64,000 nucleotides of DNA from Epithemia pelagica. Taxonomy: Eukaryota > Protista > Bacillariophyta. Position numbers and translations under genes: made by a program. The stretch spans positions 1,054,001 to 1,118,000 of the forward strand of contig OX337236.1 of the NCBI GenBank assembly GCA_946965045.2, read 5' to 3'. Shown piece after piece: positions 1 to 64,000 of this stretch (position 1 is the stretch's first letter; every line of letters begins with the position of its first letter). A model generated the notes under the pieces. It ran no database searches. It was not told the DNA's origin and saw nothing but the letters and a program-made list of their open reading frames with translations.

Positions 1-14
1 CAAACGACCCAGCG

Positions 15-993
15 ATGATCTTTGTCAACAAGATCCCACGGCCACCCAAACAACCACCCAAACACCACCATTCCATTGCCACAATCAAGTCTATTTGTTC
101 TTCCGTTGTACCCACGCCGTCAGCATCCCCATTTCGACATGAGACGTCCGAATCAGCTGCCGAATTCAATTCCAACTTAATCGCAAGCTTCGACCACAAC
201 CTCCAACGCCTTTTCAATGCATACCCTGGGACTACGATTAGTCCTGGCTCCGAATTTTGTCCATTGAGCTCTATTGCCCCACTGTTACGTCACCATCCGT
301 TCTGGGATACGATTCAAGATACTCTCCGCAACGGTACACATTACGAATTCAAAGAACTCCCACCTGATGAAGACAGACAACGAGAGAATGACGCTATCCT
401 CGCATATGGGAACCACGCGTCTGCCCGATTACGACCCGATGCTTTAGTGAAAGTGTGCAAAAAGGATACTCGGTTTGGATATGCCTTCCCTATCACTTTC
501 GACTGCGCGCGGTTGTTGGATCAAGGCCGTGCAGGCCCTTTGGGAGTCGCACAGCATCCTGGTATCGATGAACACGGGAACATCATCGTCAAAGACCGTC
601 TTGCCCACGATCAATCCTTCTCGCTCGGCTTCGCTCCGTCTTTGAATGACCTCGTTGACGAATCAAGCTTGATTGATTTGGTGTTTGGTTGGTGCATCGA
701 TCGCATCATTCACCAGATCGTTGCGTTGCGCATTAAATACCCCGACAAGCGTATTTTGGTTTGCAAGTTCGACTGCGGGTCGGCCTATCGTCGTATCAAT
801 GTTGACGGTATCCTCACGTCCAACACCATCACAACGGACGCAAGTGGTGAATTCGCAAACCTGCTGACGAGGCTCTCCTTTGGGGGGCGCCCCCACCCAG
901 CGATGTTCAGTGCCTTCTCAGAGGCTGCTAGCGATTTATGTAATGACATCGCCGACCTCGATGAATGGAACCCCGAAATTTGTCGTTCTCCGT
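15..993 (+). pseudogene. N-terminal half of YR-retroelement reverse transcriptase (disrupted by Copia insertion)
   Basis: ORF 15..1037 contains RT motifs up to EICRSP. Its last residues (LQFFLNRRDIDAR) are read-through into the LTR starting at 994. The frame is open to the window edge, so the true start may be upstream. Confidence 0.9.
989..993 (+). repeat. 5-bp target site duplication TCCGT (partner at 9378..9382)
   Basis: TCCGT immediately precedes TGTTACA at 994 and immediately follows CTAACA at 9377. Confidence 0.97.
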
Positions 994-1776
994 TGTTACA
1001 ATTCTTTCTGAATCGTAGGGACATTGATGCTCGGTAGAGCAGACAATCAGGTAGGTCACCAACCGATACAAGCTTCTCAGGGTCAGAGAAGCAAGCAAGT
1101 CGAAGTCTATCAGAAGGATAGTCGGGACACAAAAGAGGATGTGATAAATGGTGATATTGTTAGATTGTGTGTTGATTACTACGATAGGTCTACGTGAAAT
1201 GTTCGGTCCTGCCAAGGGTCATGTGTCATAGGTTCTTGGCGGCAACAGGTTTGGAATAGTTGGAGTCGATTCATGTGATGTATATGACATGTATATGTGG
1301 GCGGATAACATATACAGGGTCAACAGCTCTTGCTTTGGGTTGGCATAGTTGTTTTCATGGCGCGCAGCTTGTTGACAATTTGGAGATTGTGGGAATGGAA
1401 ATATGGTCTCGCGTGATCGTGTATCGTGCTTGGGATACTTAGACCGTTGGATCGGATAGATGCCGATAGCGCTCGGATGTCGCTTGGGCGCGCTCGATGA
1501 TTTTGGGCGCGTACGCTTAGGGCGTTAGTATAATGTCCGAGCAACGGCCAAATTTATGTCCGTTGTAATACCGCACGACCCAGTTTAGTCTTGAGAGTGA
1601 GTTTGTCAATCTATTCTCACTTTTCATGATTTGCGAAGAAATATAGGTCGATATAGCGCGAAGCTAGGGAACATAGCTCGAAGCTAGATGGCATGATGCG
1701 ATAGCACGAGGCTATGTGACATGGGGAATCGATGAGATGTAGAATCTAACCACCATAGGCGGTGAGAATTCTAACA
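994..1776 (-). repeat. 3' LTR of Copia element (783 bp)
   Basis: Direct repeat of 8595..9377; only two differences seen (T1504/C9105, T1604/C9205). Confidence 0.97.
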
Positions 1777-4700
1777 CTCCCCACAACTCGTCGTTTCAGC
1801 CTTGTCATCATTGGATTTGTTGAGGTCTTGAACTTCTCCTTTCCAAAACAACAATGGCTTGAGCATGGGCCAAATAGATACGAAATCCCAATGTTTGCTA
1901 AGGATATCGGCAGGGTTGGTCTTTCCATCTTTCCAGTAGAATGCAACATACTTTGCTGCGATGGCTTCACGAACTCGGTGGTATGACAGAAGATGGTGTC
2001 TCTTGGATAGTATGGAATGAGGAACGGTTGCATTGAGCACAACAGATCTGTTATCTCCGTACATGTAACTTCGCTCTCGGATAGGTACTCCAAGGTAGCG
2101 GAGAGAATGTCGTAATTCTGTAATCTGATCTATTGCTGTCCTTGCAGCCACAAACTCGGATCCATAGGTAGCAGTTTCCACCGTGCTCTGTCTCTTGCTG
2201 TACCAGTCAATAGGTGTTCCGTTCAACAAATGTAGAACAGCAGTGACGGATTTACCAGTGACTATGTCATGCATGAGATTGGCATCAACATAATGAGTTG
2301 TGGTAACATAGCGGCCAAGAGGTGTTGGGCAGTCTTCAGGAATACGTTCACTTGCATTCGAATAGACAGTGCGAGTCCAATCAAATTCTTGGGTAGGAAG
2401 ACTTGAATAATCAGGCTCTCCAATCCTAAATCTGATTGCGCCTTCTGGGAGATGTGCAAGGTATCCATAGATACGCTTGGCTCTATCAAGATGTCCTTTC
2501 CTCGGAGCAGCACGAAAGCGTGATAGCGTCATTGTAGCGGTGAAGACGTCGAAACGACCAATAGTGATCACCCATTGGAGTTGTCCAATCAGAGTTTGGA
2601 AATGGTTAGTACCTTCTTCATCAAGGAGCTCAGAATCATCCAATTCAGGATGGTCTCCACCAATAAGAGGTGTTTTGGCTTTCTTGGGTTTCTCCTTGAA
2701 GATTCGTTCGAAAGTGTCCATCATCTTACCAATGTAGCGTCTTGGATCTGCTACTAATGTTCCATCAGAATCCTTGGTGTAACAACATCCCAAGTGAAAA
2801 TCAATAGGTCCATCTCCTTTGAGTTTGAAGTTGTATTTCTCCTTCAGGATCTTGCAGATATTCCCAGGATCAGTAGAAATAATGGCTAAGTCATCAACGT
2901 ATACGGCAATGTATTCGTAACAGTCTTCTCCAGGTGCCTTCCTCATCCAGATATCCGGATCTGCTTTGCTTGGTGAAAATCCCATGTCTGTCAAAACATC
3001 GAATAAGACATCATGCCAGCGTGCGCCTGATGACTTCAATCCATAAAGTGCCTTGTATATAATCAGGATGTGACCTTCTAATTCCTTGAATTCAGGTCCT
3101 GCGACAATGAAAATTTTCTCCCCTGTCAAGGCTTCCAGATATTGGTTTCCAATATCTGCTCCCCATATTTCCAAGTCATTCAAAGTACCCAGGAATAAGG
3201 CAATGCGGAGGTTGCGAATGGAAACAACACCTGAATAGATTGTCTCAACAGGTTCTTTTGTGAGATGTCCATCTGCGACAAGTCTTGCTTTATGTCGTCC
3301 ATCATGTTTTACGTCAAAGACAAGATGTACACGTATCTTATGATATCCTTCAGGTGCATTGGATACTTTCCCTTTAATGAAGATGGCTTTCCCAAAATCC
3401 TTGAATGTCTTGTAGGACTGGATCTGTGACAATTCTAATTCTGTTGCATCTTGCCACTTTGTGTTGCCATGTTGTTTATCAAGAGCGACAGCTTCCTCAT
3501 AATTGCGTGGTACTTGGAATCCAAACTTATACTTGACGGAATGGTGAACTTGTTTAATCCTTGACTGTTTGGCTGCTCGAATGAGACGTTTGCTTGTTTT
3601 GACATAACGTTTCAAATGCTTCCATCCAGGTTCGTTGAGTAAATCATGTTTCTTTCCATAAATTGCTACAGTGATCGGATCATCATTGGCGATGAGTGAT
3701 AAAGGTTCATAGGTAGTCTCCCCAGTTTCCCAATCAACAAGCAAATTATATTTGCTCCCCTTGTAATCTGGATCAGTTGTGTTCAGTGGGCCTTGATGGG
3801 CAATGACGTCCCTGAACCTGAAAAGATTATCTCCAGAGGTTTGAGCTTGGTTATCTCGTTCGATATACTCCATGAGTTGATTATAGGATATCATCTCATC
3901 AACATCAGAATTTGTCTTTCGGTAGATGTACTTGACACGTTCTTCCTGTTTCGTTGCTTCTTCATTAAGATCAATGACTCGTTTGATGACACGTGCACGG
4001 TGTCGCTCCCCATTTTCTTCTGTGTCGCATAGGAATGTGCGTCCTATCATGTCGTCAAAATCGATCGTGGGCATTGGTTTGGATGGATCTTCACTATCAC
4101 TGCAAATGAAGACAGTGTCAGCTTGCTTATCATTGTCATCCTTCTCAGACGAATCCTCCCCTGAAGGTCGATCCACACGTAGGTTAGGTGTAGTGGATTC
4201 AACACGGCGAACGGCAGAACGGTAGATTATCTGGTTATCCTGGGTGAGAATCTTCCAAGTAAAAGAATCACCAACGTTGTGAGCAAAACCAACCCAGTGG
4301 CCAAGTTTCTCATCAGAAGAAGATGGATATGAACCGGAATTGGGTTCAGCGGGGTCGACACGGTAGTAAACCTCATCCCAGAAAGGAAAGAACAAGAGAT
4401 GAGTAATGTCGGGTGGGCGTCCGGAGAGAGCCTCAAGAGGAGTGCGACCGGAGTGGGTGGGTGATGACGTATGGTTCAATAAGTCACAGACATACTCAAG
4501 GCAAAGAAGCCAGGTGTTGGCAGGGCAACCAGTGGCATTCATGAGAGCGTTGGTCATACGTTTAACGGTCTGGTAACGGTTTTCAGCCTTATTCTGGTGT
4601 TGATGATAAGGTTCGGATCGATACTCCCCAATAAGCAAAGTGCGAAGAATGTCTTTAACCTTTTGAGAGATGAGAGATGAACCACCATCACTGATAAGAG

Positions 4701-7458
4701 TCTCCATGGCACCACGAAACCGGATGTTGTCCTGAAGAGTATTGACAAACTGTTTGGTTGACTTGATCCCATAGATATCAGTAACCAGAGTATCTCGACC
4801 AACAAAGATTTGTGCGATTTTACCGCCATGGTCAACAGCAGGGGTGTCGGAGAAAACCGAGTCAGTAGCAACGGGTTCATGGCGTCGAGGTATATTAAGG
4901 ACCGGATTGCGAGCCTTGAAATGTTTCTTGAGGGTGTCGTGGTCAAAAGTAATGCTACCATTACGTGTAGTGTGCTTGAACGTATCGGCAATAACATCTT
5001 CAGATTGCCAACCAAAGAATGGACGGAACGTCTTCCAGTCATACGCTTCCTGGTAACGACGGTGGACAGAGGCATGAAGTGTAGGATCATTACCTTCTGC
5101 GTCAGCATAGATAGAAAAGAAGGGTGCGTTGTCAGGTCCATGATCGTATGGGAGATCCAAAAGGAGATTGAGGTTACAAACAACACGATCAGTGTACTCC
5201 CCATAGTTGTCATATGGATGGTTCGACATACTACCATCAGTTTTGACGTGTTTCCAATCAGGATCATTGTCAGAGGGTGTGGGAGAATACAAATGGTCCA
5301 GAACACCAGGATCCCATGTGTCGGGTGACGTGAAGATGATCTGAGGTAAGGTATCCATGTCATCGTCGCTGGGGATACCCAAGGAGTGGATGTAGGCTAA
5401 CCTATCCTTGATGTGAAGGGGTATGGCACGACCATCAAGTGTAGTGATGCGTTGTTTACCATCAACTTTAACAGATCGTTCATCAACAGCAAGTCCGAAA
5501 TGCTCGAATTGACCAGGAGCATGGATAGATAAGCCCTTCCCATAATAAGCATATTCATTGAAGATGCCGACAATAGGTCCATCATTGGTCTCAAACTTTG
5601 CGGCACATGTGACGACAGGAAGTCCAGTAAGTTCATGGTTATCAATACCCACAATAGTGATATGGCGGCCAGTCTTAGAAAGGATGCGCATGTCAGAACC
5701 AGCAAGTCCTCCATTAGCACCACGGTCAATCAATTGATTCCCTGGTAAAGTAGATTTCCTGGAAAACAGATAGCGTGGAACATGTCCTGCTTGTTTATGC
5801 ATGTTGGCTTTGAAAGTAACCTTCTTGCTCGTCTTGGACTTGGCGTTAGAAAGAACACTAGTCAGGTCAGTTGCCGGGTGATTGATATCAGTCGTCATGG
5901 CTTGGTTGATAAATTGTGTAACCGGATCTGAATCATCTGAATGCTCAGGGACTACGCCAGGTGAGTCGTCATCAGATGCAACTTGGTTGGGGTCAGTATC
6001 AGGTTCCGGATCAATGTCGAGGGCATGTGTTTGCACTGTCCTCGGTGTTGTTGATGAAGGTGCTTGAATCATCTTGTTATACTCAATGATCAACTTGCGA
6101 TCTTCTTCAGAAAGTTTGAACCATAGGTCACGCGGTAGACTAACCTTGGACGAAGAGGATGGAGATTCAGATGTCGCTTTGGTGTTGTGGACATGATACT
6201 CCATATCATCTTGTGAGGTTATGTCAGCATCTGTATCTTGGCCATATAGTGATTCATGTTGTTTGACATGTCGACGGCGACTATGAACAGATGACTGGGT
6301 TGCTTGATCATGGTCATAAGCTGCGTCTAGAAGGAGACGGAAGTATGATTGATAGCAAAGGGATTTTGCACCGGATTTGGTGTTCACCACATTATCCAAG
6401 ATCTTGACTCGGCGGAGATCAGGTACCTTTTCTACAGCTTGCATGAGGAAGGTCATCCTGGTATGATCAGGGATGCGATCAGACAATGTCACTAGATTGT
6501 CTAGCAAACGTAACTGCTCTTGAAAGTGTAGAAGAAATTGACGTGTTGTTCCGCGCCATGTGTCGTCAAGACGTAGATTGGAAATGTAGTTGGTTAAACG
6601 GAGGACCTCTCGCTTTGCTAGGTCGGATTCGGTATGCAAAGAATGTAACTTCTGCAATACGGCACGTGCATCTTCATCATGTTCATGTTCACGTACATAG
6701 GCTCGACCTTGGTCAGTCTGAATGATACGGACAAGAACAGAGTAAAGAAATACTTGTTGCTCTTGGAAAAGTTCTTCGGCATACTCATCATCATGGGGTG
6801 GTGTGTATTTGAAATTCAGAACGTTGGATAGGCCTTGAGCCTTAGCTGTAGTCTTGAATACACGCCAGAATGAATCGTAGTATCGTTCATCCTTGAATAC
6901 CTCATATGCAGTTGCGTCGCGCTTAGTTCCCTTTCTGAATGCTGTAAGGTCTTGTTGAGATTGGGATGCGGCAGTAACTGTGCTGACAGATTTCACAGAT
7001 GACGGTGACTTCATTGGCGAGACTGGGACTTGACTAGGTGGTCCCTTAGAGAAATCTGTGTTGATCCTCCAAGTGTTGAACTCTTTCCTCGTTAGGTTCA
7101 TCCAGTCGCTATTGGATAGCTCGTCTTGAATTTCATTGGTCTTGTATATGGCCCAATAAGCCAAGAGCTTGATCTGCTGTCTTGTGGGGCCTTGTAGATC
7201 ATGTGTCTGTTTGTTGACCTTGTACTGTGTCAGTTCCTTCATGGATTCCTCGGTATTAGTTTGCATATACGAGATAACATGGGTAATGTTCTCAAAACCA
7301 TGGTATTTCATCCACTTCATTAAGTAGTCAGCCCTTTCTTTGGTAAAGAATTGGCAGACAGTAAATATGATGTGGTCGAATAGGTCTGTGTCCGAGACAT
7401 TGTCTTGGTTATCTTCTCCCTTAGGAGTCGTAGGTGTCTTGGGTGATTGAGGATCCAT
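1771..7458 (-). CDS. Copia Gag-Pol polyprotein (1895 aa), apparently intact
   Basis: Protease LIDRGANGG; integrase VATDSVF..SDGG..SEPYHQHQNKAEN; RT FDVKHDGRHKARLVADG and YIAVYVDD; RNase H YVDANL, GSEF, GDNRSV, NPADILSK. The stop codon lies in the first bases of the 3' LTR. Confidence 0.96.
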   Translation of the reverse strand: MDPQSPKTPTTPKGEDNQDNVSDTDLFDHIIFTVCQFFTKERADYLMKWMKYHGFENITHVISYMQTNTEESMKELTQYKVNKQTHDLQGPTRQQIKLLAYWAIYKTNEIQDELSNSDWMNLTRKEFNTWRINTDFSKGPPSQVPVSPMKSPSSVKSVSTVTAASQSQQDLTAFRKGTKRDATAYEVFKDERYYDSFWRVFKTTAKAQGLSNVLNFKYTPPHDDEYAEELFQEQQVFLYSVLVRIIQTDQGRAYVREHEHDEDARAVLQKLHSLHTESDLAKREVLRLTNYISNLRLDDTWRGTTRQFLLHFQEQLRLLDNLVTLSDRIPDHTRMTFLMQAVEKVPDLRRVKILDNVVNTKSGAKSLCYQSYFRLLLDAAYDHDQATQSSVHSRRRHVKQHESLYGQDTDADITSQDDMEYHVHNTKATSESPSSSSKVSLPRDLWFKLSEEDRKLIIEYNKMIQAPSSTTPRTVQTHALDIDPEPDTDPNQVASDDDSPGVVPEHSDDSDPVTQFINQAMTTDINHPATDLTSVLSNAKSKTSKKVTFKANMHKQAGHVPRYLFSRKSTLPGNQLIDRGANGGLAGSDMRILSKTGRHITIVGIDNHELTGLPVVTCAAKFETNDGPIVGIFNEYAYYGKGLSIHAPGQFEHFGLAVDERSVKVDGKQRITTLDGRAIPLHIKDRLAYIHSLGIPSDDDMDTLPQIIFTSPDTWDPGVLDHLYSPTPSDNDPDWKHVKTDGSMSNHPYDNYGEYTDRVVCNLNLLLDLPYDHGPDNAPFFSIYADAEGNDPTLHASVHRRYQEAYDWKTFRPFFGWQSEDVIADTFKHTTRNGSITFDHDTLKKHFKARNPVLNIPRRHEPVATDSVFSDTPAVDHGGKIAQIFVGRDTLVTDIYGIKSTKQFVNTLQDNIRFRGAMETLISDGGSSLISQKVKDILRTLLIGEYRSEPYHQHQNKAENRYQTVKRMTNALMNATGCPANTWLLCLEYVCDLLNHTSSPTHSGRTPLEALSGRPPDITHLLFFPFWDEVYYRVDPAEPNSGSYPSSSDEKLGHWVGFAHNVGDSFTWKILTQDNQIIYRSAVRRVESTTPNLRVDRPSGEDSSEKDDNDKQADTVFICSDSEDPSKPMPTIDFDDMIGRTFLCDTEENGERHRARVIKRVIDLNEEATKQEERVKYIYRKTNSDVDEMISYNQLMEYIERDNQAQTSGDNLFRFRDVIAHQGPLNTTDPDYKGSKYNLLVDWETGETTYEPLSLIANDDPITVAIYGKKHDLLNEPGWKHLKRYVKTSKRLIRAAKQSRIKQVHHSVKYKFGFQVPRNYEEAVALDKQHGNTKWQDATELELSQIQSYKTFKDFGKAIFIKGKVSNAPEGYHKIRVHLVFDVKHDGRHKARLVADGHLTKEPVETIYSGVVSIRNLRIALFLGTLNDLEIWGADIGNQYLEALTGEKIFIVAGPEFKELEGHILIIYKALYGLKSSGARWHDVLFDVLTDMGFSPSKADPDIWMRKAPGEDCYEYIAVYVDDLAIISTDPGNICKILKEKYNFKLKGDGPIDFHLGCCYTKDSDGTLVADPRRYIGKMMDTFERIFKEKPKKAKTPLIGGDHPELDDSELLDEEGTNHFQTLIGQLQWVITIGRFDVFTATMTLSRFRAAPRKGHLDRAKRIYGYLAHLPEGAIRFRIGEPDYSSLPTQEFDWTRTVYSNASERIPEDCPTPLGRYVTTTHYVDANLMHDIVTGKSVTAVLHLLNGTPIDWYSKRQSTVETATYGSEFVAARTAIDQITELRHSLRYLGVPIRERSYMYGDNRSVVLNATVPHSILSKRHHLLSYHRVREAIAAKYVAFYWKDGKTNPADILSKHWDFVSIWPMLKPLLFWKGEVQDLNKSNDDKAETTSCGEC
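1777..1782 (-). other. Short polypurine tract GGGGAG abutting the 3' LTR
   Basis: The minus strand reads TGTGGGGAG then TGTTAG (LTR start). This is the position expected for the PPT. Confidence 0.65.
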
Positions 7459-7778
7459 GGTGTTATTTGGTTGGTTCGATGTTTATTTAATGTGCGGTGT
7501 GATGTGGTTTATTTAATGTAAGATGTGATGTGAACCCGGATGTACCACGTGTGCCACGTATGTACCACGTATGTAATACCCGGATGTGTGTTGTGATGTG
7601 CGACTCCTGGAAATTTCCGTTGATTCCGACAAATTTTCGCCGAGTTTCAACAAATTTTCGCCGAATTTTCGCGATTTGACGGGAATGTGTGGCGTGTTGT
7701 GCGACCAAGGGTACCCGGATGTGCGTTGAGTTTAAGTCTTGGAAAGGTTTTGAGAGGACGGGAGTTAACTATGAGTAA

Positions 7779-8558
7779 TTAAGCTTCGGTCTCCGAATCC
7801 TCACCCTCTTCCGAATGATCAGAGTCGCTTCCAGGCTCAGATGGGGCAGCACAAGCAACAGAAGAAGGGGTATCACCTTCAGCCAGGTGGTTCTCGACCT
7901 CGGTACGCAAAGGGTAGATAGTTGCACGATGGTCCTCGATGGTATGGACCTCGTGGATGTAGGCAACGTAGTTATCTAGGCGTACAACGTTAGGAGGCAG
8001 AGGGCAAGTCGTCGCGTTCACGACGTGGATGGTATTGTAGTATCCAGTTGGGCGCTCGAAGGTTAGGAAGCGGAGGTGGACAGTACGGATGGGGTTGCCC
8101 GAGAGGGCGGCAAAGATGAGGCGACGCCTCGGAGAACGATGAAGTTGGTCGTTCAGACGGTCAATGTCTTCTTGGTCGACGATGTGGGTCACCGATTGGA
8201 ACTGGCGTTCGATCTGGGTCTCCCCACGGATGATCTCGGGATCGAAGGTCGAACAAGTTGGTTGGCGGAAGTACTTGATATGATCAGCAATCAACCGGGT
8301 GGTACGACGGGATCGAGAAGGGACGAGCCGACGAGGCGGACTCGGGGGCCGAAGCAACGGCGCAGGGATCGGAGCGTGAGGCTGGGTTGGAGTCTCGAAT
8401 GGGTTGCTGTTGGAACTGTCGACGGAGATGTTGACCGATGTGTTGGCTGCCTTCGGCGTCGGCACCAGCTCCTGCTGCACCAGGGTATCGGGCTGCCCGG
8501 GATGCAGTTTGGCTCGATAGATCTGTCGTACAGGAGTGATAAGTTCGTTAGTATCCAT
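7779..8558 (-). CDS. Additional 259-aa ORF of unknown function inside the Copia element, sense to and upstream of gag-pol
   Basis: The ATG lies 37 nt after the 5' LTR end. The frame is uninterrupted, with a Pro-rich N-half, a mixed globular-looking middle and an acidic tail. No family recognised. Confidence 0.7.
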   Translation of the reverse strand: MDTNELITPVRQIYRAKLHPGQPDTLVQQELVPTPKAANTSVNISVDSSNSNPFETPTQPHAPIPAPLLRPPSPPRRLVPSRSRRTTRLIADHIKYFRQPTCSTFDPEIIRGETQIERQFQSVTHIVDQEDIDRLNDQLHRSPRRRLIFAALSGNPIRTVHLRFLTFERPTGYYNTIHVVNATTCPLPPNVVRLDNYVAYIHEVHTIEDHRATIYPLRTEVENHLAEGDTPSSVACAAPSEPGSDSDHSEEGEDSETEA

Positions 8559-8576
8559 GAAACCACAAGGAAATAA

Positions 8577-8594
8577 GCTTTGAGACTGTTAATC
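8577..8594 (-). other. Candidate primer-binding site, complementary to a tRNA-Asn(GTT) anticodon arm rather than to a tRNA CCA end
   Basis: The minus strand directly after the 5' LTR reads GATTAACAGTCTCAAAGC, with no TGG. Its complement contains GA-CT-GTT-AA-TC, a canonical anticodon stem/loop pattern. Confidence 0.6.
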
Positions 8595-9377
8595 TGTTAC
8601 AATTCTTTCTGAATCGTAGGGACATTGATGCTCGGTAGAGCAGACAATCAGGTAGGTCACCAACCGATACAAGCTTCTCAGGGTCAGAGAAGCAAGCAAG
8701 TCGAAGTCTATCAGAAGGATAGTCGGGACACAAAAGAGGATGTGATAAATGGTGATATTGTTAGATTGTGTGTTGATTACTACGATAGGTCTACGTGAAA
8801 TGTTCGGTCCTGCCAAGGGTCATGTGTCATAGGTTCTTGGCGGCAACAGGTTTGGAATAGTTGGAGTCGATTCATGTGATGTATATGACATGTATATGTG
8901 GGCGGATAACATATACAGGGTCAACAGCTCTTGCTTTGGGTTGGCATAGTTGTTTTCATGGCGCGCAGCTTGTTGACAATTTGGAGATTGTGGGAATGGA
9001 AATATGGTCTCGCGTGATCGTGTATCGTGCTTGGGATACTTAGACCGTTGGATCGGATAGATGCCGATAGCGCTCGGATGTCGCTTGGGCGCGCTCGATG
9101 ATTTCGGGCGCGTACGCTTAGGGCGTTAGTATAATGTCCGAGCAACGGCCAAATTTATGTCCGTTGTAATACCGCACGACCCAGTTTAGTCTTGAGAGTG
9201 AGTTCGTCAATCTATTCTCACTTTTCATGATTTGCGAAGAAATATAGGTCGATATAGCGCGAAGCTAGGGAACATAGCTCGAAGCTAGATGGCATGATGC
9301 GATAGCACGAGGCTATGTGACATGGGGAATCGATGAGATGTAGAATCTAACCACCATAGGCGGTGAGAATTCTAACA
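8595..9377 (-). repeat. 5' LTR of Copia element (783 bp)
   Basis: Direct repeat of 994..1776, with TGTTAG...TGTAACA ends on the minus strand. Confidence 0.97.
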
Positions 9378-9382
9378 TCCGT

Positions 9383-10989
9383 TGCAAGACTTGATGGGGG
9401 AGATTCAGAGAATTGACGACTCGGTCCCTTTTGCCCCAGGCCTCCCGTTAGCTGTCGACGTCGACGCCCGTCCACAAGGTTACCATGATGTGTATATTGA
9501 CGATATGATACAGTTGTTCTTAGACTGCCAAGAACACCTCCGTCGGGCACCCGGAATTGTCCCACTGGTTCTCCATATGCTTGTCCGTCCCGCTGCACCA
9601 GACGAACCAATCGACAGGAACGACATCCTCGCAGAAGACAAAATGAAAGCGGAAGGCGCTCCCTCCGAAGAGATGCGAGTATTGGGTTGGTTGATTGACA
9701 CGAGGAGAATGTTGATTCGTCTGCCTTACGACAAATACACTTGCTGGTCTCGAGAAATCCGCGAATGGCTCCAACCGAGACGCACATATATCACGTTCCG
9801 AGATCTCGAAAGTTTACTCGGGAAGATGATCCACGGATGCAAGTGCATTCCTCTCGCCCTGTTCTATACAAAGCGGGCCCAAGAATACCGTGAGCACCTC
9901 ATCAAGAAGCACAGGGACAAGATGAAGCAGAAGAAAAATGCCGCGAAGTCTCAGCCACCGAACGGCAAGGACCGTCCGAAGCCCTGGTTCCGCTTCAAGA
10001 TCCCACCGAGCCTCATCCCAGATCTTAGAATATGGCTCAAACTCTTGGACAAAGCATACGCAGGCGTCAGCCTGAACCTTCTGACATGCCGGCAACCAAC
10101 GAACGTGGTGATTGCGGATTCTTGCCCATACGGCATGGGGGGTTTCTCAATTCGGACCGGCAAAGCCTGGCACACCCCGCTGGATCCAGCCATCTATGCC
10201 ATGGCAGCGCACCCCGAGGATATGATGAAAGCGGAGTTCGGCGAAGAGCCCGACTTGAAACTATCGAACAACCTCTTCGAGTTTATTTGCCAAGTGGTGA
10301 CAATTTGGGTAGATTGTTTGGATGGCGTGGTTGACAGCACATCCTCAGTTTTGGGTCTCTCCGACAACAGCTCAGCAACCGGGTGGATGTTCAAGTCATC
10401 CTTTGGCTCAAATAAGCCAAACCACCAGCGGGTTTCGGAAAAACTCACCGAGCTTGTCCTCCAACATGACTTTCAACTCCATCCCGAACATATACTGGGG
10501 AGGATCAATCACGTGACCGATACCCTGTCACGGACGTTTGATTGTTGTGATGCAGACCTAACACAGCAGATTCATTCTTCTTACCCTTCACAGATTCCGA
10601 AGAACTTCCGAATTTGCCCCCTGCCAGACGAAGTGCGATCATGGGTCTCATCGGTCGCGCCGCAGCTGCACGAGTTTTCTTTGGACGCGTCGAATTGTCC
10701 CACCAGGCCATCGACCGCACCTGGAAACGATGGCTCATCCACCTCAAGTTGTTCCGACTCGAATCCGACCCCTTTCTGGACGGCATCACGGCCGTTCGAA
10801 CGAGATCACAAATCATCGGAACTTTCCTTCAACGACTCAGAGACGGCGCTTTCAGCCGCGGGGTTACAGGGCCTCTTCGTGCAACAACTATCGAAAAGGC
10901 CCTTTGCGACGTGGTATCAAAATTCCGGTATCACGACCGGCCAAGCCCCTGCCACGTCCTGGGGTGCAACAAGTACCACCCACTCATAG
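9383..10989 (+). pseudogene. C-terminal half of YR-retroelement RT plus RNase H
   Basis: YIDD catalytic motif and RNase H acidic residues. Joins 15..993 in frame when the Copia and one TSD copy are removed. Confidence 0.9.
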
Positions 10990-11876
10990 AGTCCTTAAAA
11001 AAAGCATGGGCGCAGATTGATCCCGAAGAGAAACGACAAAAGGCAATTACTCCGCGCCATCTCCGTTTCATGTGGGAATACGCCACAAAAGTTCACGGAG
11101 AGATCAACCTTTCGACTTTCGAGGCATGCGTTGCAGATCTCGCATGCGCCGGAAACATACGCTTCAAACGGAACGACGAGTTGAGATCGGAGATCCACCC
11201 AACCCACCCTGACTTCGTCAATCAAGCATTCTTCGTGTCGATTACCTTCACACAACAAAAGTCCGACGCGAAATTCGAAACTCGCACCCAAAGCAAAACA
11301 GCCGACCCAATCCTGTGCCCAGTTCGACTCTGGGGACGCATAATCCGTCGCATACTCCACTATATGCCAGACGCACCCCCAACAACGCCGGTGAATTGTT
11401 GGTTCGACCCCAATCAACTATCCACAACAACAAAACCCAAGCCACGGTTCATTTGCGCCGAGGACACCATCCGTATTCTTCGATCCTCGTGCACGTCCGG
11501 CGGAGGCCACGCCATGTTCGGATACCGCCCAGCCGAAATCGGCACCCATTCTCTCCGATCGGGCACCGCAATGGCCCTCTTCCTTGCGCAAACATCAGTT
11601 CTCAAGATCATGATCTTGGGCAGATGGTCGTCAGCGGCATTCTTGCGGTACATTCGACCTCAGGTCATGGAGTGGACGGTGGGTATGTCCACTGCCATGC
11701 TAACGAACCCCGACTTCCGTCACGTCGACCCAGCGAACAAGACGACAATGCAACAAGGAGATGTTGATGCAATCCAATCAAACCTTGAATCGGCAATCGA
11801 ATCACCCGAAGAGATCACATTCAATGGCTCCGTTGCATTCGGAACCTTCACGTCTCAGCTGAACTTGGAGTTTTGA
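10614..11876 (+). CDS. Tyrosine recombinase of the retroelement (first ATG 10641); first catalytic Arg box appears deleted
   Basis: LCPVR, HSLRSG, GRW and RY catalytic-box motifs are present. Overlaps the RT-RH ORF by about 350 nt in another frame. Confidence 0.88.
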   Translation: MPPARRSAIMGLIGRAAAARVFFGRVELSHQAIDRTWKRWLIHLKLFRLESDPFLDGITAVRTRSQIIGTFLQRLRDGAFSRGVTGPLRATTIEKALCDVVSKFRYHDRPSPCHVLGCNKYHPLIESLKKAWAQIDPEEKRQKAITPRHLRFMWEYATKVHGEINLSTFEACVADLACAGNIRFKRNDELRSEIHPTHPDFVNQAFFVSITFTQQKSDAKFETRTQSKTADPILCPVRLWGRIIRRILHYMPDAPPTTPVNCWFDPNQLSTTTKPKPRFICAEDTIRILRSSCTSGGGHAMFGYRPAEIGTHSLRSGTAMALFLAQTSVLKIMILGRWSSAAFLRYIRPQVMEWTVGMSTAMLTNPDFRHVDPANKTTMQQGDVDAIQSNLESAIESPEEITFNGSVAFGTFTSQLNLEF

Positions 11877-12354
11877 CACCAAGAAGATTCAATCATTCGA
11901 CTGGTCCGAACGCGTGTGTTCTTCAATGGCGGTGGGAGCCAATCTTGGTTCCTTCTGGGCCTTCGGCAAATGAGTGACTACTCCCTAGCTCCTGTCTCTC
12001 TAGCTACATGTGATGACCTTGCGACACAGACCGCTCCAACACTGCAGGATGTGTTCGCTGGGTCTATCCCCGCGAGAAGATGAACTGTTGTATCTATGTC
12101 CGTTGTACGTTGAGCATATGCATGCGCGCGAGTAAACACACGGGACCTTTCGGAGCAATTCCGACTTCCCCAAGTCCACCGTCTGTCCGTAGACGCTGAT
12201 CGCACATTCCAAATTCCCAGCAAACAGCACGGCATTTGGATTTGTGCTTGGTTGCTTGGTACCTTGTGTTGCAAATCGTACAAGCAACTCTATCGTTACA
12301 GCATTGCATTGTAACGAAGTTAAAAGCATTTGTCTGTCACTACGTCAAGCAAAA

Positions 12355-12585
12355 ATGGATCACCATCAACAACAGCAACAACACCAACGGCAGCAGCAGC
12401 AACAACAACAGGTGGTGTACAATCAGGCGGTTCATCATCATGGTGGCCCATCGTTGCAACAGCAGCTGATGAATCAACAGCAGCCACCGCCGCAACAACA
12501 GCCACACCAGCCGCCTCGACAACCACCTACCATGGCACAAGCTCCTCCTCCACAGCAGAGCATGGCACCACAGCAACCTCCTCCA

Positions 12586-12617
<32 letters not shown>

Positions 12618-12950
12618 TCAGATGCACGGTGGTGATCCCAATATGCATCGGTTGCCTATTCGAGCATATTTGGATCAGACGGTTGTTCCCATTTTGCTGG
12701 ATGGTAAGTCTGACTTGAACAAACGTACATTGTACTTCATGACTGGCGAAAATGGTTCTCATTCTCAGTTCTCACGCTTCCTCGTCCTGTCATTTGCTTC
12801 ATTTTCACTTCCCGGTTGATTCGTACAGGTATGTCGGAGCTTGTCAAGGAGCGTCCTCCAAATCCCGTGGAATGGTTGGCGAGCTATCTGTTGGCCAACG
12901 ATCCACAGAAAAAGACGGGTGCCGCAGCAGCGGCGCCAGGGAGGGGATAA
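12355..12950 (+). CDS. DPY30: DPY-30 domain protein with Gln/Pro/His-rich N-terminus; intron 12704..12828
   Basis: LPIRAYLDQTVVPILLDG joined across GTAAGT...ACAG gives GMSELVKERPPNPVEWLASYLL, the Dpy-30 motif. Confidence 0.93.
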
Positions 12951-13144
12951 GCATTGCGAATCGAAATGAGCCTTAATACAAAGGTCAAGAAATCTCTGGG
13001 TAATTGTTGTAATTTCGGGAATCATTGCCAAATGAAAAACGTGCCTTTGAAGAGTCATGAAGCAATAAACAACACCAAAAAAGAGTCTTCTAGCATGCCA
13101 TATTTATTTTATTCTAGATGAAACAGCAAATAAAGTACTCCTAC

Positions 13145-13247
13145 GAAACTCATTCTGGGGTTCTATCTCACTTACATTGAGTTCTATCCAGCATCCACAT
13201 GAAGCTCATTCTGAGATTCTATCTCACTTGCATTGGGTTCTATCCAG
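13145..13247. repeat. Imperfect tandem duplication of a 47-bp unit (period 56)
   Basis: GAAACTCATTCTGGGGTTCTATCTCACTTACATTGAGTTCTATCCAG at 13145 and a 5-mismatch copy at 13201. Confidence 0.85.
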
Positions 13248-13286
13248 ATGACGAACGGAAGAATAAATGCTTTTGTGTATCGTTGC

Positions 13287-13784
13287 TCACCCGAGATGAT
13301 AACGATAAATCCCAGCCACTACCCACGCAAAGGAAATACCTCCAAAGACAAGGGAATTCCGTGGTGGAAGGCGTCTTGCGAGATTCCAGAATCCATTTGG
13401 TGTATTCCCTATCGACTTATTCTGGTTTACCTGTGCCACAACAAACTCCTCATGCGCCAGGTGTCCAAAATATAAAGCCAACCCACTACAAGTGATCACA
13501 CCAGCCCACAAACATGACGGACACGAATGGGGAGTTTCTTCAAGCCTTTGTTGCTTCACATTTATTTCTTGTTCCGTGAGATATTGTCGCGGAAGATGTT
13601 GCTGTGAAGAGATTGGACGAGTGGCCGTTCCATGTTGTAAAGATGAAAGGTTCTTATTGATGCTCCGAGTGTCGAAATCACTACTTTTCAGATTATTTTC
13701 CGTAAGTATTTTGTGTTCGATATTGATGCTACCTTGAGGATGCGTGGATGAAATTTGATCGGTCGTGGACGGTTCCAGTGCCAT
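13287..13784 (-). CDS. Small two-TM membrane protein, DUF4536/DMAC1-like
   Basis: CPSCLWAGVITCSGLALYF followed by a second hydrophobic helix ending AGIYRYHLG. The start at MALEPS is inferred. Confidence 0.6.
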   Translation of the reverse strand: MALEPSTTDQISSTHPQGSINIEHKILTENNLKSSDFDTRSINKNLSSLQHGTATRPISSQQHLPRQYLTEQEINVKQQRLEETPHSCPSCLWAGVITCSGLALYFGHLAHEEFVVAQVNQNKSIGNTPNGFWNLARRLPPRNSLVFGGISFAWVVAGIYRYHLG

Positions 13785-13914
13785 TGTCGTCGTCTGAAGA
13801 TATGGAAAGATATCTACAAAAAAGCCGCTCGTAGGTGACGTCATAAAGATGAACCATAATCTTACCGGGACTTGCGATTTTTTCAAGAAAAAACCGACGA
13901 CATGTTCCTGAACC

Positions 13915-15051
13915 ATGAGTTCTCTGGCGGCTACGCAAGCCGACGGATACTATCTGCCACCTGAATATTACGATTCTGGGGCGTACAAGAAGGAAGGCAA
14001 GAATGAGTGGTACAAGAAGAACCACCAGAATCACAAGTGTCACAAGAATCAACCACAATCAACACCTCAAGTTGTGGTACGATTCGAATTGGTGGATGCT
14101 TGTGTCTGTGAAAGTTGTGGAACTCGGATCGGGAAAGGAACTCGATTCAATGCGTCCAAAGAACGGGTAGGAAGTTATCTCGGCAATGACCAATGTCCCA
14201 TTTATCAATTTAACACGAAATGTCGTATCTGTGGCCATTCCTTTGTCATTCGCACCGATCCTGCCAGTCGAGGCTTCGCGTATGGACCAGGGATTCGACA
14301 GCAACAACGACAGTGGGATGCCCATGATGTGCATGGACTCGTCTCAAGGAAAGGACATTATCACGAGGATGACGAAGAAGGTGAAGAAGAGGAAGAAGAA
14401 CACGTGTTGGCTCAGTTGGAGGCCAAAGCTGTATCTCATTCCTCTCAATCCCCCCACAAACAACAAAGAATGACTGATTTGGACCAATTGAAAGCGCTCC
14501 AGAAACAGAATAAATTGGTCTACTTTGATGACGGATTACAGAATGCGAAATTACGTCACGTCTTTAGAGCAAAGCGCAGAGAACGGCAGCGACAGGCACA
14601 AGTGGTTGCATCGATGGGATGGAAAAGTAACTTGGCGCTTTTACCTGACTCGGTTGAGGACACGTGTCAGGCAGCACATCAAACTTTTGGACCTTCTGCG
14701 CACGAAAAACAGCACATGAAATGGAGACGACTCCATGAATCTTCCATCTTTGCGGCCACGAAACAAAGGAAACGTCCTCATCCGACAACGATAGCCCCGG
14801 AACCCACTTCTTCCTCCATGGTACCTTGTCAGCCCGTGAAAGTCGAACCACTTACATCTTCAGAGAAATCTCCCATTGTCAAGACAGAGCAAAGAAAAAG
14901 GAGAAACATTTCATTATGGAACTTGACCAAACAGGAAAGGTCTACATTACAGATTCAAAATGACACTCATGATAACCCGCCGGCACAATCAATAAGTGTC
15001 CTCTCATCAATGTTGGACGGCTACGAGAGCTCTTCAGAGGAGGAAAGCTAG
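13915..15051 (+). CDS. CCDC130: Saf4/Yju2 (CWC16) family splicing factor, CCDC130-like
   Basis: ADGYYLPPEY, VVRFEL, CESC..IGKGTRFNA.K, IYQF..KC..C..FVIRTDP: the Zn-binding Yju2 signature. Confidence 0.88.
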   Translation: MSSLAATQADGYYLPPEYYDSGAYKKEGKNEWYKKNHQNHKCHKNQPQSTPQVVVRFELVDACVCESCGTRIGKGTRFNASKERVGSYLGNDQCPIYQFNTKCRICGHSFVIRTDPASRGFAYGPGIRQQQRQWDAHDVHGLVSRKGHYHEDDEEGEEEEEEHVLAQLEAKAVSHSSQSPHKQQRMTDLDQLKALQKQNKLVYFDDGLQNAKLRHVFRAKRRERQRQAQVVASMGWKSNLALLPDSVEDTCQAAHQTFGPSAHEKQHMKWRRLHESSIFAATKQRKRPHPTTIAPEPTSSSMVPCQPVKVEPLTSSEKSPIVKTEQRKRRNISLWNLTKQERSTLQIQNDTHDNPPAQSISVLSSMLDGYESSSEEES

Positions 15052-15570
15052 AGGTGACATCTACGAGGTCTTTACAAGACGTCTTCCCATTGCTCGGCAT
15101 ACTGTCCGCAATGTGGAAGCCTTGAAAGTGAAAGGAGACCAAGCAAAAGTCATCACACAAAACTTGATAAACATGGCGAAATTTCGACCGTGAGTTTTCT
15201 GCATGGATTGTCACGGTAGAAAGGTTCAGCATCACCTCTGTTGCCGACTATTCCTTGGTGTGAAACTTGTGCATGAGCTAGTTGTTACACGCTCATCTCT
15301 CGAGGTGAAGGTGTCTCAAAAAGCCAAGAAATCGCCGCTCCGAAAGTTCAGGGTTAAACCTGCAACACGTAGTGGTGAAGAGGTTGAGAGCAACTTGACA
15401 TTCAACGTTCTCCAATCCATGGTATACGACTTCACATGCTTCACGAGGAGCCACTCTCTGTAGATTGGCTACAAGAACATTTTTTCCTTTACGTCTCGTA
15501 GTTATTGTAGAGGTGGGGAGTCACAATGTAAAATGGATGAACTGTATAAGGGCGCTTTGAGGAATCGGCC

Positions 15571-16755
15571 TCAAAATGACATGTCCAATTCTTTCTCGTC
15601 TTGGCTTGTGGCCACATGGTCCAACGAAGTGAATAGGGGCGGCGACAAAGATGACGAGTTGCAAGTGGAATGAACCAATGCGGCGATAGGAACCATGGTG
15701 CTTGTCATGGCCGTTGGTATTGAGTTGGTTGAGGAAGCGCCAGGAACGACATGCATTTCCTGCCAGTCGTATATGCGTAAATTATAGAGGAGCATATGCG
15801 TTGTACCTTCCCACGGACCTTCGTGCTTATCCGTCAGTTGATTGTAGCAGCCGTTGACAATGTTATGATACAAATCCCATTGCGATTGACGATTGGCTTG
15901 TCCAACAATAATACATGTACTGCCACCACCCTGTTCATTACCCACATATTGAAGGTCGTTTTCCCTATCCTTGTGGGATAAAAGAGAGGAGGACTGCTTC
16001 CGAAATTGTTGCATGGCATCCATCAAGGGTCGAATCAGATAAAAGTAGTAGGCAAGATCAGTGCCCAGAATCACATGGAAGACATGTCGCAAGTCTCCGT
16101 GCAACTTTTCATTATGGGAATCTCTCCAGTCTAGCTGTCGACTCAGTATCTGCGTCGTGGAATTCTCTGTCTCATCAAAGGTTTTCGTCTGTTGTACAAT
16201 GTCATTGTCGTTGTCGGTCAAGTCGACACGATGAGCCATGCCTTGAGAGGCCAAGAGGCGTCCTGGCAATCCCAAACCAGCGCCCAGTTCCAACACGTTT
16301 TTGCCTTGAACCATGTTTTGCAGTGTTTTTGTTTGAGTCAAAATAGCTGCCGCGAGTGCACTCGGCCACAAGGTTGCACCCAATGGTGTCTCGTCCTGCA
16401 GAAACGGCAAGTTCAACGACTGTACTACTTCCTGCGACTCACCGCTGCTCTCACTGTCCACCGCTTTGAGGTTGTCACTCGCCGACACTTCAATCCCAAC
16501 GCGAATGTCATACCTTCTTTGGTCCTCATCTCGCACCTCTTGAATCCATCCAATACGTAGGGTTTCGTTCTTGGTGGTAGTCCGTAGCTGTTGTTGTTGC
16601 GTCACCAATGACGGACTCCAAGGTTCCAGCACACAGGTTCGGACCTGGAGACTGTCGACGACGGGAATCCACCAAGTATAGATGGCTACGATACGAGCCA
16701 TTACCGGGACCCACTGGAGGAGGTTTTGGTCGGTTGGTATTCGTTTGGATTTCAT
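15571..16755 (-). CDS. SAM-dependent methyltransferase (Methyltransf_16/METTL21-like) with N-terminal signal-like peptide
   Basis: GATLWPSA, NVLELGAGLG, LTDND, LDW, ILGTDLAY motifs. The start at MKSKRIP is inferred; the ORF-finder extension to 17544 is antisense to the HMGS gene. Confidence 0.88.
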   Translation of the reverse strand: MKSKRIPTDQNLLQWVPVMARIVAIYTWWIPVVDSLQVRTCVLEPWSPSLVTQQQQLRTTTKNETLRIGWIQEVRDEDQRRYDIRVGIEVSASDNLKAVDSESSGESQEVVQSLNLPFLQDETPLGATLWPSALAAAILTQTKTLQNMVQGKNVLELGAGLGLPGRLLASQGMAHRVDLTDNDNDIVQQTKTFDETENSTTQILSRQLDWRDSHNEKLHGDLRHVFHVILGTDLAYYFYLIRPLMDAMQQFRKQSSSLLSHKDRENDLQYVGNEQGGGSTCIIVGQANRQSQWDLYHNIVNGCYNQLTDKHEGPWEGTTHMLLYNLRIYDWQEMHVVPGASSTNSIPTAMTSTMVPIAALVHSTCNSSSLSPPLFTSLDHVATSQDEKELDMSF

Positions 16756-17274
16756 CGTGGCGTTTGAAAGAAAAGCAATGAGAAAAATTGTGGACTCATT
16801 CAAGAGTGGACAGGCACCACAACAAAAATTTGCGGAAGCCACAAAATAGTCTGTGGGTGTGGGGGCAGACTCGCCCCGCGCGCCATTATGTAATCCGCGA
16901 CCTCTCCGTCTCAGTCGCATTCCCCCAAGGGTGATGCCACCACGACCACGTCGCACGCGTCCAAGCCAAAGAAAGTCGCACCCAGTCGCGTATTGATGTC
17001 GTTCAGCTGTCGTCCACGCCACGCCAGCAACACCAGCAGTCAAAAACTTGGCTTGGGGACGAGTGCGACACGCACACACACAAAACCACGACGACGAATC
17101 GACCAAGAAGAAGCCAAACCTTGCACATCCGGGATTTTGTTCTTCCTGTTTGATTCTTGATACTTGCGAGAGTGACAGCAACGATCCAAGATCCAAACAG
17201 ATTCTTGGCAGTGGCATCAAGAATTGCAGCTTCTCTGTTTTGATGGTGAGAACCGGCTCATTTGAAACTAAGCC

Positions 17275-20200
17275 ATGACACTTCCCACCAATGCTACAAC
17301 ATCTTCCGACAATGCGCCGACGGCCGTCGGCATGCCAACCCCCAATGGCCACACGATGAACGACAAACATGTGGGAATCTTGGCCATGGAAGTGTACACA
17401 CCTCGTACATATGTGAAACAAAGTGCGTTGGAGGAACACAGTGGTATTCCGGCTGGAAAATACACGCTTGGTTTGGGTCAGGAAGCATTGGGAATTACGG
17501 GGGATGCCGAAGATGTCAACTCCCTCTGTTTGACCGTCGTCCACAGCCTGTTGGAAAAGTACGTACGCGACGTGATTGTTTCAGGAAACAAGAGCAGGAG
17601 ATTGTTGGACAAGAGCAGCGGGCTCTCTAGTGTGCTTTGTCGACCGCGATGGTTAGTGTTGTTTTGGTGTACAATGACGGCATTGTCCTGAATCTTTGTG
17701 ACAGAGGTGAATGGATATGGAGTTGGCGAGGATGCTGTGGTATCATGGTGTTGTATTCGTGTTCGAACCCTGATTGACATGGTCTTACGCCTGGTTCTTA
17801 CTTTTTCTCTGGCCTTTCCTGTTCCTTTCTTGTTGTCTTCCAGATATGACATTGACCCCCAATCCGTGGGTCGTTTAGAAGTGGGAACGGAAACATTGGT
17901 GGACAAATCCAAGTCCAGCAAGACTGTGTTGATGAGTTTGTTTCCTCACAATACGGACATGGAAGGTGCGACGGTTGTGAACGCGTGTTACGGCGGAACA
18001 TCGGCATTGCTCAATGCCTTTTATTGGTGTGAATCGAGTGGTTGGGATGGTCGCTATGCCATTGTCGTGGCGGCTGACATTGCCGCATATGCGCGTGGAC
18101 CGGCAAGACCCACTTCGGGCGTGGGAGCTGTGGCCTTTTTGGTGGGACGCGATGCTCCCTTGGCCTTTGCACCGCATTTGCGAGCCACACATGCCGCCCA
18201 TGTCTGGGATTTCTTCAAACCGGATCATACAGTGGAATATCCGACCGTCAATGGACAATTGTCTCAAGTTTGTTACTTTCAGGCACTCGAAGATTGCTAT
18301 GGACGATTTGCGCAAAAAATGGAGAGGGAACTGTCTACGAACGATGGAAAACAACAACTTTCCGAACAGAATGACGAAGCTGCCAGTGACGCATTTGACG
18401 CCACCTTTCCGGATTATTGGGTGTTTCATTCTCCCTACAACAAGCTGGTCCAGAAATCGTATGCCCGTCTCTTTTTGTTGGATGCACGACGCCGCTATCA
18501 GCAGAAACTGGCCCAGCGTCGACAAACCGGCAGTGGTATTGACGACGAGAAGAAGGATGAAGACTTGTTGTTAGCCTTGGGAAAGGGTCCCTTGCGTGAT
18601 TGGTTGGCCAAGCCCATTGAAGAAACCTATGCGGACAAGGCTTTGGAAAAAGCCTTGAAAGGAGTGTCTGGCAAAGATTATCAGATGCGATTGGCCGATG
18701 CCAATGCTGCTAGCGTTGTCGTTGGCAACACATATGCCGCTTCGGTCTTTTTGGGATTGGCGTCTTTGGTTGATCGGGCTGGACGAAGAGAGGAAAATGG
18801 ATTGACTCATGGCAAACGAATCTCCCTCTTTTCCTACGGATCCGGTGCCATGGCAACCATGTATTGCCTTAATGTGTAAGTTTATTGGTTGAATTTTTGC
18901 TGGTGGTTTGTTCGCATCCAATGTCAGTTTGGAGACTAACAATCCTCGATGAACCGCATGTTGTTAAACAAGCAGTCGCAATCCCACTATGCAGACGAAG
19001 TTCACCTGTCAGTACATTGCAGAAACGATGCAGCTGACGGAACGCCTTGCCAACCGAGAGGAAGTTCATCCCGGAGATTTGGATCACGCCTTGGAAACGC
19101 GTGCTCGCATGCATCGTGCTGGAGCACCGTATAGTCCAGTCTACCCCACGGTCGGTCGTTTATTCCCTGGCACGTATTATCTTAATGGCATTGACTCTCA
19201 ATGGCAGAGAACCTATAGTAGAGTTCCGTTGGATGCACCTTTGGAAGTTCCGGTAAAGAACGGGCAGACAAATGGAGATAAATCCCCTCATCATGTCCCA
19301 TTGGCACCACCCATCGTACTACGTTTGGCACAACACGACGCCGTGTCTCATCCAGTCACGGGAAAGCTTCAGGTGATGAGCAGCACCGAGGAAGGAAACG
19401 CGGACCAACATACCGAGGTTCGCCGACGCATTGCCTGTGTTATTACAGGAACTGCTGCTGGTCTTCCGGGAGGTGAACAGGTGTTTAACGAGAATAATAT
19501 GGAGCGTCTCATTGCCGGAGAGCAATGTATTGGACCCATTTCGGCCGAGGCTAAAGAGGCGATGCTCGAAAAGAATGTTGTACAAATTCGCAAGAATGCA
19601 GACAAATCATTGGAGAAGGTCAAAGTGAATAATGAAGAAACTGTCATCAAACTGGCTGCTCAGTTGGGATCATTTTGCTTAACTGGAGCTTACGGCGTCC
19701 CAGCCGGATTGGCTCAAACGATGGACTTGGCTGCTCAAGTGGCGGTCGCCGCAGGAATGGAAGCATTGAAAAACGCTGGTTTGGTGAGTGGGAAATCCAG
19801 CGATCCTGAGGAGTGGAAGTTACCAGAACGATATCGTGATGGAACGGGTGTCGTGTACGCTAGTTCCTTCCCGGCAATGGATGCCGCTGTGGGTGAGGTG
19901 ATGCGATTCCTCAAGTCCAAAACGGTTGGTGCGGCGGGTGCCATGAGGCTTGTGTCAGCTTTGCGTGAACGAATGGCCCTGAATCTTGCCGCGATGGACA
20001 ACGGCGACGGATCTTCCCTTTCAGATGAAGATGAAGCTGCCTTTGCCCATTTGATTGCTCGATGTGGTCAGATATCACAGTCATCTGTTTCTAGCGAAGA
20101 TCAGCATGCATATGAATTTGATCGTAAATTCTTATTCCGTGTGTTGGTTTTGGGAAATGCTCAACTGGCACAATTAGCTGGTTGCCGTGGACCCAATACT

Positions 20201-21031
20201 CAAACCAATGCCGCATGTGCAGGAACCACACAAGCCATTGCCATGGCGCAAGACATGCTCATTTCGGGTCGCGCGGATCGTGTGGTTGTTGTTGCAGGCG
20301 ACAATGCCTCTGGCGATGTCTTGCTTCCGTGGCTTGGTTCAGGATTCCGGGCTTTGGGTGCCGCAACGATTGAATCGGCTGTTGAAGATGCCGCCCTTCC
20401 TTTTGACAAGCGTCGTTCAGGTTTGTTGTTGGGCGCAGGTGGCATTGGTATGGTTCTGGAAACAGAAATGAGCATGCTCGCACGGAAACAGCAAGCTTCG
20501 CCAAGAAGTTTTGAGGTGAAGGCCCGTTTGCTCCATACTCAGTACTCAAATTCTGCTTTCCACGGGGCTGCGTTGGATCGCAACCATATTGGTTCCGAGC
20601 TCAAACGTTTCTTACAAGACATTGAATTGGTGCACGGTATTAGCAAAGCGGAGGTGGCTACGCATGGAGTATACTTTTCTCATGAAACGTGTACCCACGC
20701 TACCTCTGCCACCAGTTGTGCCGGTAATGAAGTGGCGGCGCTTCGTTTTGCCTTTGGAGACGAACTCTTGTCCAAAATGTTGATTCTAAATACCAAAGGC
20801 TATACAGGACATCCCATGGGTGTATCTTTTGAAGACGTCACTGCCGTCGAAGTCCTTCTGCGACAAAAAGTTCCTCCCGTGCCAAACTACAAGGAGAAGG
20901 ATGAATACTTGGGAGATGGATTGAAGATTTCCCAAGGCGGGCCTTATGCATGCCGATATGCCATTCGTTTTGCGGCTGGATTCGGCAGCCAGGTTGCATT
21001 TGCGCTCTATGCCACCGCACAGTACGAATAG
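17275..21031 (+). CDS. HMGS: HMG-CoA synthase fused to a C-terminal beta-ketoacyl synthase domain (1123 aa); introns 17559..17843 and 18876..18975
   Basis: HMGS motifs GILAMEVYTP, RLEVGTETLVDKSKS, NACYGGT, FHSPYNKLVQKS, FSYGSG. KS motifs GPNTQTNAACAG (Cys at 20216), FSHET, KGYTGHPMG, FAAGFG. Both introns are GT-AG and restore one continuous frame (284+1032+2056=3372 nt). Confidence 0.92.
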
Positions 21032-21814
21032 ATGGAAGTCAGTCCCAAGTTACTCCTCTCCATGCGACATAGTTGACAAAAGGACAAGGCTGAAGGAACA
21101 GAGACCGAGGTGACTACCTAGGGCCTCGACAAGTATATGGTTGTCACCATATGTTGTGGAGCTCTCTCACAAGGCAAGAGTTTGCATTTGAGGATATTAC
21201 GCATACACCGAGAGGTACGATCAAATTGTGTACCAGTGCTAATCCATTTTAAGGAAAGACGTTATTACATGAGCTCGGATTAGGAAATAAAGCTATCGCA
21301 GAAAACGATTTTCCCATCAAATAGATTGCGCACTGGAAACATCGCTGCAGAGAAATGCATTAGGTGGGAGTAAGACGGTTAACGACACAAGAAACCAAAT
21401 GCGTTCCATTTCACCGAATACCTTGTTGGACGTCCAAATTAAACAGAAAACTGCTCTGTGATCCATGCAAACTCTAAAACAACATATTCAACACAGTCTA
21501 TTTCAAGTATGTCAGACTTAGTAAATATTCTCCGCTTATCGCTTTATATGAATACACTGCAAAGAGGCAAGATACCATCCACCTCAAGATACCCCATTCT
21601 AGAAGGACATCAAAATCAATCATAGTATAGGTTCCAGTTCGACCAAGCCGAAGGAAGCAATCCATTCAGTGTCTGTTCAAGGGAGAGGAATCCACCCCCC
21701 AACCAACCAAGCGTCTACGCGGCGAGCCCTGAATGCTGAACTCCGGTTCACCTTCTTTGTCACTGGCGTTCCTATGTGGCGGGTCCTGTGTGTCTCGGAC
21801 CTGGTGGCGTTTTC

Positions 21815-23362
21815 TTACGCTGGCACAGGTTCCGCTTGCGCAACAGGAAGCATTGCTAGTTCTGACTCTGTCATCGTAATCTCTCTGTCTTCAGACGCAT
21901 GAAATGAGACGTGCGTAGAACAGGTATTGTCTTTATTCAAACTGGCTCCACTTTTTTGGGAAGAGCCCTGACCAGAGAGTACTTCGTTGTATCTCCACCA
22001 TTCAAAGGGGGCATTGCCGGCTATCCTTCGGACGCGCCACTGTTTGGACCTTCGATGAGCACGTCGGCTCCACCAATAAAAGAACAAGAGTGAAGGAAAC
22101 AGGATAAAGATGGTTCCAGCACCAACGAGAATGGCCACAAAGCCTGATAAGGCGGCGGCGATCAATACTGAGATAACGGCAAAGAGAATATACCAGCAAC
22201 CCACAAGGGTAACTCCTTCAACTTTGTCATTTCGTATACACATGAGACAACAAACCACAAAAAGTCCGCAAACCGAAACAGGAAGAAGTATCCACAGGAA
22301 GTTAGGGAAGAAATAATCGTAACCAGTTTCGTAACAAGTCCACTTGTGGCAAAAACTGGCACTCTCGGAATCTTCATCCAAGCATTCGCAGGTGGCCATT
22401 TCAAATTCTTCTTCAGAATCCGTCTCGCCAATCCATCTTCTACAATATCTCTCATTCGAACTTAGTATTAAACACTGATAATGTTCGTATTCTCGAAAAT
22501 CAAGATTATGCTCATCATATTCTGCGCACCAGGGAAGGGATCATCCACAGTAGTCGAACGTTGTTAGCATCATCCTCTCATACAGAATCCCTTGAAGATA
22601 TGAGTTAAACAATCTCTTCTTACCTTCTTGTTTCCATTCCAAACATGCGCCTACATCGTTGACTTTGGTACATTCGGCTTCCGAGAATTCAATCTCCATG
22701 TGAGGTGTATAACTGCAATCGTAGCACTGCGCATCTCGGCAACACTTTTTTAAACAAAAGGTAGGTTGAGAGCAATTGGGAGAACATCCGTGGCATCTTC
22801 CATCACACTTCTTGGTCTCTCGTTGCTTGGTTTTCCAGGTTTTGCAATATTTGTACCCCAATTCGGTTTTGGCTACCGATGTACAATTGGAATAACCAAC
22901 CTCATATTCATTGTGCGATTGCTCATGGGAAGTCCAGGACATGCAAACATTTCCATCGAAATTGGTACCTTGACATTCATAATGCTCCCACTCATCATCC
23001 CAGTCGATTCCCTTGGCCAACATGGGATAGCCACCATTGTAGAATGGAAAGGAGTTACAAGTCATACCCACTCGCCGTGCCACATCCTCGTCTTTACAAT
23101 GAAGTACTTCCATATATCTTCCGTTGCTTGGATCTACAAATGTTTCCGTTACCATTGAAGCGTTCCCATACTGACACCGACTTATGTCCCGACAAAAGAG
23201 ATTGATGGATCGCTTCTTGCGGCAAGCAAAATTTTCACGGGGATCGAACAAGGTATTGCAACGCCAGGCATTGTTCACTTGAGGAATTTCGTCTTGCATG
23301 TGACCTGAACATTGAGCCGCTGAGAGTAACGACAGCAGCGGAAGCAATAGTTTCATTCTCAT
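21815..23362 (-). CDS. Signal peptide + Cys/Trp-rich repeat ectodomain + C-terminal multi-TM segment (481 aa); intron 22522..22623
   Basis: MRMKLLLPLLSLLSAAQC signal. The GTAAGA...GCAG intron joins ORFs 22541..23362 and 21815..22399 in frame (739+707=1446 nt). Three to four hydrophobic helices lie near the C-terminus. Confidence 0.8.
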
Positions 23363-24300
23363 GGTCGCAAAGTTGATCTGAAATTAAAAAAAGAATCCTC
23401 TTGTTGGATTGGGATTGTTCCAATCCTTGATGGGTGGTGCTTGGGGTTGGTCCGAATATTACAGACAGCAACAGAAAGGAGCCTCCCGGATTGAAAGCGG
23501 CAGCGGTTTTTTCCAATTGCCTGTGGTGTGAAGTGTGTTGTGCGTGGAAACCACGCGCAGACGATGTGACTGTGACTTCCCAGCGCTGCTTCATATCACA
23601 ACAATATGATATAGTGAAAAGGTATGTCACTTACAACCGCTGCGTTTTGAACAAAAAAATCTTCAGCAGAAGACAGTTCCGAGTGAGATTCTTTCGATCG
23701 CGACCACATGGGCCGCCCTGTGAGTCTGACGATATCGGATAGCTTCGCTACACGAACGACTTATGAAGCGATAATCTATAGGTTTTGATTGGTTAGTTTC
23801 CTCTGATGATCGGAAAGTAAGTCTCCTAACGAAATGTAAAGCCTAATACAATGAGTGAAGTGGAGCCGAATACGCGTCAGTGCATATCGAAATTTGAGAA
23901 CCCACACACCGTGATGGTTCGCGTCAAGGAAATGGCCCAATGTCGTCATGGACTAGCAGGGCTAGCAATATATTTTGTATCTCTCCCACTCCCAGCTCTC
24001 CCTCTAGTAGGAGAAGAGGAATCTTAAGTTGCAAGTGCGAGGAGAGGATTGATCCTAATCTTCATCGGCTCCTTGTGTCGAACTCTATCAAACGGAACAG
24101 AACCACAGTCGAAGATGCTTTCCCTCTCTCCTGAGTCATAATGGTGGATATTGTGTCGGAGCCCTGCTAATTTGTGCAGAATTGACTTTTATCACATCTT
24201 TCGAGGTAGGAAGTTGCAACACATACCCATGAAAAGCGAGATGCAGAAAATAAGATTTTCCATTTTAAAGATGGGCATTAAAAGAGTCGTTCTTCCATGT

Positions 24301-24963
24301 CTATTCCACTGGAACACCCAAACTACTCATGATGGTCCGAAGCGCTTTTTCGGCCATGACAACTTGTTTCTTGCTTTCATTCAAATATTTGAGTACTTCG
24401 TCTTGTCCACCTCCTGGGTTATATTCACCAAATTGTGATATGAAGGCCATCGAGTTCGACATGTTTACTGCAGAGCTCCATTCTTCGGACGCATCAAAAA
24501 ATGCCTCCAACTCGTCCGGATCCAAATCCATATTTTTGACCTTGGCAAATACCTTTTCAATCTGAAACAAGGGATCAGTTGTTGTTCGGAGCCCCAATGC
24601 TTTACGGATTGGATCGGCATCACGCTTGCATTCACCGCCATTTTCTCGGCAGACTGTTGTTTCGGACTCAAAATTGTCCAGGAGAAAGCGGATTTGTTTG
24701 TATCCCACCTTGAGGCGATCTAATTCGTCCTTGGTGGGTCCCGCCGAAGCAGCAAACGCCGGTTGTGGGTGCACCACATCTCCCAACGTTAACACGGCGG
24801 CAGTGGTCGAAGTCACCGCAAACGCCAAAGCCTCGCGACGTGATTGGACGGCGCTGTTGACAGATGCTGGATGCTGGGATGCCTGTCTTGGATCCAGAGA
24901 CGACAAAGAGTTCGCGAATCGAGCAAACCCTGCAAGGATCAACACTCCTCTAGTAATAATCAT
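24301..24963 (-). CDS. Putative plastid thylakoid-lumen protein (bipartite presequence with twin-Arg motif)
   Basis: Signal-like N-terminus, SRREALAF (Tat RR), hydrophobic stretch and AFA cleavage-like site, then a helical mature domain (CRENGGEC, LGLRTTTDPLF). Family not named with confidence. Confidence 0.78.
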   Translation of the reverse strand: MIITRGVLILAGFARFANSLSSLDPRQASQHPASVNSAVQSRREALAFAVTSTTAAVLTLGDVVHPQPAFAASAGPTKDELDRLKVGYKQIRFLLDNFESETTVCRENGGECKRDADPIRKALGLRTTTDPLFQIEKVFAKVKNMDLDPDELEAFFDASEEWSSAVNMSNSMAFISQFGEYNPGGGQDEVLKYLNESKKQVVMAEKALRTIMSSLGVPVE

Positions 24964-25270
24964 TGCGTTCGAAATCCACACTGGGGAAGGAAATGACTCC
25001 TAAAGGTAGACCTCTTTCTTACAACTTTGAATGAGTTGTCACCAGCAAAGATTTGGCATGGGATGGAGTCAAGCTGCCCAAGTGGAGTACGAAAGGATGT
25101 GGTCGCTCTTTTCGGTCGCTGTTCATTGTCGTGTCGCCGTTCACCAAAAAATAAAAATGTAGATGCAAGGCTAAGAGGTAACTCTAAAATAACATCTTCC
25201 TTTCGTCATCTGCTTTCAGATTCCTCCACTTTGATAATCACGCTACCTTATATATGCAATATGCCTGCCA

Positions 25271-26494
25271 CTATATCCCCTTGGCCGTTTCGTGTAGTAG
25301 CAAATGGGTGGTCTCGCTGTTGGGATCAAGATGGTATGCACAATTCAAGGGTAGTTTCCCTTGATGATCCGTAATGGTCAAAGCCTGTCGGTTGTACCGA
25401 ATAAGTGCTCGACATATCTCTACTGGATTGTCCACTCGTTTCGACGCATAATGAAGAGGAGTGCCACCTGAGCTTTGATTTTGACTTGTTAAAACCCATG
25501 GATACCTTTCCGCCAACAACTCAACAGATTCAGCTGTATTGTGTTTGGCTGCTAGTCGCAGCATCGATCGAATTGTATTTTGACCAATACGTGGCATTTG
25601 ATCCAATAAATGCAGAATCACGTCTTTTGTTTGATATCCAACTGCAGTCATGACCGGAGACCATCCTGATTGATTTTGAACCGACAGTGATACAGGGGCA
25701 TTTTCCACCAAGTAGGAAATAATTGCTAGATTGTCCTGATTGTTTCGTCCATATCGACAAGCACAATGGAGAGGGGTCCATCTTTTGTAGTCGATCGCGG
25801 CGATGCTCTCTTCACAGAGTGCATGAAGTCGTTTGATGGTTGAGACTGGTGCGTCGCTGAAGGCTGCATGGTGCATGGGATAGTGACCTCGCGAATCCTG
25901 CTTCCCCGCCGCTTCAGGATATGTATCCAACAAGAAGTCAACAACATCGGCCGACTGCTTCTTGTAAAAACTCAGTGCTACATGCAAAGGATATCGTCCG
26001 TCGTTAACAGGAGTGCAGACTGCGTGTGGATTTTGAAAATGCAAAAACTTGACCACTTCTAACGATGCATTCATTTCACAAGCAATGTCGATCGGTCGAT
26101 ACCCTGAAGTATCGAACATGGCTCCAGGATGGGCCTCAAAGACTTTCTCGACCAATTGAAGGGTAGGTTGCAGTTGTAACATGACAAAAAGAGGGTAGAC
26201 TTCCTCGACTCGGCCATCCGACAATTTGAATTCATATTTCCTTTGACAAATGACAGGAAATTGAGTGACTAAATCAAGAATTGCTTCGATATGCAACTTC
26301 TTTTCCGAGCTTGGACAATAGTCATCGATATGTTTCTGCAGCGTCAATTCTAGTATCCGTTGGGCGACGATGGTTCTCACAATCTCCTCTGCACCTGAAG
26401 GTAGATCAATTCTCTGAACAGAGCAGTATTCCTTGTCTTGCTTCTTCATCATCAGCTCTTCGTCATTTCGAGATCTACAAGGCGAAGATTTCAT
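25271..26494 (-). CDS. Ankyrin-repeat protein (407 aa)
   Basis: Repeated motifs RPIDIAC, YPLHVAL, YPMHHAA, TPLHCAC, SPVMTAV, TPLHYAS, LPLNCA. Confidence 0.9.
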   Translation of the reverse strand: MKSSPCRSRNDEELMMKKQDKEYCSVQRIDLPSGAEEIVRTIVAQRILELTLQKHIDDYCPSSEKKLHIEAILDLVTQFPVICQRKYEFKLSDGRVEEVYPLFVMLQLQPTLQLVEKVFEAHPGAMFDTSGYRPIDIACEMNASLEVVKFLHFQNPHAVCTPVNDGRYPLHVALSFYKKQSADVVDFLLDTYPEAAGKQDSRGHYPMHHAAFSDAPVSTIKRLHALCEESIAAIDYKRWTPLHCACRYGRNNQDNLAIISYLVENAPVSLSVQNQSGWSPVMTAVGYQTKDVILHLLDQMPRIGQNTIRSMLRLAAKHNTAESVELLAERYPWVLTSQNQSSGGTPLHYASKRVDNPVEICRALIRYNRQALTITDHQGKLPLNCAYHLDPNSETTHLLLHETAKGI

Positions 26495-26815
26495 GGCAGG
26501 ACAACAAGCAGCGGCAACAATCGGGGCTTTGAGTGTGTGATGGTGATTTTATCAAGAATGCTCTTAGCTTTACGATAAAGGTGCTGTTGTTGCACCGCGA
26601 AGCACGCTCTTCGGGTTGTTGGTTGTAATGTATCTGTACTCGTACAGATACATAGATAGTACTCCATAAGAGTGTATTAGCAAAACTATAGCCCACAAAG
26701 TCGGCATGTGCGCGAATCCGTTGAACGGAAGTCTGGTTGCCCGTGTGTCCGTTTATTCTTGTCGTGTATGAAAAGCAAGTGGCCGGACGGACGGTGGCCG
26801 GACGGGATTCGATGT

Positions 26816-26871
26816 CCCCAATCCCCAATCCCCAATCCCCAATCCCCAAACCCCAAGTCCCAAGTCCCCAG
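26816..26871. repeat. 7-bp tandem repeat (CCCCAAT)n, about 8 degenerating copies
   Basis: Four exact CCCCAAT copies followed by CCCCAAA, CCCCAAG, TCCCAAG, TCCCCAG. Confidence 0.95.
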
Positions 26872-27678
26872 CCACCCGAAACCCGACCCCGACCCCGACA
26901 CCCGCCACAAGTCAAGTCAAAGTCAGAAAGGGCGATGCCAGTCGCCAATGAAATGATTGGCCCATGATGCGTGAATTTTTCAAAGATCCCATCCATCACC
27001 CCATAGGCAATCTCATTCTCTTCCATGCATCCAGAGGACGAATCATCCCTGTGAAAAGCAGAGGCAGAACAAAGAGGTCAGTGACGATAAAGTATGCTTG
27101 TCACTTGCGAGAACTATACTATCAACGAAACAGTTTGGGCCAGTGAGGAAAAAACATTCGATTCCAACTGCTGTGTGACTTATCCCATACGAGAATGAGC
27201 AGAAACGAGACAACCACAATTCTCTGAGGCCTGTGTATGTGAGGCAAAGCAAAAACCTGCTATGTCCCCACATTGGCATGTACAAAGCTGCGTCCACGAG
27301 TTCTCATAGATCTGTGCTGCCTCTTCTTCGTTGACATACAGGCTTAGCTGCATATCCATTCATTTTGTCGTGAACTCCCAACCCCGTAAGTCGAGATCGG
27401 CGTAGAGCTTTTGTAACAACGACAGGATAGACGTGTCAATGATTCATAAAGTTTGAGATCGCAATGCATTCGTCAATGCAAGTGAGTGATTTTATGGTAA
27501 TTTACGGCTGAGACATGTTCGATTTATGTGCCTATGCTGAGAGTTTGACTTGACCAGCCTTTCTGGTTGTTCTCTTTGGTAAAACTCTCAACAAACTTGC
27601 CACTTCCATGTCATGCAAATCGCAGTGCCTGTCAGATCTGAATAGGACCCTACTCTTTCTCTCAAAACTCTGTCTGTT

Positions 27679-28569
27679 ATGGGAAACTCTCAGACGAGAC
27701 GAAAGTTGGTTTGGTTGGTAGCCTTGACTCTGTGGCTGGTGATCCAGTCGAGTGCCCATGCACTAGCAAGCACGTTACATCCGAAGATAGTTCCCAGAGG
27801 GTTGCGCCGTATGTCATCACAGTCCAAGGGAGCATTGGTTACTCTAAGAGGAGGAGAACAACATCTTCGATCTCTGAGCACTAGTGAACAAGACTCAACG
27901 GCCTCAACTATTTCCCAATCTGCATTAGAACAGAATCATCTCCAGCATGTTAAAACGCATGAAGCGACCTTGTTCCCTGTTACAGCTCTTGTGGTAACGC
28001 TTGGAAAGGCATACGCAGATTCTCTCGCCAAGCGTCCAATTGTGACAAAAAGCGTCACTGCATGTGCCATTTTTGGGATTTCAGACTACCTTGCGCAGCG
28101 ACTCGAATCCAAGGAAAGCTCCAGTAAAGCAACCGAAGCAGCAAACCAACTCAATTGGACACGACTATTGACGTCCATGGTCGTAGGCCTCTGTTATTTT
28201 GGTCCTGCTGCCCACGCTTGGTACGACATGATATTCAAATTGTTTCCTGGAACTGGTCTCCTGTCGACTTTACAAAAAGCAGCAATGGGACAAATGTTCT
28301 TTGGACCATCCTTCACCTGTATATTCTTTGCATCTTCCTTGTGGCAAGCTGGTCAATTCACACTGGGGAACTGGTTTCGCAAGATCCGAAAGGACTTGCC
28401 AGGTGCCTGGCTTGCTGGAGTCGGATTTTGGCCCTTGGTCGATCTGGTGAGTTACTCGTTTGTTCCCGTTCCATACATTCCTCTCTTCATCAATATGTGC
28501 TCGTTGGTTTGGACCATATACCTCTCCATGATCGCGAACCGTTCTTCTCCAGCACCTAGGTCGGAATAA
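27679..28569 (+). CDS. Mpv17/PMP22 family membrane protein with N-terminal targeting peptide
   Basis: RPIVTKSVT, DYLAQ, YFGPAAHAWY, DL...W, FWPLVDLVSYSFVP, LVWTIYLS motifs. Confidence 0.92.
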   Translation: MGNSQTRRKLVWLVALTLWLVIQSSAHALASTLHPKIVPRGLRRMSSQSKGALVTLRGGEQHLRSLSTSEQDSTASTISQSALEQNHLQHVKTHEATLFPVTALVVTLGKAYADSLAKRPIVTKSVTACAIFGISDYLAQRLESKESSSKATEAANQLNWTRLLTSMVVGLCYFGPAAHAWYDMIFKLFPGTGLLSTLQKAAMGQMFFGPSFTCIFFASSLWQAGQFTLGNWFRKIRKDLPGAWLAGVGFWPLVDLVSYSFVPVPYIPLFINMCSLVWTIYLSMIANRSSPAPRSE

Positions 28570-28895
28570 ACCGTGAGCATCTACTGCAACGACTACTCTT
28601 ATTTATTTCAAATACTTTAATTTGACTCATAATCGATAGTCGAACTAGAAAAGAATCGATGTTTAATAATTTCGCGTTCTTCCAAAACAACGCGAACGGT
28701 CTACAAATACCCCTAATCGATGTTTCCCTTTTCATCATCAATATAAAATGTCGTTGAGGGGAACAACGGCAGCCGATGTCTTCAGTATCAACATGCATCG
28801 ACAGTCCAAACTAGCCCAATATAATGAGATTATCTTGCGCCGCCAAAATAAGGAACATATGGTTCTCACGCTTAAACACAATCCTGTCATAAGGA

Positions 28896-29420
28896 CTACG
28901 TTCGTTGAAATTTCGGCATGACTCGGACGGGATAGGAGGTCACTCGACATTGGGTGACTGTCTGATCTTTTTTCGTGATGCCTCCTGATAGTAGCCGTTG
29001 ACTACGTCCCATTATGCGTGGTCTCGGTTGTGGTACAACAGGTCTTGGGTACGAGGGTATCCCGACGCCCCGTTTCAATTCCTCATCACGCTCATGGACA
29101 CGACAGTCTGGTTCCTTCACCGTAAGTTCTGCAAGACCCGGTCCCCGAACTCCTCCCCGACTCAATGGAATGGCGGTGTCTCGAGAAATATGAGTTTGTT
29201 CCATCAATGTCCTCCGGTGTCGTTCGTGACGACTGGATGCACGCTCATAAATGATGCGCCCTGCATTGACATTGAGATCCTTCTTCCGCAACTCAACCGC
29301 CTTTTCAGGACCTGACGATCCACGATCGTATACACTTTTAGAGCTTCTCCGTCGCTTCTTGATGGGGACTGGTTGCGGTACGTTGTGTTTGGTAAATGTC
29401 ATGGTCATCAAAGCCTCCAC
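28896..29420 (-). CDS. Hypothetical basic protein (174 aa)
   Basis: An ATG-initiated ORF occupying otherwise empty space, with a PIKKRRR NLS-like stretch. No family recognised. Confidence 0.4.
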   Translation of the reverse strand: MEALMTMTFTKHNVPQPVPIKKRRRSSKSVYDRGSSGPEKAVELRKKDLNVNAGRIIYERASSRHERHRRTLMEQTHISRDTAIPLSRGGVRGPGLAELTVKEPDCRVHERDEELKRGVGIPSYPRPVVPQPRPRIMGRSQRLLSGGITKKDQTVTQCRVTSYPVRVMPKFQRT

Positions 29421-29682
29421 TCATAAATCTGGCAAAGTGTTGTGCTCCAAAAAATTTCAACCGTCGGCAAAACCGTCAGTCTGTCACAATTTCGGAAGAT
29501 CCTCTGTACTCCTTATCAGCGTCCTGTCTCAATTAGAAGCTTAAAAATTATTCATAATCTTGTCGCGAGTAAATCTAGGGCGTAACTCACAGCATCGAAA
29601 AAGTTATGTCATCTACCTTCTCTTCTCTCCGTCTATTTACGGTAGACCGGAAAATATGCTAAGAGCTCCTAGAGAGAGTACT

Positions 29683-30112
29683 CCTCTAGTGCCTTCTTTC
29701 TGGGTGTGCCCATTACGGGCGAAAACGTACCATTGGGCACATAGTTTCAACTAGATAGAACTCAACCAATATTAGACCTACGGCAACATGTAGATGCTCA
29801 AACTTTTTCCTTAACACATCCTCTGTCACCATTGGATACTCCATGACACCCATCTATGACATATCTAGGTCATATGAGGACCTCCATTGTGCTCAATTTT
29901 AGGCATGTGGGCACACTTGGAATCCAATGTGATATGTCATAGATGGGTGTCATGGAGTATCCAATGGTGACAGAGGATGTGTTAAGGAAAAAGTTTGAGC
30001 ATCTACGTGTTGCCGGAGGCCCAATATTGGTTGAGTTCTATCTAGTTGAACTATGTGCCCAATGGTACGTTTTCGCCCGTAATGGGCACACCCAGATAGA
30101 AGGCACTAGAGG
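29683..30112. mobile_element. Fold-back / MITE-like element: 183/182-bp inverted arms around a 65-bp spacer
   Basis: 29683..29865 is the reverse complement of 29931..30112, with about 5 mismatches and one 1-bp indel. No coding capacity. Confidence 0.85.
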
Positions 30113-30184
30113 TAATGTCCTGTCTTGTACCTTTCAATTCAATTCCTCGTTCAACCATAAGCACTTGGTTTGACAGCCATTATC

Positions 30185-31483
30185 CTATTGAGTGGCGACA
30201 AATGGGGTTCCATTGACTGGTACGAATTGCCTTGAAATCTCTCGAGATCGAGCAAAGAGCTCCTGCGCTCGCTGAATGCCACCTTCACTGTAGATTGTCA
30301 ACACATTATCGAGGTCGCAACTAATGTTGCCATTACCGCTCGTTTTACTTGCCATCAGAAGGGCTTGACGCATTGCAAGAGCATCCAATATTGCAGTGTG
30401 TGCCCCGACCGCAGTGCGGGGGCTGGCCATATGAGCTGCATCGCCCAATAAGAGGACACGACCTCGGTGCACACGATCAGCACCAAATTCATACTGTGGA
30501 TGCGGTGAAATGGATCCATGTCGAAGCATGCATTCAATCAATCGAACTAATCCCGGAACATTACCAAAGTATGCTTTGAAATGTGGGACAAGCCACTGCA
30601 GAGAATCCTTTTCAGGGGCAAGAGATGACGACGAAGAGCGTTCCACAGTATGCGTAGCATGACGACTCGCGCCATCCTCCTTTTTGTCCCAATACAATGA
30701 TACTTCATCTTCAGGGGTAGCAATAAATGTGCCCATAGTCCAAATATCCTCGCCATTGTCTTTCGCCATCTTCAAAACTATTGTATCGAATATGCCATTC
30801 TTGTATACTCCTTCCTCGATGTTCTGAATTACATCAATGGGAAGATCTGACTCTGGAACGCTTCCTCTCCACACCACGTACCCAGCATACTCAGGTGACA
30901 CAAAACGATCAACCTTGTCCTTCAAGACATACTGGCGTGATTTAGAAAATCCACCGTCGCATACAACAACGAAATCGTAGGACACTCCTTCCACGACAAT
31001 TGCTTGAGATGGAGACGACGCGCCGGTTTGTTGTTGCGTTTCACCGGCATGAGTCAAGTTGTTGATTGTTTTCCCAAAATGCACGGTATCCTCGGGTAAG
31101 GAGTCATATAAAAACTTCCACAGATCCCCGTAGAAAAAAGATCCTTGATGACGAGAAGCTCGTTGATTTCGTCGCATCATGGGCTTACCAACAAGGGCCT
31201 CCCAAGCCGAAACTTGCACAAATCCCAAGCCACTTCCTTTTTCATGCAGAGGGCCGGAGGCGCGTTCGTATACATCCACCTTTTCAAAAACACCGCTACG
31301 GTGCAAAGCATTCGCTGCAGCAAGGCCACCCAAGGAACCTCCAATGACTGCCGCTCGACGACGATGATCCATCGCAACAATGCTGGACTTGGATGCGGTC
31401 GTTGTGGCCGTCTTGGAGGAGTAGATGGAAGAGGCAGAAGCGGAAGCAGTAGCCAAAGATGTCATCATCGAAGAGAGCTTCAT
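30185..31483 (-). CDS. FAD-dependent monooxygenase (group A flavoprotein hydroxylase; 2,6-dihydroxypyridine hydroxylase-like)
   Basis: VIGGSLGGL Rossmann motif, VCDGGFS (DG motif), YAGYVVWRG, LLGDAAH..P (GD motif). Confidence 0.92.
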   Translation of the reverse strand: MKLSSMMTSLATASASASSIYSSKTATTTASKSSIVAMDHRRRAAVIGGSLGGLAAANALHRSGVFEKVDVYERASGPLHEKGSGLGFVQVSAWEALVGKPMMRRNQRASRHQGSFFYGDLWKFLYDSLPEDTVHFGKTINNLTHAGETQQQTGASSPSQAIVVEGVSYDFVVVCDGGFSKSRQYVLKDKVDRFVSPEYAGYVVWRGSVPESDLPIDVIQNIEEGVYKNGIFDTIVLKMAKDNGEDIWTMGTFIATPEDEVSLYWDKKEDGASRHATHTVERSSSSSLAPEKDSLQWLVPHFKAYFGNVPGLVRLIECMLRHGSISPHPQYEFGADRVHRGRVLLLGDAAHMASPRTAVGAHTAILDALAMRQALLMASKTSGNGNISCDLDNVLTIYSEGGIQRAQELFARSREISRQFVPVNGTPFVATQ

Positions 31484-31845
31484 TCGAGAACTATGGTAAT
31501 CAACGAGACTTTGTCACCAATGGTGTTTTATGGTTTCAGCCAATTGAACATAACTCCGTCTCCATGCTCATTGTCATTCCCTCCATGTCCATGGTGGTTT
31601 CCATCATAGACGTGGAACTTCATCGAAAATCGAAACATCGGCGGTCACCGCAGCGCACACCGCACGGACTGCACGTCTTAAGAAAACTGAGGGGCCGTAT
31701 AGGGTTAAGGATTTAATCATTGACCAAGGAAACTCACCGAGAAAGAAACTGTGAAGTGAACAACATCAGGGACGATACCAACGAAGCGAGCCGCAAGTCG
31801 ATCCCTTAAAACAAACTGTATCCGCCAGACAAGGGCACGCTGCCG

Positions 31846-34800
31846 ATGGGGCGCGACGCGGACCCGCCATGGGCCTTTCCGGCTGAGAACATGATTCCCA
31901 TGGCCAAACCACGACCCAACTGCCAACCGAACGCCGATCCACCCCCGCCCATCGGTTGGAAACACATACAACGCACGGCGGCCACAACATGGACCATGGA
32001 ATCTCTCCATGGTCTTCGAAAAAACAAACAAAACAAACAACGGCAGCCCTCACCCCTTTCAACCCGTCACCATGGTAAACCCCAGAGCCCGAAAAAAGCC
32101 AAAAACACAGAACCCAACGGATACCCCAACTCGCCGAACGTGCTACGGAGTAAGGGCCCCAATCCCCCACGCAGCCACCGATGCAGCAAACCAAACAAGA
32201 GAATGACCAAGACAAGCCCACAAATGACCCTGCCAGACAGCCGATCAACAACAACAGGCCATCGACACGAAACCAACATTAAAGAACAAATGCACGTCGA
32301 CAACTCCACCGTCAACGTTCCACTCCCCCGCTCAGGCACACACCCGCCACCAACGACGAACCAAGAAACAACAACCAGGGCCACCGCCAAACAAATCGAC
32401 GACATGGCCAGCAAGACACCAAACACCAAGCCCTCCATCTGCCCACCCATCTGCCCACCACCGACAAGAATGACCGGACAACTAGATCAAGCCCTTCAAC
32501 GAGTCATTGCTCAGTTACAAATGACCCGGCCAACAAACCAACCAAAAGGACTCGGCCACAAAACCAGTGAAAACCGAGTTTTTCACCCCAAGCTCTCAGC
32601 CGAAGCATCAACCGACCAGCCAACCCACCACCAACACCCGAAGATGCAAGTCCATTCGAAGCCCTCCTCCGGCCGCCGCCAGACCCGCTCCAAAAGCAAC
32701 TTGACCGCCCTCAGTCCGCTCCCCCTCGTAGACACCAAACAGCACAGCACCACCGCCGTCACCCCCGACCGCCGCAACATCAACAAAGAAAACAAAAAAA
32801 CAAACCAAAAAACCACCGAAGAACCCACCACCGACATCCACACCGAGAAAACAACAGTCACCACCCACTACACCAATGAGAAAAACACCAAAAACAACAC
32901 CAACAACAACAACGACAAAACCATGGAGAAAAACAACACCAACAACAACCAAGACGGAAACGAACAAAACACGGACGGACACACGGAAGAGGAGACTCAG
33001 CCAACAACAAAGAACCAAACCAACCACGACGATACCACCACCACCGTCAACAACGAACCAGGATCCAACAGCGAAGCAGGCACCCCAACAGCCAAGAATC
33101 CATACCTCCAACCCAAAACCGGAACAAAACGTCCCCCGTCGCCGGAACCAAAGACGCTGATTCACCTCCATGTGGCAGTGAACCACCACCAAAACCCCCA
33201 AATTGAGTCTACCCTTCCCAGACTTACGGAACAAGCCATGAAGACGCATCTCAACGAAGTCTTTTTCCATCATAGCAAACGGGAAGAGCCCATGTGGCTC
33301 CAGGTCCACTCCGTGGACTTTCTCGAGACCAAGCAATCTGGATCGCGCCAATTCAGGTCGGACAACCAGACGAGATCCACCAAAGGAAGCGGACATACCT
33401 CCACCTTCCATGTCACCCTTTCCCCGGCTCCAGCAAACGACGTCTTTGACACCGAGATTTTTACCGAGCAAGGCCTACGTTTCGTTCTCCAAATGTGGCA
33501 CAAACACCACAACGACGATTTTGTGTACGACGAGTTCGACTCACAAACCGTTCTCCGGCCAGGCACCAAACAATCCAATCCTACGATTAACCCCCGTTGG
33601 GACCAAATCAACGTGTACCAACCTGCATGCAACAACAGGACGAGCGACACCTTCGGCATCGTCGTCGGAGTGCCAGCTCAAACAATCAAACATCGACGGG
33701 CGGCCCTGGATCTGACTGGCGACATCCAGAACACCCTGACCCCCCATCTACCGCGCAAACTGAACTACCTGGATTTCTTCAACCACGTGGGATACCGCTC
33801 AGGAACGTTCAGCGGGGAACTGAAAAACAAACAACGTGGCCAAGTCCCGGCCATTTACATCACGGCTTCGTCGCGAAACAACTTCGAAGCCCTGCTTCGA
33901 AGCTACAACGCCTACCAGGCAGCAAATCGCAACACTGAACTCAAGTGGAACCACAACAACATCCAAATCATCCCTATGCCAACAAGCCAAGCCAATCGGA
34001 CGGCCACATTGGAAGCACTGAAGGATATCGACCAATTTTTCGGGGCCTGCGTTCGGATCAAACTGAAACCGATAAACCCAGAAGCTACCGACGGCGACTG
34101 GAAGCGACTACGACACCTACGGGAATTCGTGGCCGTCTTTCCCGAATTCAACAATGAGGACCCAGACACGCAGTATTACACGCTATACTTGCGGAAGACG
34201 CCCGATACTCATTTGCTCACCACCAACACGATTAGACAACACCCTGACTTCCCGGAAAACATCCTGCTCCCCACCCTGGCAGCAGTAGCAGCGACACCTC
34301 CGAGACAACAAACCACCAACCAAGACCCGACAACTCCTTCCTCGTCAAGTCACACAAACAAACTCCTGGCCTTCACGAACCGGCTGCTACGCCGAAAACA
34401 CAACAACTTGGAAGACAACACGGATGAGACTGACGCCGACGTTCCCACAACACCAACAACCAAACCAAAGAATCCCAATAGCCCACCGACCAACAAACGT
34501 AGCGCCTCCGCTATGCAACCAACAGACGAAGAAGCAAGCGACCCCTACGACGACGGAACCGATTGGACACCAGTGGCAGCCCAAACAAACCAAAACCACT
34601 TCGCGGACCAAACTTCCCAAAACGAAGACTCGAAACCTCCGGCCAAACGGAACCAATTCGCCGCACTAGCGGAACAAACCGAAGACGAACAAAACAATGA
34701 CGACCTGATGGACACTGAAGAATCAGACGACCATTCGCGGGCACTCATTGGTAGCGACGACAACCTAGACCCAGGAGAGGGCGACAACGAATTCTCTGCA

Positions 34801-35037
34801 ACGACCATGCAAGAAATCGAACTCATTTTCAAGTACGTTGCACACAACAACCCTTCCCGCATCGAAGAAATGCGACAATTTTTAGAAAGAACAAAGTCAT
34901 TTACGAATGACACAGACGCGCAAGATGCTTGGAGGTTTGCGCAGACTTTGGTACAGTCTGGCAACCCCAACATCGCCGACTCGCGCACCAGCCATGTGGT
35001 CCCGCATGAAGATAGGGCCAAAGGGCTACATGAGTAA
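31846..35037 (+). CDS. ORF1 of CRE-like element (1063 aa), function unknown
   Basis: Uninterrupted frame: low-complexity T/N/Q/K N-terminus, about 400-aa globular-looking core (from TLIHLHVAV), acidic C-region. Its stop overlaps the ORF2 start. Confidence 0.8.
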   Translation: MGRDADPPWAFPAENMIPMAKPRPNCQPNADPPPPIGWKHIQRTAATTWTMESLHGLRKNKQNKQRQPSPLSTRHHGKPQSPKKAKNTEPNGYPNSPNVLRSKGPNPPRSHRCSKPNKRMTKTSPQMTLPDSRSTTTGHRHETNIKEQMHVDNSTVNVPLPRSGTHPPPTTNQETTTRATAKQIDDMASKTPNTKPSICPPICPPPTRMTGQLDQALQRVIAQLQMTRPTNQPKGLGHKTSENRVFHPKLSAEASTDQPTHHQHPKMQVHSKPSSGRRQTRSKSNLTALSPLPLVDTKQHSTTAVTPDRRNINKENKKTNQKTTEEPTTDIHTEKTTVTTHYTNEKNTKNNTNNNNDKTMEKNNTNNNQDGNEQNTDGHTEEETQPTTKNQTNHDDTTTTVNNEPGSNSEAGTPTAKNPYLQPKTGTKRPPSPEPKTLIHLHVAVNHHQNPQIESTLPRLTEQAMKTHLNEVFFHHSKREEPMWLQVHSVDFLETKQSGSRQFRSDNQTRSTKGSGHTSTFHVTLSPAPANDVFDTEIFTEQGLRFVLQMWHKHHNDDFVYDEFDSQTVLRPGTKQSNPTINPRWDQINVYQPACNNRTSDTFGIVVGVPAQTIKHRRAALDLTGDIQNTLTPHLPRKLNYLDFFNHVGYRSGTFSGELKNKQRGQVPAIYITASSRNNFEALLRSYNAYQAANRNTELKWNHNNIQIIPMPTSQANRTATLEALKDIDQFFGACVRIKLKPINPEATDGDWKRLRHLREFVAVFPEFNNEDPDTQYYTLYLRKTPDTHLLTTNTIRQHPDFPENILLPTLAAVAATPPRQQTTNQDPTTPSSSSHTNKLLAFTNRLLRRKHNNLEDNTDETDADVPTTPTTKPKNPNSPPTNKRSASAMQPTDEEASDPYDDGTDWTPVAAQTNQNHFADQTSQNEDSKPPAKRNQFAALAEQTEDEQNNDDLMDTEESDDHSRALIGSDDNLDPGEGDNEFSATTMQEIELIFKYVAHNNPSRIEEMRQFLERTKSFTNDTDAQDAWRFAQTLVQSGNPNIADSRTSHVVPHEDRAKGLHE

Positions 35038-38000
35038 TTCAACCACAAAACCACCCAAACACTGTCCCGTGCCAGATTGCCCGTGGAAAGTGCCCCCATT
35101 GACAACCAACCCCCAAGCATCACTCAAACAACACCTCATCACCGAACACAATGAAACCCATCCATCGGATTACCTCACCCCAACCCTATGCACCCAATAC
35201 GGACTCCATCCATGTCCGACATGCGACACTCCCACTGCCATCTTCGCCACTGAAGGCCACCTTAGAAAACACGTAACAAAAAAACATAGTAGGTCAAAGA
35301 CAAACATCGACTTAGTCCTACATACCTACCGACATTCTACACCAGAAACAACGACAAATTGGAAAAACAGCCTAGCTTATATCCACAAACTACAAATATC
35401 CCCACCGCCCTTCCGTCGGAGCCTCTGGCACAAGCTTAAGCCACCGCTCAGGGCCGAATTTTATGCCACCTACAACAACGTGACCAATTGGATACTTGAA
35501 GCCACATCGCCGCTGGCGACAACCATTCTGAAAGACGAACGGCCACCCGCCTATGACGTCGACGCCACCCCATTCTGGAAACTGCTCATCCTCCTAGAGC
35601 CGTTGCTCCTTGCACCAATACAGGGCACAGTGCACCTCACCCATTCGAACGCGTTCCGAGCAAGACTTTCGCTGCTGAAATCAGGCAGGATTGAGGAACT
35701 CCACAACATTATATGGAACCCAACACCGTTGCCAAGCACAAGAACAATAAACAACAAAAAGAAGCGACAGAACCAAAAAAACAAACAACAACATCAGCCA
35801 ACTGACCCATTGCCTTCATGGCGGCTAGCCTCCGCACAACAACTGGCAGACTTAGGCAACTACCAAGCAGCAGTTAAAAGACTTACAACCAACACACCAC
35901 CTGCAACCTTGACAACGGCACGAATCGACAGATGCCAAAAACAACTCTTCCCTGAAAGACGACAGCCACCGCCGGCGACAAGAGCTCACGGTCACGCAAA
36001 CATGCCTCCACCGGCAGCACAATACCTGAAACTACAAGACAAACTGTTTGAGTCAGCACTCCGACAAATGAAACCAGGCACGGCCTCAGGACCGTTCGCC
36101 ACGTGCACAGACATCCTCGTGTCTATGGCAATATACAAAACAACAAGCGCACCCGACGCAACACGGCCATACTTTCACAACATAAAAGCCCTGATCCAAC
36201 TCGTGGTGACGGGACAAATACCAACCTCTGTACAACAAATCCTCGCAAGCAATTATTTCCTTGCCCTCCACAAGGACATGGCAAACCTGGAAAGACTGCG
36301 ACCGATCGGCATCGGCACAGCCATACGAAGAGTAGCGGCTAAAGCCGCTCTGGTGCATCTCACAGACGACATTCGCCCCCTCCTCTTGAAAGGAGGCCAA
36401 TACGGGATACAAGTCCCCGGGGGGGTTGATTTTGTGGCCCAAACAACCGCAATGGCGGTTAAACAATACATTGACCAGACTCATGATCTGGAAAACAACA
36501 CAACAGAAAACAACACAACCGAAAACAACCAGCCAACAACATCCCCAAGCCGGGCTCTAGTCATGCTAGACCTGGTAAACATGTTCAACAATGTCAGCCG
36601 AACCGAAGCAAGAAAGATTTTGTTAGAGAACGAAGCGACAACACAATTGGTCCCCCTTTTCGACCTACTAACCAAACATACCTGTAACCAATGGTACTTT
36701 GATGACAACAAAGCGGCCAACTACCTCACACAAACTGAAGGGTTTCCACAAGGCTGCCCACTCAGCCCTCTCTTCTCATGCCTGGTATTACTAGCACTGA
36801 CGAACAAACTCAACAACGAACAAGCAAAAAGAGCACAACTCAGACTGCGCAACAACGACCCCAACGACGACGGAATGGGCGGCATCGGCCACACCGCATC
36901 CATCATGGATGATACATCGGTATGCCTGCCACACTGTGACATACCATGGTTTCTTCACCGCTTCGAAGAGCTTGGCAAACCCCTAGGAATTGTTTTAAAC
37001 AAATCAAAAACGACCATCCTCACCTCCACCAACGGACACTCCCCGTCCAACCTGAGCGAAAACCAAACACACAGCCTCAATCAAGCACTATCGTTTCTGT
37101 CGCCCGATGACCCCTCAAAAGCAGAAATAACAAGCGGTGTGAGATTCCTTGGTCAACCAATCGGATCCACTGCCTTTGCACGACAGTACATCAACAACAA
37201 ATTACAAGGCATGCAACACAAAATGAACTGCATTCTCCAACTCGGCGACCTCCAAACACAGCACAATCTCTTTAAATTTACGATGGTCTCCGCAATCCTG
37301 CACCTGCTACCGACCGATGTCAACCTAGCATACAAGCAGACCAACCCAAGAACGACCCTCTGGTCCAGTCCAACAACCACACAGACAGAACAACTGATCA
37401 CAAATTTCCTGGCAAAACTCACCTCCCTACCAGAAAATGAAATCTCCAAGTCCTCAGCACTCATCGCCACGATTCCTCAACGACTGGGGGGACTCGGATA
37501 CCAACAGGCAGCGGTGGCGGCCTATCCTTGTCTGCTGACACAAACAGCCCGGGCGATAGCTCTGGCAACATCAACCGACACTCCAATCCCACTCGTTCAT
37601 CAACGACAACTGTCGAACTGGAAAGATAGTACCAACGAATATATGACAACCTTCCGTAAGACTCTGTCACTTTTCGCAAACGAATACGCAGACGAGAGCT
37701 TATACGTACCAACGAGGTATGATCACACAACACACAATCGCCTTTTGAACCACACTGTGCAAGAACACACAATCCCAAAACTGCTCACAGAAACCGACCC
37801 AAAGCAGCGAATCTTTTTGCCCGGCTTACTTTCGCCCCTTACGAGTATGGCTCTCTCTCTTCCACTCACCGCAACCAAATTCCGTTTCCAAAACAGTGTC
37901 TTTCGAACCGCCATCAAACGGAAATTGAGATTACCTTTGTTCGTCCGAGACCCCACACAATCCTGGCCACAACGATGTCGCTGCTCAGCCACAAAAGCGA

Positions 38001-38929
38001 TCGACCCAATGGGTGACCATCTGTACTCCTGCACCTCTGCTTCCAAAACACCTCTTTCAAATGCCATCAGAGACACACTCTACGACATTCTCCGCCAAAT
38101 CGCTCCAGCAGCCGGAGCCGTCGACACTCCTCATGATGTTCACATCGAGCCCCCAGGTTTGACACCACAACACCAAAGAAACATTAGACCAGCAGACGTA
38201 GGTATGCTCCTGTCCAAGCCGCACAAAAACTCACCGTTTCAATACGTCGCGATTGACATTACTATCCCACCTCCCCGGCAACCCCAAACCATTCTTGACC
38301 CGTCCGACCACAACACACTCGCCACTTTGGCATCTAGGACGCATCAAGAGGCGGCAAGGGCCAAGTTTTGCCGAGACCCCGAGACATCAAAACACCTTCT
38401 CCACAATGGCATATACCTTCTCCCTTTCACGGTAGACCATCTTGGAGCGCTTGGTTCCTTCGCCGACCGTCTCCTTTTTCCATCAATTTATCAACCACAT
38501 CTGTTCTCAACGACACAACCACCACCTTGGACCAACGCCTTCTTCGGAAAAGACGAAAAAAGAAGCAAAGCACATCCTGCGGCATATAGACTCTTTCAAG
38601 AAGCGTCAGACGCACCAAGCAACCTCTTTACCGCCGCCAACAACAAAACAAAAAAATTCTCTTACCCAGAAGCACATATCTACTCAATCGGGCACTATGC
38701 AAAAGCCTCCCTTGGCCACGCAATCGTTTCGGCACTGGCTACTCATGCCAATACCAACATCGCCGCAATACGACAACACCAAACAACACGAAAAATGAGA
38801 ACCACTCAGTTGCAAAATCTGGCTACACCATGTTTTGCTCCGGTCACTCCCATCTACTCCCCCGCACCTCTGGCACCGTTCCTCAGTGTCACGGACGAAA
38901 CACCCCTCCTTTGCGTACCCACCGCTTAG
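35030..38929 (+). CDS. ORF2 of CRE-like element: two C2H2 zinc fingers, reverse transcriptase, CCHC knuckle, REL endonuclease (1299 aa from ATG 35030)
   Basis: CPVPDC..LKQHLITEH and CPTC..LRKHVTKKH; RPIGIGTAIRR, LDLVNMFN, GFPQGCPLSP, IMDD, GVRFLGQPIG; CRC...GDHLYSC; RPADV, AIDITI, PFTVDHLG. Confidence 0.92.
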   Translation: MSNSTTKPPKHCPVPDCPWKVPPLTTNPQASLKQHLITEHNETHPSDYLTPTLCTQYGLHPCPTCDTPTAIFATEGHLRKHVTKKHSRSKTNIDLVLHTYRHSTPETTTNWKNSLAYIHKLQISPPPFRRSLWHKLKPPLRAEFYATYNNVTNWILEATSPLATTILKDERPPAYDVDATPFWKLLILLEPLLLAPIQGTVHLTHSNAFRARLSLLKSGRIEELHNIIWNPTPLPSTRTINNKKKRQNQKNKQQHQPTDPLPSWRLASAQQLADLGNYQAAVKRLTTNTPPATLTTARIDRCQKQLFPERRQPPPATRAHGHANMPPPAAQYLKLQDKLFESALRQMKPGTASGPFATCTDILVSMAIYKTTSAPDATRPYFHNIKALIQLVVTGQIPTSVQQILASNYFLALHKDMANLERLRPIGIGTAIRRVAAKAALVHLTDDIRPLLLKGGQYGIQVPGGVDFVAQTTAMAVKQYIDQTHDLENNTTENNTTENNQPTTSPSRALVMLDLVNMFNNVSRTEARKILLENEATTQLVPLFDLLTKHTCNQWYFDDNKAANYLTQTEGFPQGCPLSPLFSCLVLLALTNKLNNEQAKRAQLRLRNNDPNDDGMGGIGHTASIMDDTSVCLPHCDIPWFLHRFEELGKPLGIVLNKSKTTILTSTNGHSPSNLSENQTHSLNQALSFLSPDDPSKAEITSGVRFLGQPIGSTAFARQYINNKLQGMQHKMNCILQLGDLQTQHNLFKFTMVSAILHLLPTDVNLAYKQTNPRTTLWSSPTTTQTEQLITNFLAKLTSLPENEISKSSALIATIPQRLGGLGYQQAAVAAYPCLLTQTARAIALATSTDTPIPLVHQRQLSNWKDSTNEYMTTFRKTLSLFANEYADESLYVPTRYDHTTHNRLLNHTVQEHTIPKLLTETDPKQRIFLPGLLSPLTSMALSLPLTATKFRFQNSVFRTAIKRKLRLPLFVRDPTQSWPQRCRCSATKAIDPMGDHLYSCTSASKTPLSNAIRDTLYDILRQIAPAAGAVDTPHDVHIEPPGLTPQHQRNIRPADVGMLLSKPHKNSPFQYVAIDITIPPPRQPQTILDPSDHNTLATLASRTHQEAARAKFCRDPETSKHLLHNGIYLLPFTVDHLGALGSFADRLLFPSIYQPHLFSTTQPPPWTNAFFGKDEKRSKAHPAAYRLFQEASDAPSNLFTAANNKTKKFSYPEAHIYSIGHYAKASLGHAIVSALATHANTNIAAIRQHQTTRKMRTTQLQNLATPCFAPVTPIYSPAPLAPFLSVTDETPLLCVPTA

Positions 38930-39164
38930 GAGTCCATTTGTTATAGACCGTAAAATAGTACAAAAAAAAAACGAAAGAATGTCCACTCTTTTCTCCATGT
39001 TGAATGTTCATGTTTCTTTCCAAGTCGCGGCCCTCTATGGATTGTGAGCATACCACAAAAGACATATCCATTATTACCTCTCAGGGAACTCGAGGCTAGC
39101 ATGAATTTGTGTGGAACGATACTGCAATGATGAGAGCGAGAGATGATCAATAATATTTGTTCAC

Positions 39165-40057
39165 AAGAAAAAGGTGACCAAAAAGACCACCAAGTGGCAA
39201 GCCTTGAAGCTCTGTTCACTTCATAAGAAAACGTTGACCCAAAAGACAACCAAGTGGCAAGCATTGAAGCGTGAACGGCCCGTAACAGCAGAAGGCGATT
39301 TTTTGAATCCTGTTTGTTGCCATTCGTGTCAGTCTCTTTGTGGTTGTTCATGCTGCTATTGGCTATGGGCGGTGGAGGGAGTACATATTGTCGTCGTGCT
39401 CTGATGGGCATTTGGCATGCATACTTTGCAATGCCATGGAATATACAACCATGCAAGTGAGGCTCCTGTGTTGTTGCTTTCCAACAAATACCGAGTGGTG
39501 GGCACAAAGGCTCGCGGTGGTTCAGTCAATGACAGTGTCAGCGTCTTTTGATCCAGAGTTGCAACCAACGATTTCGCACGGGCAATGTGGGGGCTTTTGG
39601 CAGTCAGTCTTCATCTTTCTTCGCCGCTACCCGACGTTTGTCGAACGCCCTTCGGAACTATATCGATAGGACATGTGCCTCCTCCGTCACCAGCAGAACA
39701 CTGGCACCGTACTCATTGCCAGGAACCAAGGCTTTTTTCCAAACCTCGAACAAAAACACTGTGTCAGTGGGTCCCGAACAAGTTGGCCACCATGGCTTTG
39801 TTGTGGACTGAGTGGAACATTCCGTTCCCATTACGGCCACGAAACTTTCGGGAGACAATAAAAGTCAATGAGCGACAAAAAGGACCACCAAGTTGCAGGC
39901 CTTCAAGCGTGAACGGAAAATGCCCGTAACGGCAATAAAGGTGATTTGGATTCTTCCTAGTGTGTAAGTCCCGTTGTGATTGGAATCAAGGCTTGATTCA
40001 AATCCCCTACAACGACGTGTTGGTGGGTCCCAAACAAGTTGGCCACCATGGCTTTGT
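39165..40057. repeat. Cluster of degenerate short direct repeats (family A at 39165, 39225, 39874; family B at 39768, 40024)
   Basis: A: GACCAAAAAGACCACCAAGTGGCAAGCCTTGAAGC variants. B: TGGGTCCCRAACAAGTTGGCCACCATGGCTTTGT, twice. Confidence 0.8.
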
Positions 40058-40265
40058 ACGTCAGTGTCCTTTTAGTTGTCTTTTGAAATAGCGCTAAGGA
40101 AATTCTCTAGTTTATTGTTTTTCTCGCCTGTCTAGTCGCCAGCACCCTGTTATGTCACGCGTTTCTTTGCCTGTTGTTCTTTTTCATCCCAACAAGTCAC
40201 TGAAGCCGTTTGCTCCATCAAAGATGCGTTTCACTCAGGATTGCTGGCAACGTACTGCAAAAGCT

Positions 40266-43200
40266 TTACTCAGTTTTTCTTTCTTCATAATCAGTTGAGG
40301 TCAAAGTCAACTTTGGAATCACCTTTGAGATTGCCGAACCGCCAAGGTAATTCCAGCCATATTGAGCCGATATGACCATATCTGAACAACCTTTATACGC
40401 AACAGCTCCGATGATAAGCAGAACAAGGATGAAGAACTGATTCGGTCGCTCCATGACAAGGATTTTGGTTTTATTGAAGTCTTGGTCAAACTCAGCAATC
40501 GAACCTAGACCCGTGATGTCAAGCACATTTCTTTGTTCCTCGTTTTTGATACCAGCTTCGTTCTCGTTCCCGTCACTGTTTGTCATTTGGCCCATGAGTA
40601 ATTCCGTTTGCTTGGCCTTAAATCTTGATTCTGCCACAAGTCTTTCGTCGTGATCCCTCCTCTGTTCGTTCATCTCATGTTCAAACTTCTGCTCTTGATA
40701 AGCGATTGATTGAGTATATCGCGAGGAAGAATGTCTGAATTTCTTCACAAGAGCTTCCATCTGTCTTGCACTGTTTAGTTGAACTTTATGTTTTGACTCA
40801 AGTTGACGAAGTTGCTCCTCGAGTTCTTGGTCCTTTCTCTTTTGCTCTTTGTGGGATTCTTCCCAGGTTTGCATTATTTGACATACGGCTCCTTCCATTC
40901 CAGACAGTTCATCTCTATATTTCGACTCAAGCTGTCGAAGCTGCTCTCGATATTCTGATTCTTTTGTTTCTTGTTCTTTATTGTGGAATTCTTCACGATC
41001 TTTCAATGCCTTTTCAACGGCCTGTTCCATTTCCGACAGTTCGACTTGGTGCTTGGACTCGAGTTGACGCAGTTGCTCTTGATATTCATCATCCTTCTTT
41101 TTTTGTTCGGCTTGATGAAATTGTTCATGATCCTGCATCTCTCGTTCTACGGACAGCTCCATCTCAGACAGTTGGTCCCCGTATTTCGACTCCAACTCAC
41201 AAAGTTGCTCCTGGTGTTCTTGATCTTTCTTTGCTAGCTCTTCGTTGTGAGATGTTTCACGCGCCTGCATCTCATCTTGTACAACTCTTTCCATATCAGC
41301 AAGATCAGCAATGAATTTAGTCTCCAGTTCGTGAAGTTGGTCAATGCGTTCCTTGTCTTTTCTATTCTCAACATCCTGTTCCATTTCGGAGAGTTCGACT
41401 TGGTGCTTGGACTCTAGTTGACGCAGTTGCTCTTGATATTCATCATCCTTCTTTTTTTGTTCGGCATGATAAAAATGTTCGTGATCCTGCATCTCTTGCT
41501 CTACGGACAGCTCCATTTCAGACAGTTGGTCCCTGTATTTGGACTCCAAATGACTAAGTTGCTCCTGGTGTTCTTGATCTTTCTTTGCCAGCTCTTCCTT
41601 GTGAGACTGTTCATGCGCCTGTATCTCATCTTGAACGACTCGTTCCATCTCAGAAAGCTGCGCCATGAATTTGCTCTCCACATCGTGAAGTTGGTCAATG
41701 TGTTCCTGGTCTTTTCTGGTTTCAACATCCTGTTCCATTTTGGAGAGTTCGACTTGGTGCTTCGACTCAAGTTCACGCAGCTGCTCTTGATATTCATCAT
41801 CCTTCTTCTTTAGTTCTGCATGATGAAATTGTTCATGATCCTGCGTCGCTTGTTCTGCGGACAGCTCCATCTCAGAGAGTTGGTCCCGGTATTTCGACTC
41901 CAACTGACCAAGCTGCTCCTGGTGTTCTTGATCTTTCTTTGCTATTTCGTCTTTGTGAGACTGTTCATGCGTCTGCATCTCATCTTGAAATACTCGTTCC
42001 ATCTCAGAAAGCTGAGCCGTGAATTTAGTCTCCACCTCTTGAAGTTGGTCAAGGTGTTCCTTGTCTTTCCTGTTTTCAACATCCAGTTCCACTTTGGACA
42101 GCTCGACTTGGTGCTTCGACTCAAGTTGACGCAGCTGCTCTTGATGTTCATTTTCTTTCTTCTTTAGTTCTTCTTGATGTGACTGGTCATGATCCTGCGT
42201 CTCCCGTTCTACGGAAAGCTCCATCTCGGACAGTTCGTCCAAGTATTTCGACTCCAACTGAAACAGTTGCTCCTGGTGTTCTTGATCTTTCTTTGCCAGC
42301 TCTTCCTTGTGAGACTTTTCATGCGCCTGCATCTGATCTTGAACGGCTCGTTCCATCTCAGAAAGCTGAGCCGTGAATTTAGTCTCCACCTCTTGAAGTT
42401 GGTCAAGGTGTTCCTTGTCTTTCCTGTTTTCAACATCCAGTTCCACTTTGGACAGCTCGACTTTGTGCTTAGACTCAAGTTCACGCAGTTGCTCTTTCCT
42501 GTTTTCAACATCCAGTTCCACTTTGGACAGCTCGACTTTGTGCTTAGACTCAAGTTCACGCAGTTGCTCTTTCCTGTTTTCAACATCCAGTTCCACTTTG
42601 GACAGCTCGACATTGTGCTTAGACTCAAGTTCACGCAGTTGCTCTTGATATTCATCATCCTTCTTCTTTAATTCTGCATGAAGAAATTGTTCGTGATCCT
42701 GCGTCGCTTGTTCTGTGGACAGCTCCATCTCAGACAGTTGGTCCCTGTACTTCGACTCCAACTGACAAAGTTGCTCCTGGTGTTCTTGATCTTTCTTTGC
42801 TAGTTCGTCCTTGTGAGATTTTTCACGCGCCTGCATCTCATCTTTTACAACTCGTTCCATCTCAGAAAGCTGAGCCGTGAATTTAGTCTCCAGCTCATGA
42901 AGTTGGTCAATCCGTTCCTTGTCTTTCCTGTTTTCAACAGCCTGTTCCATTTCGGAGAGTTCGACTTGGTGCTTCGACTCAAGTTGACGCAGTTGCTCTT
43001 GATGTTCATCTTCTTTCTTGTTTAGTTCTGCTTGATGAGACTGGTCATGATCCTGCGTCTCTCGTTCTACGGAAAGCTCCATCTCGGACAGTTCGTCCAA
43101 GTATTTCGACTCCAACTGAAACAATTGCTCCTGGTGTTCTTGATCTTTCTTTGTCAGCTCTTCCTTGTGAGACTTTTTATGCGCCTGTATTTTATGTTTA

Positions 43201-45347
43201 ACGACTCGTTCCATCTCAGAAAGCTGAGCCGTGAAGTTTTTCTCCACCTCGCGAAGTTGGTCAAGGTGTTCCTTGTTTTTCCTGTTTTCAACAGCCTGTT
43301 CCATTTCGGAGAGTTCGACTTTGTGCTTAGACTCAAGTTGACGCACTTGCTCTTGATATTCATCATCCTTCTTCTTTTGTTCGGCTTGATGAAATTGAAC
43401 ATGATCCTGCATCTCTCGTTCTACGGACAGCTTCATTTCAGAAAGTTGTTCCTTGTGTTTCGACTCTAGCTGACCAAGCTGCTCCTGGAGCTCTTGATCT
43501 TTCTTAGCTAGTTCGTCCTTGTGAGACTTTTCATACGCCTGCTTCTCATGTTGAACGATTCGTTCTCTCTCAGAAAGCAGAGCTCTGAAATTATTCTCCA
43601 CTTCACGAAGTTGGTCAATATGTTCCTTGTCGTTCCTGTCATGTTCTTCTTTGTAGGACTTCTCTTTATTCAGGATTTCCTGATGTACAGCTTGCTGCAC
43701 GTCAGAGAGCTGCTTCTTGTATTTTGACTCCATTCGATGAAGTTGCTCCTGATGCTCCTGGTCTTTCTTTTCTTTTTCCTCTCGATGAGACTTTTCATTA
43801 CCCTCCAATTTCTGCTTCACGAGCAGTTCCATTTCATAGAGCTTGGCTTTGTATTGTGAATCCAGTTTAGCGATCTTTTCCTGATTTTCCTGTGTCTGCT
43901 TCTGAAGCTGTTCCTGATGCTCCTTGTCTTTCTTTTCTTTTTCCGCGCGGTGAGACTTTTCATTGCCGTCCATTTTCTGCTTCACGAAGAGTTCCATTTC
44001 AGAGAGCTTGGCTTTGTATTGTGAATCCAGTTTTGCGATCTTTTCCTGATTTTCCTGTGCCTGCTTCTGAAGCTCTTCTTTGTCAGACTTTGCTTGTTTT
44101 TTCGTGTCTTTCAATATCCGCTTCATTCCAGAAAGTTGGGCTTTATAATGGTTCGCCATTACGATCAGTTTCTTTTGTTGCTCAATCGTCAATGACTCTT
44201 GGTTCTTCTCTGTTTCCTTTTCGGTATGAGTGCTGTCTTTTGATCCGAGATTCAGTTGAAGTTTGGGCTCATCTTTTTCTTCGCTGCCAATGCCACTGTT
44301 GCTGTTCTGACCCAGTGACTCGTTCACGTTCTTGTTTCTTCCAAACAATGTTTTGTCGGCTCCGGAAAGTTGCTCCCGAAGTCTTTCCAAATGCATCCGA
44401 TGTTCCAAGATTCCAATCTCTCGCTTGTCGTCGTTATCGGTTGATTCAGAGGCACAGTGGAAATGTTCTGCTTCAAGATATTCCCCGGCATCGGTTATTT
44501 CTTCGTCGTCAATGGACCTTCCGTCAGACGGATCAGTTACAATACGCATGGATTGCGCATGGCTGGCCTTGTCTTCTGTTGACGACTGAGGAGAAAGGAA
44601 TGATTGTTCTTCTTGTTGTCTCAAGATCAACTTTGGTTTTTGTTCCACAGTGGATGGTCCTGACGTTGCAGGCTTTTGCAGGATTGGTTTCGATTGAATC
44701 TCAGGGCTTCGTGAAGCGTTGAAGGCTTTGATATGTTTTTGAGGGATGGGAGTACGACTTGGTTGTTTCTTGGTGGAGTGTACCAAGATGAATGGTGGAA
44801 GAACAGTGCTGCTTTTCTTACTGAGATCAGGACTGTGTAAAAGAGAAGTTTCGATTCCCTTGGAAGTGTTTCGATCTCCACCTACTGAAGGCTCAGGACT
44901 TCGTGGTGGTGTGTTCAACTCTCTTGGAATTGAGAGAGGACCGAGGTCCGAACTCACAGGTGCAGCAGTTTTGGTAGGTACGTTCAGAACGGCAATATTG
45001 TTTCTTTTGGGCGTTGGTGACTGGGTCATGGACACATCGGATGCGTTGCAATCTCGCAGTAGGCTGTTGAAATCATGTGGTAACCTGAGCATGACAGGTG
45101 TCGATGAAACAGTTGTCGATGAAACACTGGGAGCTTCGGAAGGATCCTCCGAAGGTATGGACCGACTTGACGAAATATTCATGAGAGAAGATTTCGCTGC
45201 TGTCGTTGGCTGATTTCGGGTTTGCTGACTGCCTCCGTTGAAAATGGGATAATTAAACTTGGGCTGGGGTGAAGAATCGGTGCGTCGGCCTTGAACGGCG
45301 GTGGTTTGATTCATTGCTCGCATAGCGGAGGTCTCTTTCAACGGCAT
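40266..45347 (-). CDS. Giant coiled-coil protein with seven 118-aa repeats and a C-terminal TM anchor (golgin-like architecture)
   Basis: A single ORF of at least 1690 aa: S/P-rich head, E/Q/K/H/L repeats, FFILVLLIIGAVAY tail. The start at MPLKETS is inferred. Confidence 0.88.
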   Translation of the reverse strand: MPLKETSAMRAMNQTTAVQGRRTDSSPQPKFNYPIFNGGSQQTRNQPTTAAKSSLMNISSSRSIPSEDPSEAPSVSSTTVSSTPVMLRLPHDFNSLLRDCNASDVSMTQSPTPKRNNIAVLNVPTKTAAPVSSDLGPLSIPRELNTPPRSPEPSVGGDRNTSKGIETSLLHSPDLSKKSSTVLPPFILVHSTKKQPSRTPIPQKHIKAFNASRSPEIQSKPILQKPATSGPSTVEQKPKLILRQQEEQSFLSPQSSTEDKASHAQSMRIVTDPSDGRSIDDEEITDAGEYLEAEHFHCASESTDNDDKREIGILEHRMHLERLREQLSGADKTLFGRNKNVNESLGQNSNSGIGSEEKDEPKLQLNLGSKDSTHTEKETEKNQESLTIEQQKKLIVMANHYKAQLSGMKRILKDTKKQAKSDKEELQKQAQENQEKIAKLDSQYKAKLSEMELFVKQKMDGNEKSHRAEKEKKDKEHQEQLQKQTQENQEKIAKLDSQYKAKLYEMELLVKQKLEGNEKSHREEKEKKDQEHQEQLHRMESKYKKQLSDVQQAVHQEILNKEKSYKEEHDRNDKEHIDQLREVENNFRALLSERERIVQHEKQAYEKSHKDELAKKDQELQEQLGQLESKHKEQLSEMKLSVEREMQDHVQFHQAEQKKKDDEYQEQVRQLESKHKVELSEMEQAVENRKNKEHLDQLREVEKNFTAQLSEMERVVKHKIQAHKKSHKEELTKKDQEHQEQLFQLESKYLDELSEMELSVERETQDHDQSHQAELNKKEDEHQEQLRQLESKHQVELSEMEQAVENRKDKERIDQLHELETKFTAQLSEMERVVKDEMQAREKSHKDELAKKDQEHQEQLCQLESKYRDQLSEMELSTEQATQDHEQFLHAELKKKDDEYQEQLRELESKHNVELSKVELDVENRKEQLRELESKHKVELSKVELDVENRKEQLRELESKHKVELSKVELDVENRKDKEHLDQLQEVETKFTAQLSEMERAVQDQMQAHEKSHKEELAKKDQEHQEQLFQLESKYLDELSEMELSVERETQDHDQSHQEELKKKENEHQEQLRQLESKHQVELSKVELDVENRKDKEHLDQLQEVETKFTAQLSEMERVFQDEMQTHEQSHKDEIAKKDQEHQEQLGQLESKYRDQLSEMELSAEQATQDHEQFHHAELKKKDDEYQEQLRELESKHQVELSKMEQDVETRKDQEHIDQLHDVESKFMAQLSEMERVVQDEIQAHEQSHKEELAKKDQEHQEQLSHLESKYRDQLSEMELSVEQEMQDHEHFYHAEQKKKDDEYQEQLRQLESKHQVELSEMEQDVENRKDKERIDQLHELETKFIADLADMERVVQDEMQARETSHNEELAKKDQEHQEQLCELESKYGDQLSEMELSVEREMQDHEQFHQAEQKKKDDEYQEQLRQLESKHQVELSEMEQAVEKALKDREEFHNKEQETKESEYREQLRQLESKYRDELSGMEGAVCQIMQTWEESHKEQKRKDQELEEQLRQLESKHKVQLNSARQMEALVKKFRHSSSRYTQSIAYQEQKFEHEMNEQRRDHDERLVAESRFKAKQTELLMGQMTNSDGNENEAGIKNEEQRNVLDITGLGSIAEFDQDFNKTKILVMERPNQFFILVLLIIGAVAYKGCSDMVISAQYGWNYLGGSAISKVIPKLTLTSTDYEERKTE

Positions 45348-45834
45348 CAGACACAAGAAGAGTGGTGTTAACGATAACCTTGCTACAAAGAATGAGCTTT
45401 CCTTTTTCTCACAAAGATGTGAGATACAAGATGAATGAGGGGAAAAGATTCGTGATGTCGTCAAAAAGCGACGGGCGGTGGCGACATCCATCCAATTGTG
45501 ATTGGCTTTTTGGCGAAATGGGCGTAAAAGCTTATGAGAGTTTTAGCTGCGTGACACCACCCGGTGCATTTTAGTATTGCCCCTTTCAGTTTTCCGCGGA
45601 CTTCTGGTCCCATTTTCTCGCCTCTCGTCCGCTAAATAGCGAGCAAGTTCTGCCTGCTCGCTCAGACCAAGAAGGGCACGGATAAAGGAATTTTTGGGGG
45701 GTCGTACACAATTAAGCCTCTGAAGGCCGGCGTTCTGGGGTATCATAGTTATGATTCATCAAATCCTTAACCCTGATGTGGCTAAAACGAGTGCTGGCTG
45801 TGCCTGTGCGTCTCACGTACATCATCTCTTCACC

Positions 45835-47838
45835 ATGGCGGATGTAGAACCGAGCTATGCCGCGTGCGGCTCTAGCTCTCGAAAACGCAGCCGCACCACG
45901 GTCTCATCTTCGGCTCCTTATTCAGCCTCCTCGATTCCGCGGACCGGAGGTGGAACAATTGGTGCAACTGGTACGAGCAGTTTTTTGGTGCCGCAACCGG
46001 TGCCCCGTCCAGAATCGTCCGACGATCGCGTTCGAGCATCCCAACTGCACGATCCAAAGCAACGCACGAAAGCGTTGAATGCCATTTTAAAATTGTCAAG
46101 TAGTCATGAAATGAACTACGCGCTGACAGGAGACTCGGTGTTGCAAAGACTGGTGAATATTGCCATGGAATGCATGCATTGGGAGAACGATACACCACCG
46201 TCTCTTCCCTCACGACAGCAACACCGAAACAAAGACCAAAGCAAGCCTGGCGAACCAACGAAAACTTCAAATCTCAACTCTGATTCAGTCAATCTTGTGC
46301 CGAATGATATGTCAGACGGCGAAGAAGGTATAGAAGAGGACCCGATCTTTTCTTCCGCAATGGCTTGGACTCATCCTCCGACTTCTGAAATGGAAAATTG
46401 GGCAAATCATTGGAAAAATGTCTTAAGTTCTTCTCGACGATGTCTTCATAGTAATCCGCAGGATCCTAACAACAATTTCAAAACGTTGGAAGTGATTGTG
46501 GCTATCCTGCGCAATCTGTCCTTTGTGGGGGCTAATTTGCGCATGCTCGCGTACACTCCGTCTGTGATATCCGTTCTGATTGGTTGCATGTATGAATGTC
46601 ACGAGGACTTTGGATCGGCGGGGGCCGCTTCGACGACGGACTACCGTGGCAGTAGTTCACGAGACAGTGGACAATATTCCAGCGGACACAGCACCAGTGC
46701 ATCCGAAGAAGCAGCCAAGGCGGCACTTGGGCGAATCAATTTGACCGTCAATGCCATGCAAACGCTCATCCACTTGATTCCCTACCTCGATTTTTCGGGG
46801 CAAAAATTACTTGCGGATCGCCTCTTTTATTCTCCGCATTCCATCAAGGAAGGCCCCATGGTTCCGGATAGTTCATCTTTTGGACAAACCGCAAGTGGCA
46901 GTTGGGGCTTTGGCGGTATGTGGCTGGCCAAGCGGTTGGATACAAAAGAGGACGTTATGTCCGACGTCACAAAAGACTTTTTGTTGACCTTTGCATCAGA
47001 CTACTTGGTGGCAATTTGGAGCTTGTTCCCGGCTCTAGCCCATGTACTGACCAATCCACACTGTCCTCGTTCAGTTATGCTAGTGGCCGTTGATCTGTTA
47101 CAAGAACTTATTAGTCAGGCTCGAGTCGGTGTCGTTGGGAGCGTTGATCTGGAAGATCAAGAAGATGAAATTCCTACGTTGAGAGCCATTTTGGTACGCA
47201 TGCCCGATGCTGTACTGGACCGCTTGGTGGACTTATTGTACGTTCCAAGGCTTGGTCCGGACTCGTTGGAGTATCTCGATCCAGTCCACAACATTGTCAC
47301 ACGTGTCACCACGCTTAAATTGCTCATGGGCTACGATGCTACGGTCGATACGGATCTACGAGATCGTACGTTGGACGTCTTGGTTCCTCTGTTGGAATTG
47401 GACTCCCCCCGCATGGCTTCACGATTAGGGATGCACACGTATAGCGACATGAAGAGGAAGGACAGCAAACCACTTCTCCCCATGGTCCGCACACGGTTGT
47501 GGGATGCCTTGGTACCCATTTTGACGAGCAAAGTGGGTAGAAATGAAGCCACGTTGCTGGCCTCACACTTGTTTCGTGAATTGGCAAAAGCACGGTCGAA
47601 TCAAATGGCGTTGCAGTATGTCCAAGGGAGATTGGTAGAACTCGCAAGTCGTGACAACCGTGTCGCAAACTTGCTTTGGAATCATTTGCGTCCAATCTCA
47701 TCTCATGGCTCCACTGACGATGATCACGATGACGACAACATTGATGAAACCGAATCGGCCGATCCCCAGCACGATAATGCGCACAAGAGTTTTGTCGCAA
47801 CATCCGGTGACCAAGAAAGTCAAACAGAAAAAGTATGA
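45835..47838 (+). CDS. ARM-repeat protein resembling the BAF250/ARID1 C-terminal (LFR-like) SWI/SNF subunit
   Basis: ALNAILKLS and VAILRNLSFVGANLRMLA plus Leu-rich helical repeats. The family assignment is from motif recall; the start at MADVEP is inferred. Confidence 0.65.
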   Translation: MADVEPSYAACGSSSRKRSRTTVSSSAPYSASSIPRTGGGTIGATGTSSFLVPQPVPRPESSDDRVRASQLHDPKQRTKALNAILKLSSSHEMNYALTGDSVLQRLVNIAMECMHWENDTPPSLPSRQQHRNKDQSKPGEPTKTSNLNSDSVNLVPNDMSDGEEGIEEDPIFSSAMAWTHPPTSEMENWANHWKNVLSSSRRCLHSNPQDPNNNFKTLEVIVAILRNLSFVGANLRMLAYTPSVISVLIGCMYECHEDFGSAGAASTTDYRGSSSRDSGQYSSGHSTSASEEAAKAALGRINLTVNAMQTLIHLIPYLDFSGQKLLADRLFYSPHSIKEGPMVPDSSSFGQTASGSWGFGGMWLAKRLDTKEDVMSDVTKDFLLTFASDYLVAIWSLFPALAHVLTNPHCPRSVMLVAVDLLQELISQARVGVVGSVDLEDQEDEIPTLRAILVRMPDAVLDRLVDLLYVPRLGPDSLEYLDPVHNIVTRVTTLKLLMGYDATVDTDLRDRTLDVLVPLLELDSPRMASRLGMHTYSDMKRKDSKPLLPMVRTRLWDALVPILTSKVGRNEATLLASHLFRELAKARSNQMALQYVQGRLVELASRDNRVANLLWNHLRPISSHGSTDDDHDDDNIDETESADPQHDNAHKSFVATSGDQESQTEKV

Positions 47839-48363
47839 GCGAGCGCATTAGAAGACAGCGAGTCAAGACTGAAAGACCCGGATGCCTATCCGAATCTTCG
47901 TACTTGGACGTCGCGTGATTTGTTGATATGGCTTACGATCCGTCTTTGTACTGTTCGGTGTTCATCATTCGAAATCCAATACAATCACTCGTAGGTCCCG
48001 ATACTGGCAATGAGGAGCCTTGCAACAGACTAAATGTTCTCATGCTGGCAACTTTCATTTGCTCGTCGTGGAGACGCGGTTGTTGACTGGCTCATCAGGT
48101 CTCAGTCGCATGTTTTGTGGTGAGTTTTTGCGATCTAGAATATTATGCTTTTCTCTGTGTACTGTGTTTGGTTTGTGGACCAGTTTCCACATCATTATTG
48201 CACTTATCATGAAAATTACTTTCCTATGTTGATTAGGAGAATCACAGCATACAAAAACGTTTTTTACGGATTACACCACATCAGATTGGACGTAGAACAG
48301 CGTTTCCCAACCCAGGCCTGATACCGGTAGGTTGCATTTCAGATTCAATGGGCCAAACTTTAT

Positions 48364-48600
48364 CTACGCTATCTTCTTACGTCTCTCCTCTTCTTTCATC
48401 TCTCGGCGAAGCAGGAAGACCCAGCCAATCAAAGCTAAGGCAGGAATCGAGAGACCGAGCGCCAACATCCACTCTTGCCATGTGGTCATCATGATCAATA
48501 CAGAAAAGAAGATGGTCGGCTTGTATCTCTCTGGAAACCCAACAAGACAAACTCCGTGTATCTCCTCATCAAACTTATGTTTCGATTTTCGCGGCCACAT
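48364..48600 (-). CDS. Putative small membrane protein (78 aa)
   Basis: Two hydrophobic segments (TIFFSVLIM, WMLALGLSIPALALIGWVFLL) and a charged tail RREMKEEERRKK. Confidence 0.45.
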   Translation of the reverse strand: MWPRKSKHKFDEEIHGVCLVGFPERYKPTIFFSVLIMMTTWQEWMLALGLSIPALALIGWVFLLRREMKEEERRKKIA

Positions 48601-49923
48601 CAAAAATCGCCCCCAGGAATAAAGGGGTGGTGCCCCCTGTAGTATCGGCGTTGAGCCAAAAGTAGGCGATAGACCCCGAGATAAGTTTCGTGACTACTAG
48701 CTATCTCTAGCTAGCAACTACAATACCTCTCTACTCTAGTAGAGAGCTAGCTACTCTCTACTAAGATAGAAGAGTCTGCAAAATGACAAAAAAAATGACA
48801 AGTGAAAATAGTTCGCCTTCATCCGGGCGTGGCATTCATAACAATAGACTAAATTGTACTCGACGCTCGAGCTCGAGCTCGAGATGGAGTTCATAGTCAT
48901 AACTCGTACTGGGCCTAATCACTAGTCACTGGGCGTACTAAGAACTAAGAAGTTGTGAAAGTGATTATCGTATCCCCTACTCCTAGTATGTTTTTAAGTA
49001 GCTACTCTATCTGGAGAGGACAACTTATCCTTGTCTAGCTAGAGGTAGCAAAAGCGACCGCGCGCCGCGAAGCAAGAAGCAACGCACTATGTTTTATGTT
49101 CTTGTGTTTGATAAAGAAGCTGCGAGCTGCTACCTGCTACAGCTGGAAGTATCAAGGCTTTTGCGATGGCTTCAGACTTCAGACCATCATAATAATATTT
49201 GTAGTAGGAGTATCTAACATGAGACCATGACCATGAGGTATGAGGTCATTAACACAAAAACAAACTGCACTCCTGCAACAGATAAGACATGCATTGCTCC
49301 ATCAACCATCAAACCGCTCCTGCTATGGAGCCTAGAGCACTCGGCCTACCCTTATGTAGCTCTAACTGCTTCAGCGCTATGATGTCATCTACTGCTTTTA
49401 TTTACTCCTATTTTGTTGTGTCAAGGAACGATAGGGTGCAATTATTGATGGGGTATGCGGTATGCGATCTTCATTTCAAAATACCAGCGACCAGCGGATC
49501 AGGAGTACGTGCTGGGAGCTGGCTAGGCGTAGTTCTTTGTTCTCTAGCTAGGGAAGCGAAACCATGGACTAGCTAGTAGGAGTAGGTGGGATGCAGCGAG
49601 ACCTCCTCCTCCACCCTCCACCGAGTTGCCGGAAGTCGGGAACCGGAGAAATAGAATCCCCTATGCGATATGTTGTGGCAATTTGAAATTTGGAATCCTT
49701 GCGGGAATCCTTCTTAGGCGAGTACCTTTCTTTTTATGCCGAGAAGGAATAGAGAATACCAACAACCAACAACCTCTAGGAGTAGGAGTAGTAGGCAGTA
49801 GGCACTACCTGTCGGCTGCCGGAGAGAAAAGGGTTCGCAGTTCGCAGTCGCAGGTCGCAGTGCTCGATGTTTACCACGTCCGTCTTGAGCGCACTCTCTG
49901 CGCTCTGCGTCTGCGGCAGTTTG

Positions 49924-50049
49924 TTGTGGTTTGTGGTTTGTGGTTTGTGGTTTGTGGTTTGTGGTTTGTGGTTTGTGGTTTGTGGTTTGTGGTTTGTGGT
50001 TTGTGGTTTGTGGTTTGTGGTTTGTGGTTTGTGGTTTGTGGTTTGTGGT
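49924..50049. repeat. Perfect heptamer microsatellite (TTGTGGT)18
   Basis: 126 bp of exact 7-bp periodicity. Confidence 0.98.
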
Positions 50050-51506
50050 GCTGTGGAGTGCGGAATGTCGATGGTGGATGTGTTGGCAAGTGGCAAAGAA
50101 GCAAGAAATGGCAAATTGCAATTTTCGACTTAGTACTTTGTATGCCTCTAAGTGCTAAGTACTAATTCTGACTTTAAGTTGCACTTGTCTTAGATCTTAG
50201 ACTCCTGGCTCCTCATAGTTTACCGTACTATTTGATTTTCCTCTCTCTACTAGTAGGAGTAGCTCTCTCTAGCTTTAGTAGCGAGAGTAGAGAGGTTTCT
50301 CATACTCCTAGCTAGAATTTATCGCATTCCTCGTCTTGATTCTGGAGTGGAGTCCTCGGTAGAAAGGCTCTCTAGCTAGCTAAAGCTACAGAGAAGAGAG
50401 AGAGTGACAGGAAGAGAAGCTTATGATGTCTACCTAGAGACAAATGTATACATATCTCTAGTAGAGGGAGGAGCTGCGAGTAGCTCCTACTCCTACTAGC
50501 TACTCTTACTACGGTAGCTACCTCTACTCTCTCTACTTCTCCTCTCTCTAGAGAAGGGAGCTCCGACTCCGAAGCCATGCCAGTCGTCTATGTCTAGTGT
50601 TTGTCTATGCCAGTCGTCTATGTCCAGTGTCTGTCTATGTCCAGTGTCCAGTGTGTTCCATGTTCGATGTTCGATGTCCAGCCAGCGTCTCCGATCTCCG
50701 ATCTCCGATCTCCCGAACGTTATCTGTAATATCTGTAATCTACAATCTACGTGTCGTATTATTTCTTATATGTACGAGTAGCGAGTACGAGTAGCGAGTA
50801 TGTCGTTGCATAAGGCATAAGGCATAAGGTATTCATTCCTCATTCCTCGTCACTCATCATGACTTAACAGCGACGATGACGAATAATAAAGGAGAATAAT
50901 AAATAATACGAGTAACGAGTAACGATGTACTTGGTACTTGACCACGAACCACGACCAATAACCAATAACCAAGTAACAAGAGGAAAAGCTTTCCATTTCC
51001 ATTAGTTCCGGAGCTCGGCTAAATAGTGACAAGCATCATAGATTGTCCGGTCTTGAATTGCGTTTCATGACTCATGACTCCAGACATAGCAGGAATATGA
51101 AGTATGAAGTACTACTAGAGGATTAGGATTGTGAGGTCAGAGTTCAGAGAAGAAGCCACGGCCGACGGCCACGCATCATTGCTCCAGACTAGTTTGACTA
51201 CGTGTTACGAGTAGGTTCTACGGATCATAATTCATAATGGATAATGATGATCAATGATTGATGAGCACAAAGGGATTACTCTCCAGCTCAACTACTGTTC
51301 GTTGGTGCATCGGGAATCGGGACACTTAGCTCTAGAGAGAACGGAAAGGTCCAACTACCTAGCAACAAGATAGTCCCAGAACCAGAGCTGCGGGCACTCC
51401 CAACTCCCGTAAAGTCAGGAAGCAGATGCAGGAAGCACAAGCAACAAACACCTGTGTAAAATCGAAATATTCGTGTTCCTAGCAAGGATAGTGTCATGAT
51501 ATACTG

Positions 51507-51870
51507 TAGAGCTGGGTCAAGCGTCAAGCGCTCAAGCGCTCAAGCGCTTGACTTCTCAAGCGCTTGAGGAGCTCCAGCGCAGAAAGGGTGTTGCTTGAGA
51601 GCTCAAGCGCTCAAGCACCCGGACTACCGGAAAGTCCTTAAACGTAGCAAAAACCCGGGAAGTATCTTCTACAATAGAGTTTCCATTGCATATCAGTTAC
51701 GTAATGAGAGTAGTTGCCATTTCACTAGAGGTAGTGCGATGAGTCTATTGCCATAGTTTCCCGAGTTAGCCCTGTTCGCTGCCGCTTGAGCGCTTGAATT
51801 TGGTCCTAGCTCAAGCGCTCAAGCGCTTGAGTTCTCCAGCAGAAAAAAGCTGTTGCTTGACCCAGCTCTA
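51507..51870. mobile_element. 364-bp non-autonomous TIR element (hAT-like MITE)
   Basis: Perfect 16-bp TIR TAGAGCTGGGTCAAGC / GCTTGACCCAGCTCTA. Flanking 8-mers ATATACTG / ATTTTCTG match at 6/8. Subterminal CTCAAGCG arrays at both ends. Confidence 0.8.
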
Positions 51871-52178
51871 ATTTTCTGTCTATTGTATGTCGGCGCATTA
51901 ATGGGCGGCTAGCTAGTCGGCAATCGGTAACACGTGGTTGCTTGCTGTGGATTATGGCCGGTTGCTTTTGCTCGTACTCTAGCTGGTAGGGCTCGGAGCT
52001 AGTACGAGTACTCGTACACAATGTGTTGGTAGTGTACATACAATAATTCAAAACTTCTGCGCCCACAAGCCACAAGACATCATGTTTCTCCATCTCCACA
52101 AAAAGCGAACGCCGAACGCCGAAGCTTTAATCTCCGCGTTCAGCTCAAAAAACAAACAAAAAAACAAAGAGAGGAGAA

Positions 52179-53628
52179 TTGAAAATGATCATAGAATCAA
52201 TAAAGAGAAACGCCATGCTGGAAACAAGCATGTCGAGAAAAGCGGACGCGTCCCACAAGAGCAACCCTGATGGGGACTTTAAAACTGGGAAGAGGGAGAT
52301 GAAAGGATTGATTACAGACGGTGAGATAAAAGACGAGCGTACTCGTTCCGTCATCACCTTGTGTCTTTCAGTTTTGTTCTGTTCGATAAATAATAATATA
52401 CTGACGAGCTTTTATCCAGTTTTGTACAGGTATGGAAGTGGGAACAAGAAGCAAAAGTTGGATGGTGGGAGACGAGCAGTCACCACAATGGCAGAAATCC
52501 CGCGTTCAGGACTTTTGGAACATAAACCGGCTAGACCGGACATGTCAGCGTCAGTTGACGAAAACAGCTCCCAATCATCGTCGTCGGAAACCAGACCGAA
52601 AGAAGTATCCTGCTCCAACAATTGTGAAAATTCTGTCACTAAACAGTCCAGCAGCGTGGATTTGAGCCTCGACTATTTCATCGATATTGAAAAAGCCCAA
52701 TACACTTTCCCAGAGCGACTCATGGAGCTGCTAATGAATGGAACCGTCAAGAAAGCAATGTGGTGGCTTCCTGGTGGCGAAGCATTTGCTTTGGTCCCCA
52801 ACACTTTTTACGACATTGTACTTTCGAAATACTTTCAGGGCACCAAGTTTGAAAGCTTTACGCGGAAGCTTAATCGATGGTAAGTTCATCAAGCACATAG
52901 CACCAACGCTAAAGGAACCGAGAACTCATCGAATTGCTTTAAGGGGCTTTAAACGACTCTCGGGACAAGGGGTTCCAAGAGGGACAATAGCCTACTATCA
53001 CATGTTGTTTAAGAAAAACAGCCCTGATCTCATGAAAAAGATGCGAAGCGGGAAGAGTAACCAAAGTCATGAAACTGATGGTCCCTTCACTGGAGGTGTT
53101 CTGCCGTCACTTAGCCCAGGAGGTGGTTTCTTTCACCCATATCTGACGTCTCAGGTTTCGAATGGAGATGGTCAGAGCTCAGTTCTCTCCCGCCAAGGCA
53201 GTCTGCTCCCCGTCGCGTCGAGTGACGTCAACAGCATGAGACTGCAGTTGTTAGCAGCAAATCCAAGAAGAGAATTGATCTCACAGGTAGGGAACCAGTC
53301 TTCCATGCAAAGTAGCGCCACGGTCCGACAACTTCTGGCACAGGAACAACGCCAAGCTAATGCCCTTGTGCAGCAGTTGAACCTGACCAATAGTAGCGCG
53401 GCCGACCTTTCCATGCGGCGACAAGCTGAACTCCTTGCGCTCGAAGAGCTTCGTCTTGCTCAACGACAGCATGCTGCGCAGCAGGCTCAAACACGGACTC
53501 AACTTCATCAACTGCAGCAAGCCGTGGCACCGCAGGCACCAGACCATACGACAGAAGACCAAATCCGTTTGCTTCTACTTCAAAGGCAACTGAACAGTCG
53601 GAACAACGGGTGCGGCGGTACTCTGTAG
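52179..53628 (+). CDS. HSF: Heat shock transcription factor; intron 52880..52943, probable in-frame intron 52321..52419; start uncertain (52179 or 52488)
   Basis: YTFPERLMELL, MWWLPGGEAFAL, YFQGTKFESFTRKLNRW joined across GTAAGT...TAAG to GFKR...YYHMLF: the HSF DNA-binding domain. Q/A-rich C-terminus. Confidence 0.9.
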
Positions 53629-53931
53629 AAAGAAGATAGTCGGATTCAAAGCAAAGCGGGGAATCACCAGCTAAAAGAATAGGAGGAGCACAGAAGATGT
53701 CTTCATCTTGCTCTCAGATTGTTTAACGCTATGTATAGTTTCATTCGCCTTTCAGCATTAAAGATCACGCTAGCTCTGAAACGTAGAGGAGTCCAAGGGC
53801 TGGCGCATCGTACCTGTGCTCCAAGATCTTCCTAACCGCAGGCATGATAGACCAAAAATGTGTCGTCTATTCACTATGAACTCGGAAGCCTAGTTCACAT
53901 GGAGCAGAGAAAAGTACTGTTGTCTAAATTA

Positions 53932-54278
53932 GATGACTCAAAGATACTGCGCAAAATCCCTTTCATCCGTCTAACTAACTAGGTCATTGGTGGACTGGTG
54001 GCATGCCCTAATTGCTTTGAGGTATGCCGGTATTCCCACTTCCCGATAAGATCAAACCCGTAGTATTGGACAGCGCAAAATGTCGTGTCGTGATTGCTGA
54101 TATATGAATGCTTCCCCAGCATTTAAAACAATGCACTCGCAATCGAAGTGTCATGATTCAAGGCTTGTCTTGCCATGTTATCATCATTTTATCTCTCTCT
54201 TTCAAGGCGGCGTTTTCGTCGTTGTTCATTACTTGTCCCTATCGAATAAGAGCAGATGATATGGTTTCCGTTTCTGCG
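53932..54278 (-). pseudogene. Decayed partial duplicate of the neighbouring CD2BP2 gene
   Basis: 54225..54278 matches 57335..57388 at 49/54. Weaker similarity extends back to about 54021 (vs 57121). 53932..53950 matches 56716..56734 at 18/19. The copy has a TAC-to-TAG change. Confidence 0.8.
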
Positions 54279-56721
54279 GCCAAGTTGGACAGGTTAAGAC
54301 CGAACTCACGAACAGAGAACACTCTTTCAACGACATAGTGAATCGAGCGCATCTTTCCCATCATCGATGGGGATGAAAATGAAATGAAAAAGGTGCCGTT
54401 GATAGCTTCGTAGGCTTTGTTCACCGTTCGAGCTTGGGCCCTAGCCAAGAGGTGAACTGGGAACTGACAAGACTGTTTGCTCATTGATAACTTTGTCAAG
54501 CATCATTCATCCGAACGTGTTTGCGTTTACTGCAACAACACACACAAACGACGTTTGCTGCATCAGGATACAAAGCACCACCGCGAGAACACTTTCTCAC
54601 CCACAAAACACTTTAGTATTCCATCGCCGTCATCCCATGTCTACTTTGACCGCATTTTATTTCTTTTCCGTGCTCAAAGCCGATACAAGCGGTGAAGTGG
54701 ATCCAAATCAAATTCTCGAAAAACACTGTCTTCTTGGCCCTCGCTGTCTGTCGCCCTTGATCCACTCACTCGAGTCCTCACGTTGACACCGTATGAAACA
54801 GCAATTCCTGTCCGGCCCTTTTTCGGTTCTTTGCTCTTTCCTTACTAGGGCTGTCGGCTTTTTGACTATTACCTCTGCCATCGCTGCCAAAGTGCCTTTG
54901 CCCTTTACAGGGAATCGTTCACTGATTCGGATTGGATGCATAGATCGGCTGAATCGTTACTCACAGTCACCAATTTGGTTAACGTCGTGGCCTTTTGACA
55001 ACTTCTAGTCACCCGGGAAGCTGGACGACGACTTACCAGCGCCGCTGTCCTCCTCCAGTTATACTCACATGGTCGTCTTGTAAGGATTGGGAACACTTAT
55101 CGCGAATCTCACTGCGGTAGTATTTGCCCGAGTCGCCTATACGACCGTAAATACCCCCTACTTGGCTGGATTTATCGATTTGCCCCTCGACTGGGTAAAT
55201 AATATTACACAACACGCCCAAAACCTGACAATCCTCTGAGAACCTTGTTGGATTATCCATACCAGCTTCGTTGGTGGAATTCTTCGTCAGAATGGGATTT
55301 TCTTGGCGGTTGGCCGAAGTGACCCGACAAGAAACATGCCGGGGCTTGACCTGGGGACTCTTGCTCCTGCATTCCAGTGGCTTTAGTCTATTTAGTATCA
55401 TTCAAAAAGAATTCTTTTTTTTCATACCGCGCATTTTTCCTCACTGGAGGCAGCCGACATTAGTCGATTGCGCGCCTCTTCTACCCAATTTGTATCCGCG
55501 GCTGTCCTGGTTGTCACACGTCCCATATCGTACACTAGAGCTCCTCCCCGAGCTCGATCTTCCCGGCTCGCTCATTAACCCCAATTGGAGCAAAATAAGG
55601 CACGTGGAGCGCGACGTGCCGACACCAGGTGTCCTTGTTAGTCCTAATGGACGGATAGGAAGCTTCCCGTATCGAATTTTCGTAAGTCAGTCATCTCGGC
55701 TTTTCCGTCCAGTGGAAACTTGAGGACACAGATGGCTCCGTTTGTTGTGGAAGTATGTTCCAAATTGACAAACGGCGTCGGAAAAGGGGTGATGTGATCG
55801 CACGGAGAAAAATTGCAGGTTCATCCTTTCGGAAGATCCTGGATACGTGCATCAAGAGTGAGGCCTGATCATCTTGGGTCATTTCATCTTCTTTCTTGGG
55901 TTGACGACATTGGAGGGCAATTCCTTATCTGCTGCATCGTCCTCGTTCTCATCCTGGCCTTCGATGAATGCAGCGGGCTGTGCCGCTACAAGGTCGACAT
56001 CTATGACACTACTTTCAGTCGGTAGCCAAGTCATTCTCCATGGAGTCATGTTGATAAGAATTCCGAAAACAGGGGAAACGAAGTGGGAATATGGGGAAGG
56101 TGTCGTAGGAAATTGTCACGTTCTCCCAAAACTTGAGAATGCTCTATAGACCTTTTGGTTTACGAGGGCACTTCAGTCTTATTCACCTGAGCAACGCCGA
56201 TAGGAATTGCTCTCACTGATACAACCACAGATCAGGTCGAATGCGTGATATCTCAGCGAATTTCCACATTGCTAACAGAAAGCGCATAGAGTATATATTT
56301 TCAAGATAGACTCGTAACATAATGCTCCGAATGATTTACGAATATGACCATGAACTGATTTCAGACAAGAAGACAAGACAAACGCATCATTGGACCCGAT
56401 CTTCCTGAGCTTCTGCATGCTCTTCATTTCAGGGGCTGATGGGCCCCTTTTCTCACATCGTCCGTACAAGTCCATGAAATTCCTTCAGATTGCGTCAACT
56501 CCTTAACGACTCGAGGATTTCCTGGATTTATCTTGCGCTTCATGCCTTTGTGCGTGCATGCGATATGCCACTGTTCTCGGTTGTGGTTCCGCTATTTTAC
56601 GGACAGTAGTCCTAAACGGCAACGCCGCAGAAGAGTGGCGGGGTAGGAATTTCCCCATTGGGCGTGGCATAGCCTTGGAGTAAATGGAAGATAGAACATG
56701 ATCGTTGTCCAACTTGATGGC

Positions 56722-58080
56722 TCAAAGATACTGCTGAAAATTCACCTTGTCCGACATCATCCATTCCCCTCGTATTTGGATGTTTTCATCTTTGTGATCA
56801 ACTGGGTCTTGAGCGGAAAGGAGGTGAGCTTGGCCAATCGTCAGGCTCCTCTGGTTTTCATCCTTATCGGCTTCATCAAAGAGATCCGAAAGTAAATCTT
56901 TTTGAATATCAGCCGCTTCTGGATTTCCTTTTTCTCTCTTGTCACTGCCGGTTGCCGAAATTTTTCTGTCTTCTTTCCTTTGCTCTTGAACCAATCGAAT
57001 TCGTACGGCTGTTGAACCAACAAAGTAACCAAGATTGATCCAACCCATCATTTGTTGCGTAGAATAGGGCCCGTGTATTTTCCGATCATTGTTTCCTTCG
57101 TATTCCCAAAGTGCGCCTTTAGCTATGCTCGCATTCCCACTTCCCGATGAGTGGAGATCCGTCGAAATGGAAGCCGGAAGGGCGCGCAAAATGTCTTGGC
57201 GTGTTTGCTGATATATTGATACTTCCCCCTTCATGAACAACGCACTTGCAATCTCAGTGAGATCATTCAAACCTTGCCTTGCTTTGTTCTCGTCAATCTT
57301 TCCATTACTTTCTTGATGGTGTTTTCGTTGTTGTTTCATTGCTTGTCCGTATCGAATAAGAGCGGACGATACGGTTTCCGTTTCTGCGATAAGTGGCAAA
57401 AGCCTTGAATATAGTTCTTCTTTGCTGAGAGAATCCATCTTTTCCTCGCGTTTTTGTTGCTGAAGTTTCTTCTGTTCTTGTTGGTTTTGCCTTTGAAACA
57501 ACGTTATCGAATCTGAGTGTCCCTTCCCAAGTTGAACTTCTTCGTCTCCCCCCTCCTTGAGATTGTCCAACCATGCATCCGCTTCTTCATTCGGAGCGAG
57601 GCCTCCTGCGCCCCTTCGAAAAACATACGTATCTCCCTCGAAATAGCCACTTCCATCTGTTTTCTCGTTTTCCATATTAAATGCTTCAATGGGAATCCCT
57701 TCACTCGCTAAAGATGTTTCTCTGTCACTGTGAGTTGGCAAATCTCGGTCGGGATCGGCGTTCTCGTCCTCACTGAATTGTTTCATCCGACGCTTTCTTT
57801 TGGCATCCAATGTTTGTGCAGTATCAAGAATTGATCCTCCTGCTGCCTCGTCCTCGTCTGGTGTATAATCGTCCACATCATCAATTTCGTCCGCATTCGG
57901 GCGTTCGGGTCGTGGTCGCTTCTTCGGGCGGATGGATGGCTGTTCCTTGTTTGACGTTGTGCTGTGAGTGCTCTCTATTTTGTGGACCTCTGTTGTATCA
58001 CTGAATCTCACAGAGGCAACGTTCTTGGGAACTTGGCTTCTCTTATTGGTTTCCTTGGATCGTTCATTACTCGTAGACAT
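56722..58080 (-). CDS. CD2BP2: CD2BP2/LIN1 (U5 snRNP 52K) with GYF domain
   Basis: EGIPIEAFNMENE..G.GYF.G..YV, DAWLD and the C-terminal WEY...HGPYSTQQMMGWINLGYF. Confidence 0.9.
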   Translation of the reverse strand: MSTSNERSKETNKRSQVPKNVASVRFSDTTEVHKIESTHSTTSNKEQPSIRPKKRPRPERPNADEIDDVDDYTPDEDEAAGGSILDTAQTLDAKRKRRMKQFSEDENADPDRDLPTHSDRETSLASEGIPIEAFNMENEKTDGSGYFEGDTYVFRRGAGGLAPNEEADAWLDNLKEGGDEEVQLGKGHSDSITLFQRQNQQEQKKLQQQKREEKMDSLSKEELYSRLLPLIAETETVSSALIRYGQAMKQQRKHHQESNGKIDENKARQGLNDLTEIASALFMKGEVSIYQQTRQDILRALPASISTDLHSSGSGNASIAKGALWEYEGNNDRKIHGPYSTQQMMGWINLGYFVGSTAVRIRLVQEQRKEDRKISATGSDKREKGNPEAADIQKDLLSDLFDEADKDENQRSLTIGQAHLLSAQDPVDHKDENIQIRGEWMMSDKVNFQQYL

Positions 58081-58354
58081 GGTGTGAGTGTGTTGATCTC
58101 ATGGCTCATGGGAAGAGGCATGGGACAGTGGTAATGAGGACCGCGGATCAGATTCATGCCGAAACTACCTATACCCTTACCTTGGCTACCCCTCCCAACT
58201 ACTAGCTAGAGGAGTACTCCTATCTACTCCTAGCGTAGTACGAAAATGAACCATCACTCCAGAGTATATCTATGTGCAAGGTAGTTCCGTTTGGGAGCAT
58301 TTCGTAGTGTAAGGTGGGTGAATCAGTTCGTTTCCCATCGAAAGGAGTATACTC

Positions 58355-59187
58355 CTAGTTGTGTTGAGTTTCCGTTGCGCTATCGACCGATTCTACCGAG
58401 GCGCTCTCTGGGGTGCTCACGGCACCAAAGTCTCCAGCTCCTGCGAGGTGCCGTTCAATCAGTCCACAAGATGCATCACGATTAGCTTCGTCGCGAGCTT
58501 TCAGGAACAAACTTTCAACGGCTGCATGCAACATGCCTTGCTGCTTTTCATCTACCAATTGGACATTTCCGGTGCCACTCCCAGTGTCCTCGGTGCTGAA
58601 TGCCTTGAAAGCGCCTCCAATGGCAACACTGTTGCTAAGCACATTCAATCCCAAATTTTGCAACAAATTACGATGGGGACCAATGGCACGCAATCCACCC
58701 ATTGCCCCTGGAGAGGCTCCAAGAACCAAGGCGGTTTTCCCAGCAAATGTTGCGTACATTGCTCCGTCGTTGTCACCACGTGAACACCATGTATAGGCAT
58801 TTACCAGGAGTGGGGACGGAAACCCATTGTATTCCGGGGACGCAACAACTATAAAAAGAAGTTTGAAGAGCAACTGTGTGAGTTATCGTGGACGTCGCAA
58901 GTCAAAATGGCCTCGTCACATGCCGAACGACACTACTCACTCCAGGCATCAGTTTCTCCCAAGGCAGCTTTGAGAGCGAACGCGCTTTCTGGAATGCCCG
59001 ACGACGCTTCAGTATCTTGGTTGTACATTGGCAAATCATAGTCAGCCAAATTGATCAATCTGGTCTCCGCACCCAGTTGATCGGCCACATTCTTTGCCGC
59101 TCCAATGAGTTGAGTGTTGAACGATCCCTGGCGAAGACTTCCCGACAGAAGAGCAATCTTTGGAGCACGAATTATGATCGACGACAT
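58355..59187 (-). CDS. NADPH-dependent FMN reductase (flavodoxin-like); intron 58849..58940
   Basis: GSLRQGSFN, LPMYNQD, ASPEYNG, GASPGAMGG. The GTGAGT...ATAG intron restores the frame (741 nt). Confidence 0.93.
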
Positions 59188-59595
59188 GTTGATTATTGCT
59201 ACCCTTGTGTACAGAGCGTTTGGGCAGAGATTCTACAATGCAACAACGTCGATTTCAATGGGCACAGGTTTTATGGTGAATGGAACGCGTACGTGTCAAA
59301 AGCGACTGAATGATGCCTTTTCTTTCGAAGAACCCATTGCAACGAAGCTGTGTAAAGTGCAACACAAAGGCAACGATGATGTACCAATATCATCCACCGT
59401 GGTCTTTGTGATAAGAGGGTCTCGAGCAAATGGGGAAAATCGACATAGTGAGCTCTAAGATCGAACAAAAAAGAAAGCTTGTGTGTGGCATTGAAAACCA
59501 CGGTGTAGCGCGGAGTCGCGTATAAACTTCATGCCATGGAGATCAAGATTCACTCGTCCCCACCATGACGTTTTGAAAAAGTCGAGAATGTCATC

Positions 59596-60684
59596 ATGAC
59601 AAGCTTCAGAATGAGAGAGACCGTAGTATCGATATGGCAATGGAGTTTTCCACTGTTGCTGCTGTCATGGCATACAAATGGATTTTATGTGTGCTCCCCT
59701 TTGACTCACATGTCGTCGCCTTGGGCAAAACATAAAGTATCCGGAACAAGTTCGTCGTCTCTGTCGGCATCCGCGGCCGAACATTCGACATTGACTTACG
59801 ACGAGGCACTTTTCACACAAGTTATAAGTGATGTGGATGACACATTGAAGAGCAGTGGAGGAGTCAATATTGCAGGTGTGGCGTTGGGGGGAATCGACGT
59901 GCAATATGCTCGTGGCGAGTTTTATCCAGGGGTTGCCGAATTTATGCTTCATCTCAGCTTGGGCACAGGACCATCGGCAACTAAAGGATACTCGTACGCA
60001 CAAGCGTTAAATACTGTAGATGAGGATGCAAGTGGTAACGATAATCCCGACAATGCCCCCATATATAGCGCATTGACTCCACCCAAGGTGGCAATTCTCA
60101 CGGCTCGCGCCGAGGAATTCAAGGTGGCCTTGAAACTAAAAAACGATTCTTCGCTCGCTGTGGCTTTTCGAAACGCTGGAGAAGGAATGGGTATACCAGG
60201 TTGGGGTCTGGGACCAGTCCTCTATGGCTCGGTGGCAGAATGGATAGTTCAAGATCGAAAAGGGTTGCGCAAATTCACAAATTTTGAACAATTGCTGCAG
60301 CAAGATCCGACGGGAGGTCGCATCATGAACTACGTTTACGTCGGGGACACTGGAGAACTGGACCAAGAGGCTGGCGAAACGATGCTTCGGGAGTATCCAA
60401 CATTGGTCAAGGCAGTCTTCCTTCATTGCGTATCAGATGTTCCCGGAGGCAGGGTTCCCATACCTTTGGCAAAGTTGATAAACGGGCGCCCCATTGTCTT
60501 TTTTCGAACCTATGTCGGTGCAGCGGTGGCAGCCACACAACTTGAACTCATGTCACCCGCTGGATTGTCTCGAGTGATTGATGCTGCCTGTCAACAACTG
60601 GGAAATGTTCCACGGTCCAGCGATAAATGGACAGATTTGTTGGATGACATGGAAAGTGCGAGAGCTATTCTTCAACGTATCTAG
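59596..60684 (+). CDS. App1-like HAD phosphatidate phosphatase catalytic domain protein with N-terminal signal-like peptide
   Basis: VISDVDDT (DxDDT), FYPGVAEF, ILTAR and YVGDTGELD correspond to HAD motifs I-IV in the App1 style. Confidence 0.72.
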   Translation: MTSFRMRETVVSIWQWSFPLLLLSWHTNGFYVCSPLTHMSSPWAKHKVSGTSSSSLSASAAEHSTLTYDEALFTQVISDVDDTLKSSGGVNIAGVALGGIDVQYARGEFYPGVAEFMLHLSLGTGPSATKGYSYAQALNTVDEDASGNDNPDNAPIYSALTPPKVAILTARAEEFKVALKLKNDSSLAVAFRNAGEGMGIPGWGLGPVLYGSVAEWIVQDRKGLRKFTNFEQLLQQDPTGGRIMNYVYVGDTGELDQEAGETMLREYPTLVKAVFLHCVSDVPGGRVPIPLAKLINGRPIVFFRTYVGAAVAATQLELMSPAGLSRVIDAACQQLGNVPRSSDKWTDLLDDMESARAILQRI

Positions 60685-61767
60685 ACAGAATCGCTTTCTT
60701 TCATGCCCATGGTTTGGAAAAGTCTCCTACGAGTTATCTGTTGTCGGTCCTTACAAACAGTGTTGGCGGTTGGCGTATCAACCGGAGAACGTTCACAGTT
60801 ACTTAAACTCCACTAATGGTAAGGATTACGGATCGGCTTAAACGAAAATGAGTTTCATTGAGATGTCTAGTATTTTTGCGTGCTTCGCTTTATCATTGTT
60901 CCTGAAGCAAGCCGTTCTTTCAACATTGTGGGATCTCCCGAACCGACAGCTATAATAGTAACTGTGACTGACTCCGACTGGATTTGGAGGCTTTTGAGTC
61001 CGGTCGCGCATTTCGGAGTCCTCATCAATTACGCGTCGAAAGATACGCTAACAAGATATTGTTACCATTGTCCCAAATTCCACAGGGTATCTACTCCTTC
61101 ATTCTTGGGGACATCGACGGGGGCACTAACCAAATACCCGTTCCGTTGATCCTCTCAGATCAAAAGGATCTCCATTTCAACTGCCCCAAAGACCAAAGAC
61201 TCCCTCACAACACATCGACAGGCCTACATCCCATCTTTCTCATTGTCTTTCACAACAAGAAACAAAGAACAAAAGGCCAATTGTCCCTGGAATGTCCTTT
61301 GAAAAGCCTCACGAATGAAAAGCTGAAACTTTCGTGCGTCTTCACAACTTCCTATGGGACAACTTCTAACAAAAAGATTTTGGATCTTTCTTTTTCTTTG
61401 TTCCTTCACGCAATTTGTATTGTGCATCTCGAGTCCCAAGATTCTTCTGGATCAGGTTGGATTTCGAATGCGCGTTGCGTAGTAGCTGGATTCTCTCGAG
61501 AGAGTTGGGAGCCGTGATGAAGCTAAACCGCATTCCTGTCGTCGTTGACAATCAAAGTCGGTGGCCTAAGTGGAGTCTCGCATCTATACCGATTACGCAA
61601 CATGATCCATCAACTCCAACGCATGAAAGGATCTTTTCGATCTTTTGAGGAACTCAACTCTCTTGCACAACAAGACAAATCTTCTTCTCACAAAAAAGCC
61701 GTCGACACGAAAGAAAACAATTCTGACTTTCATTGAGTGAAGTTGTGGAACAGATCTGGACTATACC

Positions 61768-62715
61768 ATGACGCTTTCAAACATTCTAACGACCATCCTT
61801 GCAAGCTTTCTTCTCGGCTCCATGCAAACCAAGGCACAAGTGTCACTGACAGGATTTTCGTTGATGGACACAAATTCCGACACGGCATTGGTTTCACCTC
61901 TTCCCAGTGATGCGTACACGATCGTGTTGGATCAGCTCTCCGGACAAGGTCTCAGTATGTCCGCGGACTATAGCGATGCCAACCCATCTGGATCGGTTGT
62001 TTTCGAAACCGAAAATGACGGGGTTACAACTCAACGGACTGAGAATGTTGCGCCATATGCTCTTGGTGGCGATAATAAGAGCAACTTTTCCCCTGTATCT
62101 ATCCTCAGCGAGGTCGGTACTTATGTCATCAAGGCAACTCCTTACTCGGGTAACGGTGGGACTGGAACAAGTGGAACAGAAATCTCGATTACCATTACAG
62201 TGGTCACGACAGCCAATAGCGGACCTTCACCCACACCAGCTCCCGTGCAACCCACTCCAGCTCCCGTGCAACCCACGCCTTCTCCTACACCTGCTCCTGT
62301 CTCGCCCACGCCGCAACCTACCACACCTCAACCCACCGAACACCATCCGGATGTGCGTGAGATTGTACTAGTTCCTGGTGGAGAGGACCCCAAGAATGGT
62401 TGGGCGGATAGCTACTCCTTCGGTGATCGCTGCTATTGTGATGACTCCATTTCCACCTATGATCACAAGATGAAGGACTTTATGGTCGAGTTGGAGGATG
62501 GTAACTGGTACACGGTCGATTATATCTGCAACCACATTATTGGGCCAGGACCTGGTTCTGCGGGCCGTCCTCTGTACAACGACGTTCAGTGCGGCAACGG
62601 ACCACCCAATGATGCGGGTGATGAACACAATTGCCCCGGTCGAGTGGACCTTGGAAGTAGTGGCTGTGGACACATTGGACCAAAATGGAACTTTAGCAAT
62701 GTGACATGGACGTAA
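61768..62715 (+). CDS. Secreted two-domain protein: beta-rich N-domain, Pro/Thr linker, Cys-rich C-domain
   Basis: Signal peptide; GSVVFE...RTENVAPYALGGD; PTPAPVQ repeats; WADSYS..RCYC, YNDVQCGNGP, CPGRVD.G..GC..IGPKW. Confidence 0.88.
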   Translation: MTLSNILTTILASFLLGSMQTKAQVSLTGFSLMDTNSDTALVSPLPSDAYTIVLDQLSGQGLSMSADYSDANPSGSVVFETENDGVTTQRTENVAPYALGGDNKSNFSPVSILSEVGTYVIKATPYSGNGGTGTSGTEISITITVVTTANSGPSPTPAPVQPTPAPVQPTPSPTPAPVSPTPQPTTPQPTEHHPDVREIVLVPGGEDPKNGWADSYSFGDRCYCDDSISTYDHKMKDFMVELEDGNWYTVDYICNHIIGPGPGSAGRPLYNDVQCGNGPPNDAGDEHNCPGRVDLGSSGCGHIGPKWNFSNVTWT

Positions 62716-63044
62716 CGTGCTGCCTCGCCTCACAAGCGGCAATAACGGGAAACAAGTAGACATGGTTTCAAAGAGAGACAGGTCTATGACACATTTTACT
62801 TTTCGCAGCCTTCACTCTCTCGCCACTTTCCCGTGTATCCATTCTGTATCACATTTGCCAACTTCACACGATCATTCATCCAAGATCTACTCAACGAACA
62901 AACAATACTTGACAACTACAAACAGAACTTAGGAATAACGAACCAATTTAGTACAAACGTTATTTCGAAAACTATACACACCACAAAGAATTCCAGATGT
63001 CTTGGACGAGAATGTAGAGCAAAACAGAGATGGTACTGTTTTGC

Positions 63045-63446
63045 TTAATCGTCGTAGTGATATTTGCCTTCCTTTTTGCCACCCTTCTTCTTGTAGGATT
63101 CCTTTTTGCCTCCCTTCATTTTGAGTTTTCCTTTGTCGCCCATCTTGTAGGATTCCTTTTTGCCGCGCTTCTTGACAAGTTTTCCTTTGCCGCCCTTCTT
63201 TGAGGGTTCTGTTACTTTACTTGTGGGTTTCATTGTCGGTTTCATTGTGGTGGGCGTCTTCGTTGGAGAAGACACGGGGGGAGCAACGGGGGAAGCTGTT
63301 GGATCCACATCCTCAACCAATGGGCAAATCCCGCTAATACGGTAGTATGGAACCAATTCGCCACCCAGGGTCATGAGGAACTCGTCGATTGCCCCATCAC
63401 CCCAACCCCATCTCGAGGGAAGGGAAAATGGACTCGCGTGATTCAC
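63045..63446 (-). pseudogene. C-terminal part of a gene with a Pro/Thr stalk and Lys/Gly-rich tail; upstream frame appears shifted near 63500
   Basis: PTASPVAPPVSSPTKTPT stalk and KKGGKGK/GKKESYK repeats (54-bp period). Protein-like sequence continues upstream in a different frame (SIDPPNIEPCYVEDG), with further stops beyond about 63670. Confidence 0.5.
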
Positions 63447-64000
63447 AGTCCACTCGCAAAAGTCTGGTTCTGGGATCTCCGTAATGGGAAGATCAGCATG
63501 TAGGCTTGCAAAGCCTTAAAGTAGGCCAAGCCTACTTCAACTTGAACACAGATACCGTCTTCCACATAACATGGCTCAATGTTGGGTGGGTCGATTGAAA
63601 TCTGTGCGCCCTCTTCTGTGACACTCCTGCGGGGAAGGGCGACTTGCAGCCGCCAGTCGCAGTTTATGTTTTTTTAGCACCAGTCGCGTTTCCAAATTTG
63701 TATTTGTGTTTTGAAATATTAAATTTGCACCACTGGCAGTTTGTGTTGCATGACCCAATGATATAAGCCTACAGGTCGGAATCCGCGCATGCATGACGCG
63801 CAGGATGGGCTTTTGGCGCCACAGAACGCCGGGCCATTCGCCGTTTGTGTCTACGACACTCATGTTTTGCTAACTCACCTATGACACAACAAACAACAAA
63901 TGAGATTACTATCGTCCATTTGAATCAAGCTGTGCGTTGCAAGATAGCAGATCAATTCCTGGAAGCCAAAGCAAGGAATCAAAATGAGGAACTCAAGATC

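Follow-up and report, generated by a model that had tools for sequence, protein, structure and literature searches.

The archaeal thiolase/HMG-CoA synthase (HMGS)/DUF35 complex and the thiolase-HMGR fusion MvaE of Enterococcus both use a true, non-decarboxylative thiolase. In Streptomyces, NphT7, which is encoded in a mevalonate cluster, condenses acetyl-CoA with malonyl-CoA to acetoacetyl-CoA feeding HMGS; it is a KAS III (FabH-like) enzyme with a Cys-His-Asn catalytic set. Polyketide beta-branching cassettes comprise a ketosynthase (KS) with Ser, an acyl carrier protein (ACP), an HMGS homologue and an ECH, and their substrates are all ACP-bound. A Cys-His-His triad is generally the mark of decarboxylating condensing enzymes, not of thiolases. 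Type R Pfa-like secondary-lipid synthases have the domain order KS-MAT-CLF-ACP3-6-KR (Shulse & Allen 2011, PMC3098273). A fusion of HMGS and KS was tabulated for Phytophthora, Thalassiosira and Phaeodactylum by Morris et al. 2009 (PMC2705460, Table 2), who listed the domain pair as older than the divergence of diatoms and oomycetes and gave no domain analysis, expression data, KS phylogeny or proposed function. The gene characterized here lies in a 64,000-nucleotide stretch of the Epithemia pelagica genome (the window) and is an ortholog encoding the same two-domain protein. For the function of the fusion or of its KS domain, only the PMC2705460 table row and the description of the Type R 'CLF' were found to be relevant in full-text literature searches. 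No biochemical characterization was found in these, as had been stated in the initial annotation.

The gene is located on the + strand and comprises three exons. Exon 1 (17275-17558) holds the N-terminal part of HMGS (94 codons plus 2 bases, with the start codon), and its end at 17558 is set by an X5 contig. Intron 1 (17559-17843, 285 bp, GTACGT..CAG), which was missing from the initial annotation, is skipped exactly in an X5 contig with a depth of 52.9 and is entered only by one 151-nt contig with a depth of 2.5. The rest of the HMGS N domain lies in exon 2 (17844-18875), together with the greater part of the C domain. Intron 2 (18876-18975, 100 bp) carries a GTAAGT donor, ACTAAC at 18935-18940 and a CAG acceptor and contains an in-frame TAA (18877-18879). 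This intron, predicted before from its splice signals, is removed exactly in a 2580-nt X5 contig that joins 18333-18875 to 18976-21012 and extends from the HMGS part through almost the whole KS. The X5 contigs originate from the same organism and skip both introns (each GT..AG) precisely. In X3 and X6 contigs, whose library type is not on record, the introns are retained and the form joined across intron 2 is absent; these contigs behave as DNA would. Exon 3 (18976-21031) encodes the HMGS tail, a linker and the KS domain, and ends with a TAG stop codon read from the sequence (21029-21031), while the 3' UTR reaches at least 21165 in X5 contigs. A single spliced mRNA of ca. 1,120 codons is thus produced from one nuclear diatom gene. 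The flanking genes encode a lysine methyltransferase and a membrane protein.

Profile searches were carried out exon by exon, and the ortholog P0005, which is transcript-derived and colinear with all three exons, was used for the full-length fold. The position of intron 2 differs from the earlier description, in which it joined HMGS to KS: the splice itself stands, while the intron sits within the HMGS C-terminal domain. Similarly, the 680-aa region described as carrying the KS triad does contain a KS, yet only over part of its length, as it is made up of ca. 82 residues of HMGS tail, a ca. 67-residue linker and a KS of ca. 535 residues. Because the HMGS-KS junction is a continuous open reading frame inside exon 3, the fusion is independent of splicing. 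Public gene callers often split the locus, as seen for the 393-aa and 680-aa ORF calls in the window and for the adjacent models SGILL_001183 and SGILL_001182, and this could suggest two neighboring genes joined via read-through or an assembly error. However, the ORF that encodes the KS also holds the last 82 residues of the HMGS domain, a spliced contig covers both parts, and other species provide dozens of full-length transcripts and gene models, including full-length transcript-derived orthologs of 966-1116 aa in MMETSP data. We therefore attach next to no weight to an artifact and are almost certain that the gene structure and the HMGS-KS fusion are real.

The HMGS part was recognized by Pfam profiles in every exon. 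Exon 1 matched HMG_CoA_synt_N (1.8e-19), exon 2 matched both HMG_CoA_synt_N (5.9e-44) and HMG_CoA_synt_C (6.6e-47), and the start of exon 3 (18976-19222) encodes the last ca. 82 residues of the C-terminal domain (HMG_CoA_synt_C profile positions 209-279 of 280, 2e-09; TIGR01833 positions 387-456 of 457). Across exons 1 to 3, scores of 70.7 and 150.4 bits were obtained for PF01154 and of 160.9 and 37.9 bits for PF08540. Exon 2 alone scored 348.4 bits against the NCBIfam model TIGR01833 (cut-off 286.2), and the three exons together cover profile positions 3-456 of 457. Exon 2 also encodes the Glu of GTE, the Cys of NACYGG and the His of FHSPYNK, which we take to be the HMGS catalytic residues, and the corresponding columns are kept in at least 90% of 41 full-length fusions. 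With full-length eukaryotic HMGS profiles (TIGR01833, PF01154 and PF08540) and the catalytic set both present, the HMGS part is classified as a bona fide eukaryote-type HMG-CoA synthase, a mevalonate equivalog. A search for unfused diatom HMGS returned mostly split gene calls of the fused locus; true standalone HMGS proteins exist (P0289, P0291 and P0333) and are not tied to diatoms. The fusion protein is probably cytosolic, since its N-terminus was read to be without a signal-like hydrophobic stretch.

The HMGS classification also bears on polyketide-type beta-branching, in which a KS and an HMGS homologue would act on an ACP-bound beta-keto intermediate, a role considered in the initial annotation. 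KS-like proteins do pair with HMGS homologues in bacterial cassettes. The HMGS of the window, however, passes the eukaryotic mevalonate equivalog cut-off, the KS Cys is retained, and the protein has neither an ACP nor an enoyl-CoA hydratase domain, so that we consider this function highly unlikely.

The remainder of exon 3 encodes a divergent FabF-fold ketosynthase of 535 aa, termed KSx (19424-21028), with a helical insert at ca. residues 152-240. KSx matched PF00109 with 45.9 bits (cut-off 20.8) and FabF models at 1e-28, while it reached only 99 bits against the FabF equivalog TIGR03150 (cut-off 494) and no PF02801 match was reported. These profile scores identify KSx as a KS and set it apart from the FabF orthologs. 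Its AlphaFold model (pLDDT 92.1, pTM 0.89) was compared with the PDB using Foldseek. The best folds were FabF enzymes with TM scores of 0.88-0.90 normalized by target, and the top 50 matches were all FabF or mitochondrial KS structures with a probability of 1.00 and TM scores by target of mostly 0.84-0.90. The predicted structure thus has the thiolase-fold KS architecture of decarboxylating KAS I/II enzymes, and the triad and conserved Lys of this type are present as well. A weak affinity to fungal FAS-type KS domains seen in a Protein Atlas feature search was rejected as Foldseek did not rank these above FabF. Thiolase_N and Thiolase_C gave no match in the window protein at E <= 0.01, its catalytic set being Cys-His-His and not the Cys-His-Cys of thiolases, and the ACP_syn_III match was limited to 36 residues around the KSx Cys.

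The Cys-His-His triad read earlier from the NAAC, SHET and TGHP motifs was borne out by a family alignment of 157 sequences. The active-site Cys265 (NAAC, codon 20216-20218) matches the Cys of FabF and of canonical KS domains in position. A profile alignment places the SHET His, His420 (codon 20681-20683), on the FabF HGT motif, and aligns Lys458 and the second catalytic His, His463 (NTKGYTGHP, 20795-20812), to the FabF TKSMTGH motif. These four residues and Phe520 are invariant in 157/157 sequences, and the Cys, His, Lys and His are likewise invariant in the 41 full-length fusions; Glu421, directly after the first catalytic His, is also invariant. A pairwise HMMER alignment to V. cholerae FabF had suggested the His of a THATS motif as catalytic His 1, a candidate that was discarded since it is not conserved in the 157-sequence alignment and the profile alignment gives the SHET His. 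Further, Phe149 of KSx occupies the position of FabF Ile108. The I108F exchange in FabF limits chain length. A B. subtilis FabF carrying it has been crystallized (PDB 4ls6, among the PDB matches).

This conservation also speaks to the idea that KSx is non-catalytic and serves HMGS as a module for dimerization or regulation. Since known relatives of both folds are obligate dimers, a fusion could build higher-order assemblies, and no activity is on record for any family member. Yet neither the catalytic residues nor the Phe gate vary across a very deep phylogeny, and the domain is ca. 70-85% identical among diatoms, a pattern that marks an enzyme under purifying selection; we regard a purely structural role as quite improbable.

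HMGS and KSx are connected by a linker of ca. 67 residues (19223-19423) without a Pfam match, and profile searches of this segment found no hidden carrier or other domain. It contains an LAPPIVLRL motif (19301-19327), the first three residues of which (L-A-P) are kept in at least 90% of aligned fusions. In the P0005 model, pLDDT values are below 50 for residues 520-554 and a short low-confidence helix is found over the LAPPIVLRL motif; the linker is accordingly modeled as a flexible or disordered tether. The full-length monomer model of the same ortholog (pTM 0.53) shows no confident HMGS-KSx contact, and any channeling would therefore depend on tethering alone. No ACP, AT, reductase, KR or DH domain was found in the window protein by Pfam search, in accordance with the earlier reading that no ACP, AT or reductase is attached.

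The suggestion that similar fusions may exist in other stramenopile annotations proved correct, both through the 2009 table and through our own searches, which found the HMGS-KS fusion in many diatoms, Phaeothamnion and Pythium. The KS part of the window gene is 70-87% identical to other diatom fusions and 47% identical to the Pythium fusion. These homologs demonstrate conservation of the fusion across diatoms, other ochrophytes and oomycetes. Close standalone KSx proteins occur in Aureoumbra, Pterocystis, Prymnesium and glaucophytes, so that covalent attachment to HMGS is not required for KSx to work. Extra domains of non-fusion eukaryotic relatives include a methyltransferase, extensions and, in a probably merged Pythium model, a polycystin channel, and give no functional clue.

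The prokaryotic relatives of KSx are located between the AT and the ACPs of Pfa-like 'secondary lipid' megasynthases and are 38-45% identical to it over residues 5-530 (E ~1e-100). KSx descends from a domain that is found, in prokaryotic Pfa-like megasynthases, at this place between acyltransferase and ACP repeats. Phe149 is also found in the megasynthase KSx domains and is a family-wide trait, thus not specific to the fusion. Other positions follow the presence of a carrier. His245, Arg383 and Ser432 are present in all ACP-linked KSx domains examined and, together with Pro425, make up an ACP-linked signature, while the window protein and the other fusions have Asn, Ala, His and Cys at positions 245, 383, 425 and 432. 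In the ACP-less eukaryotic clade, residue 245 is Asn, Arg383 has given way to Ala, Ser, Leu or Val in every sampled member except one, and Cys432 is present in most members. Arg309 was gained in the fusion clade.

Based on this indirect sequence evidence, we propose as the best reading, in line with the initial annotation and at a little short of an even chance, that KSx makes acetoacetyl-CoA from acetyl-CoA and malonyl-CoA for the tethered HMGS. KSx would be a condensing enzyme for the initiation step whose substrates are now bound to CoA and no longer to ACP. Its Cys would be loaded with acetyl from acetyl-CoA, and KSx would then decarboxylate malonyl-CoA and release acetoacetyl-CoA, which the tethered HMGS would condense with another acetyl-CoA to HMG-CoA. 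With the loss of CO2, the cytosolic mevalonate pathway would be entered irreversibly, either instead of the unfavorable thiolase step, which is the bypass suggested in the initial annotation, or alongside it. This proposal is favored by the fused partner HMGS, which consumes exactly the C4 product expected of a priming KS, by the FabF-like fold and the Cys-His-His triad, by Phe149 as a hint at short chains, by the loss of the ACP signature in the ACP-less clade, read as a change of carrier, and by the catalytic residues of both HMGS and KSx being kept under selection. To our knowledge, malonyl-CoA is present in the cytosol, and we know of no type II ACP there. Against it, all KSx relatives of characterized type adjoin ACPs, FabF-type KS enzymes normally use malonyl-ACP and not malonyl-CoA, and reviews still show the conventional thiolase (AACT) step for diatoms. 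The standalone KSx proteins, the occurrence of Phe149 throughout the family and the lack of a confident contact between the two modeled domains also count against it.

Alternatively, KSx may be active in another pathway, such as lipid or polyketide synthesis on a free-standing carrier or with longer acyl-CoA primers, with the fusion to HMGS serving only co-expression or a shared acetyl/malonyl supply. The ACP repeats of the megasynthases in which its prokaryotic relatives reside (PMC3098273), the eukaryotic relatives that occur alone or fused to a methyltransferase, and the missing HMGS-KSx contact in the model would all fit such a role. The fusion partner, however, is constant from oomycetes to diatoms, no ACP, AT, KR or DH is attached, and the ACP-less clade is without the Arg conserved in ACP-linked members; we thus view a separate pathway as rather unlikely. 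Another option is that KSx functions mainly as a malonyl-thioester decarboxylase, similar to a chain-initiation factor, and gives HMGS acetyl units without any condensation. Decarboxylating KS-like partners are known to accompany HMGS homologues in beta-branching cassettes. The domain at the same position of Type R Pfa-like synthases has been named a chain-length factor (CLF) (PMC3098273). Known decarboxylase-only KS variants have Gln or Ser for the Cys, though, while Cys is found here in 157/157 sequences, and cytosolic acetyl-CoA is not obviously limiting, making this option improbable.

Extending the proposed acetoacetyl-CoA synthesis by KSx beyond this gene, KSx might represent a new FabF-fold class of CoA-dependent acetoacetyl-CoA synthases. 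In diatoms, other ochrophytes and oomycetes, a bifunctional KS-HMGS protein, and not a thiolase, would then open the cytosolic mevalonate pathway with an irreversible condensation that consumes malonyl-CoA. The same task would fall to the standalone KSx proteins of haptophytes, glaucophytes, centrohelids and pelagophytes, and the module would derive from a prokaryotic Pfa-like megasynthase, having given up its dependence on ACP when it was recruited. We offer this wider scenario as a possibility that is, on balance, doubtful. If true, the textbook account with thiolase as the first step would fail or fall short across an entire eukaryotic supergroup, acetyl-CoA carboxylase would be coupled to isoprenoid and sterol flux, and metabolic engineering would gain a new class of enzymes that form acetoacetyl-CoA irreversibly. 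Diatoms rank among the main primary producers of the sea and serve as a chassis for engineering terpenoids, and the oomycetes include major crop and animal pathogens. The fusion also provides a Rosetta-stone clue to the function of a KS family found widely among protists and in the "secondary lipid" megasynthases of prokaryotes. Even under another mechanism, so conserved a domain in primary metabolism without an assigned function marks a clear gap. New in this study are the placement of the KSx family, the loss of Arg in the eukaryotic ACP-less clade and the Phe in place of FabF Ile108.

Compared with known systems, the fusion resembles beta-branching cassettes in the co-occurrence of KS-family and HMGS-family proteins, but differs from them in keeping the Cys, in having no ACP and in carrying a primary-metabolism HMGS; neither a PP-binding nor an ECH domain is present in the protein. 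As in the archaeal complex and MvaE, an acetoacetyl-CoA-forming step would be physically coupled to the next mevalonate enzymes, whereas the fusion uses a covalently tethered KS of decarboxylating type and no DUF35. NphT7 shares the proposed chemistry and pathway logic with KSx, while KSx has the FabF fold and Cys-His-His in place of a KAS III fold with Cys-His-Asn. The two would be analogous and not homologous at the family level, a common activity being hypothetical only. FabF/KAS II (E. coli b1095; PDB 4ls5, 2gfw and 4jrh) has the same fold, Cys-His-His-Lys set and Phe gate as KSx, yet identity is only ca. 20%, KSx carries an insert of ca. 90-120 residues, the Gly after the first catalytic His is replaced by an invariant Glu and Ile108 by Phe, and no ACP partner is evident. 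The closest sequence relatives of KSx outside eukaryotes are the domains at the 'CLF' position of Type R synthases. These are embedded between acyltransferase and ACP repeats, whereas the window protein has only HMGS upstream of KSx, ends after the KS, is free of ACPs and has no His245, Arg383 or Ser432 of the ACP-linked signature. Nevertheless, both share full-length homology, the helical insert, Phe149, the invariant His-Glu-Thr and the full catalytic set, and Roseiflexus, Acidobacteriota and Elusimicrobia are taxa common to Type R synthases and KSx relatives.

The gene model, derived from sequence, draws on three plus-strand reading-frame segments in the gene region. Exon 1 (17275-17558, + strand) begins at an ATG and is followed by a 285-bp intron (17559-17843, GTACGT..CAG), exon 2 (17844-18875), a 100-bp intron (18876-18975) and exon 3 (18976-21031, TAG stop at 21029-21031). 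Profile searches with the window gene were carried out exon by exon, and the ortholog P0005 stood in for the full-length fold. Pfam places HMG_CoA_synt_N in exon 1 and the beginning of exon 2, HMG_CoA_synt_C in the remainder of exon 2 and a further 82 residues at the start of exon 3 (positions 209-279 of the 280-position profile), and a beta-ketoacyl-synthase match farther downstream in exon 3. Against TIGR01833, the NCBIfam eukaryotic HMGS equivalog, exon 2 alone scored 348 bits (cut-off 286), and exons 1-3 together tiled the profile from position 3 to 456 (of 457). In exon 3, the C-terminal two-thirds matched NCBIfam FabF-type models at 1e-28, far under the model cut-offs. The initial annotation had the 100-bp intron join HMGS to the ketosynthase (KS). 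Its splice signals stand (GTAAGT donor, ACTAAC at 18935-18940, CAG acceptor) but, since the HMGS C-terminal domain extends into exon 3, the intron sits within HMGS. The HMGS-KS junction itself is an uninterrupted reading frame and the fusion is therefore independent of any splice.

The gene stretch was present in four runs of one organism, with a small share in two marine metatranscriptomes. Using contigs aligned to 17100-21300, a single 3849-nt contig of run X3 was found to read through both introns, which X6 contigs also cover; the intron-joined form was not found in X3 or X6 contigs across this interval. X5 contigs skip precisely 17559-17843 and 18876-18975, each GT..AG, with record 9 joining 17108-17558 to 17844-18301 and record 11 (2580 nt) joining 18333-18875 to 18976-21012; intron 1 was entered only by a 151-nt contig at depth 2.5. 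From this intron handling we infer that X5 is RNA-derived and X3 and X6 are DNA-like. Neither transcripts ending at the in-intron stop nor separate HMGS and KS mRNAs were seen in the run contigs. Full HMGS-KS transcript-derived proteins of 966-1116 aa occur in several diatoms (MMETSP/EukProt). By tblastn, one such protein (P0005, 1076 aa) runs colinear with all three exons of the gene, its exon-2/exon-3 match gap of 4 residues being exactly what the predicted junction encodes. The single fused transcript expected earlier is thus confirmed by the X5 contig spanning spliced HMGS exon 2 and KS, in agreement with the relatives' full-length transcripts. The locus is frequently split by public gene callers, which may explain why the fusion was overlooked; set against these transcripts, an artefactual fusion is extremely improbable. 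In the 5' UTR (17108-17300), the intron-lacking X5 contigs depart from the assembly by insertions of 3 bp (behind 17122) and 12 bp (behind 17163) and by several SNPs, some of these also present in an X6 contig, suggesting that a second allele or strain is represented.

Both halves are strongly conserved among 41 full-length fusions (alignment A2). Between them lies the partly conserved linker motif LAPPIVLRL (19301-19327), whose first three residues, L-A-P, are found in at least 90% of these fusions; it was modeled only as a low-confidence helix and is a candidate for docking, oligomerisation or regulation. The P0005 monomer model contains two well-folded domains (pTM 0.53, residues 520-554 below pLDDT 50) and no confident HMGS-KS interface, as if a flexible tether linked two separate enzymes. 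The protein encoded here is probably cytosolic, its N-terminus having no signal-like hydrophobic stretch. The flanking genes, a divergent lysine methyltransferase and a putative uncharacterised membrane protein, give no pathway context. Upstream, the divergently oriented gene (15571-16800, - strand) carries a Methyltransf_16 domain; the 657-aa mechanical ORF there extends antisense into HMGS exon 1 and the real protein is probably shorter. Downstream, a 194-aa ORF (21815-22399, - strand) matches no Pfam family and contains hydrophobic stretches; it possibly encodes an orphan membrane protein.

The divergent KS domain (KSx, ~535 aa, whose numbering is used below) was modeled from a 52-sequence alignment (A1) with pLDDT 92.1 and pTM 0.89. 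Only FabF/KAS II and mitochondrial KS structures were among its best PDB matches (probability 1.00, TM ~0.9 by target, ~20% identity); compared with these, KSx is ~120 residues longer, most of the excess being a helical insert at ~152-240. Cys265 (NAAC), His420 (SHET), Lys458 and His463 (NTKGYTGHP) and Phe520 (AGFGS) are invariant in the family alignment (n=157), upholding the Cys-His-His triad first read from the DNA; beside this invariance, a merely structural role of KSx is improbable. In a profile-to-PDB alignment sHET coincides with the HGT motif of FabF, and a placement of the catalytic His from a single-sequence alignment was rejected as mis-gapped. The residue after His1 is an invariant Glu in KSx whereas FabF has Gly. 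With E. coli FabF (from NC_000913.3) added to the alignment, its GSGIGG motif, which holds Ile108, aligned with KSx ASSFPA; in place of Ile108, at least 90% of the family has Phe149. I108F in FabF presumably restricts the acyl pocket to short chains, and Phe149 at this chain-length position hints at a short-chain pocket. The FabF I108F structure (4ls6) was among the PDB matches.

An exhaustive representative search returned 489 cluster representatives related to KSx at E < 1e-30. By far the most numerous are proteins of 2000-4000 aa with the architecture KS-AT-KSx-ACP(n)-KR-DH-PPT. KSx without HMGS occurs in Aureoumbra, Pterocystis, Prymnesium, Gloeochaete and Cyanophora, and KSx fused to a methyltransferase in further sequences without species name. 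A prokaryotic genome scan confirmed at least 568 matching stretches, from which 80 loci were kept, belonging to Myxococcota, Solirubrobacterales and other Actinomycetota, Chloroflexota (including Roseiflexus), Acidobacteriota, Elusimicrobia, Heimdallarchaeota and Thermoplasmatota. A quick maximum-likelihood search (LG+G4, SH-aLRT support only, no bootstraps, tree rooted on canonical KS domains) groups all HMGS fusions with the types of Pterocystis and Aureoumbra in one clade (support 100), nested in a eukaryotic ACP-less clade (support 100) that itself lies among megasynthase KSx domains. Branching within the fusion clade is poorly supported; a single origin of the fusion followed by fission is possible.

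Three further observations concern relatives. A Pythium insidiosum protein (P0278, 1550 aa) has a polycystin cation-channel region appended to the fusion and is probably a merged gene model, since the region is absent from a 961-aa sister model. Intronless standalone HMGS genes on compact contigs (L003:327-4181, L004:2549-5617, L005:1077-3626; 498-547 aa) are ~61-65% identical to window exon 2, have a natural C-terminus without KS and adjoin a cis-prenyltransferase gene; they represent non-fused relatives or else belong to a lineage with compact genomes. On a 1.13-Mb JGI metagenome contig (L001:5983-19828), a 3275-aa KS-AT-KSx-ACP4-KR-DH-PPT megasynthase (P0142) has three genes for acetyl-CoA carboxylase subunits immediately upstream and an Arf-family small GTPase gene of Asgard-like appearance nearby; close relatives are labelled Heimdallarchaeota/Asgard MAGs, and the contig may come from an archaeon that supplies its own malonyl-CoA and possesses a Pfa-like lipid synthase.

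Residues separate the two kinds of KSx. All ACP-linked examples examined have His245, Arg383, Pro425, Ser432 and a basic C-terminus. Among the ACP-less eukaryotic KSx sampled, Asn245 is universal, Cys432 is present in most, and Arg383 has, with a single exception, given way to Ala, Ser, Leu or Val. Arg309, which adjoins the conserved Gly-Phe of the active-site loop, is a gain shared by the fusion clade and the standalone relatives nearest to it, with Asn here in the Aureoumbra group. These clade-specific residues fit a change of substrate carrier, without being proof of it.

As judged from sequence, one polypeptide thus combines a bona fide mevalonate-type HMGS with an ACP-less, FabF-fold KS that is catalytically complete by its residues, a pairing kept from oomycetes to diatoms. 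We tentatively propose, with slightly less than even confidence, that KSx makes acetoacetyl-CoA for the tethered HMGS: it would be primed by acetyl-CoA, decarboxylate malonyl-CoA and release acetoacetyl-CoA to its partner. Several points suggest this: the triad is of the decarboxylating type, the C4 product is precisely what the partner uses, no ACP is known in the likely cytosolic setting, the residue signature that goes with ACP is lost, and a Phe occupies the chain-length position. Against a CoA-dependent KSx stand the usual ACP requirement of FabF-type enzymes, the family-wide occurrence of Phe149 and the existence of standalone KSx proteins. Membership of KSx in another pathway is unlikely, though it is the rival to be taken most seriously. 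A KSx that is a decarboxylase only we consider quite unlikely. Beta-branching, raised by the initial annotation next to acetoacetyl-CoA channelling, is highly improbable for this ACP-less KS beside a mevalonate-type HMGS. Reviews draw AACT then HMGS for diatoms, which also counts against the proposed acetoacetyl-CoA synthesis by KSx.

As early as 2009 the HMGS-KS pair was tabulated as a multifunctional protein common to Phytophthora sojae, Thalassiosira pseudonana and Phaeodactylum tricornutum (PMC2705460), and several NCBI diatom records annotated as HMG-CoA synthase contain the complete fusion. Similar fusions in other stramenopiles, as anticipated, are found here in diatoms, Phaeothamnion and Pythium insidiosum, and the window gene is a further case of this catalogued fusion. 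New are its transcript-level confirmation in Epithemia pelagica, the correct position of intron and HMGS-KS junction, the FabF-fold model with the invariant catalytic set, the link of KSx to the "CLF" position of Pfa-like megasynthases and the residue signature dividing ACP-linked from ACP-less KSx. The KSx megasynthase architecture corresponds to the "Type R" secondary-lipid synthase (KS-MAT-CLF-ACP3-6-KR) described in Shulse & Allen 2011, where the KSx position is labelled a chain-length-factor domain (PMC3098273). Unlike a classical CLF, KSx at this position retains its Cys. Further systems with which the fusion compares are NphT7, the archaeal thiolase/HMGS complex and beta-branching cassettes.
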